In this document: positions 1 through 64,000 of the stretch, piece by piece
Numbering within the stretch: position 1 is the stretch's first letter
Layout of the letters: every line of letters starts with the position of its first letter
From: Lytechinus pictus
Taxonomy: Eukaryota
Assembly (NCBI RefSeq): GCF_037042905.1
Contig: NC_087245.1
Span: 6,884,001 to 6,948,000 of the forward strand
Direction: 5' to 3'
Length of the DNA: 64,000 nucleotides
Position numbers and translations under genes: made by a program
Notes under the pieces: model-generated
The model's input: only the letters and a program-made list of their open reading frames with translations
What the model was told of the DNA's origin: nothing
Database searches by the model: none

Positions 1-206
1 GGGTTCAAGGGCGATGCAGCAGGCACTAATGAACCAGTCACGTCGAAATTCTAATTTTTCAAATCTTAAGACCCATTAGGGCGATTCCATGCTAGAAAAT
101 CAGCCATTTTCACACAAAAAATCAACCTGCTGTCCAATCAAACGATGATCTTCAATTTGGTTTGTGGTAATAATAAAGTACTACTGGGTGTAAAAACATG
201 TCGTCC

Positions 207-293
207 ATGGGTGAATTAGAGGTGAAAATGTTGCGTGTCGTACGGGACATTTCTGAGTCCCGTACGACACATTTTCACCTTTAATTCACCCAT
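207..293. repeat. Short foldback palindrome
   Basis: atgggtgaattagaggtgaaaatgt..gtgtcgtacgggac pairs with gtcccgtacgacacattttcacctttaattcacccat. Confidence 0.8.
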
Positions 294-1989
294 AACTAAA
301 GATTTTTTGATTGGTTATCAGTTTTTCAAATGACTGCCCATTATAACTTTACCATTGACAAAAAAGAGAACATTTTATTGCTCAAGCTTACAGCTAAGAG
401 GCTATACATGTTTTATATGAGCTCACAGAGCTGGGATGGGGTAGTACAATTAAGCTACCCCTCCATAAATAATGACGACATCAAAACAAAAATAGGAATA
501 ATTGATAACATAAATTAGACTTATATCAATAAATTATGCAGAAATTTTTTTTTTCTTTATTTAACAGAAATTAACTTCAGGTATGCAAAAATGGTTATTG
601 TCATAGATGATGTCTAGACGAATAAACAAAAAGTTACTGAAACGATTTTACATAAATAATAAAAGATAACATTCATTTTCTCAAATGAGGAAAGAAGAGC
701 CAAATATTCTTCGTCTGAGGCATGCATTATGACGGAGCCAAAATAATATAAAAGTATAGGACATGCGTGCTACCTCGTGTGACCCGCCATGCCCGTATAT
801 ATAGTGTATAATAAATAGCGAACGGCGAATATCGTATACTTCGATATGAACTCAGCCTTGATGAACGAATGACCGACTTGACATTAAAGTGATTTTCTTG
901 GATGTGTGTGTATAAACTATAACCAAAAATTTGATGAGCAAACAAGCAATGTCATGTACAGATAATGCTTCGATTTGTTTGTATCGCGTATTTTTTTTTA
1001 GATCAAAGTCACATATCAATTAATATTAATTCAAAACACACACGAACAATTATGCGTCATTTTACGATGTAAGATAATGCTGCATTATAAAAAAGTAATC
1101 AATCATAATGTCATAATCTGTTTACTTGTTTATAGACATGATATATATATATATATATATATGATGAATATTCAACAACAATTATAAACGACAACAAGTT
1201 TTAAGTCAGATATGTTTTAAACATCCTCACTATCTTTCTTGCACAAGTTTTGTACATGTCAATGTTTTTATTTTGTATATTCTGTACATAAGAAGAATTT
1301 TATATTACCAGCTTACAGAGGATATTTTTTTTCTTCTACTGTCGATATCATTTATGGATAAGAGTCTCCCGTTATTACTACAAATATGGACAATGTGTTT
1401 CGTATCGACTTGATTAAATGAATTACTATACACTATATGAAGGTTTCTCCATAAAAAATGAAAAATTCCCGCAGCATAGTCTCTATAGCCATTGTAATCT
1501 TACAAGGGCGTAGGCTGGGGGTGCACTAGGGCAGAGGATTTCTGACATTGGCAAGCAAAATGAAATTTATACCCTTTCTTCTGCTTTCAACATTGATTTT
1601 CCGAACTTAAGTTCCACCTCCCATGATGTACATTTCCCCATGCTTAAACAAGCACTGTCTTACTGCACGGTGTAATCTTACAAGCATTGTGTAAAATTAT
1701 AGAAAATTGGTTGATGTATGAAACATTTCATGTTATTTTTTTCCTTTTTTGAAACAGACAATATTATGATAAATTGAAGAAAATTTCTTGTTATAACAAT
1801 CTACAGATTGAATCTTTTTCTGTAACATTTTTGTAAAAATAATTTGAGTGTAAAATCTTCTGTTTTTTTTAATGTGTACTCCCTCATGCCATTGTAAAAG
1901 TACAATAAAAATTAATAATGTGAGAAACTGGAGTTCGTTAGTCTGTTCTAAGTTGTCATGCTGTTTATAGTAATAAGGTATACTTTACA

Positions 1990-2421
1990 CAAGGAGACTG
2001 ATGACGTCATCCACTCACTATTTATTTTGTATTTTATTATATGAAATATTAATTTTCTCCTCATTGTCAAGTGAAACAACGATTAATTCCTCCCTGAGCA
2101 TGTGGAATTATCATCTGATCATTGTTTAATACTATATGGTTCAGTCAAGTTTGACCTTATTGTCAAATCTGTAAAAATTAAATGTTGTATAATTCAAACA
2201 ATAAAAAACAAAAGAAATAGTGAGTAAGTGACATCGTCGACTGTCTCATTTGCATGCCACAATAATGTGAATACCACTGTTTTGTGAAAAATAAGCGAAA
2301 CTTTAAAATGTCATAACTTTTTTAACTTTACATCCAATTTTGATGAAATTTTCAGTGTTATGCTAGTTTGATTTTTTTTCTGTTTATTCAAATCAACATT
2401 TTTGTTGGGTGGACTTGACCT
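1990..2421. mobile_element. Partial non-autonomous DNA transposon; second copy at about 7380-7831
   Basis: About 430 bp shared with 7400-7831, both ending in gggtggacttg(a/t)cct followed by (t/a)taa. Confidence 0.7.
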
Positions 2422-2462
2422 ATAAGTGTCAACGAACCCTGATGCAATCACTGCGTTGTTAA

Positions 2463-3047
2463 AGGGGAATGAAAACTTTTGAATGAGTAGGCTTTTGTCT
2501 AAACACAAAAAATCAAAGAAACAGATCAACGAAAGTTTGAAAAAAATCGGACAAACAATGAGAAAGTTATGAGCATTTGAATATTGCAATCACTTATGCT
2601 ATGGAGATCCTCACATTGGCAATGCGACAAGGATGTGTGATGTCACTTGTGAACAACTTTCTCTTTGATGGACTATAAAATACCCCCAAATGTCTCTTTT
2701 TGCTTTTTCTTATGGTGATACAAACTCTTTATCCATGATGTATTCTTTAAAAATCTGTATTACATGCCCTCCTATAGAAAGAACACATGATCTACTGATA
2801 TATGTGATAAAAGAGGCAATTTAAGTGAAATATATACTTAAGTAATGGAGGAGTTATTCACAGGTGACGTCACACATCTTTGTCGCATTGCCAATATGAG
2901 GATTTCCATAGCATTAGTGATCGCAATATTGAAATGCGCATAACCTTTTCATTATTTGTCCAATTTTTCTCAAACTTTCGTTGATCTGTTTTTTTGATTT
3001 TTCTGTTTTTTAAACAAGCTATCTTGTTTTAAAGGTTTCATTCTCCT
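2463..3047. mobile_element. MITE with TTAA target duplication and AGG..CCT termini (Kolobok-like)
   Basis: TTAA at 2459-2462 and 3048-3051; long imperfect TIRs of about 190 bp (aggggaatgaaa... / ...tttcattctcct). Confidence 0.85.
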
Positions 3048-5035
3048 TTAATTGCAAACGTTTCATTCTCAGAATAATCTGAATTGTTTTAATGTTTTAA
3101 GAAAAATGAAAGAGGAGGAAAGAACATCACAAAGCAAGCAAGTCCCATAAATCTTGTCTGTGATGTTAACTGAAGTGCGCCTTCAAGATCAGAAAATACA
3201 TAACTCTAAAGGAGGAAATGAAGTATTTGTTAAGGCCAGGAGGCTGCTTAATGTACATTCATCAACTTGTATATTATTTATCAACTCTTTTATTATATCT
3301 ATTTATTAATTTATTAATTTATTTTATTTATTCATTTATTTATTAATAATAATGATAATAATATACAAAATGTATAGAGCGCTTTATACAAAAGTTTCAA
3401 AGCGCTAAGAAAGAAGGGGGAAATACAGGATATCTCAGAAAAAGGATAACAAAGGAACTGAAAGTGAAAACACCATTACGAAAAATGTATTATACGTACA
3501 AATAAAGAGATAATCGGTGAATACACAACTTAAAGATAACGGGTCGATAATCATGTATGTAAGTTTAAATAATCCTAATCAGGCGCGGATCCAAGATTTC
3601 GTGGGGAGGGGGGGGGGGGCCCAAGATTGACCTGATTTTTGGCGCCCATGTGTACTTTTCGAAAAATGGCGCCCTCTCCCTCCCGGCCAGGCTAACTTAA
3701 ATGTAACTTAAATGCCTTAAATGAATTTTGAATTATCTTATTACATAATCACATTTAAAAAAAAGGCAATTAAAGACCACTTTTTTAATGTGTTCTTGAA
3801 AAAAAAATCCATGAATATATAATGTAATATCAATGGGAGCGCGAAGCGCGAGCGATTTTTGGGGGTCTCAATTTGGTTTAACTTCTCACCAGAGTAGGCC
3901 CTACTAGAATATTGTGTGAACGGGAGCTGTAGTTTCTTTACTAGTTGTTTAAAATAGCCTTCAATAATATCAATGATAACCTCTTGGGAATAATGCAATC
4001 TCGAAGCAATCGACTCAATCTCCTCAATTTATTCAGCAGGGTTGCACGGGGGGGGGGGGGCTTGTTGAACTTTTGTAGAGGGCACCAAGATAACAAAATA
4101 AAAATAAAATGGGGGGGTAGAAGTTAAAGAAATTCAGAAATGTTATTCTTAAAAACACATTGAGGTATCTCACAAGGCCTAAATAAATAATGATAACGCG
4201 AAGCGCGATATATTTGACATAATATTTGGAAAATAATATATTTCACCATAACCCCTTTCCTTTTTTTTTTTGGGGGGGGGGGGGCAAAACGCCCATGTCC
4301 TAACAGTCATTTCCTAGCTTTACTTTATAAACAACATTAATGTGCAATAATCTCATAAGCCCTATGCAGAATAAAAAAATAATTAAATTTCATGTATTTT
4401 GACCTGAAAATTTAACATTCTGGGCAATGTTTGTAAACCTGAACAAGATGCGTATGTAACTAAATAATTACTACGAGCGCGAAGCGCGAGCAGAAATTTT
4501 TAATGTGCGTTCTGGCCTGGTCGAAAAGGGATCTATTAAGGAGGTTTTGCAGTTAGCCATTAAGACGATACATATTTCAACGATTGAATAATGCTCGCAC
4601 GAAGCGCGAGCTGAACATTTTTGATATTGCAACCTAAAAAAATAGATTTCAAACCCCCAACGGGACACTCGATTCATGTTTTGTCACTCATGAAAAATGA
4701 TGGGTAGTTTTTGGTATCTTCCTACACTAATAATGCGAGCGCAAAGCGCGAGCAGAAAATTTTTGATATTCTGATCTGAAACTGGATAATTTTAGCACGG
4801 TTTTAATAAGATCAAGATGCGTATCTCAATAAACATGCGTGCACGTGTTTTAGAGTTAGACAGAATCTGGGCATTCTAATACATTTAATTTTTCATCATG
4901 AAAATCAATAATGCGAGCGCGGATCGCGAGCTGGAAATAATATTTGAAATTCCGATATGAAATGGGTCAATTTAAGCAATATTTAAAGCACTGTGTATAT
5001 AGGGGAATTGTGAAGTGGATGTGGGTAGCACTTAA

Positions 5036-5629
5036 AGGGGAATCCAGCCTTGGCCATAAAATGTTGTGTTGGGAAGGAGAAAAATAAATTAAACAGAATG
5101 GTGACAGTTTGAAAGAAATCGGACAAGCAATAAGAAAGTTATAGCTGCTTTAAAATTGAGATCACTAATACTATGTAGATTTCAAATTGGCAACTGAGTG
5201 AGTAAATTATGACAAGGGGCAAGGACAACTTTCCCATAGGCCATGTACTTTATTATCAGGGATTTGTGGTTTTCTCCTAAGTACCCATTCCCCTGGGGCA
5301 GTAATCTAAATATAACCCAGGTAGTATATTGTTTTATGTCCTCATGAAAGAAAAATATAATTTGAAATAAAACTTTTGGGGAAAATGACATTTTAGCCAA
5401 AATATGTATTGGAGTACATGGAAGAGTAGTCCTTGCCTTACATCACTATGACATCCCATATGCGGCCAATTTGAAGTCTCCATGGGTATAGTGATTACCA
5501 ATATTTACAACTTTAAAAATTCATAACTTTCTTGTTGTTTGTCCAATATTGTTCAAACTTTCACATATCGACTTGTCTGATTTTTCTTTTCCCTATAAAA
5601 ACAAGTTTTTGTTTGGGTTGGATTCCCCT
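5036..5629. mobile_element. MITE with TTAA target duplication (Kolobok-like)
   Basis: ttaa|aggggaatcca ... tggattcccct|ttaa, with subterminal similarity to the 2463-3047 element. Confidence 0.85.
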
Positions 5630-6008
5630 TTAATAAATGATGCGAGTGCGAAGCGCGAGCTGATATTTTATTATTATCTTAAACTAGGATCGAGACATTA
5701 TATAAAAATGATGCCTATCTTCTATTCCTCTTCCTAAAACTTGTCGATATTTTTTCTGAAAAAGGGACAATTTAGTTATGAATTCATAAAAAATTTTATT
5801 TCATATTTATTAATCTAATAAGCCTAATGAGTGCGTGAAATTTGTTGACAGTGCATGAGGCCTGAAAAACTGGATATTTTATATTTTTTGTAATCATGAA
5901 CAGCATTCATGGGTTGATACATTTATAGCAAATAATGCGAGCGCAAATCGCGATCCGAAATTTTTAAATGGGGGGAATTCAAGTAGTTTGTTATAGAATA
6001 TATAGGTA

Positions 6009-7196
6009 CAGTGGCGTACCGTGGGTCACGGATTTGGGGGGGGGGCACCACCACAAATTTGGTGTCACTTAGGGAGCGCGCTCAGTTGCCAGGTATGCTG
6101 ACCTAATAGAGAAATTTTAAGGACATGCAATGCCATTAAACGGATAAGTATCTCACTGATTAAATAATGCGAGCGCGAAGCGCGAGCTGAAAATTTTTGA
6201 TATTCAGACCTAAAAGGGACATTATAAGCAGTTTTTTTGTAATCGTGATACGTACCTGTCTCGCTAAACAAACAATGCGAGCGCGAAGCGCGAGCTGAAA
6301 TTTTTGTACATATTGACCCCAAACAAGGCCATTTTAAGGACTATATTTAAGGTATCCATTAAGAGTATAAATATCTCAGCATAGTCATCTAATGATAGTG
6401 GCATCCTTTGCTGATTTTGTTAGAATTACATCTAAACATATGAAGCACTTTTTGTAGTCATAATCATGATTATCATACGCATCTCACTAATCAAATACTG
6501 CGAGCGCGAAGCGCGAGCTGAAAATTTATGAAATTCAGACCTGAAGAGGGGCATTCTAAGGCTTGTTTGTAGGAATTCACTAAGTCCTTACGTATTTCAC
6601 TAACCAAATGATGCGAGCGCGAAGCGCGAGCTAAATTTTTTTGATATTCAGATCAGAAAAATTGACATTTTAAGGACTGATTTTAGGAATTAATGAAGAG
6701 CAGACATCTCACCAATCAACTAATGCGAACGTTAGCACGGACAGGAAATGTTTTATATTAAGACCTTAAAATTGGGCAATCACTTTAAGTAGTCATGAAA
6801 AAGAAGCAAATGTCACTACATAAAACAATAATAACTCGAATTGCGAGGAAATATATTTGGTGTATATTGATTTGAAAACGGGAGGTTTTAGTACAACAGG
6901 ATTATACATCTCGTTAAACAGTCTATGCGAGCACCAGGAACAATGAAGACATAGGCCCTGAGCAAACTGTTTCATAAAGTCATGAAAAAAAATCTTCTTA
7001 TGTAACATAATTATGATATAATATAACATTATAATAAACAATAATTTCTTCTTTCCCCATTACGTTTCTCTTCTTTTTTCCCTCTTTTTCTCATTTTCCC
7101 CGTTTTGTTTTGTTTTGTTTTTTTTGGGGGGCAGCTGATTGGGGAGGGGGGGGGGGGGGCACGTGCCCCCCATGCCCCCTGGTAGTTACGCCACTG
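6009..7196. mobile_element. Non-autonomous hAT-like element
   Basis: TIR cagtggcgta / tacgccactg; perfect 8-bp TSD tataggta at 6001-6008 and 7197-7204. Confidence 0.9.
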
Positions 7197-7379
7197 TATA
7201 GGTATACATAACTCACCAATCAAAATGCGAGCGCACAGCGCTAGTTCATAGGCCTTCATTTTTTACAATCGAGACACCTGAAAAGGAATATTTTGAGAAT
7301 CTTAAATGAAATACACAAAGATAATAGGTAGGCCTACAACATTTTAAAGTTTCGCTTAATTTCACAAACCAGTTATATT

Positions 7380-7831
7380 CACATCCTTGTCGGTATGCAA
7401 ATGACGAAACTGCTGACATCACTCACTCACTACTTCTTTTTTGTATTTTAGTACATGAAATATGAAATATTCAATTTTTCTCCGTTGTCGTGTGAAACAA
7501 CGATTAATTCCTCCCTGAACATGAGCAATTAGCATTGTTTAATACGAAATGGTTCAATCAAGTTGGTCCATATTGTAAAATCTGTAAAAAATGAAATATT
7601 GTATAATTCTAACAATAAAAAAAATGAATTAGTGAGTGAGGGACATCATCGACTGTCTCATTTGCATGTCACTGAGTTGTGCATATCACTGTTTTGTGAA
7701 AAATAAGCAAAATTTTAAAATGTCATAATTTTCTTATTTTACATCCGATTTTGATGAAATTTTCAGCATAATGCTTGTTTGATTTTTCTCTATTTATTCA
7801 AATGAAAATTTTTTTGGGGGTGGACTTGTCC
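7380..7831. mobile_element. Partial non-autonomous DNA transposon, same family as 1990-2421
   Basis: Direct similarity to 1990-2421; ends in ggacttgtcct|ttaa. Confidence 0.7.
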
Positions 7832-8511
7832 TTTAAGAAATGAATGCGAGCGCGAAGCGCTAGCTGAAAACTTTTTTAATGATGAAATGAAAAGGACATT
7901 TTCAGTTGTAAGATTTATAGAATATTTTCAGCTTGTGCTTCTCGTTCGCATAAAAAAAACCTGTGAGGTCGGGATGCGTATATAACTAAACAGTGATGCG
8001 AAGCGCGAGCTCAATTTTTTTTATATACTGACTTAAGAATGACTCTATTAAGGCATAATTCCTATTCTAAAAGTTTTTCCTTTTTCTCTTCGTCTTTTTT
8101 TCTTTTTCTTTCCTTTTTTTTGCGCCACCATGGGGGGGGGGCAAAAACTTTGCCCCCTGAATCGACCTATGTATATTGACTTGAAAAACACTAACATTTT
8201 AAGGACTTATGTACGTGTGATCGATGGAGAGGATACACACCTCACTAATCAAATATTGCAAGCGCGTAGCGCCAGCTGAATTTGATATTAACCCCCTTTT
8301 CTGACCCTGAACAGGTACCTATCTCGCCAAACAAACTTCAAACTCGAGCACATTGATTTTTGTCTATTATCGTAAAAACGGGATATTTTAAATCAGCCGC
8401 ATTAATTTAACCTTTTTGGGCCGGAAATAAATTTCACTATAAACAGGCAATACGAGCAATGTTGCGCCCCCGGTCGAATATGAATTTGCATGGAGCCCCC
8501 TAAGTTCAAGG

Positions 8512-8852
8512 TCAATTTGGCTCACGTACATTAATGGGGAGATTGTTCCAGAGCTTCGGGGCAATAACTGAGAAGGATCTGTCACCGTAGTTGGTTTTAG
8601 TTCTTGGTCCGGGCAGCAGTTGAAGATGTGCAGTGGTGTGGGAGCGGAGACGTCTTGATGCGGATGAAACTGATGAGGATCGGAGGGAGGCGAGGTTCTG
8701 TAGATAAGAGGGAGCTTGATTATGGATACATTTGTAGACTAGAAGGAGAATTTTGTAGACAATGCGTTGCTGAACTGGTAACCAATGCAGAGAATTCATG
8801 ATTGGGGTGATGTGTTCATGATTTTAGTCCGGGTAACCAATCTGGCTGCTGT
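8512..8852 (-). mobile_element. LINE ORF2 C-terminal fragment (L2/CR1 group)
   Basis: LHWLPVQQRIVYKILLLVYKCIHNQAPSYL...GDRSFSVIAPKLWNNLP is the typical post-RT tail. Confidence 0.9.
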
Positions 8853-11497
8853 ATTTATTTATTTATCCATTTATTCATTTTTTTATTTATGTTTGTTTAT
8901 TTATTCATTTATTTAAGTATTCATCAAATTATTCATAAATCTATTTTTTTTTAGTTTTGTCTTTATTTGTTAATTTTTTCATATATTCATCCATCTCTAT
9001 ATACGGTATTATTAATATCTATATTTGTTTATAGATTTCAAAATAATTTTCAATCTTTAATGTTTTTTTACCAAGATGAACTAAATATCTTACAATTTTA
9101 CATTTTTTACGAGAATTTATTTAATTTAATACACAAAGTAGATTTTAGGCCTACTGTCAAAAATATGCGTTCTGTTCTTAAAAAAGGAGCCGCACCAGCT
9201 AAAGTTACAAATGATAGGATCCATTTTAATAGGGTGTACCCCCCACTCCCTCGGTCTTCTTCAAGGAAAAGTCTGATATTGCCCATTCTTCTGACATCTT
9301 ACAGCATTCCAAACGAATCTTAATATCAATAGTTTTCGTTCAATGTCACGATACGATTGCGTAATTAATCAAGTCTCTTCATGAAATAAACAAACAGTTA
9401 ATTAAGAATGACTTTTGGACAACGCATGATTAAAACCACTTGGGTAAATATATGGTAATTATTCCAGGAAAGAAGGGCGGAATTAAGCGGATGCTGTAAC
9501 AAAACTGCACAAGATGGTATCATGATGTGAATTGTAAAAATAAAAGATAGTCTTTGGATGGCAGCATTTTGAATGATCATGATTATGTAGGAATTTCAAT
9601 TTATATTGATATGTATTAGATTTGTGTTTAATCTTAAAGTAAAAAAGCTTATTAAATGTCAATATCTCTTTTACGAAAATTATTGGCAAATCAGAGTCCA
9701 TATTGATTAATCACAATCAATTCAAGCAGAGTACCGACCTGGAATGACGTAGCAATATCTAAACTATTGATTATTCTTTCTTTAAAAAATACCCCAGAAA
9801 AGTGCATGCAGTAGAATCTCATAAACAGTTACTAACTCGATATTACAAATAAAGCGAATGGTCCGAATATTCGTTAATGCAAAGGTGAAATTTCGACAGT
9901 TCGTTATTTCGATAGTTCGATTGACTGAGAATGAAATAGGGTTCGTACACTTCATTAGTTCACTTCTTACTAACGAACCTTACTTCATTTCGGATAATTA
10001 TCGTAATTTAATATAGAGCTGAAATTGACTCTTTTTCAGATCGGAATATCAAATAGTTTAAGCTCGCGCTTCACGCTCGCTTTGATTTTCACGATAAAAG
10101 GTGCATTTAGAATGCCTATATTCTAGGTCTAAATATAAAACACGAGCGTGCATGTTTATTCGGATACTCAACTTGTTCTCTATTTAAATCATTATCCATT
10201 TTCAGATCACAATATCAAAAATTTTCTGCTCGCGCTTTGTGCTCGCATTATCAATGTAGAAAGATCACCTATTATACTCATTCTTTTCATGATTTACAAA
10301 ACATGAAAAGAGAGTGTCCCGTTTTTAGGTCTAAATTTCGATTTTTTTTTCGAACATGGAAGAAATATTCTGAAACCCAGTATTCCATGAAAGTGTGGTC
10401 TAAAATTCGATGTATTTCAAAATCAGACTAGGTTCAATTCAACATAGAATTATCAGAATACCACAAGAAGAATGGAAAGGGTGTGTAATAGTGAGAAAAA
10501 TCAAAGGACTGGCAGTGCTTTCAACCCTATAAAACTATAACCGTACTCGGCCTATAAACGCCTGGAGCATATAATTTGAACCAATAACTCTTTAATTGAG
10601 AGACGGGAGTCAGAACCACAAAGCCACATGACACCTTCAGCTATTTTATTTCGTTTAGGAACATCTTTAAATATGTTTAATATTTTTTTATAATTGAGCA
10701 AACAGACCTTTTATCAAAAAATCAGACAAACGTTTAATTCACGGAGCTCTATCTGATACACAATAGTATTTTGGGGTCGGAAAGTATTTTTTTAAGGTTG
10801 TACTTTAAAGTAGCATGAAATTATCAACTGCGATTATAGATCGACAGAATGATTCTGCATTAAAATCCTCCGAATGTAACAGTATATTTCACCTCACATC
10901 TGAAATACATGTTTGCCCACGTTTGACCGCATGTGATCAATACCTAGGAAACAAAACACACATTTTGCAATTGTAATTGAAAGATGTGTAAAGTATAGTC
11001 CTAGAGGACGTAAAGAAGAAAATTCCGAACATGCTGTTGGAGTTCGTTCAAAATTTTCACCTTAATTAAGTCCCAATTAAGTAAGATTATCTTCAGGAAA
11101 TAAGTAGTATGATACCAATATAGTTTTATATCAATCTAAGGTCCATGATGGATAACCTCCAGAGGTTGCACTACTCTTACCCCACCTTGCAGAAAGGAGG
11201 TCGCTACCAGAATACCCCCGCATTCTTCAATCAACCCTTAGTAAAAATTTTAGGTATACAAGTATTTTCTGCAAAATTCGGTATAAAATCATTATCCATG
11301 GGACAGGACATTTCATTCGAAGCAAAGAATTACATATCAACCTCTCCTCGTTTACATATATTTGCATGGAGATTGATGCATGCCACACAATTGGTCAATG
11401 ACAATATTCGTGCCCAAATTTATGTTTGAAATTAAATTGTCTTTCATTTAAGTAAAAACATGGGATACGTTTTTGAGAATTGTTGCTATATTATCAG

Positions 11498-11676
11498 GGG
11501 GCCGTTACATAAAGCTGTTCATAAGTTAAGAGTGACTTTAAGAACGACTGGTGGTCCGTTAATTTGGTAAATGATATAGACCATTAAATGTTCATTGGTG
11601 ATTATTTACGCGCAAGAGAGGTTCACCAGTCGTTCTTAAAGTCGCTCGTAACTTACAAACAACTTTATGAAACACC
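11498..11676. mobile_element. Short MITE
   Basis: Inverted arms cataaagctgttcataagttaagagtgactttaagaacgactgg / ccagtcgttcttaaagtcgctcgtaacttacaaacaactttatg. Confidence 0.8.
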
Positions 11677-13285
11677 CATCAGGTAGTCATTATAAATCCA
11701 TGTGCATCAGATTTTTCGAGTGATCCATCCGATATATTCCTAGCAAAATTACACTAAACTTATTAAGCTTCCTGCAGGGTATGATTCCCAAATTTTACGG
11801 CGCAACATTCCAAGATCGGAGTAATATAAGAAATTCACTAATATTTTGCATAGTGCAAGAACTGGACATCATTAGGCCTATAAGAATATTTTCATTACGT
11901 TATTCTTTCTAATTTCACCGATCGATTTTTTGCGACCCTCCACACAAGCCAGTCCTTTCCTGTTTTCTATTATTTTTCAATAAAGGCAAATACTTGACAT
12001 TAATACTTTGTTCATGATTACTTCTTCCTAATAGTTTTGTCTTTGTATGTTCTTTTTTTCATTCCTTCCTTCGTGTCCTTGTTCCTTCTTTACTGGGCTG
12101 GAATAAGATCCACCAGATCTTTAATGCCAGTCCACACTCGAAACCAGTACATGATTTTACTGCATTGTCGTTTTCTTTATTTTGTATTGTCGTTCTTTCT
12201 TGTCATTATGTAATTGATGAATTACTTGCATACAGATTATGTTTATCGAGTGAAATAAATGAATTTAATTGAGACTTAATTGTCTCAGAGTTTGTTGTTT
12301 TAAAATAGATGTAGATGTTTTATGTGTTATTCTAAAAAAATTGTTTGGTTGAAACCAACACGGCATGTATTTAGAGGTAACAATATCAAAGATCGCTTTC
12401 ACACAGAGACGGTATTTCTAGTCTGTCCAAAACTCGTCCGAGTCATCCCACTTAAAACTGAATCACGGGCTGACCCATGGGCTAAACCAACACGTCCGAC
12501 AACTCCTTGTAAAACAATGAAAATTTTCTGCCAATGAATACTTCATTTCAATCGTAAAATGTTTCTATTAAAATTATCAAATAAAACAAACATCGTTATA
12601 TGTTTAGATTGAAGTCAAGAAAAACATCAAGATGATAAACAGGTTTGGGGGAAATATAGCGATAAACTTCATTGAACCGTCTTTCAAAAATTGTCATCTG
12701 GACTGCATCCCTGTCAAATTATAGTGAAGTGATATATTTTTTGCTCTCCAATTATCTATATACTTCTATAAAAAGTAAGTAATCATATTAAAACTCACAT
12801 TGTTAATGGTTTCATCTTAAAAAAACTCTTTAAAATGTATTTCGTTCTCTATAGATATTGCGTTTAAGTTACAGAACACCAATCTCAATAATACACCTCA
12901 TCGGTATTTAAATATGAAAATAATCAAAACTATTAAGTGTGCAGGTTAAGTCCAAAGTCTATATGATATTACTTGACTGTTTAAAAGGTCAAAATTTTGT
13001 TTTTTAATGACAAATTAACAACTATTATTTATATATCATTAACACTGTGGTTATGGAATAATGTTCAGGATGATTGATGGGGGGGGGGATAACCTGTTAA
13101 ATAATGTTTTGACAATGATCAAATACAACCTTTACTCGACGAAAGACAAAACGTACGGTCATTAAATCGAAATACTATATGACCCTTGTATAGCACGTGG
13201 TATTATTTGCTGAGTTCGGCCAAATCTGCAGATATTGAGCTTCTGTTGACTTTATGGTATCACTTGGTTCTTTTGATTGTTACAG

Positions 13286-13332
13286 GAAAGAGACTTTGGA
13301 AATTTCGATCGGCAACTCAAACCATTTAAACC
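13286..13332 (+). other. Candidate non-coding 5' exon of the SLCO gene
   Basis: Acceptor ttgattgttacag| and donor |gtaagt. The first coding exon starts with an acceptor (cag at 18135-18137) 3 nt before the ATG, so an upstream exon is expected, but its identity is not established. Confidence 0.3.
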
Positions 13333-15839
13333 GTAAGTATGAATTAAATTATTTAATTTAAGTTGTGATACTGTGTAAGAAATATAAAACTATAGCTCTT
13401 CTCCGTTTATATCCTCTTTACTCAAATCAGCCAATACCATTTTTAAAGCTTCAGTATTGTTTTTTTCACACTTGATGACTCAATATCAGTGAGTTATTGC
13501 TAACTGAAACCTATAATTATACAAGTTATCGATTATTGTATAGTTGCACTGAAATTGTTAATAAACATTTCATTATCACGTCTATCATACTCTGTAATAT
13601 GTGCATTTGTTTGAATAGAGAGCAGTAATCACAATCACAACGCAGTGACATGTTGGTTCGAATCCCATTTCACGCACAATTCCCTCGGATATGTCTAAAA
13701 ATTGTTGTCTCAATTATTGCAATATTAATTAAAGCACAAACCCTCATTCATCTGGAAACCAGCTACGTATGATAAAAACTATGGGAGACTCACTTTGTCG
13801 CATATTTGTTGGATAAGCTGTGTTCTCAATTTGTTGGTCAAGTTAGAAAAAATTGTTAAACCCTTAATCTTGAGTGTTTTAATCAACAATGTGGTCAAAA
13901 GTTCGACATTCAGTTTGTTCAACCCTTATTGGTAAAATTATTTTGCCAACTGTTTCGTATGTTTAATAGAGTGCGCGATAATAAAACTACATTATGATAA
14001 CGGCTATAGTCATGCAAGTTGTACACCTGTCTATGTACTTTGTATTTTCCAGTTCTTGTATTGATTATTGTTACATCGTTACCGTGGCGACTATTGTTCA
14101 TCAAATACACCACCCAACAAAATGAACCCAATAACAATAAAAAACAACAAACAAACAAAATTAAAGTCAACTATTTTCTGCAGTTTTTTTCACTTATTAA
14201 AACTATTAGTTGATACATTGAACAATTCATTTTCAACTATTTCGGTGAACAATTCACTGTCAACTATTTCGGCAATATATTTCAAGAGTGAATGACAACA
14301 CTCACATCCAAAACCTGTGATTTTTTTAGTATCCACATCCGATCAAGTTCACGCACCCACTGTGTAATGATAATAATTAAATCAAGAACTAATAAGGACC
14401 AATATCCGTGAATATCCGAACATGTTACCAGCACCTATTGTTTTAAAAATATGGGTCTCAGTTTCCCATAGCCTTCAATAGTATTCAATTTAAACATGGT
14501 CTAAAAATTACTAAAAATTAATGAAATATCATATCATTGGAAATCTATACTGACACTTAATATAATTAATGCTTACGCAATCACTCATTATAATCTAAGA
14601 GACAACAGAAGAAATACATTTTTTAAAGAAACTAGCAAAACACAGCAATAATCGTGAGTAGAAATTTAAAAGATAATATCAGTAAGCACACGAATTCGTA
14701 CTGACATAAATATTAAATGAAATTAGCCTTTATAACATGTAAGATATATTCCTATTTTGTTTTATGAGAAAAAAATGTCACGAACTTTTTTCCGGGAGTA
14801 ATTCAGACATGTTCACATTCCCAGATTTTTTGACAAACCCGAAAATTTTGGTTAAAAATACCCAATTCATTTTGCATGAAATCTTGTTTTAACCAACAAT
14901 TCAGCGGTTTATATTTGAACCAACTTACAGGTTGGGTACAAAATTGTTGAGAGTGCAGGTGTTTATTCCAGTTCTTCATTACACAACGTATAAGAAACAT
15001 GCCCATTAAGATAGGCATTAATGATTGGATTTCTATTTTAAAGGAAAATTGAATCAGAATTGTTTTTACTTTTATAAAAAAAAATGTTATATTTGCAAGT
15101 TTGTAAAAAAAGTGATCTCGTATGCAAACATTTCAACGAGACATGTACGTGATTGGATAGTTATCACCTTGTAAAGAGTTACGATTTTAAAGTACAACTG
15201 TTTTATAAGGGCCCTTCATAAAGTCACTCATGAGCACTTCCGTTATGAGCCGCGGAATCAAGGGAGGGGGTGGAGAAGCTTAAGAACCCACCACGCAAAC
15301 CTGTACAAAAACGTGAAAATTACCATCGAAATTGTGATTATCTGAATGTAGAGAAAATAATGTTACTTTATCATTAATCCCGATGTAATGACATGATATT
15401 TTGGCAAACATAATTGTTAGAAAGATGACCTAATGTAACTTGATCGGAATTGGTCAGGAAGTTCAATATTGCACATTCATGACCTTGGTATCCTAAGTTC
15501 TATTTGTTTTATCCAACGTTTGCTTGTTTTGTGATCAGAGTACGGGCCGTGCCAGGAGTATTGACTATCTTTAATTGTATAATGTTTACAACAAATTTGC
15601 TCGTGATTGCATCTGCGATAAATAACGTTAACATCATTATACCTAATTTGCGTAAATGGCTATGCTATATTGTTCGAAGTCATTTCTTTCCCCAGACCTT
15701 CTTGTATCTAAAATAAGCATCATTTTCCAGGTTGGGTTGAAGTTCTTCATCCAACCCTGCACTCAGTTTTTGTTTATTTTCCAAAATCATCTTAATGTTC
15801 GATCGAAGAAAAATTACCGCGAATTCGTAGTACTTTATT

Positions 15840-17086
15840 TTCATCATAATCCCGATATTTTAGTCAATATATTGAACATTGAACTGGAGAAGATAGTACA
15901 ATGGATAAGATCTAATAAATTGTCAATCAATGTACAAAAACCGAAATGTATGCTTTTCAGCAATTCTTTAGATAAATTACCTTACGATATTAAATTGGAC
16001 AATACTGACATTGAAGTGGTCGCTTCAACAAATTTTTTAGGTCTGATAGTAGACAACAATTTATCTTGGAAAACACACATTGATTCTATATGCCGTACAA
16101 TTTCACGTAATATTGGTGTTATAAATAAGGTCAAGTTTTTTCTTCCAACTTCCTCCCTAAAAGTGCTTTATTCAACATTAATTTTACCCTATCTAAAGTA
16201 CGGGATAATTGTCTGGGGAAATACACATACATCATATCTAGAAAGAATATTACTTTTACAGAAAAAGGCATTGCGCGTTATTTTTAATATGTCTTGGAGA
16301 TCCCATACAAACCAATTGTTTATTGACAATAAAATCTTAAAAGTAAAAACATTATATCAATATAACTTGGGTCAATTTATGTATCAATTAAACAATAATA
16401 TGCTACCATCAATCTTTGATTCTTCATTTAACAAAAACAAAATCTATAAATACCCTACACGTCAATCCGACGAATTTCATTTTCCTCTACCCCGGACAAT
16501 TCTTGCCAAATCAATCTTTACTTTCGAAGGCCCTCGACTTTGGGGCACTCTTAATAATACTATTAAAGATTCCCAAAGCCTAAATTCTTTTAAATTTAAG
16601 TGAAAAAAGTTCCTCCAAGATAGGCCTACTTGTTAGTTTATTTAACTCTTCATCACTCATACATTATATTTGTTGATATATACTCAGCCCTACGAACCGT
16701 GAATTATGATATTTTTCGTTTTCCTGTTGACCCGTAATATTCGCTGTGAGTGCCGGGGCAAGAATCTGGAGACTATTGATCTCGCTTTTTTTTTCTCATT
16801 TTCTATTTCTTTCTTTCTTTTTTTCTTTTAAACTATACATTCAAATAGATTTAAGCTCAAATTTCTACCATGTTGTATTTGTGTTTTGTTTACATTGTTC
16901 ATACGATTATGTAATAGGAGGTTGCATTCTACAAGCTTCGCTTTTTAGCAGCTTCATCCGTTTCCGACCTGTTATCTTGATTATTATACATAATAAGTTT
17001 CTTTGTTTTATTGATTATATCAAGATGTATGTAACAAAACTTATTGTAAATGATTGTTGGAAATTGAAAAATAAATGAAATGAAAT
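15840..17086 (+). mobile_element. 5'-truncated LINE (CR1/L2 group): RT C-terminus plus 3' UTR
   Basis: Within ORF 15656-16603: WIRSNKLSINVQKPKCMLF, FLGLIVDNNLSWKTHI, LYSTLILPYLKYGIIVWG, LQKKALRVI, GPRLW; tail aataaatgaaatgaaat at about 17070-17086. Confidence 0.9.
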
Positions 17087-17389
17087 AACAATGAAGTGTT
17101 GCATTGATTGACTTCGCTTGGCATATTCGATTCTTTATATCTAAACGTATGAACAACGGCAACGAGTGAGAGAAAATATGTCATTTTGTTTGTTTCACCA
17201 AACCAATTGATTGCTAAACTTACAAGCGAGCGTAGCGAGTCAGGAACAAACGCTCGCATCCGTGGTTAAGTTCAATTGTAGGCCTACCTTCATATTTCAC
17301 AATACTTGCCGTGTAGCCGTATTTATTTGTCCGAGTTTGTGGTTATCATTAATTTTGTTAGAATCTGATCATATTGACTCGGTTATTAA

Positions 17390-17971
17390 CCCTAAAGGAC
17401 TAGGCTATTTGAGATGTATTGAAAACTGGGGGAAGGGGGCATGATGGCCCCCTTCTGATCTCGGCCGCCGTTCGCGCCGAAATTTGGCACGCACATTCTT
17501 TACCAGATAAACTACAATCCAGTATGAAAAAAATCTGAAAATAATTATTTTTTATTTATTATGAATGAAACATGCAAAAAAAAATTCGTGAAAAACATTT
17601 GCACAATGATATTTAACAGCCAATTTCACTTCACATTTCCTTCTTCTTTTTCCAGATGTCATCTTTTCAATCTAATTTAAAGGTTTCCACAAAGAAAAAT
17701 TGCGAAAGCCAATTTTTTCCTCATGTATTTCTTTGTTATTAGAATTTCTTAAGTATTTTTGTGTTTTTCATCTTTTGTTATTCATTGTTTTTTTTTCAAT
17801 GGAAATCATTACAGAACATTTTAAAACTAAATTAAACCCTAAATTAATTAAGCAAATCAATTAGAATGAAAAATAATTACATTTTAATGAATTTCATCTC
17901 CTATTTTCGGCATGAAATTGTCTCGATGTCTCGTTGAGGGGGGGGGGGCATCATGCCCCCAGTCCTCTGGG
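17390..17971. mobile_element. Non-autonomous piggyBac-like element
   Basis: ttaa|ccctaaaggact ... agtcctctggg|ttaa (TTAA TSD, CCC..GGG termini). Confidence 0.75.
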
Positions 17972-18140
17972 TTAAGCCTACTTTTTAAGTGAACTGTATA
18001 CCAGTGAGCATGGTGAGAATAGTTTTTAGTAAAATGATTTATTAGTTATGAATACATTAAAATTAAACGAATTTGATTTTATTTTTAAGATGGATTAAAA
18101 AATACCAATATTTTTATTAATCACTTGTTTTCATCAGATC

Positions 18141-21100
18141 ATGACGTCCCCTTGCTGCTGTGGAATCTTCCATCGGCCAGTTTTCTTCACAGCTTTACTC
18201 TCATTCGCTATCTTCACCTACTTTGGTGTCCAAGGCCCTTACACGACTGGGATCCTGACCACACTCCAAAGAGAGTTCAAGTTTAAGAGTTCCGAGATCG
18301 GATTCCTTCTCACCGTCAATGACATCGTTGGACTCGTCATCGTCACCCCTCTGGCATACCTTGGCTCCAAAAGCCATCGACCGCGTATAATCGGTATCCT
18401 CACGATGATATTTGCCGCCGGTTGCTTCGTCAGCGCCATCCCACAATTTGTTGGCGGAGGCGATGACGTCGATGGACTAAAAAACGACACCAATCCGCTG
18501 ATGATACAGAAACCTGGAGTGTATCTATGTGAAGATGATGACGTTGGTGATGTGGATAAATGTTCAGAAGCAGAGGAAGCCGCATCGGGAGCTCAGTACA
18601 GCAGAGCCATCTGGTTGTTCCTTGGACAGGCCCTGTGTGGTATAGGAGGAGCTGGATTCTTTCCTCTTGGTATTACTTACATAGATGACGGTGTGCCCAA
18701 ATCATCATCTTCTGTACATGTTGGTAAGTATTTTATTTGGTAACCACAGCCACATATAACATGAATTTGGTGATAGATGGTAACACTTTAATCGATATTT
18801 TGTTCCTGGCTAAGTCTGACAAATATCCAGTCGTTTGTCTCTTCTACACCTTACAGCTATTCTTCTACAAGAACATGTATTGTGACGAAACTTTATATTT
18901 ACTATGATTTTATTTTCATTGCAAGAATTTAATTATAATTGTAACGATTATTCTATGATGTCCAAATAATATTCAGATACTTCCCTCTCTTCCCACAGCG
19001 GCACTTTTCATGATGGGTAGTCTGTCCCCTGTCTTTGCCTTCAGCATGAGTGCTTTTAGTCTGGCTCTTCATTCTGACTTCTACAAGATTGATGTGGATG
19101 AACTGGGCTATGGTGACAAGGATCCTCGATGGATAGGAGCTTGGTGGTTAGGGTATATCATCTATGGATGCATACTGCTCCTCACCAGTATACTATTCTT
19201 CTTCTTTCCAAAGGTTATTCATCATGTAACCACAGATTGACCAGTAACAGAACAATAATATTTTTTTTAATTGGGGGGTGGATACGGGTCCATGTCCATT
19301 TTCTTTCTATGCATTTCCAGTATTGTGTAAGTTTAAGTATGGTCGTGATGATCACAAAATACAAGTATGGTGTAGGTTCTTCTTGGAAGGGTTTAAAGGC
19401 GATTAATCTTAATGGGATAAAATACAATTTCCACGTATCTAGAGTTTGTGAAGATATGAATAGGGAATCGTGAGATTACAGTTCCCTTAATAGGAACATG
19501 CTCCGGAGGATGCTTCTGTCCATTATTATTGTGTCACTTGAGTAGATGATAAGAAATAACGTAAGTATAACAATCAAAAGAGAAAGGGAATGAAGTGAAT
19601 AAGTGAATTGGTTTATTTTTTAACAACTTTCACTTCATCCACATAGGACTGGCCTCATCGAGAAGGAACAGGCGAAGAATTAAAGGAAATGAACGTGCCA
19701 GTTGACAGGGAGAATTCGTCTTCACCAAACGTTTATATGATCAAAGACATGATGCCAAAGGAAGGAACATCAATCATGGAACTCATCAAAGGTATCGAGA
19801 CTGATAAAAAGCAATGTTTCCGATTTCAAAAAGATAATATTATAATCGGTTTAAAATGAAATGAATTGTTGTTCAAATTGATTGGAATCCATCCTACATT
19901 TCAACAGACGATGGAGCTGGAACCACATCAACTTCATTCATATTTTATGTTCTATTGTTGAGGTGCCGTGGCCGAGAGGTCTAAGGCGCCATGGTTCGAC
20001 CCCCGCCCGCTGTACCTATGCCAGTGAGCTTCATCGACAACGCTCTTTTATCTTCCATTCAAATAAATGAAAATGATATGTATAGCATGATTTTTTTAAT
20101 CAAGTGCACACCAAGTTACCAATAATGGGTATATGTATTATTGGTAATTTGTTATGCACTTGTTTAAAAAAAAATCATTCTGATCAGCACCTACGCAAGA
20201 CCTAAATTATGTAATTTTTTGCAAGAAAAAGCATATTTTTAAGATTTCCCCGATGTAATTCGTATAAACTTTGTTTTTATTTTTCGCAGGATATATCAAG
20301 GCCATGGGTCGTCTCTTAACCAATCTCACTTACATCACGTGTCTTCTTGCTATATGCGGTGAACTGGCTGCTGTGGCAGGCTTCTTTTCATTCGTGGGTC
20401 GTTATATCCAAACACAATATGACGTCACACCTGCCGTCACGTCGATCATCCTCGGTAAGGTCTAGGGTTGGCCACTCAACACTTATTTAAGTTAGATGGG
20501 GTGGGAGAAGATGATGCTTCAGTTTGACCGGTAGAGATCGAGCACTTCCTTAATTGCATTTTGTTGTCCGAATACATTTTTATGATCTTAAAGTGTCTTG
20601 TTGACGAAATCCCGGAATATATTCTGAGCGGTTTGAATTTCCCCTATCTTAAATTTATCCTATCAATCCATTATTTTCCCTAGGTTGTGTGACGTCACCA
20701 GCAGGATTCTTCGGTAACTTGTTCGGTGGTCTTCTGGTCAAGAAAATGAAACTATCCATGAAAGGTCTAGGTGCTATGGCGATGTCTATCTCAGGAATCA
20801 CCCTCGTCTTGACCGTTCTGTATTTCTTTGTTGGTTGTGACAACCAGAGAATAGCTGGAATAACCGTCCCTTACCCAGGGGAGAGCGAGTAAGAAACATA
20901 AGAAACTTTCTATTACGTCGATCTGGTTGAATGGCTTTGTACCATAGTTTTTATTTCGAGTCACTATTGTGGCTCTTATTTCTAAGCCTGTCATCCACGT
21001 TTGTCATTCTCAACTCAGTTGAAATAATGGAGGGATCAATACTTTGTAATGTAAATGCCGCAAGATGGCAGATAGTCCTGACAAGGTATGGGCAAAATGA

Positions 21101-24100
21101 GTATCAAATGTAAGTAAAAAGGGATTTAACATTAGCACAAGAGTGCACCCCAACATAATTATCAACCTCGACTACCTATAGCAATTACATTGACACTTGC
21201 GAACAATATCCTGTCATCATTAGGGAGTTTTTTTTTTCAGTCGCGAAGAGGACGGATTATACAACATAGAACATTTATTGTCGAAAGCCCTTCATGACAA
21301 AGCAGTCTCTGTCGAAAATCGGTGAATCAAAATTGAAGAGCAATGTCGTCCTGGACTAGACAAACGACAGATTTGCAATATTTCTTCAATTCAGAATTTT
21401 TACGACCAGCTGTCCCGGTTCACCCATTTTCGACAAAGCCCTCTCAGCTGTTCATTGTGATTTGATATGCTTTTTTTACATTGGTTTTCTATGTTGTAGA
21501 ATCCGTCCCCGTCGTGATTGTGGAAACTAGCTATTGTTTTAAAGACCATTGAGACGATTGAGCAATCCTTGTTTTTTTTTTTTCTTTGGCAAGAAGATTC
21601 TTTCCCTTTCTGGAATATGGTGGGCGGTTCGTTTCTTTGTAAGTTTTCTTGCGAACTTTCGAGAATTCTGAAACTATTTGAATAAGTTCACAATTTAGCA
21701 CCTAACCAATCTTTGAGTTCTACGCATTCATGAAATCTAGACGTACAAGAATCCTGAATACCTGCTTCTCGTTTTAGAATCAATTTAACTCCGTCATGTC
21801 TTGGTGATTGCTCATGTCCATCTGGTGTGTATACACCTGTATGCGGATCTGATGATTTGACATACATCACACCGTGTCATGCTGGATGTTCAACCTATCA
21901 AGAAGGAATTAAATATGACGGATCAGAACCTTCTTCATCGGTGAGATAACTCAAAGATTTCCCAATATTACACCCCCCTATGAAGTGTTATCACTAATGT
22001 TAGGAACAGGAACATATATTTATTTATTCAATAACAAAAATAAACAATTGAATCAGCAAACGTGTTTTTCATCGATGTCCTGGTAACATATTTATCAAAA
22101 ATCATTTGTAATTGTAACACTAGAGAGCTCCCAAATAAAGTATAATGAATGAAATGATAGTGATAATAAATGAAATGATAGTGATAATAAATGAAATGAT
22201 AGTGATAATAAATGAAATGTTAGTGATAATAAATGAAATGATAGTGATAATAAATGAAATGATAGTGATAATAAATGAAATGATAGTGATAATAAATGAA
22301 ATGATAGTGATAATAAATGAAATGTTAGTGATAATAAATGAAATGATAGTGATAATGAATGAAATGATAGTGATAATAAATGAAATGATAGTGATAATAA
22401 ATGAAATGATAGTGATAATAAATGAAATGATAGTGATAATAAATGAAATGATAGTGATAATAAATGAAATGATAGTGATAATAAATGAAATGATAGTGAT
22501 AATAAAATGAAATGATAGTGATAATAAATGAAATGATAGTGATAATAAATGAAATGTTAGTGATAATAAATGAAATGATAGTGATAATGAATGAAATGAT
22601 AGTGATAATAAATTAAATGATAGTGATAATAAATGAAATGATAGTGATAATGAATGAAATGATAGTGATAATAAATGAAATGATAGTGATAATAAATGAA
22701 ATGATAGTGATAATAAATGAAATGATAGTGATAATAAATGAAATGATAGTGATAATAAATGAAATGATAGTGATAATAAATGAAATGATAGTGATAATGA
22801 ATGAAATGATAGTGATAATAAATTGAATGATAGTGATAATAAATGAAATGATAGTGATAATAAATGAAATGATAGTGATAATAAATGAAATGTTAGTGAT
22901 AATAAATGAAATGATAGTGATAATAAATGAAATGATAGTGATAATAAATGACATGATAGTGATAATAAATGAAATGATAGTGATAATGAATGAAATGATA
23001 GTGATAATGAATGAAACGATAGTGATAATAAATGAAATGATAGTGATAATAAATGAAATGATAGTGATAATGAATGAAATGATAGTGATAATGAATGAAA
23101 TGATAGTGATAATAAATGAAATGATAGTGATAATAAATGAAATGATAGTGATAATAAATGAAATGATAGTGATAATAAATGAAATGATAGTGATAATAAA
23201 TGAAATGATAGTGATAATAAATGAAATGATAGTGATAATAAATGAAATGATAGTGATAATAAATGAGATGATAGTGATAATAAATGAAATGATAGTGATA
23301 ATAAATGAAATGATAGTGATAATAAATGAAATGATAGTGATAATAAATGAAATGTTAGTGATAATAAATGAAATGATAGTGATAATAAATGAAATGATAG
23401 TGATAATAAATGAAATGATAGTGATAATAAATGAAATGATAGTGATAATAAATGAAATGATAGTGATAATAAATGAAATGATAGTGATAATAAATGGAAT
23501 GATAGTGATAATGAATGAAATGATAGTGATAATAAATGAAATGCTAGTGATAATAAATGAAATGATAGTGATAATAAATGAAATGATAGTGATAATAAAT
23601 GAAATGATAGTGATAATAAATGAAATGATAGTGATAATAAATGAAATGATAGTGATAATAAATGAAATGATAGTGATAATAAATGAAATGATAGTGATAA
23701 TAAATGAAATGATAGTGATAATAAATGAAATGATAGTGATAATAAATGACATGATAGTGATAATAAATGAAATGATAGTGATAATAAATGAAATGATAGT
23801 GATAATAAATGACATGATAGTGATAATAAATGAAATGATAGTGATAATAAATGAAATGATAGTGATAATAAATGAAATGATAGTGATAATAAATGAAATG
23901 ATAGTGATAATAAATGAAATGATAGTGATAATAAATGAAATGATAGTGATAATAAATGAAATGATAGTGATAATAAATGAAATGATAGTGATAATAAATG
24001 AAATGATAGTGATAATAAATGAAATGATAGTGATAATAAATGAAATGATAGTGGTAATAAATGAAATGATAGTGATAATAAATGAAATGATAGTGATAAT

Positions 24101-26461
24101 AAATGATGGTGATAATAAATCAAATGATTTCAGATTTTCAGATTCAGATTTTATTTCCAACAGAAATGAAATAAATAATGATAAAAATCATTCTCATACA
24201 TTTATCACAAATATTTACGATACAAATTATGTCATTATAATTATATTCAACAATATCAATGATAATTAACATATAAAAATATATGATAGGGGAGAAAAGA
24301 GGTCGACGGTCCACTGTGACTTTTTAACTGGTGAAAAAGAAGATAAGAGAAAGAAAAATAAAAATAAAGAAGATTATCAAAAAGAGAGATCTGGCTCGAT
24401 CATTTCAAAATACCCTGTCACAGCCCCTGATCGTTACGGGGATCATTCAAATAGCTCTCACTTCATAAAATCTAGAGAGAAATTCGTTTGCCTAATTCTT
24501 GGTAAATAGATATTAACTCCTTTTGTACAAATTACAAACATCTATTGGGATGACTTTACATTTCAAGTACTTTAGCGTGTAATAAGGGAAGTTAATTCGA
24601 CTTCTAATTACATCCTTCTCTTACAGTTCTTATACTCTGACTGCACTTGTATTGGATCAAATGCAACTTTTACCAGTACGGTTGATGAATACGAGGACTT
24701 TTCGGTCATTCAGGAGGCATGTCCAAGAGACTGTTACGGGAGATTAATCGCTTATATCGTCATCTTTGGTGTCACTTCTCTCATCAACTCCATGGTAAAA
24801 AATCCCAGCTTTATGCTAAAATTGAGGTACGACATTAGTGATATTAGTTTTAGTTCTTTTACAGTAGTAGACCTTTACGTGTTTGTTTCTCTTTCTTTCA
24901 AGCAATTACGGAAGGCTTTTTAAAATCCCAAATGTTACTCTGTTACGTTAGAGACTGACTCTGAAATACATGCCATATGCTCAGGTTTATATAAAAATGC
25001 ATGTTATAGGGCAATCAATCAGTCTCAACATGGACCTTTTACAACCGTCTCAAATAATTATGCCAAACGATTTTTTTTTTTAGGAAGACAAAACAAAGCA
25101 AATATCTTTTTACTTTTATTTCAAAAGCCATAAAAGGGAGAAGAAATACTTCAAATTACTCCGGATATAAACTGATACCGATTCCTACCTTTTCTCTTGA
25201 AACCATGTCCTCTTTGCCCTCATTCCCACTCCCATTCTCTCATCTATCTGAGACTTATCTCACTCTACTGTATTCTTGATTTTTATTTTGATAGATGTGT
25301 GGATCTTCCTGATCGTGCTATCAGCATGGGGCTTGGTAGTTTGATAATAAGAGTATTAGGTAAGAGGTTTACTTTGAACATAAGGTTATGTCGGAACTGT
25401 GTTAGGCCATGGACCTACTATTGGGTATTTTTCACCATGTTATTTATTTGTCCTCGCTCGCTGCGCTCGTTCATATTCATTTAGGTACATTATGATTAGG
25501 GATTTGATTTGATAAGCCTAATGATAAAATCATGAACAATGAGTTAAAATATGTTCCAAAATCATAATTTCATTTTATAATGAGGTATTCTTTTTTCCTT
25601 GCTCGAGACTTGTTAGAAATTTTCCACCCAGAAGTTCGCCGTCAGTCAATATATTGTTCTTACACCCATTATCTTATCAAAATGCCCACCCCTGTACTGC
25701 AAAGTATCTTTTTTTTATGGGGGGGGGGAGGTGGAATGGAGTGAAGGGATCCTTATCTCCTATACTCTTTCCAATCAACCATAACCATGATGGATGTGTT
25801 TGTATTAAAATCATATTGAAATTGAAATGATTGAAATTGTGCGTTTTCTTTGATCAGGATTTGTACCAGCTCCAGTATATTTTGGTGCAGCCATTCAGAC
25901 GACCTGTCTTATGTTCCAATCATCATGTGGGAAGACAGGCAACTGTCTCATCTATGATACTGATCGTCTTCGTAATGTCCTCTTCGGTCTTCTTCTACTC
26001 CTCAAGTTCTCATCCGTTCTTTGTTATTTCCTTTCCTTTATTACTGTACGACGTGATAAATCAGGGGTAAGAATCAACATATTCACATTTATTTCTTTGT
26101 TTAGTTTAATTAATGGAACGAAAGGAGCTGATCATTATGAGAAACAAGATATAAAGAGTAATCGAGGTTTTTTTTCACACTTTTGTAACGCGTTTGATTG
26201 ATTTAGTCCTATTGTAGATACAAATATGTTTTCACTGAACCTGCAGGAATATGCCGGCACTAATATTTTAATTTTATAAAATGAATTATTACGTATCATT
26301 CAGCGGTTAAATGCACAAGACCAAAGATGTTTGTTCAACAACAACAAAAAATGTTCTATATTGTATAGATTAATTGTCATTTTCCACACGTTTTTCTTGT
26401 GCAGGAGTATCATCAATATCAACTTTGTTCGCCCAGCAAAAGGAAACCAACGGCCGTTTAA
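18141..26461 (+). CDS. SLCO: Organic anion transporting polypeptide (OATP/SLCO family), 668 aa; coding exons 18141-18723, 18999-19213, 19647-19791, 20290-20454, 20684-20888, 21778-21940, 24627-24826, 25295-25359, 25858-26066, 26405-26461; subfamily not assigned
   Basis: All introns are GT-AG with matching phases and the exons sum to 2007 nt ending in TAA. Contains the OATP signature DPRWIGAWWLG, GITYIDD, the Kazal-like loop CLGDCSCPSGVYTPVCGSDDLTYITPCHAGC, and C-terminal RVLGFVPAPVYFGAAI..TCL...CGKTGNCLIYD. Confidence 0.95.
19960..20087 (+). mobile_element. Degenerate tRNA-derived SINE
   Basis: A box gtggccgagagg and B box ggttcgaccc with the anticodon arm missing; not a functional tRNA. Confidence 0.6.
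20088..20177. repeat. Short foldback palindrome in an SLCO intron
   Basis: atgatttttttaatcaagtgca..ttaccaataat pairs with attattggtaa..tgcacttgtttaaaaaaaaatcat. Confidence 0.75.
22142..24106. repeat. 21-bp minisatellite (ATAATAAATGAAATGATAGTG)n, roughly 93 copies, in SLCO coding intron 6
   Basis: Directly visible tandem array with few substitutions. Confidence 0.98.
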
Positions 26462-27568
26462 TGATTACCGATCAAAATAATATACATTCATTGACTTTCA
26501 TCTCATACTACACAAAGTCACTTATCAAATATAAAGAGGTCATACTTGTAAGTTCTTAATCTTTCAAGAATAATCATTTTGAATCTAATTTTTAAAATGA
26601 TGATGCCGTCATATAAGAATGTAGCTTTGGGTTTATGTCTATAGACTTTAGCATGATGATATATCTATGTGGCGGAGAAAAAACTTGTTTATTGTTCATC
26701 GTGATCAATACATAGTGTGTGCTATTTGGTATTAAAAAAATACTTGCAGTAAACTCTTGAAAATGAACAAAAAATGACTATAAATGAAAAGGTCAGCGAA
26801 GTGTAACAAATAGTTTAGTCATTCGTTTTAATATTTCCGAGTCGCTTTTGTCTGAAATATAGTCATTTCTTATAGATGTGGTTAAGCTTAGTTAACCCAA
26901 GATTATATATCACTTATCTATTGCCATTTTTTCAGTGTTTCGTTTTACCTCTCATATGCTATTATAAGTTTATTAATCGGATAAAGCATTTGATGTCATA
27001 ACCACAATTCTTACTGTCCATGTAAAACAAGATTTCTTTTCAGTGGAAATCTCTGGGAAATTTATAATGTAGTGTAGCTAATATATGCATGAAGTTGTTT
27101 TACTGGGGAAAGAAATAGTATGACAGTCAGGAAATCATTTGTTCAACACATTCTTGTGCGGGGTTGATTAAACTGGATAATTCAACTTATAACTGAATTC
27201 ATTTCTGAACATGATTTAAATTTAGTTGTGCATTTTGTATGTTGATGCAATGATATCAATACTTCATTGGAATACATTCTGGGACTTATGATAGATATCA
27301 ATGTAAATATACACAGAAAATACATAGAAACTATACATGTATATTGTAGTTGCAATATTATTTCTTTGTAATGATGTAGTAATTGAGATACTAGAATACA
27401 GCGTAAGAAATGCATCATATACGCAGTTAGTCACGTTATCACAAACTCAAAGTTTCATTCTTTTACGGAATCCATCAATTAGAGCAGCTCTGGAGAATCT
27501 TTTAAAAACGGCTTTTACCACCCTTGTGCATTGATACTGTACAAAATATTTGGTAAAATTTTAACCAG

Positions 27569-27761
27569 CATGAGGGTAATTATGTGTCCAACCAATTTGG
27601 GGAAGTATTTTACCCAAGACGGGAAGCATATTGTCCAGTGAGGTTAAAAAAAACAAGCAGCAATTACCTTAGAATGGGCAATTAGATTTTCATCATACTG
27701 GATAAATATAAATTCTCAAAAGAAATGGTCAATGTTGGTTGGACATATAATTACCCTCATG
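27569..27761. mobile_element. MITE-like element with inverted arms
   Basis: catgagggtaattatgtgtccaaccaa / ttggttggacatataattaccctcatg. Confidence 0.75.
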
Positions 27762-27947
27762 GAGTGTCTAGGTTCTCGTGATATTTTTTTTTAAGTCAAT
27801 AAGAGCCTCGAAAATATTGTCCATAATCCCCCCCCCCTCCGAAACAATTACTTTGAATGATGTTCATTACCAGTGTCATTCACTATCATCATTACTAATG
27901 TTATTTTTCACCATCGCTGCCCTGTATTTGTTAGGAAAGTCTATCTT

Positions 27948-28145
27948 CACTCTTAAAAATGTTGGGGAACATAATGTCCACACAACAGTTGATTAAAACT
28001 TTATCAAATTCTGGTTAATTTTAAGCCAATAATGTGTGCTTTGGGTGAAAGCTACACAGTATTGGTTGAAAACCACCCAGAGTTGGATAAAAAAATGTTT
28101 ACCAATTGTTGTGTGGACAGTATGTTGCCAAACATTTTAACAGTG
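27948..28145. mobile_element. MITE with CACT..AGTG termini
   Basis: cactcttaaaaatgttggggaacataatgtccacacaac / gttgtgtggacagtatgttgccaaacattttaacagtg. Confidence 0.75.
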
Positions 28146-29291
28146 TAAAGATAACAAACTTACGGCAATATTAACCGCTTTCATCATTGCTATGTAATTT
28201 TGTGTAAAGTAGTTTGGTAATCCAAAGTTTTATCATTTCATGCAATTAAAATATTCACATGCTGAAAGAAATTAATCTTGGTTCGACTCCTCGTTCAAGA
28301 AACGTTTATTCATTACTATTACTTATTCTCATACATGTATATCATATCGTTTACAAAATTCTCGGCAGAAAATGAAATAGTAGATAGTTTTATCATAAAA
28401 TACACAAGAATTCACCTTATGACATCTTCGCCGACTCAATAACTTGCAAAAAAGTCATTGTCCGCAATATGCTTTCATCAAAATAATATACCATGTTAAA
28501 ATACAACATGTTAAAAAACAAAATGTCGATCCGCTATGGTCAAATAGGATTACAAAAATGATACATTGTGAATTCATTTTGTTTTAAGAACAGAACGGGT
28601 AAACAAATTGAAATTTACTTGATATCTAAAAGGGTTAAAATAACAATGGTCCTGTCTGTAACTTTCAGGCCAAGGATTTGGTTTGATTACCTTGAAACGT
28701 AACCGTTTATTTAATTGTGTTTTTTCATCATTTGATTTGTCTGCAAGCTAGTAACGTGTCGTGATGATTGAAATGTGCCGAGCAAATACGTCCATGGCTA
28801 ATGGGAGCGAGGGAATTTTTATTCACCTGCGAGGAGATTGTTGATGTAGATCTTTGTCATGTATGTTGAGTCCGTCAAAATGTTCTTAAAACCTTTCTGT
28901 TCACTTCCAAATTTCTTTATGCGCCATGGGCACTAAACAGATTGGATTTGGTGCTTTATGAGTCACATGTATAATGATTAACCAGGGTAGCTATTTTATC
29001 AATTAATTCTTCTTTATTCGCTTCTTTAAAAAAGGCACAATCACAAGATACAACAATAAAGATATATACAAAGTACAAATAATAACATGAGTACTGAATT
29101 GTGTACATAAGAAATCAATAATCTCCTTATATAGTTTGTGTAGTGTTCAGTGTCGATTACAGCACAAACCATCCCTGATATCTACAAGCTTCTTAATCTG
29201 GTCAACTGTTAAAATAACATCACTTTCTTTGTCACACACCTTTGACCAATTTTTTTGTTAATATCATTAATAGTCAAATAATATTTGTAAT

Positions 29292-29818
29292 CCCGGGGGG
29301 CCCCTTACATTGGCGAGTGGATACCATGCGCGACCAAAACAACACGTAAAAAGGATGTCTTTTTCCAGATTGGGCACGTTACGTACGTAACGTAATAAGG
29401 GTGTCAAAAACACTAAAATAATGAAAAAAGGGTATCTATTTCGCTAGGAAAGCTACGTGTTAAGGGTCAAATTTGCGAGGGTGTAAAAAATTAAGACTTA
29501 GGATGTACTTTTTGCCCCAATACTCAACACTACGTGTTTAGAGTACGATTTTCGCGAGATGTGGTGGGGCTGTTACTACCGACGACCGACGTCCGTGACA
29601 TAACAATAAAAATATTGTTTAGGGGGTCAATTCAGGGAATACCGTTGGCAAGAGTATCGTTTTGTTTCCAATACTTGTTAAGGGTAGGGTTTCACACGCC
29701 AATACTTGTTAAGGGGTGCATTTTCAGATTATGGAAAATACGTGTTTAGGGTGCTTTTCGAGACCCCATGGTCGCGCATGGTATCCACTCGTCAATGGAA
29801 GTGCCCCCCCCCCCCGGG
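29292..29818. mobile_element. MITE with CCCGGGGG termini and 8-bp TSD
   Basis: TIRs of about 45 bp (gagtggataccatgcgcgacca / tggtcgcgcatggtatccactc); TSD tttgtaat at 29284-29291 and 29819-29826. Confidence 0.9.
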
Positions 29819-29949
29819 TTTGTAATGTAAGTATCTGATGTTACCACCCATTACAGAGTGGGCTCCATATTTACCCATGCCAAATATATATGGCACCACA
29901 TTATTTGTGGAATTAAGTGCTTTGTTAAAAAAGGTAAGCAGCATTTTTC

Positions 29950-30152
29950 AAACCACAAAACTGGATCCATTACATCCACCAAATGAGGAAAGTAGCTGTA
30001 AGCTGTTCTTCTAGCGGGCCCATAATTATTACCCTTCTTCATTCTCATATACGTCGAGCGCCTGACAAGAAGGCAGGAGGTACAAGTTTTAAAGCCTTTG
30101 GTATCGGTGGGGTCGAACCCATGACCTCCCGTTCATTACCACTGAGCCACCA
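29950..30152 (-). mobile_element. Degenerate tRNA-derived SINE
   Basis: Minus strand reads gtggctcagtggtaa (A box) then gggttcgacccc (B box), followed by a non-tRNA body. Confidence 0.6.
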
Positions 30153-33100
30153 GGTAATGATTGCTGAAGTAGATGATCATGGGGTTCAATGACATATTGA
30201 TTTGGCGACAACTGCTTGGATGGAAGCCAAACATAAAACCTAACCTCCGAAACTAAATATAATATCTATACATTATTCTGAACCAAAACTTTATTACAAT
30301 CCTATCTCTAACCCTATACCCTCTGAGATATCAAGACCAAGCCCCCATCCAGTATTTTCACGGAGCCATCCGAGCCAAATATCCCAGTACAGTAAGGGTT
30401 AATGAGTTTGATTTGAACATTATCACCAGAAACTAATTGTAATTTAATTTCACTTGCAGCATGGGATGGGCCTATATTTGTACAAACTGTCAATCATGTC
30501 TCATCTAAATTATCCCCAATTTACACCAATGTAATGATGATGTATTGAGTTTTTTTTTTTTGGGGGGGTCTTCTTTTGTTTAAACCAACTTCACCCTGAT
30601 AATAATATTGTTGTAAAAGCAAAAAACTTGAAAATAAATATTCATGAAGTGTTTATAAAAATTCACCCATAGATAAGAGAAAATAGAATATTAAAAGTTT
30701 ATAATTTGTGAAATCATGCAAGCTGAGCAGCTCCCCCAAAATATGATAAATTCCATAAATTCCATTTTTGAATAAAACATGATGACTAAAATGGCATTCT
30801 GACATGATAATAATATATCCCGCACAAATAACTTCACCATGATTTTAAAATAAAATTGCAAAAACGTTACACGATATATTATGTAGCAGCTCATTATCTC
30901 TGACGTCACAGAATAAAAACGAATAGAAATTCATAACTCCACTATTCTATGTCGGAATTTCATCTTACCTTCACCAGAATTTTACTTTATAGTTTCCTTT
31001 AGCTTTCATTAAAACCAACTAATCGACAGGATAAAGTTTTCTTTTACACTGAGTTAACTGATTTTCCACCAGTTGTGCATAAGCTTTGTGCAAAATTTAA
31101 AAGGGCATGGACCTGGACTCGGAGGTTTATCTGTTGACTTGATGTGACAATGCTCAGCGCAGTAACAATACAATAATCCTCACTGGCTAGGCCCCTGTAA
31201 TAGTAGGTACATGGTCATATCAACCTTATATTGGCCTAATAATAATTTTTTTTTATTCCAAACACTTCATCCGCGGTGAATCGCTATTGCTTGGAAATCA
31301 ATGTTAAAATGGAAAATATTTTTTCAGAGGGTCATGCCATATGGGGGGGGGGGGGGGGGGGGTCACGAGCGAAAATTTTGAGTAACTTATTTAAGTCAAT
31401 TATCAGTGGTGTAAAAAATGAGGGTGCTAGATATGGCGCATCGTGTAAAATCGAGGAAAAATTCGACATTTTTATCACAAAAATAACATTTTGTGATAGC
31501 CTTACATGATAATCAGAAAATAGGCCTAATACCATATTTCACCTTTTTCTCTTTCTTTCCTTTCTCTTCTTTTTTCTTGGTCGTGATTTTTTTTTTTTTT
31601 GGGGGGGGGGGCAAGAGCCCCCAAGCCTACCCCATCTGTACGCCAGACCTTAAAATAGACATTCTAAGGACTGCTGTTAAGAATTCATAAAAAGGATATA
31701 TATCTCATTAATCAAATACCAATATTCAGACCTGTAAACGAGACATTATTATGAGGCAATTTTGTAGTTATTAAACGTGACTGTCTAAATAAGCTAACAA
31801 CATGAGCGAGAAGCACTATAGCTCTTTTGATAAATATATAAAAGGGGTAATTTTAAGGACTTTGTTCGGAAGTCATGAAGAGCTTACATTATCTCACCAT
31901 GTTCAACTAATGCGAGTGCGAAGCGAGAGCTTTTTTTTAATATTTAGACCCGCAATGGCATCATGAATATATTATGAAACTTATTTGATCAAATATTGCA
32001 AGCGAGATATTCAGATCTGAAAATGGAAATTTTAATTAAGGGTTGTTTCTAGTATTTTATGAAGAGCATACGTCTTTCTCTTATCCAAAAAATGCGAGCG
32101 CGAAGCGCGAGCTGAAAATGTTGAGATGAGAAAAGTGCGATATTTTAGGAATTCATTATGGGCATACATATCTCATAAATCCACTAATGCGAACGCAAAG
32201 CGTGGACTGTTTTTTTCTTTTTATTATTCAGACCTTGAAAGGGGCAGAGGCAATCACTTTAAGTAACCATGTAAAGATACTAATGTTTTACTAGATATTG
32301 GCTTATAATTGAAAACGGGTATACCATATATAAAGCTTCAGTCTCTGTATTTTTGGTTGTTCCGCTGAACTGCGTTGGCTCAGAAATTGTTAGATAAATC
32401 CCCAGAAACGACGGCTATTTCTGTCTAGAATTAAAACAGGATTTTTTTTTGGGGGGGTCATTTAATCCTCTTGAACGGGATTATAGGCCTATATCTCATA
32501 ATGTGAGCGTCATGAGTTATGAACACATACGTTTATAATTATAGGCCCTATTATAGCACATTATGTTTCGTCAAAGTATGGGGAAAATACTTCTTGCACT
32601 TCATTTTACTTTTACCCACTAGATCTACGTTTTTCTCTCCCCCCCCCCCCCTCTTCGTGTGTTTTTGCCAGCCGATGCCAATCCCCCGTAGTTAAGTTAT
32701 ACGCCACTGGATATTTTTTTATCAGTTTGCCCCCGCACGGGATGCGACTATTGATAAGATCGTTTCAAGTTACGCTTTCCATACGTCCCTCGAGCGGCGT
32801 GCCGTAAAAAAACGGGAGATCGAAGAAATTTATGAAGAAAAGCCAAGGGACAGAATTTCGATGACAAAAACGGACCAGTTGCAGTAGTTGTAAGGTATGC
32901 CAGTTGAATGTTTTGCTCATTAACCCGTGTGATGATAATTTGGGGTCTTATATTTATTGTAGTTGAATATGTTCAGACTTCAAGTTCAGTTTCTTATTGA
33001 CATTATCCCGAGTATCAACATTAGAATTCAGTCCCACATGCTTATTTCTGTGTTAGGTAGAGTAACCTGTGCAAAAATTAATCCAGCAGATGTGAGATGA

Positions 33101-33652
33101 GCGCCCGGTGACGTGAAGCCGTGCGCCCAGAACGTCACTAATAGTAATACGTTGGTCACATTTGTTCTACGGCGGCCGTATGGCGAGTTATCTTTTTGGT
33201 ACCAGCTACATAAAGGTTAGGCAGGACAACAAGAATTTCAAAATGTGTTTGTTGTCCCAAGAATGATATCAAAATATTCCTTAATAAATAATATCTAATT
33301 TATCATGTGAAACCACTTAAAACTTACGTAAAATTCATTTAAACTGTAAAAAAAAACAAATTCATAGCACCAACATGGGCCGAAAAAGCCATAGACATCG
33401 CGGTACCTCTGTTATACACTGTACGTACTATCGATAGTTAAAACGATCACGATGTGCTCGTTAAATGCGCGCGCCCATCGGCGTCTGCTAGCCGTTATCT
33501 GCTGTGACTCTCCAATAGCCCCGCATGTGCAATTTTTTGTAAGATCGTCCCATATGCTGTTTTTCATGTTAGTACATACATGCGTGCACGTTATTTGCGG
33601 ACGCAGATCATGTACGCATCTCCGTCGTCTGCTACGGCTCTCTTTATCAGTC

Positions 33653-34210
33653 CCAAGTGTGAAATATGTGTACATGGTGTATGTTCATTTGGTCTACATG
33701 CAGTTTGCCCACTTGTCATTTAGTCTAATGCCAAATGGGCTAAACCCATTTGGTCTACACTACACTTGGTCTAATTCTCATTTAGCGAAATGTCCAGTTG
33801 GTCTAATTTCAGCATATAAACCTACATAATTACAATTTTTTTACTTTGTCAAATACCGGTACATAAAATTGGCTTTATATCATGCAGTTCCAGTGTGAAA
33901 TATGTATATATTCATTTGGTCTACATGCAGTTTGCCCACTTCTCATTTAGTCTAATGCCAAATGGGCCAAACCCATTTGGTCTACACTTGGTCTAATTCT
34001 CATTTTGCGAAATGTCCAGTTGGTCTAATTTCAGCATGACCTACTTAATTATATTTTTTTAGTCTTTATACCAAATGGGCTTGACCATTTGGTCTATAAT
34101 TTTTTTTTAATTGCCATTTGGTCTACACTTTGTGTAATTTACATTTGGTCTACACTACACTTGATCTAATTTTGAGTCCAGTCCAGGGTCTAATTTCAAC
34201 ATGGCCTACA
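33653..34210. repeat. Internal tandem duplication (period about 240 bp) rich in ttggtcta motifs
   Basis: 33656-33830 is repeated at 33893-34050, followed by partial further copies. Confidence 0.85.
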
Positions 34211-35132
34211 TCATTATGATTTTATACTTTGTGAAATTTTTTTTATATAATTTCATTTCACCTTATAGTTTTAGCATTGGTTTCAAATAAATAATACTTG
34301 AACAGTGGCAAAGTCATGATAATGGAGCCAAAAGTTTTGAAAGGTCCATATATGGTGTATCAGGTAAAGTTATAAAGTTGTAAGCAGGAGAAGCAAACAA
34401 CAAAAAATGTTGAAGCTGGGGGGGGGGGGGGGGTGTTCATTAATTTCCTTTTATTTTCCAATGCCAGATCAATCTTTGTTTTTGCTTGTCATTTTTTTTT
34501 TTAATGAAATGTTCTGTTCACTCTACAATTTTTACTAATGATCTTTTTTTTTGGGCTTATCATTTTTTTCAGACACCCGAACCGACTCTACAAGGGAAGA
34601 GAAGGGATTATTGAACCTCTTTAGAGAATATACTTGTCAAGGGCTGTAATAGTATACAGGGGCACTTCCTGAGAGAAAGTTAATTTTATTTTAATTATGT
34701 GTTTTCAGGATATCTAATAGTACTATTGAAATGGCGGTGAAAATTATTGCCCCTGCTGATGAGATTTTTCAGCTGCACCCCTCCTTTATTTTAGTGAATA
34801 AGGTGTGGCACTGCCCTATATGATTCATTTTGAATGGGCTCCAAAATGCAGTAATTTATAAATGATAGCATAATCTTATTTCGATAAAGCCTTTGACATA
34901 ACAGGGGGTTTTGATAAACAAAGCATATTTAAAACAGATTTAGTTATTGCATATCAGAATGTTATTTTTGCCTGATGTTTTCTCAATAACTCTAAGCTGT
35001 TATTAATGAATTCTTTCTAGAAATAAAAATAAGCAATTTATTCAAACATGTCAGTTTCATTTTGTAGACATATGCATTGAATTTACCGATTCAGTATAAG
35101 GTATGCCATCTTTCACAAATGTTGATTTTTAT

Positions 35133-35332
35133 CACTGGTGGATCTGGGGGATGGCACATCTGGCTCACCCCCCCCCCCTTAGAGAGCCACAGTCGAGATT
35201 TGTAATGAAAATATGCCATTTTCACCAAAGTATGCCCCCCCCCCCCGGAAAGCAAGGCCCTTTTTTTGCTTGACAAATTTTCATCATGAAAATGTGCCCC
35301 CCCCCCCCGGATAAATCCTGGATCCACCCCTG
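35133..35332. mobile_element. Small hAT-like MITE
   Basis: cactggtggatc / gatccacccctg; 8-bp TSD atttttat / gtttttat. Confidence 0.7.
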
Positions 35333-36082
35333 GTTTTTATTAAGTTTACATGTATTTTCATTTTGAAAAAAAAAAGGTTTCCTAGAGATTTATAAACAGC
35401 ATGATTTACACTGAGCGTGTCATACACTTCTGTGCAGAAGAATATTATCTTGAGAAATTTGGTTATTAAATTATGGAAAATATCTTTTGCAAATGAAATT
35501 ACTTGATTGCAGTTATTTCTTACATTGTATTGTCATTTTACTTGATAGAAATTCATTATTTTTTATAACCATGACAGTGTTCTAATTTCATATTTGCTAA
35601 ATTGTAATAATTCTTTTGATCTTCCTTCATCTTCATGAAAGTATGAATTCTAGTCATCTGCTTCAAAGTCTGCCCAATACAATGGTTACAAAGGGCCTAA
35701 GCATCACTTGTCATTTTTTAATAAGTAGTTAAGTTAGTAGTCAAGTAAGGGGTCAGACAGTTTGGCTGTATTATATTTGTTTAATTATCTTACTAGTGTC
35801 AATTTACTAAACTTTTGCTGTTTGTGATTGAACCCCCAAATTGCTCGATAGTACCATGTAACCATTATGTTGGACAGACGTTATTATTGACTAGAGGACT
35901 ATTATTACTTTCCAAACCAACCTGAAGATAATATGATACTTCACGTATTACAGGGGTATATTGTCTCCCTTCCATTGTTGTGATGTATGGGCTGGGTAAT
36001 ATCATCTAACTTGTCCTGGAATAATCATTCTCTGCAACAAGTTCCACTTCAGCGACTCTCAGTTGAACATCATCATTCCTGG

Positions 36083-36324
36083 CATTGGCGGCGGAAGCCA
36101 AAAATTTTAGGGGGGAACCGCCAAAATTTTTTGACAAAAAAAAAAAAATAGAGACCAAAAATCTTAGGGGGGGGGGACACAGGAAACAAAAGTGAAAATT
36201 GACAAGCCAAAAAAAAAATAAAAAAAATAAGGTTATCAACAAAAAATTGAGGGGGGGGGGGGGTCGTCCCCTCCCCACCTAAAATTTAGGGGGATCGTCC
36301 CCCCCCCCACTTCCACCGCCTATG
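36083..36324. mobile_element. Small MITE with 8-bp TSD, same family as 40571-40730
   Basis: cattggcggcggaag / cttccaccgcctatg; TSD attcctgg / attccagg. Confidence 0.8.
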
Positions 36325-39300
36325 ATTCCAGGTGCTTGGAGATCTTCGAAAGGCATGCTATAACATCCACTTAAGTTCCAGTTCCTTTCATGTTTTTTCC
36401 TCATCTTAGTGAGCACCTCCAAGTGTTCATATTTTTAGTGTCTTGTTTTAGATTTACCAAACTCAGTTTTATTACCTGATAAATGAAATTACAAAATTCT
36501 ATCCCAAAAATTGAACACTTTGATCAAATTTGGTTACTTAAACTTAATGTTAAATAAACTGAAAATATATAACTGAAAATATGTAATAATAGGCAAAATA
36601 ATAATAATTATGAAAAAAATACCGGTAATAAAAACAAAACAGTTACTCAAATTCACTCAAAACCATACACTTATCTACTCTCCTCAAAAATCAGTTCTCA
36701 CTTTTAGGTATTGATCATTCATTCAGTCAATGAAATAATAAAAAGAGACAGGAGATCCTCATCAAAATAAACACAAACACAGTGTCTCACACACACACTA
36801 CACATTAATAGTAAAATCAGTTTGTATCTTTCGTGGGATTTGTTTTTATGTAAATCTGGATTCTTCTTGGTAGTAGGGCCTTAGGTCGCTCTGACTTGAA
36901 CTTAAAACTTCCAATCTCAAGAAGGCAAGATATATCTCGGGAGATAGTCATCATCAAGATGTTTAGGACTAGGAGTTCAACCTGGTGGTGAGGTTATTCA
37001 TGATGGCATCTGGTATTCTGGCAGAAAGAATCAGAAATAAAAAAATGCATAAATACAATTATTTATTTTTTTCAATGCAAATTAAATTACCTGAGTCATT
37101 CAAGATAGTGGGTATTTTTTTAGGGGGGGGGGGGGTGATGGCATGACAAGTTTTTAGTCAAAATTATTTTTATCTTCATTAATCTTTTTTTCCACTTTGT
37201 ATTACCATTTATTCAAAAATTGCAATAAACATATCAATAAATGAGTTTTTAATCTAGTTGGCAAAAGAAAAACCAGTGCAAAAATACCAAAAGTAAAGCC
37301 AGTATTGGCAGTAACACTGACACCACGGCACTGACACTGAATGTTCATTTTCCAGTGCATGCACATCACTGCCCCATCATCTTCACTCGTTTTCAGAAAA
37401 TATTTAGTTATTTCTCAAATATGACCATGATTATCTTATTCATGTCATTGCTCTGGTGTTTATTCATGATTTTAAATTCAGGAAATCATTCAGCAAACAA
37501 AGAAAACAAAGCATTTCTTGACTGTGATTCCGTGTGATTCAAGTTCAATTTCATTTCTGTGTGTATCACAGGTACGCACGTACGTGACGTAATCTTAATC
37601 TCTATTATGATGTAAATTAATCATCCCGCGCGCGATTAAAATGGCTCGAAATTCGACCAAATTCAAGGGCAGCTCAGCTTGCAAACCTCACTGAGAAGGG
37701 CTTCCCCAGCCCTTGCGATTCCCCGCGCTGCAATTTCACTGCAATACACAGAAAGGAAATCAACTCAAGTTTCACAATCAATGGAAAATCCGGAACCCTT
37801 CGAGACCCATTTTACAAGAAATACAACTAAATAAGGTAAGAATTGAGAGCAACTCAAGACATTTTTGACTTACCGACAATTTCATGGTTATTTTCGGGAG
37901 ATTTCATGGAATTTGGGGCACGAAAATGGTATCGGTAGCTCGCGAAAGTCCTGTGCAATACGATGACATATTTTTCATCGCACGGGAGGACAATCACAAA
38001 GAGAAAATGTCATATTCATTCGCGCTAACAGGGGCTTAATTTTGACGATATCGCATCGCTATGCGATTGCAATGATTGACAAGCGAACGAAGCTTGCGTA
38101 CAAATTTTGAGCACTTCCGCGACAGCGCCATCTAGTGACTACGGCCGTGCCTATAAAGGTGGTTTGAATAAAAATTAATAAAAAAACGGCTGTTTTCGAC
38201 TCGCCGTAGAAGTACTAGAACAAATGTGACCAAGGTATAACTCAGTATAAGGGCCTGTTTCATGACGAAATGAGCGATACGTAGGAACATCCAAGGCAGG
38301 GGCCGCGGGGGGGGGGGGGGGGGGGGAAGGTGGGTTTTTTTCCAAAACCATACATGTACAAAAACGTAAAAATTACCATATCATGAATGATTCATGGGTT
38401 CATTTCACCTCGCGTGCGAAGGAATATCAATATCATATGCACGCGACACACACGACATATGCAAATATATAATGGGCTTTTGCCCAAATAAAATATGATA
38501 ATTAACACACAATTTTGGATTTCACATTCTGCTATGAGTGACACCGAACCATTTAGATCCATTGGTGACTTCTCCTTGAAGTTTCCTTTTAAAAAATGTA
38601 TTTTTTCTTGATCTTCAGTGAAGATTTCACGGAGATGCCCTTCGATCAGCGACGAAATCAATTTTTGGCCTAAAGAGGGCGCACGATTTATATTCATATC
38701 AAAGACAACAAGGGAAAGACTAGGCACCTAAACTATTTTACACGCAAATCGACGCAAGGCATACGCGAAGTCCGTGAAGTGTCCAATATTTTCATTGTAT
38801 AGACTTTGGTATACTGTATTATTGACGTTCGTTAAAGCAAGTACGTATATATATATATTTTTTTTATTAGTCATCGTTTTAAATTATTTGCAAAAAAGTG
38901 TTATCGCCAATAATAATCTTGAATTATGTTTTTTAAGGTATTTCATTTATTGGTGCCCATAATTAGTCAAGTAATCATAAGAATTGCACATTCAAAGAAT
39001 TTAGACACAGTTATAAAATTACAGAGGAGCTGAATCAAGGTTGTGAAATTTATTAGAGCCACCAATGGGCTTCCTTGTATTTCCGTAGAAGAGACATGCG
39101 AAGTAACTTTCGATATCGATATCACATTCGTGATTGTTGACGTTCGTTTGTAAATATTTTATAGTTTGGCTGCCATTTTGACCATTTTTATCGTGTTCAA
39201 CCCAATTAAACATCGGTAAAGTATATTTTTCATGCCTTTTTCATCTATATCGTTTAAAGTATTTAAACATTAAATATCAAGTTTTAAAAGTTTGTTGTTT

Positions 39301-39487
39301 ATACATCCTTAGATTGTAAATTCGATGTGTAAAATTACATCAAACTTTGGACTATGAATTGACAAAAGGGAGGGAATGAGAACACATGCGAGCCCACACG
39401 TACACCCTACCGTCGGTAAATGGGGATTACAGTAAAATGTCAGAAATTGTTGAATAAATCCCCAGAAACGACGGTTATTCCTGTCTA

Positions 39488-39607
39488 CTTACCGGAATGA
39501 GCCCCGGTGAGTAGCGAGAACGAGTTTTGGCAAATATTACTTCTGCAATGAAGCGATTTTTGCCGACTACTTCGAAATCCAGGGTCAAACGCGGTCTGGT
39601 GTACGAG
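39488..39607 (+). promoter_or_regulatory. Probable promoter and non-coding first exon of SNRNP48 (start approximate)
   Basis: CpG-richer segment ending in a consensus donor GAG|gtaagt at 39607/39608. The first coding exon has an acceptor (ccttctacag, 41440) 17 nt before the ATG. Confidence 0.6.
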
Positions 39608-40570
39608 GTAAGTATACATGTACATACTAACCTCGTACTAGTGTGAGTGATCATGATTGTGATTTTTTGCTAGCCTTGAGGACTCCATGATGATGTTTTA
39701 TTACTATTTAGACATATACTTCTTCATCATTGGAGTCTTGAACCCCCGGTCATATACATGTATGTATAAGAGACTGACCAATCCAACTTTCAATATAAAA
39801 TCCATCTTTTAATATAAAAATCACGTAAATTGTGTTGATTTTTTTAATTTCTACACCTTCCTATGCCCAATTGTGTAGAAAGGTTTAAAAAATGGTCAAT
39901 AAAAATGTAAAAAAATGAAGGTTTCTTACCAGACTGATCTCGTGTAGATCCCTCGATCCACATGTACACAATGCAAATACAATAGGGTCGACCCTTGAAC
40001 CGCTTACATGTATGTATGACGTACATCCGGTTAGCGATGCCGTTTTGAAGAACAATTTATAGATAAAGATTATTATTTTACAAATACTAAAATTTAATAT
40101 GTGATTATATATAATTAGTAGTAGAGCGATCAGACAAAAAAAAGATATTTGTATCTCACTTTTGCCCCCCCCCTCCGTAACACATAGAATGACGTCCCAT
40201 TGCAGGAGAGATTTTTAATTGCTGTACGTTTTCAATTTTATTCCCCTCCTTTTTGTCTTTAATTTTTAACGATAATGGCAAAAAGTAAAGATGAGCATAT
40301 ATAATAATGATTTTTTTAATAATCCAAATTAAAGATGCATTTGAAGGGTACTCTCACAGTTAGTTCCAGACAAAGAAATTGACGTTTAATCATCGTTAGT
40401 GGAAATAAAGGTAGAGAGAAAATTTGGAATAAAGTTGGAATAAAGAAAATTACTGGTAATTCTGCCAGACTATAGCTATATGCCGGTCTATGTTATCGGC
40501 ATTTCCGTCTGCTAGAAAAAGTGCAGCCATCGTCATCCAGAACTGAACCTCTCCTTAGGTTAGTGTTAAA

Positions 40571-40730
40571 CATAGGCGGCAGAAATGGGGGTGGGGGGGG
40601 GGGTCCTGCCCCCCTTAAAATTTCTGTTGATAACTTTTTTTTTTTTTTTGCTTGTCCAATTTTTTACCTTCCCAAAATTTCAGGTGGACCCCCCTAAATT
40701 TGTTTTATATTTTGGCTTCCGCCGCCAATG
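40571..40730. mobile_element. Small MITE with 8-bp TSD, opposite orientation to 36083-36324
   Basis: cataggcggcagaa / cttccgccgccaatg; perfect TSD gtgttaaa at 40563-40570 and 40731-40738. Confidence 0.85.
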
Positions 40731-40959
40731 GTGTTAAATGTTTGTGTTATCTTTGAATAAAATTTTTGCTAACACCATTTTTTGCTAATACCAAATTTCA
40801 TGTTATCTTCCTCCCTAACACTGCATTTGGGGGTTGCGCATTGCGCACTGCATATTTCATGACCTGTACGGTGTTACCACCTGGGCCACATGTTTTTCAT
40901 GCTAACACGATTTTCAGAATACCAATCGTGTTAGCTAACACGGTTTTCAGAATACCGCC

Positions 40960-41327
40960 CCATAACTTTAAAAGGTTATGGATCTAGTTCATGAAACTTG
41001 GACATAAGAGCAACCATGTATCCCTGAATATCATGTGCATGCTTCAGGTCACATGACCAGGATCAAAGGTCATTTAAGGTGAGTGAACTTACCATGTTAG
41101 GGATATTTGTTGAATTGGCATCATACATGTAACTCAGAAAGTTTATGGATCTAGTTCGTAAAATATACATATAGACATAAGGGTAACAGTAATCAAGTAT
41201 GAATGATTGTCTTGCACACATCTTAGGTCAGTCACATGGTCAAAGGCCATTTTTGGTCAATGGACATATGATTTTATTATCATATGAATGATTTCTTTTG
41301 TGAATAATTAGAGGCATTCCACTTGTT
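40960..41327 (+). mobile_element. Partial copy of the 42180-43214 repeat family
   Basis: Shares the cataacttt..gtttatggatctagttcatgaaacttggacataag..aggtcacatgacc unit and the gcattccacttgtt end. Confidence 0.75.
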
Positions 41328-41457
41328 CTTTTGAAAGAGTTCCTTACATGCTGAGATTTTTTTTACCTGGTCCTTTTATTTGAAGATTGATATAAAGATG
41401 AATACTCATTTTCGTGATCATTAATTTTCTCCTTCTACAGGTACAAGTAATGTTGTC

Positions 41458-44400
41458 ATGGATACAGGTGCAGCTTTGAGTAATGGTGTTGTAGCCCAGC
41501 GGCAACAAGCCCTACAGAAATTTTCTGATGTCATAGATTCAGCAAGCAAAAACCTTGATGGAATTTTGAAAGAAATTGGATGGAGTATTGAAGATCTTCA
41601 GGTGTGTATGTTACACTGCAGTAAATTAGAGCTTGGGGGATACATATCTCTTTTGTTGTCTCCTTTCACAATGATTGATGAGTATCCCAATCACCAAATA
41701 AAATCAGTTGAAGTTTTCCAATAACTTGCTGAGGGAGGAAGGTTGTGTTATATCTTTTAAATTTAACATGTACTATTATATGCATGCCCATCAACTTTCT
41801 AAAGAATGTTTTTGATCATGTTTACTCTGGATAGCATGTGTAATATTTTTTCTTTTTAGACCCCCCAACTTCAAAAAATATATTCTCCCTTACAAAATTA
41901 CAACAGTTAGAGAAAACAAGTGACAAAAACTTGGCATTTCCTTCAGGAAAACAAAATATATCCCAGTAAGCAGCCTGTTCCATTCCTAACCAGTTTATAT
42001 GATAATCTTGATTATAATATTTGTAAACTGAAATTTGCAATATGTTTTCTTGCTTAAAATTTGATATAAAAAGCAAGAAACAATTGTAAATGTTGGAATT
42101 GGAAATAAACAAAGGAAATGGAATATCTATCCACTGCTTTGTTTATCTATCAATGAATCTATGTATTCATTCATTCATCGTCTCACCTGCATAGCAGAGT
42201 GAGACTATAGGCGCCGCTTTTCCGACGGCGGCGTCAACACCAAATCTTAACCGAAGGTTAAGTTTTTGAAATGACAGCATAACTTAGAAAGTAGAAACTT
42301 GGCCATAAGGTTAATCATGTATTACTGAACATCCTGCCTGAGTTTCATGTCACATGACCAAGAACAATGGTCTTTTAGGGTCAATGAACTTAGACCATGT
42401 TGGGGAATCAACATCAAAATCTTAACCTAAGGTTAAGTTTTTGAAATGTCATCATAAAAGGGTCAATGAACTTTGGCCAAATTGGGGGTATCTGTTGAAT
42501 TACCATCATAACTTTGAAAGTTTATGGATCTGATTCATGAAACTTGGACATAATAGTAATCAACTATCACTGAACATCTTGCGCAAGTTTCAGGTCACAT
42601 GATTAAGGTCAAAGGTCATTTAGGGTCAATGAACTTTGGTAAAACTGGGGGTATTTGTTGAATTACCATCATAACTTTGAAAGTTTATTGGTCTAGTTCA
42701 TATAACTTGGACATAAGAGTAATGAAGTATCACTGAACATCCTATGCGAATTTCAGGTCACATGACCAACGTCTAAGGTCAATGAACTTTGGCCATGTTT
42801 GGGGTATTTGTTGAATTACCATCATAACTCTGTAAGTATAAATAGTTCATAAAACTTGGACATAAGAGTCATCAAGTATCACCGAATATCTCATGTGAGT
42901 TTCAGGTCACATGACGAAAGTCAAAGGTCATTTAAGGCCATTGAACTTTTGCCATTTTAGAGGTAATTATTAGATTGCTGTCATAACTTTCAAAGTTTAT
43001 ATAGTGTATAAAATGTGGATATAGGGATAATCAAGTATCACTGACAAGTTTTAGGTCACATGATCAAGGTAAAATATCAATTAACATAGTATTGTATCAT
43101 TATACAAATGTTTTTTTTTGTGAATAATTATTTTATAGTAGTTTTCAAAGTCAGAACTGCTGCTATATTGAATCGCATGATGCAGGTGAGACCGCCAGAA
43201 GCATTCCACTTGTTTATTATACTAATCACTAATCAGCACATTTAAATCCCAAATGGTCAGTTTACAACTATCAAGACCTGTCCTATAACTACTATCATTA
43301 TCAATAATTCTTTCCTTTTACCCTTTCCAAAAGACCAAAGAAGCTGAGATGGTATGTCCTCTTAACCCAAATCATAGAGTGATTGAGTCCTCTCTTGAAG
43401 GTCACATTGAGAGATGCAAGTGGGCGAGAGATGGATACACCAAGGAAGAAAAGGTAACAGATTGATGGAAATCATCTTTAAACTGTATTGCACATTAACA
43501 CCAATTTTGGGTCTGACATGCAAATACAAAAAGTGCGTACATGAAACTATGGAACTGTGTATTGCAAGACCTCAAGAATCTTATGAAAGATCACATTTCG
43601 AGCTTTAAGCTGTATAGATTTCATGAATTCATGTATGGGAGTCACAACCTTATGAGAATATGAAAGTGTTTTTAGATTTGAATGAAATTTATAATTTTGA
43701 TAATCTATAAAGTATTGAATGATTATGAATGACAAACCCAAATAAACCAAGATATTAATTTTCAGTACATCTGATTGCCAATATTCTATGGTCCTTTACT
43801 CATTCATAAGTATGGCATACCAAGGACTTTTTCTCTCCATATTTTTTTTTCTTATTCTGCTTTATAGGATCATGCAGCATCTTTGGAGGCCAATAGCTTC
43901 TTCTATGAAAATAAAAAGAATGTTCATACAGTTGAGCTTGGTAGGTATCCAATATGGGATATGGGCTTTATAGTATTTATGAGGTATCTAGTTGCCTACG
44001 TAATGATGCACTATATGTTACCCTGGTTTTAGATCCAGCTGCTAAAGGCTCTTGGAGCATTCAAAGAATAAATCCTACCGGACACCCATACACCTCACCT
44101 GGGTTGAGTGCAGCACAATGTGGGTAAATTTTGTGCTGAAGGAAAACCCGCCATGGCTAGGAATCGAACTAATGTCCCTCAGATTGAAAGACGAGAGTCA
44201 TAACAACTAGACCACGACACGCCCATGATGATGTTCATTGCTAAATATCTTTATTATGATTGAGATTATAGTGTATATGTACAGTGAATCACTTTAATTT
44301 TCTTTCTATTAAAGTTGAAGTAATAGTTTTTATTCAGATTTTTTAAAGGAGAACTATATTGATTATGAATGTGGTCTTATTATATGTCAATGGAAAGGTA

Positions 44401-47400
44401 ATGATGTGGGGATTATCAGTGGGTCATTCAAAAATAACGAAAATAATACATAAGGTGAAAATCGCCGATTAAAAAACGCTCAAAATGCCTCTCCGAAATA
44501 TGCCTCGCATCGGTCTCTGAATTGACTTGAATTTGATGACGTCACTTTCTGTACGAGATGCGTGATTGGCTCTCCCACGTGAAGCTCCACTTGCATGCAA
44601 AACCTGTTGCGAGGGTATGTTTTCTCCACACTGTCACTGAATACTTCGATCACGAAATGAAAGAAAACCCAGATTTTTATCTAGATTTGGATTTTCAAAT
44701 TGATGATTTTGAAGATGAAGAGAATGATGATGAAATGAACAACAAAGTGACGTAGTTGGAGGTAAATTGGGGGAATTACGCCGATGATGATGAGTCGGAC
44801 AATTCAACTTGCAACACGATCACATGCCGATTCGCTACCTAACTCATGCAGCTGCTAAGTGCTAGCTACACCGCGCGGGCCAAATTGAATTCATGAAAAT
44901 GAATTACCACACTGTCCAGACAGAGTCTCTTACCTCTGTGACTATGAAGAAGGAAAATAATGATAAAACTGTACTTACAAACAAGTGAATGTAATCCGAA
45001 CTTAAAAAAAAAAAAAAAAAATTATACGAGATGTTACTATATTTTTATATAGATAAATAATTCCCCGAGTTTCGTTATTTTGTCAAATTAATGAGATAAA
45101 AATTACATCTAACAGAACGAGTGACAATCTATCCCAGCCACATGAAGTTTACCATCGGTGCATATCGTCTGCTGCTATTCGTTGAGTTGATTTGCCTTCA
45201 GGTTCGGATTACATTCACTTATTTGTAAGAACAGTCTTATCATTATTTTCCTTCTTCATAGTCACAGAAGTAAGAGACTCTGTCTGGACAGTGTGGTAAG
45301 TCATTTTCGTGAATTCAATTTGGCACGCGCGGTGTAGCTAGCACTTAGCAGCTGCATGAGTTGGTAGCGAATCGGCATGTGATCGTGTTGCAAGTTGAAT
45401 TGTCCGACTCCTCATCATCGATTCCCCCAATTTACCCCCAACTACGTCACTTTGTTGTTCACTTCATCATCATTCTCTTCATCTTCAAAATCATCAATTT
45501 GAAAATCCAAATCTAGATAAAATTCTGGGTTTTCTTTCATTTCGTGATCGAAGTATTCAGTGACAATGTGGAGAAAACGTACCCTCGCAACAGGTTTTGC
45601 ATGCAAGTGGAGCTTCACGTGGGAGAGCCAATCACGCCTCTCGTACAGAAAGTGACGTCATAAAAAATCCCCAATTTCGCGGACGTAATTCTGCGTGTTT
45701 GAAGCATTCAGAGAGAGAACTTTAAACTATCAATTAACTGAGTTCCATCGGTCTCCATGATAAATGATGTACACCATCGTGTTCTCCTTATTTTCTCCTT
45801 TGATTTGATATATGATTCTCCATTTTTACGATTTTCAATATATTTCTCCTTTATTAAATGTGTCAGTTAAAGCATTGCCACTTAATGAAATCTTGCAATA
45901 AGTTAGGAGAAAATACTATTTTGATTGATAAGTGATCTTTACAAAAGACCATTATGATAGGGTTGAATATCTATCACCTTCAGCGATATTTCTAGTTTTA
46001 TTAGAAATTTAACTGACAAGCAACACCTGTAATAAACGGATACTCCCAATTTCTTTGTCTGTATAGATTCATGACTGAAACTCTTTAATAGAATTTAGTT
46101 TTTGATGTTAAAATATGATTATTTTGAAATTGATTTGTAATTTTTTTTGCATCTTTTCCTTTAGATATGAGCAGTCAAAGGGAAATAATGTCAAGATTTG
46201 CTGGTAAGAGTCACATGAACAGATTGAATAGGCATTGTATGGTCTTTATCAATGCAAGTTGCCATTTCGGTGATGACATTAAAATAACATTAGAATCACT
46301 CTACACATAATTGCCTGTAGAGTGATTTCCTGTGACATTTGATTTCGGAGAAGGTTTTCTTTTTTTCTCTCTTCCCCAAAGCATGTATTATTATTAACAA
46401 GAGAATGTATTTATACTGGAGTTTGTGAATTTGTGGATATCTTCGTGAATTATTTCCCTTAAAATAGAGATATTATATTAAACAAAAACAAGTTATACAC
46501 CATTTCATAGGTTAGGGTCTGCTCTTTCATATTGTATTGCGTATACAAGCTATGAAATCATTTTTCTTCCTGACTTACGGATTTCAAGGTGAACATCAAC
46601 AAATTATGGAAAGTTGTAAACTTGGAGCAGGGAAAAAAAATTGATAAGTCTGACATTATGCCCCATTACTTTAGGTCTATTAAGATACAACAAAGCAATG
46701 CTTTGAAAGCATAGATAAGAAACAAAATGGTTGTGAATTATTATCATATTACCTGCCTGCATGAATCTTATCAGTTTCGATCAAATATCAAGAAATTGCT
46801 ATCTTATATAAATGAAACAAATACCAAAGAGTAGATAGAATATTTTTTATAAAGAAATATTAAACAATAATTGTTTTTATTTCAGCTGGATAATACAAGA
46901 CTGCTTCAGCTTGACTTCCTTTTACTCACACTAATACACTGAGCACTGTGGATCTGTGGCTGTTATTCACACTGTTAGCAACTGATTATATCCTTAAACA
47001 CATATCCTTTCATATAAAGTTCAATGCTCAGTTCTTGACAAAACTTTCTTTTATCTACAATCATGAAAACTTACCTATTTGTATTTTAAGCTCTCGCTTG
47101 CGAGGCTGCAAGCAATAATGCCAGTTACGACGAAGATCTGACAAACTTGCAGCCTTGCTAGCGATAGTTTACCAAAATTAGGTAAATTTTCACGATTTTT
47201 CTTGACATGTATATATTTGTCCAAGTATTTCATAAGGAAAAAGTTTAAACTTGTCCTGTATAAATAAAAAAGTATCAATGGACATGATGTGTAATTTATT
47301 CAGCTGTGCACTGGAAAATACCTTATATACATAATGTCTCACAGACATGAACGGACAAAAGAAGGTAAATCAATGAATTAAAAAAATTATTTTTAAAGGT

Positions 47401-50400
47401 TATGCAAAATAAAAAACAACGTTTTCCAGGGTTGTTAGTGAATTCCCTATTCATTTTATATAATGTTTTTTTTTTTCATTATGCCATAATGCATGTACCT
47501 TATTGCTTATGGTTTCACAAGACTTTAGAGAGAGAGCAAATTTATTCCTACCATATGGAAAATTTGATAAATCTTTTTGTTCTTCATTATCACTTTACTT
47601 TACAATCTGTTCGAGTAATGAATATTTGAGAGCATGACATCTTGTCATATAAAATAGAATACAGAGACAGAGATCTTTTTTAGGAAGGTCCCACATATAG
47701 ATGACCGGAAATGTACAGTGCACAATTCGTTGAATTGCCCCTTAATATGTAAAGCATGAAAGAAGAATATTGTCATATGACACAGCTATTTTTAATGCAG
47801 GTTTTATTACTCTTGTAGGTCCATCAGATAGGACGTTCCCTCGGACAATGGACCGTCTTGATGTAGAATTCAGCCCTGATGAGAGACTAGCTATCTATGA
47901 GAAGGTTAGGGAGAAGAGTCAAATTCAAACACAAGCTGACATTGATGACCTAGAGATAAACCTTGAAACAGATAAGAAAGGTAAAGATGATTTTAGTGAT
48001 GGTGATCGTGAATGTGATTGTGATAATTTCTGTAATGATGATGATGATGGCGATGGTGGTGATGTTGTTTCCAACAGGAATCCTACTCGGCATTGTTTCC
48101 TTGTTGTCCTCCCATTAAATCAAAACTATGTATACGAGCAACTTGATCAATATTGTGCATAGACAATGTCCAAATATACATTGTCAATTCTATTCTGATG
48201 GTAAACAGCTCTACATTTCTGATATCCCTGATTAGAATCAACTAGATTGTAATGTTTCAATCTTGGAAGATTGTTTAAGCTTTATCCATACTTGGATGCT
48301 TCATCATAAGCTCATGCTTAACAAAAAGAAAACTGAAATTCTCATTGTTGGAAACGTAACGGCAAGTTGTGAAACTGGATATTGACCATATGAGAATAGG
48401 AGAATCTGAAGTAATACCAATTAGTACAGTAAGAAACCTTGGTTTTTGGCTAGATTCTCGGTTAAATATGGAGACACAGATATCCAGTATGTGCAAATCT
48501 GCCTTTTACACTCTATAATCTATTCCACATCCATAAATATCTAGATCAGGAAAACACAGAGAGACTTGTTCATGCCTAAATTGGTAGATATAGTAGAGAT
48601 ATTGTTCAGTAAACAAGTGATAAATACTGCCTGGCTCATTTTCTACTATGAACATCACTGTTCATTCATATCCCACAAGGCAGTCTTTAAACATACATTT
48701 GGTTAATCACCGCACCACATTAGCACATAAATCAATCAGGCATCGGGTTTCAAATGTTGGAATCCTCTCCCAAATGATATTCGAAATTTGAGAACCTCAC
48801 TTTATTTTAAATTGGTTGTAAAGCGCATTTTCCTTTCAAAATTGCAGAATCAATAAAATGCACATAAGACATGAGTTATTTTACGTTTTTCTACCTTCGT
48901 AATTGGAGAATTAAGAATTGAACTTTGTTAAATTTACTATTACCATATATGTATAACAACTTGATACTTAACTGTTCAATATAAAGGTATTCTTTCACCT
49001 TTTCTTTTATGTATTTCCTCTCTTATTTCCTCTTTTCCTTTTTTGTGTTCTTTTCTTTTGTTTTCATTGTATTTTCATTCTTTTGTTTATGTTTGTTTTA
49101 AGTGATACAAATGAAGTTGAAAGGTGTTTCAACCAATCAAGCTCCAGGCTTATGTTGTACGGTCGCACCTTTGAAGGTTCATTATGTACTTTTCATGTTT
49201 TATATTCTTTTACAAAGTATATCATCTATGTAATCTCATATATTGTATTCATATTGTGACATTGTAAACATGCATGAATAAATCAAATAATTCATTAATT
49301 ATTATTTTTTTATTAGTATCAAACAGTGGTCTCTTTTCTATACAGCTTTCCAAAGAGACCTGTTTTTGTTTTATCTGTTTTCCTGTCAATTTTTCTTCAT
49401 TTTGTAGATGAAGAAGACAAGAAGGAGAAAGTGAAAACTCATTCAGAGGTCCTAGCTGAGATGAGAGACTACCGACGACGCAGACAGAGCTATAGAGCTA
49501 AGAATGTCCACATCACTAAGAAAACCAGAACTGATGTAAGTATAGCACAGCCACTATCACAAAATTAGCCATGTTTGGGTTATGTAAGGACTGCTGAGAA
49601 AAACGTGCCTTTGGAAAGATTTCTGTTGTTTCACTAGAAAACAAGGAGATGAAATAGATAGGAATCCTGTAAATACCTTGTGATTTGTGCAAAGATGTTG
49701 AATTCTGTGAGTTTAAATTAGCAAGATTATACCTACTTTGCCGCATCCATGATATGCAGTGGGGATTCTTGCATTATTTTGTTGATACTGAACTGGGAGT
49801 ATTAGATGAGAATAGATGCTGAGCAGGATTCCTTGCTAAGATACCAAGCCAGGAGTTGTTTTTACAAAATCTTCTGCAAGGTCTAGTAATATAATGGTTT
49901 CTATGTCAATTATAAAGCTAGTTTGATGCGTAGAGATCAAAAAAAAGCTGATATTTTTGCAGATTTCCCACCTATCACCACCACCGCAATTAAACATAGA
50001 TTAAGATTTGCTGGTCACTTTTTCCATTGTGAGAATGAAGTTATTTCTGATGTACTTTTGTTGCGCCTCCCTCATAAAACCAGAGGACTGAGACCTTTAA
50101 ATTTTGTTGATTAATATGTAGGAATAGAAATAAATTGTTACAAGATTTACCAACTCTCCTGTAGGATCACATATTAAAGTCATGTGATGTTTACTTTTCA
50201 ATATGAAAGGAGCATCAAACAATCTGTTGAAACAATTCTTGAAATGGCTTAGAAATGGGACCTGCCTCAATAACAAGTCATTTAAAACAGATCTTTACAA
50301 CCTAAATAACCCTGTATATTTTGCGTAAAGAGGAACACTTGTCATTAAGAATACAAATCCTGTTGAGTTTAAACTAATGATGTGGTTTGATTACTTTGAA

Positions 50401-51736
50401 ATATGTTCTGTTTACTGTTTTGTTTTCTTTTTAATACTTTTATCTTCCAGTTTGTGTTGTTATTTTGGTAAACCTTGTTATGTTTTAATCTCTACCAGAT
50501 TATAAGGGAGATCATTGAATCTAATATGAAGTTCTTTGAAGACTCTCCGTCTGCTGTCAAAGAAAAAGAGGAAGCTGTCAAAGAAGAAGAGGAAGACAAA
50601 AAACATGAAAGGTATTTCAAATCTCTTTACTTTAATTCTCATGTAGCAAACAATATGATTCACCTGTATCCATTTAAAAATAAAGAAAACCCAATGATTT
50701 TGACTGAGATTGAAAAAACCCTGTATATTTTAAACCAAATTTCATCAATCAGGTTTCTAATCAGTGCTATGAACACTAAAATTTGAATTTTAATGGATAT
50801 ATACATTGAAATTGAAATAAAATCTTGTATGATTGCCCAAGTGTTTTGATGTATTTTTAATTATCATTGACTTAGATTCTCACTATAGGAATCATGAAAC
50901 CTGTTTAAGTCTTTATTTTATCAACAAATAACCACAGATTTTGCCTGCTTGATTGTATCAAATTCTGTAACCAATTTTCTCCAAACTTGAGAGTGTTCAC
51001 CATTATCTTAAAGTGTGGAGTTTTATTTCTAACCATTATTTTGTCCTTTCTTTTGCTATTTACTTTCTAATTCTACCTTTGAGTAGATAAGAAAATGCAC
51101 TTTCGAAGATAATTAGGAAAAAAAATTAGGAAAATTATACTTGCCATGTGAATAGAGAATTATAACCATTTGCATTGCAACATTCTTATCAGAGTGTAAA
51201 ACTGTCCTGATTTCCTATTTACGGTGATAGCAATTAGAGTACAAATGTATTTCACATCCACAGATACCTGCTTGGCACTGCAGACACATCACATTCTAGA
51301 CCTATACCCACATGACTAGTCTAAGGCCGTTGGTGGTATTTCCATAAAAAACATTGTCATTAGAATAAACATCAAATCTTGACCCACACTCACTTTCTGA
51401 CTTAATTGTTGTGGGAAGTTAATATTTATTGTTATCTCTCTCAGGTTTAATTATTAAAGCTGTCATGTGCACATGATTATACAGAATACTCATGATCACC
51501 CATTATTGTTTTCATCCATTAGAACTCACTCGAGATCTAGAGAGGGTAGTACCTCCAGAGATACAAGGGATCATCACCGACGTCGCCGATCACGGAGCAG
51601 GGATCGAAGCAGAAGAAGAGATCGGACCAGATCACAAAGCAAAGAAAGCAAATCACACCGTCATAAGCATCGTCGTCATAGTAAACATAAGCATAAAAGT
51701 AGACATAGATCACCATCTATGGAAGATAATGATTGA
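41458..51736 (+). CDS. SNRNP48: U11/U12 small nuclear ribonucleoprotein 48 kDa protein, 330 aa; coding exons 41458-41601, 43334-43453, 43868-43940, 46165-46203, 47819-47980, 49408-49535, 50499-50611, 51523-51736
   Basis: GT-AG introns with consistent phases, 993 nt in total. Contains the CHHC zinc finger CPLNPNHRVIESSLEGHIERC followed by GYTKEE, FFYEN, ERLAIYE, the conserved LAEMRDYRRRRQSYRAKNVHITKK motif and an RS/His/Lys-rich tail. Confidence 0.95.
42180..43214 (+). mobile_element. Non-autonomous element with subterminal inverted repeats and internal tandem units of about 125 bp (Helentron/DINE-like architecture)
   Basis: gtctcacctgcat (42180) / atgcaggtgagac (43180) followed by a short 3' tail; about six internal units. 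The classification is inference. Confidence 0.7.
43990..44224 (-). mobile_element. tRNA-derived SINE
   Basis: Minus strand gggcgtgtcgtggtctagttgttatgactctcgtctttcaatctgagggacattagttcgattcctagcc is a tRNA-like head with A and B boxes, followed by a body of about 160 bp. Confidence 0.75.
44347..45850. mobile_element. Kolobok-like non-autonomous element containing a long internal inverted repeat (arms 44536-45001 and 45202-45661)
   Basis: ttaa|aggagaa ... ttctcct|ttat termini; internal arms of about 460 bp are near-perfect reverse complements around a 200-bp spacer. Confidence 0.75.
46988..47010 (+). promoter_or_regulatory. USSE-like element (U11 snRNP-binding splicing enhancer): tandem U12-type 5' splice-site motifs
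   Basis: ATATCCTT-aaacac-ATATCCTTT on the sense strand in the fourth coding intron of SNRNP48, with an upstream cryptic 3' splice site at 46885. Confidence 0.8.
47059..47197. repeat. Foldback hairpin of about 140 bp just downstream of the USSE-like element
   Basis: aatcatgaaaacttaccta / taggtaaattttcacgatt and tcgcttgcgaggctgcaag / cttgcagccttgctagcga. Confidence 0.85.
48270..49290 (+). mobile_element. Decayed LINE fragments (RT C-terminal region and 3' tail)
   Basis: LMLNKKKTEILIVG, VRNLGFWLDSRLNMETQISSMCKSAF and later WNPLPNDIRN; tail aataaatcaaataa. Confidence 0.7.
49925..50114 (+). mobile_element. LINE fragment (RTE-like C-terminus)
   Basis: PPITTTAIKHRLRFAGHFFHCENEVISDVLL resembles the RLRFAGH motif of RTE-type ORF2 tails. 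Confidence 0.55.
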
Positions 51737-51803
51737 TCAGTTATAGAATGATTTCTGAAATGTTTTTTGTTTCATAAAAGACTGGCAACTGTTGCAACTT
51801 CAG

Positions 51804-51959
51804 GGGCCTGTTTCATAAAAGACTGGCAACTGTTGCAACTTTGCCAATTTGGCAACTCACATAGAAACCTCAATTGTGATTTGCTGCTGAGCCCAGTTGC
51901 CATGGTAGTTGCCATTATGGCAAAATTACAACAGTTGCAAGTCCTTTATGAAATGGGCC
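51804..51959. mobile_element. Harbinger-like MITE in the SNRNP48 3' UTR, same family as 62804-62959
   Basis: cag|gggcctgtttcataaaagact ... agtcctttatgaaatgggcc|cag with CWG flanks. Confidence 0.8.
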
Positions 51960-53788
51960 CAGGTCTTAACAACTATAGGTGTCTTTAGAACCACATGTCT
52001 GCTTGTTGCAAATTTTATATCAAATGTTTTCTAATAATTAAAGAAAATGTTGCAGCTATTTTTTTTTACGATTAACATATAGCTCTCAACCAGAGTCGCA
52101 GCTTTGTTATACCAGTATTTATATTCATCTGTATGTGCACTAATATGCTGGTATTACCCATGTGGAAAAAGAGAAGGAAATATATTCTCCCATCTTGAGT
52201 AAACTTGGGTGGTATGGTTTTTTTTTTCAGAGAAAACTGTACTCCCTTTAATTCTTTTAATTTTTTTTTTCATTAAAAAACAAATACCATCATATAATTT
52301 GCAGTTTCATGTATACACTGTTATTTTTTTTCTTAACATATAAAAGTATTTGCCTGCCCGTCCACTTTTAATTGTAATTATTTGTTTACGTTCATGGTAA
52401 TTATAATGAATTCAGTGGTTCAGAGTAAATGAATGAAGAAGTAAGAATTAATTCTTTAGCATTTGATCTAAATAAATTCAGCTGCTTAAAAATTGTGAGT
52501 GAATTAAATTCAGTTCAAGAAAAAAGTTAGAGAAAGTAGCATCATTTGAGTGTATGTAATAAGGCCTTTTTAATATGGCATGGCAAACCAAGAATATATT
52601 TGCATGTCAATGAATTATGAAAAGATCTACAAGTATATGCCACCAAGACAGGGCTCACTTTTATAGTTGCCCGACTGCAAAAACCTGTGAAACAATTAGA
52701 TTAAATGATACAGAAAATATGTTACAAGGTTGCCAATGCAACTTTTTTCAGACATCGCACTGCTTTGAAATAATAAGACGCGATGAATACATGCATGCAA
52801 AGTGGGGTGGTTTGAAGTGCTATATCTGAATACTGAGAATGTGTGTTTGGGAGGGTAGGGTTCCCTGTCATATCTCAATGGGTGGTGGTTCCTAAAGATC
52901 TTTGGAAGTCCCACATGACTTTATGTGCAACTGATGTCCCTTCTTGTGAAATGCAGCTACTGCTTATTTTTCCTGTTTTAACACAAAATTCTTGATAAGT
53001 AACAAACTTTGCATTCAAACTGTTGGTGTTCATCCGAACCATTGTATCAGTCAATTTTGGTTAAAAAAATAATTTTTTTAGATTTTTGCAGAAATCGAAA
53101 GTAAAAGTCCCATTCTATACATTTATTTTAGTTTCTGAGATCTATGGGTATTTTCACAGTGATGCCATACAAACTGTTGATAAAATGCACAAATCCCATT
53201 AGAAACATGTACTGTAGCAAAGCAAAAAACAGCTGCGCGCACTTAATGAGCGAAATTGTAAATGTGTGGTCAGCCAAACTGTCATATCGGCACTGCGTTG
53301 ACTTTGTACGTGAAAAAGCGATATGTTTTGACTGATCGCATGCATTGAAATCACGGTCAGGGTTGTTATATCCCTATGGCGTTTTACAGGGAAAATCTAA
53401 ATCGCTAAAACGAAAAATTACAAGCATGTAGCTCTTTTGCAATATTTTCTCTGAATCATGGTTTTGTGTAAAAATAAAGATGCAATGGTCAAGCAATTGT
53501 CTTTCCAACCATGTATTTTCTAGCAATGATTATGTTGTAAGGCCAGGGAACAGAGTGTGTAAATTATAGTAAACTTTGAAGTTCATTTTCTCTAAAATAG
53601 GTTTGCACTGTCGTACAGGCATTGTGTGATACGACAGTTTGGATGACCGCAGACGAAATGCTAGTTAACGAGAATTTAAACTACAAAGTTGGAACGGATT
53701 AGATTACAAATTACTGATATCATTATCTTGCACAAGAAAGGTCACAAGCCATGCTTTACAAACAGCTTCATAAAATGGTCCCCAGAGC

Positions 53789-54174
53789 TGGTATTCAATT
53801 CAATATTGGTATTAAGTATTTTGCAATAGGAAAATAAATATTCATCTCAGGTGTTCAATTGTATTTTTTTGGTTAAATATATTGTAACTGCCTACCTGGC
53901 TTAAGTCTGGCTTGCATGGAATTTACAAATGTGCAAATATGCATTCATACATTGCATATGCAGTCATACATACTGAACACGGGTGGATAAGTAAATAGCG
54001 CATTATTTGGCTTAAACTTTATGACGTCACAATGGTTATTATTACTGTAATTATTTTGCTTGAATTTGGCTTGGTGAAGTAAAATACCTAGTGATCCAAA
54101 TACGAGTTTATGCATTTTGCTCAGCCAAACAAAGTGCTAAGTAGAATACTTAAATCTTTTCAATTGAATACCAG
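53789..54174. mobile_element. MITE-like element
   Basis: TIR ctggtattcaatt..ttaagtatt / aatacttaa..aattgaataccag. Confidence 0.6.
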
Positions 54175-57100
54175 TCTCAGCCCTGATATTTAGTTGGACT
54201 TACTTCCTCCATATTCTATCCCCCCCCCTCTTTTTTGAACGATTTTCTATCTCTATCTTTCCATTCCTTTTTCCTCTTTTCCCCCTTTCTGTATCTTTCC
54301 AACTACCATTATACAGTAAATCCAGCACTTATTTAGCCTTAAAGAAAGGTACTGTAAAATCTGGTGAATATAACACATGATTCAAAAACACAAAAGACAC
54401 AACATTTAATATCTTGTTCTTTATTATTCTTGTTATTTCTTGGACACATCCAGTTAGAGCAAAGAAGAAATTGATAATGACCTGCATTTTAATATAAACT
54501 GATACATATTTCACTAAACAAGTGAAAAATCAAATAATGAACAAAATATCGACTGGAATGGATCAAGGCAGAAATATCTATTGAGATGAAGAAAAATTTT
54601 CATTCGAACTTACTGAGCTTTTTAGTTCAATTAAGATAAGTCGAGAGTATTTCATTAACCAAACTGGTCATGAAAATATTGAAATTTATGGTCTCATCTT
54701 GGATGAAATGCAATCGAATGAAAGCTGAATTCTGTAAAAAGTGACTATAAGACCTATAAAGTTCTATGGAAGAGATGTGTTGATGATTTCCATGTAGCTA
54801 CATGCCTATCACATTTTGGTGACTAAATATGACTACTTTTGAATTCAGTTATTAATGCACCAAATCCCCATTATCTATAACTAATTTGAATTTTCTTCAA
54901 TGATAAAATATAATTTGTTTAAAATAAATCTTAGATACAAGTGTGAAGTACTTAAATCAAAGTAAAGGAATATATATATTTTTTGACAACTTACATTTAC
55001 AATTGACTATGACATTCTGTCCAGCATGCAATAAATCTAGATAAAATTATCAGAATATTACCTCTTACAGAAGTAAACCTACAGTATTCTTAAAGCATTA
55101 TTTTTCATGCCTTTACAAGTACTAGAACAATATGTTTTATGGATTGCAATACACAAACATACATGTACAACAGTCTCCCAACTACGGCAGTTGCAATACA
55201 TTTGGAATATTTAACAATACTACAAGGAAACATCTAAAAAACAAACAAACAATACATTACTATATGATCCAGGAGTTTGAATTATTGGTTAGACATATAA
55301 ATCAAGACCGAAAAATCATCATAATCAATTGATAGTATGAAGTCAAATTACAAATGAATTAATTAAATTTATCATCACCGGAAGGTATTCATTTGTTGTG
55401 AAATATATAAATCGGTGAGATGACATTTGCTCCGGGCTTTATTTCGTCTGAGATGTATGGTTAGGGTTGCAATAGGGTTTTATGTTAGGTTTAGGATAAG
55501 GATAGGGTATAGTGTTGAAGTTGGTCATTCCATTTGAGTGTGGAATTTATAGCGGAGCAATTGTCAGAGCAAATCTCATGGAACCATATATTTAAAACAA
55601 ACTGAATTTAAAGTGAAATACTCCATACAATGTAAGTTCTTAAGGAAGTCCTCTCTAGCCTATTACTGTGCCTATTCAGTACTTTTCTGTAATATTATCT
55701 AACATTTTATTGATCCCACCAACTTGCTACTAACTAGAGTTAAGCTTTACAATGTTTAAAACATATCAGACGAATTTCCAACGAAATACATAAACAACAT
55801 ACACATCTTTAAAAGGTAAATCCGACCCTGAAATTACTTAATCATTTGAAAAAAAAAGCCAGATGTAACTGATAATTCTATAAATTCAGTTTTAAAAAAT
55901 ATTCAAATTTTAGGCTTTCATTGTGGTACAATGTAGGATGTCTGTAATTTGGTGACCGATTATTTCATTAGCTTTCTATTTCATTTGTATGTGTATTCAT
56001 AAGGTCAAATATCAAATGTTTCCATTCCTGATCCATGAATGAGTAAAAATAATTATTGACTTTACAAAATGATAAAAACCATCATCCATGTAACTACTTT
56101 GGTACAAGTGAGAGTGTTTCTTTTACACACAAATACTTGAATATCAGCACTTGAAATGGCATGTATGTTAATTCAATAGACAAGGTGACATGGGCTAAAC
56201 TGGATACAGCCTTGTAAATTCACAATTATGTTTCACAAAAATATGGAAAAATTAAAATGTCACCTTTGTATTTTGGATTCTATTTTAGTGTCCTGTTTTC
56301 TCAAGATCTTTGTGTATTTCATTTCACCCACTCTGAGCTCTATGAAGATGTCAGAACTGCCATTTCTCATTTTGTTTCATGATACAAACAGAAAATCACA
56401 AGGGATTTTAGTCACACTCAAGTGTTGATCAGACAAAAATAGCATGAAGAAAACAATCAAGTTGTCTATAAACTATTCTCAAAGAAACACTCCTTTTGAT
56501 TCATACTATATCGTGACCAAACAAATACTATCAATCCATACAGATATATGACTAATCTTTTCTTCAATCAAGAATAACATAATCAAATGATAGCCGTGAC
56601 ATTTTCAATGTCTCATATAACTGCTAATATGTACAATATTAAGTGTGACAACATTAAGACATCAAAGTGAGTTTGAAAAATAAGATAAATACATGTATAA
56701 TAATTAAAGCACAGAGATGAGAGAAGCCAAGCTTTGTAAATGCAATAATTGTGTCGTACAAGGGAAGTGGAAAAGTAATAGTCATCTTCAAGCAGTAGCT
56801 GCTAGATTGTACTCACTCTCAAGACTAACGAGAGGAAATGTAAATATTATAGACAAAATACTTTATAATAAAATAAAAGTAATGATCATGTTGGCCTGTA
56901 TAAAGTGTCTGACTTAATTTCAACAATATTTTGTAGATGCAGTATATGAAAAAATGCTCAGTTTGACAATAGACCTGTTTAACGATACATATATATTTTT
57001 TTCAAAACAGATTATTCCATATAACCTGAAAGCTTGCTAAATATAGCAACAAGTAATGTATGCAAAATGTATTCTATAATTTGTTTCTTATGAAAACCTA

Positions 57101-58567
57101 CAAGTTAAAGGATACCTTTTCACAAGGATCCGAGGAAAGAAACATCCATAACTTTCAATCACTTTAACAGGCCTATTGATGAAGTTCAAAAAGCAAACTC
57201 AATGAAATAGTAGTGTACCAAATCATTAACATATAAATGTATTTAAGGTATGTGTTAATTTCCAGCCAGGCATTCAATATTTGGCTACCAAATATATACA
57301 AATCTTTGAAGACTAAAGTGTTAACATATTTAAGGTTATAAAGAAGAAAAATACAGTGTTTAATTACGCGCAAGATGTTTTAGCATCTTAAATAAAATAC
57401 AAAAGTACATTCAAGTTGTTTCATTTTAATAGTATGGTTTGTTCTAGAAATGAGGCTGTTACACTATTTCAAGAATGGATTGCAAAATGTGCTTAAATTT
57501 CAAATGCAAGTAGTTCACTTAAGGAAAATAACACCTCCGCAGTAATAAAAGGAATGTATCATACAAATGTAAAGTGACTATTACAGACAAAAGATAATCT
57601 ATTACTGAGCAATGGAAAATCTTGTCGTTTGCATGATCAATACATGCTAATTTTCAGCATTTTATAAACTACAAAATGTAATTTGGCAAAAAAGCAACCC
57701 TATTAAACTTTTCCTCTAACAAGTGTTCACTGCACATGCATTGATGTGGTAGAGCATTACCTATTTATTTATCAACCCTGTCATTGTGCAAAGTTTTCTT
57801 TGAATCTTTTCAATTTGGACAACAAACTTGCAACTGTGTAATGAAGAAATAGAAGATGGGTTAAGATGGAGATGATGTCTCCTTTTCCAATAGATTCCAA
57901 TGATACAATAATTTGTGGTATAGGTTCAGTGTGATTATTTGTTAGTTTCAAGCAGTACACTGTGTCATAATTACCAATTTCAATAGACTATCCTTATTTC
58001 CATTTCCCAATGATTTTATCATTTCTTTTTTTTTTTTTAATATAAAACTGTTGCAGATGGTTATGGGTTAACAGATACGGCATCGCTACATTATATTTGT
58101 TATTGTCACTCCACCATGGGCAGGTTGTTATTTATAACACCTTGGTTATTAGTATGAGATACATGTACAATTTACCTATACAAAGCTATTATCTATTACA
58201 GAATCTGTACAGACTCTCTGTATGTAAATGTGTCAAATCTATGGCAACTGCATGCGCTAGGGGTCTTACATAACAAGTATTAACCAAGTTCTGTGTGGCG
58301 AGAAGGGTAAATGCTGATATGCTGTAGGTTTGGTGTATAACACTGTTATAAACAGGTTTAGTGTAAAAAAAAACTCCTAATGTCTACCACATACATTGTA
58401 GCAATGAAGCAATTGCACGAGACCAGTTTGATTGAGGATGTCCCATGGAGCGAGGAAGATTTTCCAATCTTGTTAATTGTGAACCTAGTGTGAACAGTCC
58501 TAGTGCTTGTTATGTCTTCTCTGTACACATGCCCTGTGGCTTGCCAGATGATGGTATGAAGGTGCAT

Positions 58568-61500
58568 TTACATTGGGACCTTTTCTTCAGGGAGAGGAGG
58601 ATTTGGCTGGGGGTCTGGTGTCCTCTGGTTTGCAGTGCTCTGAAGAACATCCTCAAAACTTGACTCCTCCTCTGGTTTCTGTCCTGAAACTTTGGTCTGC
58701 TGGGCACAAAATATATCAAGAGAATAATTAGAGCATCTATGGAGAGTAACCTTCAGAGATACAATTCTATTCACAATCTATTTGAACTTTTTATAACTGG
58801 TTTTATACAATAGAGTTAAATTTATGTTTGCATTGGCAGAAATATTCTCATGCTGATAATGGGTAGCTACTAGCTAGAGGATCTGGGGAGTGACTTGTCA
58901 GATATTATATCTGACAAAGTCTGTTTTATCTGACAACTGTAACAATGCTTCTTGGTCAATCAAATCAAGAAAAGTTGCCAGATCTGACAACCTGTCAGAT
59001 GATAAATGTTGATGAAATGTTGCCCTGGATGAGGTTCTACATCTATTAAGTTGAAGCCAGGAATACAAAGACCAGAGGCCAGCATCAAGAAGATCTTGCC
59101 AAATATCCTTTTATTTTATTTTTTCAAAGGTTTTTTCTCTCTCTCTCTTTAGTGTTATTTAAAAACCTGAAATAACAAGATTTGTGCAGTAACAAGTTTA
59201 TCTGATGGCTCTGATGACCCCATAACATGTACAATGGCCATCTCAAACTGCATGCTGAACAAACATGAGACAAAGTATTGAAATTAAAAAATCTGAGGCA
59301 ACCAGAATTGTAAAATTGGTCACTAAACTCTGTCTCAAACATTGGTAAAAGTTCAATGATAGGGAACTTGTCAAAAGCCTGTGACAAGTCTTATAGCAGG
59401 AATCCCACTATTTTGCTTTCATTGCAGCCTTCCTGCATTTCTTACAGTACTTTCTTTTGTGATGAATCGGTGATGAAAAGCCTGTTGAAGGATTCCTGCG
59501 GGAAAGATATGGCTCTGACTTTTGAGAAGGAGCCTTTATATTCCCACATCCCACATTGTATATATATTTGTCTTTTGCCCATATAAACGTTAATTTCAAT
59601 ACATATTTGAATTGTGCATAAAATTCCTTTTTAGGTGAAAAATAACCAAAAACATTTGTTAAAAATTTCATAAAGGTACATGTATATAAAGCAAATTTCA
59701 ATCAAACAATTATGAAATTTTCATTTTTAAAAAATTTCAAGTAGTAAAAAATGATTAATGAAGAAATAAGAGCTCTCATCTCTGGTACAGCAAAATTATT
59801 GAATTGAATACAAGAAATGCAACACTCATACATAGTCGCATACAATGCAAAACATTTTTGATCAAATCTTTCGTGAAATATTTCATAATAGAACTGTCAA
59901 TTCAATCAAACGTTGAAAATGAATAAATAAAACTTAATAGACGATTTAAGAGCTAGCATTACAAAGAGCTGTTCCATACCTTTAGTGTTGATGCCGTTGT
60001 TGATACTTTCTCCTCAAATGATTTGAATGCTGTAGATTCTCTGACCTCACCAAGTTTCTTTGAGACAGCTGAACCAAAGCTACTGAAGGCTGCTCCTGTC
60101 TTCTGACCTGCACTCTGAAACCCTGTCTTGGTCTTGTTATATCTGAACAAATACAACATATTTTGATGTATATATTGAATTTATCATTCATAAATAAATT
60201 GCATTCTAGAGCCAAAGATGTATTTTTATTAATTTCTACTCTACTTCAATAGATAGTTCAAATTTTTTCTTCTGGTCCTAACATATCTCTTTTTCATTTC
60301 TTCCTTTGATAATCAACTTGTATCTCATTATCAAAAGAGGATTGAAGTCATTTCCAGAAGCAGATTAATGTTTGCACTTTACCATGAGATATTATCAATC
60401 ATGACTGATTGATTACTTTAGTAAAGTCCTAAATTGAGAGTGATAAGGTGCTAAATGCCATTGTGATGCATCATTTGATGAATTCAGGACATGAGCTAGT
60501 AAAGCAGAGAACATTGTCAAATAACTTTTGCATCTTCATATGTTCATTGATTATACATGAAATGCAATGCAAATTCATTCATATTTTTACATTAAAATGG
60601 AACATACATGGGTATGAAAAATGTAATGTTAGTATGACTATTAAGAAAATCAAATGATGTGATACTTCAGTTTATGAACTATTTAGTAAAAAAAAATACA
60701 GCAGATGTACTAGATGTCCATGCAAATGGGCTGATAATGATGCAATATTTAGCAAATTGAGAAAGAAAATGAGGGAAGTGTTATTTGAAGATGAATCTTT
60801 GAATGCAATGAAGAATGGTTCTATCTTCACAAAAACGGTGGCTTGAGTTGAGCAGCTACCTCCTTTAAACATGAATGTACATAGAACTGAGAGAGTGTGA
60901 CCAACATGAAATTACTGATACATGTACCAGTTGAAAGATGTTTAAAATCCCAAATCATGACATGTTTACATTCATTCAAATGTCCTCCATAAGAAGACGA
61001 ACTGCACATAGCTACGGTACCTTGGCACTTTTCTGAAAGTTAGGAAGTATCCTACATATATATGTAAATTTAATAATTTCATGGCACATTAGTTAAAATC
61101 AATGGTTGAAGTACTGTATATGCTATTTGCTATTATACATGCATTTGAAGTGAATTATATCCAGTCATGAATTTCAGTGATACATGGTTAAAAAAAAATT
61201 GAACAGGCATAACATTAAATATAAAAAAACCATGCTTTGGAAATTTATTCATAGACAATGATATCATTTGTTGTGGTAAAATAATGACTTAAAGGAAAGT
61301 GAGAAGATTTATGTCAAAAGTCATGGGCACTAAAAGTTCAAAGCATATTCATTGACTACCATTGTAACAACTCATTTTATGATAGCTCAAAGTTATATCT
61401 TTCAAGATTTTGAAACAAACTGCCTTCCTCATGCTTAATTGATGAGTTAGATATTAAAGCTTTAAAAAAAAACATGTTATCATTTGAATTTAGAAGCAAC

Positions 61501-62134
61501 GAATAGCTCACAAACTACATTAATCCATTCCCCTTTCTTTCAGTTTGATCAAGTTCACATAAAACTGTGTGTTAGCATGCAAAGGTATTATTTTTTCCCG
61601 TAACTACTGTAGCAAATGCTCTATTTGAGAACAAACTCTGGGTCAGTATTATGGGATTTATCCTGTTTACAATACACCTTGATAATAAAATAAGGAAAAT
61701 ATTTTGGAAGGTTTCTAGGACGTGTAAAAATTTTCATGGCTTCTTGAGAAATCATGTATCTTAAACTCTCTGTACACTGTACACTACCAGTACATGTATA
61801 CGACATCATCTTGGATAAAAATTGTTAATTCCATGTATCACGATTATTATGGGAATATGGTACGGTACTCATGCTGGCATGCTAAATAAATTTAGTTAAT
61901 AACAAAGCACCTGAAGATGAAAATACATTCAAGTATGATGTATCTGTAATACATTACTGAATATATTCGTTTTGAAAGTTCAGTATCTTCTCTGATTTCA
62001 TGATGAATCAACACACTACATGAAATGAAGGCAGACTCTGTCAGTATCTTCAATCAAAGTCATCACCAACTTACAATTCAGACTGTGTTACAGATTCATT
62101 CCAAGTTTTTACTTTGGTACTCGTCCAAATATAC
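58568..62134 (-). CDS. TPD52L2: Tumor protein D52/D54 family protein, 3' part; exons 62134-62075, 60142-59980, 58696-58568; 5' exons lie beyond the window
   Basis: Spliced translation YIWTSTKVKTWNESVTQSELYNKTKTGFQSAGQKTGAAFSSFGSAVSKKLGEVRESTAFKSFEEKVSTTASTLKTKVSGQKPEEESSFEDVLQSTAN...M*. GQKT.AAFS..GS...KKLG and FKSFEEKV are D52-family hallmarks and the phases are consistent. The family call is firm, the paralogue name is not. Confidence 0.9.
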
Positions 62135-62803
62135 CTAGAGAATTCCAGCAAAAAGCATAACAATGAGAAGTTAGGAATTTTGCTCAAACCAAAAATGAGT
62201 TAATTTGAGTCTACAAGGATATTCAACTTCACTGCGTTAAAGGAATAACTATTCAATATCAGGTAGCTGCATAATTGACTTCTTATCGACTATGTTTTGA
62301 ATGCATACTGCTAACCACAGTACTAGAATTGTTTTATGAGCTGAATGTTACAGCTTGAGATAATGTACCTGAACCAAATTTGCAATGCAATAATCAAGCT
62401 GCAAATGGATTAAAAACATACATGTACAATGACTGAATCATTATCTTTATTTAATAGCTGTATCATTGAGGCCATGAACAGCACTGAACATGTACATGTA
62501 AGCTGCCTGCAGTTGTGACAACTTGTGCATAAAGATTATAATTATTGCTTCTTATAATGTGTTAGCTCTCATTTCCATTCGAACATGAAATATCAGTTCA
62601 CAAGCAAAGTTATTGATGACTTTTATACATGTACATGTATGTGCCATTCTTCTTGCATGAACCATATATATCTAGGAGTACATCAAATTGATGATTTAGA
62701 CAATTAGTAAAGTCACAACTCATACAACAAATAGTGGAAATACAAAAATATTCCAATAAATTGACCTCATGCCTCAACAAAAGGTGAGAATATGGGAATT
62801 CTG

Positions 62804-62959
62804 GGGCCTGTTTCATAAAGGACTTACAACTGTTGTAACTTTGCCATAATGGCAACTACCATGGTAAAAGGCCTAGCAGCCAATCATAATCAAGGTTACC
62901 ATGGTAGTTGCCATAATGGCAAAGTTAAAACAGTTGCAAGTCCTTTATGAAACGGGCCC
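62804..62959. mobile_element. Harbinger-like MITE in a TPD52-family intron
   Basis: ctg|gggcctgtttcataaaggacttacaactgtt ... aacagttgcaagtcctttatgaaacgggccc|cag. Confidence 0.85.
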
Positions 62960-64000
62960 CAGATCTTTTCAACATACTTTTTAAGCACCCCCTCCCCCCT
63001 TCCAGAAAAGGGGGAAATTGAGGGGTGGAGAGGTGGAAACCGAAAAAAAAAGAAGTTATGAAAAAGGGACATGGCCAACAGGCCAAGAAAAAGAAGAGGG
63101 TGTGTGTAGAAATAAGAAAAAAGAGAGGGTTATCATAAAAATCAACTTTCAGTGATATAAATATGAACATTTATGCCCAAAAAACTACCCTCTTGTACTA
63201 TGGAAGGGACAGTAAAAAGATAAATATAAGTTTGTCGACCTATTCTGTATTCAAATAACCAGCAAAATACAGAAGCACATGATTATAAAAACACCTGAGT
63301 GATAGTAAGGCCAATTGACAAAGCAATTAATTAAATTTAAAGAGAAACATCAGCATGCAATTCCATCCAAATCATGTATGTCTTGTCTTGATGTAGGAGT
63401 TTACTGATTTGAAATGTTTAATATACCATTCATAATTCTCCCTAATGCATATAGCTGCCGCCTGTGGTGCTCTAATTTTTTCATTCAATTATTGGAAACT
63501 TCTGGTTATAACGAGCATACGCTTACTTTACTCACATTTATGCTGAAGATATTATTCATTTATGGTTACAATCTTGTAAATAAAAGGTACTTTACAATTT
63601 AACATGATAAATGGGATTTTTCTCTGAAATGGCCCAATGCTGGGCCATGGAAACTATGGGAAATATCGCTGGATGAGGACCGTTACTTGGGTCAGGTGAA
63701 ATATTGGTCATGCACAAAGCCATCGTCTGGTGGCACACACCGGCGCTTGCGTTCTGCCTCGGCTTGGTCGCACTCTTCTCTGATGAGGCTTTCCTGGCAA
63801 GAGTTGCAATTTAAATTTATTTGTTTTATAGGTTGAACTTGTAGGAACATTTCCTTTATTTAAAGTCTATTAATGGCAAAACAGACACTCTCCGAAAACT
63901 GGTCATTGTGTTGATAGATTTCTGCTCGTGAAAGGTACATGAATGTTTACAAGGTTGGAAATGACAAGTTCAATGCGTTTTGCATACGTGTCTAAAGCAT

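Follow-up and report, generated by a model that had tools for sequence, protein, structure and literature searches.

The window, by which we mean the whole 64,000-nt stretch of Lytechinus pictus DNA analysed here, carries on its forward strand the coding part of SNRNP48, the gene for U11-48K, in eight coding exons (E1 to E8) separated by seven introns (Table 1). The identity of the gene, which had been called from the letters of the window, was borne out by a Pfam zf-U11-48K match on E2 (E 1.8e-9) and by an L. pictus 48K-like protein (P0002), to which E1 to E6 and the start of E7 are identical letter for letter; the search with exon 6 likewise returned a Lytechinus pictus 48K-like protein at 100% identity. 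The gene had also been described as one whose own introns all look U2-type, and this agrees with what is found at the splice sites: all seven donors are GT (GTGTGT, GTAACA, GTAGGT, GTAAGA, GTAAAG, GTAAGT and GTATTT), and in none of the seven introns does an RTATCC motif stand at the donor position. A GTATCC at 43945-43950, four bases past the exon 3 donor, was considered as a U12-type donor and rejected, because splicing from it would shift the reading frame and the contigs are joined from the GT at 43941. A search of intron 4 for Rfam families gave no match at E<=1.

Intron 4 contains a pair of U12-type 5' splice-site-like motifs, ATATCCTT (repeat 1, with A at +9) and ATATCCTTT (repeat 2), both on the sense strand of the intron and separated by the 6-nt spacer AAACAC. 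The original prediction had placed two such motifs 6 nt apart after the fourth coding exon, and its coordinates check out. The passages on this type of element in PMC3584512, PMC5473595 and PMC8329584 describe the USSE as a tandem of U12-type 5' splice sites that activates an upstream U2-type 3' splice site, with a product that is NMD-targeted or nuclear-retained. A single ATATCCTT is not rare, with 5 matches in the window where 4.59 are expected. Nor are tandems enriched across the genome, since RTATCCTT N2-12 RTATCCTT occurs 58 times in the 811.7 Mb, counting both strands, against 65 times for the same pattern read backwards, as a control. From 58 tandems in 2 x 811.7 Mb it follows that the chance of a sense-strand tandem in intron 4 is about 6e-5, and the corresponding figure for any of the seven introns of the gene (9286 nt together) is about 3e-4. 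When up to one mismatch in total is allowed, the tandem of intron 4 is the only one on the plus strand of the window, and there is one on the minus strand, at 6870/6886.

Table 1. SNRNP48 and the features of its fourth intron (positions count from the first letter of the window; a slash marks a splice junction).
Feature	Position	Strand	Basis
SNRNP48 coding part, eight coding exons	41458..51736	+	sequence reading, P0002 match, Pfam, contig junctions
E1	41458-41601	+	
E2, CHHC zinc finger	43334-43453	+	Pfam zf-U11-48K
E3	43868-43940	+	
E4, fourth coding exon, 39 nt, phase-1 end (GCT G/GTAAGA)	46165-46203	+	sequence, P0002; donor of both contig joints
Intron 4, 1615 nt, GT..AG, host of the element	46204..47818	+	joint 46203 to 47819 in X1, X4, X12, X13
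Polypyrimidine tract and AG of alternative U2-type 3' splice site, ttgtttttatttcag/	46871..46885	+	sequence; joint 46203 to 46886 in X1 contig
Intron part kept in long isoform; E5 extended upstream to 46886	46886..47818	+	X1 contig chain
In-frame TAA, third codon past alternative junction (GCT GGA TAA)	46891..46893	+	sequence; same arrangement in L075, L076
Second candidate acceptor AG (would give GCT TGA)	46908..46909	+	sequence
Putative USSE repeat 1, U12-type 5' splice-site-like ATATCCTT, A at +9	46988..46995	+	sequence; X1 contig reads through
Putative USSE repeat 2, ATATCCTTT	47002..47010	+	sequence; X1 contig reads through
Candidate U2-type donor AG/GTAAAT, would close 296-nt cassette exon	47182..47187	+	script scan
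E5, fifth coding exon	47819-47980	+	sequence, contigs, P0002
E6	49408-49535	+	
E7	50499-50611	+	
E8, ends TGA	51523-51736	+	

The acceptor at 46885 sits 102 nt upstream of repeat 1. Splicing of E4 to it had been predicted to yield GCT GGA TAA, and the sequence agrees; with a TAA at the third codon, the alternative transcript cannot make the 48K protein, and three exon junctions lie downstream of this stop. In the public run X1, a contig of 593 nt (depth 9.64) joins 46203 to 46886, with GT..AG at the intron ends, and stays colinear with the genome to 47448, through both motifs. The X1 contigs cover 46885-47448, 47466-47668, 47639-47759 and 47730-47847, so that the chain reaches E5, with no single contig spanning the whole stretch, while the depth in X1 is 0 over 46213-46851, upstream of the alternative acceptor. 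The contig with the canonical junction in the same run has a depth of 6, contig depth being a poor measure of abundance. The RNA nature of X1 is a tool's guess (X1-X7 carry the label 'RNA?'); we take it that X1 holds RNA-derived sequence, because contigs with the spliced E3/E4, E4/E5 and E5/E6 junctions are present.

The runs compared were X1, X4, X12 and X13, with contigs that drop rare variants. The search for the predicted joint of 46203 to 46886 found it in one contig of one run, X1, and did not find it in X4, X12 or X13. The last two are stranded raw RNA runs, sampled at about 6%; together they gave 3 canonical junction reads (2+1), 0 alternative-junction reads and 0 reads in gene orientation over 46213-47774. 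Since a ratio like that of X1 predicts a few reads per run where X12 and X13 are empty, the isoform is not uniformly abundant.

The term 'poison exon', under which the element was originally predicted, fits these results in part. The alternative acceptor is used and leads to an early stop in X1, but the product is not a cassette, E5 being extended upstream to 46886 instead, and in this the observed isoform resembles the human extended-exon-5 (E5E) form more than a cassette exon. A second downstream U2-type donor candidate was picked up by the script scan at 47365, and joints at neither this nor the candidate at 47182 were found in the four runs. The further acceptor proposed at 46909 does give GCT TGA in the sequence, but it has no RNA support, as no joint to 46910 occurs in the four runs. 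Joints starting at either of the U12-like motifs were likewise absent from the four runs, in which rare isoforms could escape.

Comparison with other genomes supports the element in several cases. In organism B, a contig covering 46847-47042 shows 8 differences in 196 positions (96% identity), and the contigs of the intron upstream are at 84-93% identity. Among the differences listed, three are near the repeats, lying either in the spacer or immediately before repeat 1, and none falls within the repeats; the contig crosses the acceptor unspliced, and no alternative junction was seen in organism B. A sense-strand tandem was present in 3 of 21 metagenome loci that encode a 48K relative, and an antisense tandem in 0 of 21. 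Two of the three, L076 and the fish-like L063, have it in the intron between the equivalents of E4 and E5, and in all three (L063, L075 and L076) the exon that precedes it has a phase-1 end. Both L075 and L076 have the alternative acceptor followed by NN NNN TAA, as in the urchin. The acceptor precedes the first repeat by 102 nt in the urchin, 79 nt in L063, 46 nt in L075 and 42 nt in L076. The conservation expected for motifs and acceptor is supported by organism B, L063, L075 and L076 but not by L062 and L073, two of the five metagenome genomic loci in which 900 nt or more precede the E5-equivalent, where no tandem was found within 3.3 and 4.9 kb, respectively, with one mismatch allowed. The best named relatives of L076 exon 6 are gastropod proteins (72-75% identity), a hint of taxon only; the relatives search with L076 exon 5 found none.

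The genome encodes the minor-spliceosome snRNAs U11 and U12, with three full-length U11 genes (100-112 bits), each beginning AAAAAGGGC, a 5' end complementary to CCUUU, and four full-length U12 genes. Between this U11 5' end and the UCCUUU of repeat 2, five Watson-Crick pairs and one G-U pair are possible, in what we take to be the pairing register. Repeat 1 has an A at +9, and its pairing with U11 would therefore be shorter.

The interpretation that we favor, with a probability of roughly 0.85, is that the tandem and acceptor of urchin intron 4 form a USSE-type, U11-sensing switch on SNRNP48. This was also the original reading, and it is supported by the identity of the gene, the position of the tandem, the joint of 46203 to 46886, the read-through of the motifs, the U11 genes and the tandems elsewhere. 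In such a switch, the two motifs would bind U11 snRNP, and exon definition by the bound U11 would strengthen the U2-type acceptor at 46885. E4 would then be spliced to 46886, as it is in X1, with the motifs themselves skipped as donors, as they are within the runs compared; the rest of intron 4 would stay joined to E5, as the contig chain indicates, and the frame would stop at the TAA read from the sequence. By analogy with the mammalian system, the alternative transcript would be expected to undergo NMD or to be retained in the nucleus, and U11-48K levels would thereby come under negative feedback.

It could be argued that the acceptor at 46885 reflects ordinary noise in splicing or an alternative 3' splice site that does not depend on U11, and that the motifs are a chance pair in an AT-rich intron. 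Such a view can draw on the chance frequency of the single motifs, on the lack of genome-wide enrichment of tandems (58 vs 65) and on the strong polypyrimidine tract that the acceptor has of its own. However, a tandem in this very intron is improbable by chance, the combination of tandem and upstream acceptor recurs in three unrelated contigs after a phase-1 exon and on the sense strand only, and organism B conserves the region of the element better than the rest of the intron, so that we regard coincidence as quite improbable. We give even less credit, to the point of hardly any, to the motifs being true U12-type donors, with a minor AT-type intron running from 46988 or 47002 to E5 and a cassette exon of 46886-46987 or 46886-47001. 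While both motifs fit the U12-type 5' splice-site consensus and the genome encodes both U11 and U12 snRNAs, no joint leaves either motif in the four runs, the X1 contig reads straight through them, and visual inspection of the 50 nt that precede E5 showed no TCCTTAAC-like branch site. In addition, the USSE motifs described in the literature do not serve as donors, according to the passages on them in PMC5473595.

A different question is the fate of the product. The element could be a true USSE whose main output in the urchin is a long transcript that is stable and nuclear-retained, and not an NMD substrate. We consider this unlikely, without dismissing it. The usual rule is that a stop with exon junctions downstream marks a transcript for NMD, and the TAA with its three downstream junctions fits this rule; the long form is also absent from X12 and X13. 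On the other hand, the long form is of the retained-intron type, with E5 extended by 933 nt, and its junction contig in X1 matches the canonical one in depth, although contig depth measures abundance poorly. The human E5E long isoform, too, has been reported as nuclear-retained (PMC5473595, in the legend of S8 Fig).

Read as a USSE-type switch, the urchin element has its closest counterpart in the USSE of vertebrate SNRNP48. The two have in common the gene, the sense-strand tandem, an internal phase-1 intron, an upstream U2-type acceptor that is used, motifs that are not donors, a premature stop and a long isoform with E5 extended upstream (human E5E). The human element is presumably located in intron 4 as well. 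The fish-like L063 shows the same layout as the urchin element, with a spacer of 7 nt vs 6 nt in the urchin, counted alike, and with the stop at the 27th codon past the alternative junction, whereas in the urchin it is the third. Unlike the vertebrate SNRNP48 USSE, the urchin element showed no cassette 'mini-exon' form. The vertebrate SNRNP48/U11-48K USSE is credited to Verbeeren et al. 2010 (Mol Cell), Turunen et al. 2013 and Niemela et al. 2015 in the relevant passages of PMC3584512, PMC5473595 and PMC8329584, and a passage of PMC3584512 calls it conserved 'in plants as well as in animals'. The urchin element is thus a copy of an already known SNRNP48 feedback switch, and its novelty is low, because that USSE was published in 2010 and reviews call the USSE conserved in animals and plants; no description of an echinoderm USSE was found in the literature passages on USSE and U11-48K.

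The value of the finding is that the layout of the published U11-sensing SNRNP48 switch is present in an echinoderm, where the upstream acceptor is really used, and that the same layout of phase-1 intron, acceptor, early stop and tandem decoy recurs in distant animals. It adds evidence for a known, deeply conserved mechanism and raises no new question. Tentatively, and with slightly less than even confidence, we suggest that the early stop is part of an ancestral module (in the urchin and in the invertebrate-like contigs L075 and L076, a TAA exactly five bases past the alternative acceptor that a phase-1 exon joins, and the tandem 42-102 nt further), that the urchin switch gives a retained-intron transcript with extended E5 and not a cassette, and that it serves stage- or tissue-specific control of minor-spliceosome capacity. 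An isoform that equals the productive junction in one sample and is undetectable in others would point to such control. Sea urchin embryos, with their easy morpholino uptake, are a possible system for U11-dependent splicing control, and a practical use lies in the annotation of the non-productive isoform in urchin gene models.

Similar logic is found in other regulators. SR proteins and U1-70K are cited in a passage of PMC3584512 for autoregulatory alternative splicing coupled to NMD, and as proposed for the urchin this is negative feedback in which the pre-mRNA of the regulator itself yields an unproductive isoform; in those cases, however, the protein binds its own pre-mRNA, whereas in the urchin the proposed sensor is the U11 snRNP recognising decoy splice sites. 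The 3'UTR USSE of RNPC3 (U11/U12-65K) activates an upstream U2-type 3' splice site and gives an unproductive, nuclear-retained isoform, according to the passages in PMC5473595. Like the urchin element, it is a tandem U12 5' splice-site enhancer acting on an upstream U2-type 3' splice site, but it differs in the gene, in its 3'UTR position and in its outcome, a long 3'UTR vs the premature stop of the urchin. In a Pfam scan for an RNPC3-type USSE at the other 57 tandems of the genome, an RRM was found in 0 of 424 ORFs (at least 40 aa, up to 1.5 kb upstream, motif strand), a weak negative given that the scan used no RNPC3 query and that a 3'UTR element may sit further from the coding sequence or differ in spacing. 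The neighborhoods of other tandems held unrelated Pfam matches, namely GST_C (L011), 7tm_1 (L017), Ets (L022) and Slowpoke_C (L054).

The host gene is SNRNP48: exon 2 matches Pfam zf-U11-48K at E 1.8e-9, exon 6 is 100% identical to two proteins titled 'U11/U12 small nuclear ribonucleoprotein 48 kDa protein-like [Lytechinus pictus]', and our exon model, built from stop-to-stop open reading frames and the sequence of the window, agrees in every letter with the 333-residue Lytechinus pictus protein P0002 through exons 1 to 6 and the first part of exon 7. The model has eight coding exons on the plus strand, and the introns of the gene look U2-type, as had been proposed, with GT-type donors in 7/7 and RTATCC at the donor in 0/7. 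P0002 itself, flagged LOW QUALITY, has a frame shift inside exon 7 and an unrelated tail at its end (exons 7-8, 50499-51736); in the window the frame there is open and encodes an arginine/serine-rich tail resembling that of the Strongylocentrotus protein P0003. To judge from the sequence, SNRNP48 looks intact in this assembly and the public model looks wrong. At the exon 3 donor (43941-43950), G/GTAGGTATCCAAT, a GTATCC lies four bases 3' of the donor in use; splicing there would disrupt the frame, the contigs splice at 43941, and this GTATCC is probably due to chance. Two Diadema 48K models, P0120 and P0068, align without a counterpart of the 13-residue urchin exon 4 (MSSQREIMSRFA), and the small exon ahead of the USSE intron may have been missed or skipped in them.

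Coding exons of SNRNP48 and sequence elements of intron 4
Feature	Position	Strand	Remark
Exon 1	41458-41601	+	start codon
Exon 2	43334-43453	+	CHHC zinc finger
Exon 3	43868-43940	+	
Exon 4	46165-46203	+	phase 1 at its end
Acceptor tract	end at 46885	+	ttgtttttatttcag
Second cag	end at 46909	+	
Repeat 1	46988-46995	+	ATATCCTT
Repeat 2	47002-47010	+	ATATCCTTT
Exon 5	47819-47980	+	
Exon 6	49408-49535	+	
Exon 7	50499-50611	+	
Exon 8	51523-51736	+	TGA stop

The tandem motif and the upstream acceptor lie exactly where the original prediction had placed them, and joining exon 4 to 46886 does read GCT GGA TAA. No Rfam family was found in intron 4. The informative feature is the tandem rather than the single motif, of which the window holds 5 against 4.59 expected for ATATCCTT, an unremarkable count. 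With both strands of the 811.7-Mb genome counted, there are 58 matches to RTATCCTT N2-12 RTATCCTT and 65 to its reversal, and thus such tandems show no genome-wide enrichment. This density puts the chance of a sense-strand tandem at ~6e-5 in the 1615-nt intron 4 and ~3e-4 in any SNRNP48 intron (9286 nt), and the intron 4 pair is the only one on the plus strand of the window with one mismatch in total tolerated. A further genomic tandem, ATATCCTTTTTCAGTATCCTT, at L054:1171-1521 (G000:C18:7148348), lies ~70 nt 3' of an open frame that matches Pfam Slowpoke_C, a domain of BK-type potassium channels, at E 1.3e-18; since ion-channel genes are hosts of U12-type introns, its first motif may be a genuine minor-intron donor.

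Use of the acceptor was followed over 46000-48100 in four public runs. Organism A supplied three of them: the Logan contigs of X1, labelled 'RNA?', and the raw stranded reads of rRNA-depleted RNA in X12 and X13, each sampled at ~6%. X4 consists of contigs from organism B. X1 was taken as RNA-derived because its contigs are spliced and their loose ends match the end of exon 3 and the start of exon 6. The canonical joint 46203->47819 is present in X1 at depth 6, and the predicted junction 46203->46886, with GT..AG ends, occurs in one 593-nt contig (depth 9.64) that is colinear from 46886 to 47448 and reads through both motifs. The stretch beyond it is represented in X1 by contigs at 47466-47668, 47639-47759 and 47730-47847, of which the third enters exon 5, and depth over 46213-46851 is 0; from this chain, the long transcript consists of exon 4 joined to an exon 5 extended to 46886. 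The proposed poison exon therefore stands as to acceptor use and early stop, and has to be recast as an extended exon 5 instead of a short cassette. In the four runs no splice joint begins at either motif, nor was use seen of the candidate donors 47182 and 47365. As to the second proposed acceptor, 46909, exon 4 joined to 46910 does read GCT TGA, and the runs hold 0 joints there.

The long isoform is documented by one contig chain of one run, and its abundance is clearly uneven across samples. In organism B the canonical joint reaches depth 42.8 and no alternative joint was found in X4. The ~6% samples gave 2 (X12) and 1 (X13) canonical junction reads at an exon 5 depth of only ~2, with 0 alternative junction reads and 0 reads in gene orientation over 46213-47774. 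X12 reads at 47420-47703 run opposite to the gene and have loose ends, and are thus ascribed to a repeat. A short repeated element lies at 47623-47667: X12 reads and X4 contigs match this stretch only, in the orientation opposite to SNRNP48, and continue on either side into unrelated loose ends.

At 46847-47042, an organism B contig departs from the window at 8 of 196 positions (96% identity), and contigs from the upstream intron show 33 differences in ~300 nt, 41 plus 34 gap letters in 466 nt, and 16 in 220 nt (84-93%). Among the differences listed, three lie close to the repeats: 46983 precedes repeat 1 by five bases, and 46999 and 47000 belong to the spacer. None of those listed falls inside either motif. 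The arrangement recurs in more distant taxa. An alignment built from nine 48K proteins picked out 21 loci in metagenome contigs (6 cDNA-like, 7 matching the exon 6 region only, 8 with an exon 5 equivalent), and a sense-strand tandem RTATCCTY pair at most 60 nt apart was present in 3/21, with 0/21 antisense. Five loci extend 900 nt or more upstream of the exon 5 equivalent, and these three, L063, L075 and L076, are among them; the other two, L062 and L073, have no tandem even at one mismatch.

Tandem repeats and upstream acceptors in the urchin and in three metagenome loci
Source	Repeats	Between	Acceptor to first repeat	First in-frame stop
Window, sea urchin	ATATCCTT / ATATCCTTT	AAACAC	102 nt	3rd codon (TAA)
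L063, fish-like	GTATCCTTT / ATATCCTTT	AACATG	79 nt	27th codon (TAG)
L075	ATATCCTTT / GTATCCTTC	TCTCAT	46 nt	3rd codon (TAA)
L076	ATATCCTTT / GTATCCTTC	TTGCACCACT	42 nt	3rd codon (TAA)

In all three the exon preceding the tandem ends in phase 1, and L063 and L076 have the tandem between their exon 4 and exon 5 equivalents. L075 and L076 match the urchin layout exactly: acceptor, two bases, one codon, TAA. L063 is called fish-like because its exon 4 equivalent and Lates protein P0071 are identical across 28 residues; for L076, exon 6 finds its best named relatives among gastropod proteins (72-75% identity), only a hint of affinity. The exon 3 equivalents of L075 (~585) and L076 (~1514) have an apparent GC donor (G/GCAAGT), not GT.

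The urchin genome has three full-length U11 snRNA genes (112, 105.8 and 100.1 bits), of which the copies L031 and L033 begin with AAAAAGGGCTTTTGC, and four full-length U12 snRNA genes. In the known U11/5' splice-site register, repeat 2 can form 5 Watson-Crick and 1 G-U pairs with U11, and repeat 1, with A at +9, one fewer. Taken together, the motifs, acceptor use, read-through, stop, U11 genes and recurrence in other taxa support the USSE reading, and the intron 4 element most likely works like the published one. U11 snRNP would bind the decoy donors and, through exon definition, activate the upstream U2-type acceptor; the long transcript, with its stop after two codons, would be lost to NMD or retained in the nucleus, and plentiful U11 snRNP would thereby lower 48K output.

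This kind of element is already known, and novelty is low. The USSE is described in SNRNP48 and RNPC3 (PMC3584512, PMC8329584), conserved 'in plants as well as in animals', most highly in vertebrates, and absent in Diptera (PMC3584512); its mechanism and two types of 48K isoform are also given (PMC5473595). The urchin element is an orthologue of this described and deeply conserved SNRNP48 element, and its long isoform is of the same type as human E5E, in which exon 5 is extended upstream (PMC5473595). No description of an echinoderm USSE was found in the portions available of the literature on USSE and SNRNP48. What is added here is direct evidence of acceptor use in an echinoderm, the extended-exon form of the isoform seen, and a layout of five bases, then TAA, common to three distant taxa. 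No sister USSE was found for RNPC3 in the urchin genome, in a search that was weak and says little.

Elsewhere in the gene, intron 3 holds a large inverted duplication (44532-45665), possibly a foldback-type mobile element. Its arms, ~44532-45006 and 45197-45665, show 95-98% complementarity, their inner ends are 190 nt apart, and each arm has a 71-aa open frame. By eye, open frames at 48236-48520 (intron 5) and 49900-50100 (intron 6) resemble C-terminal parts of non-LTR retrotransposon reverse transcriptases, and 42200-43100 (intron 1) contains several direct copies of a ~120-nt unit (…tcaggtcacatgaccaa…ggtcaatgaactttgg…), probably a MITE-like array. A 21-bp satellite (ATAATAAATGAAATGATAGTG; 94.8 copies, 97% matches) at 22142-24128 accounts for the extreme GC skew in its bin.
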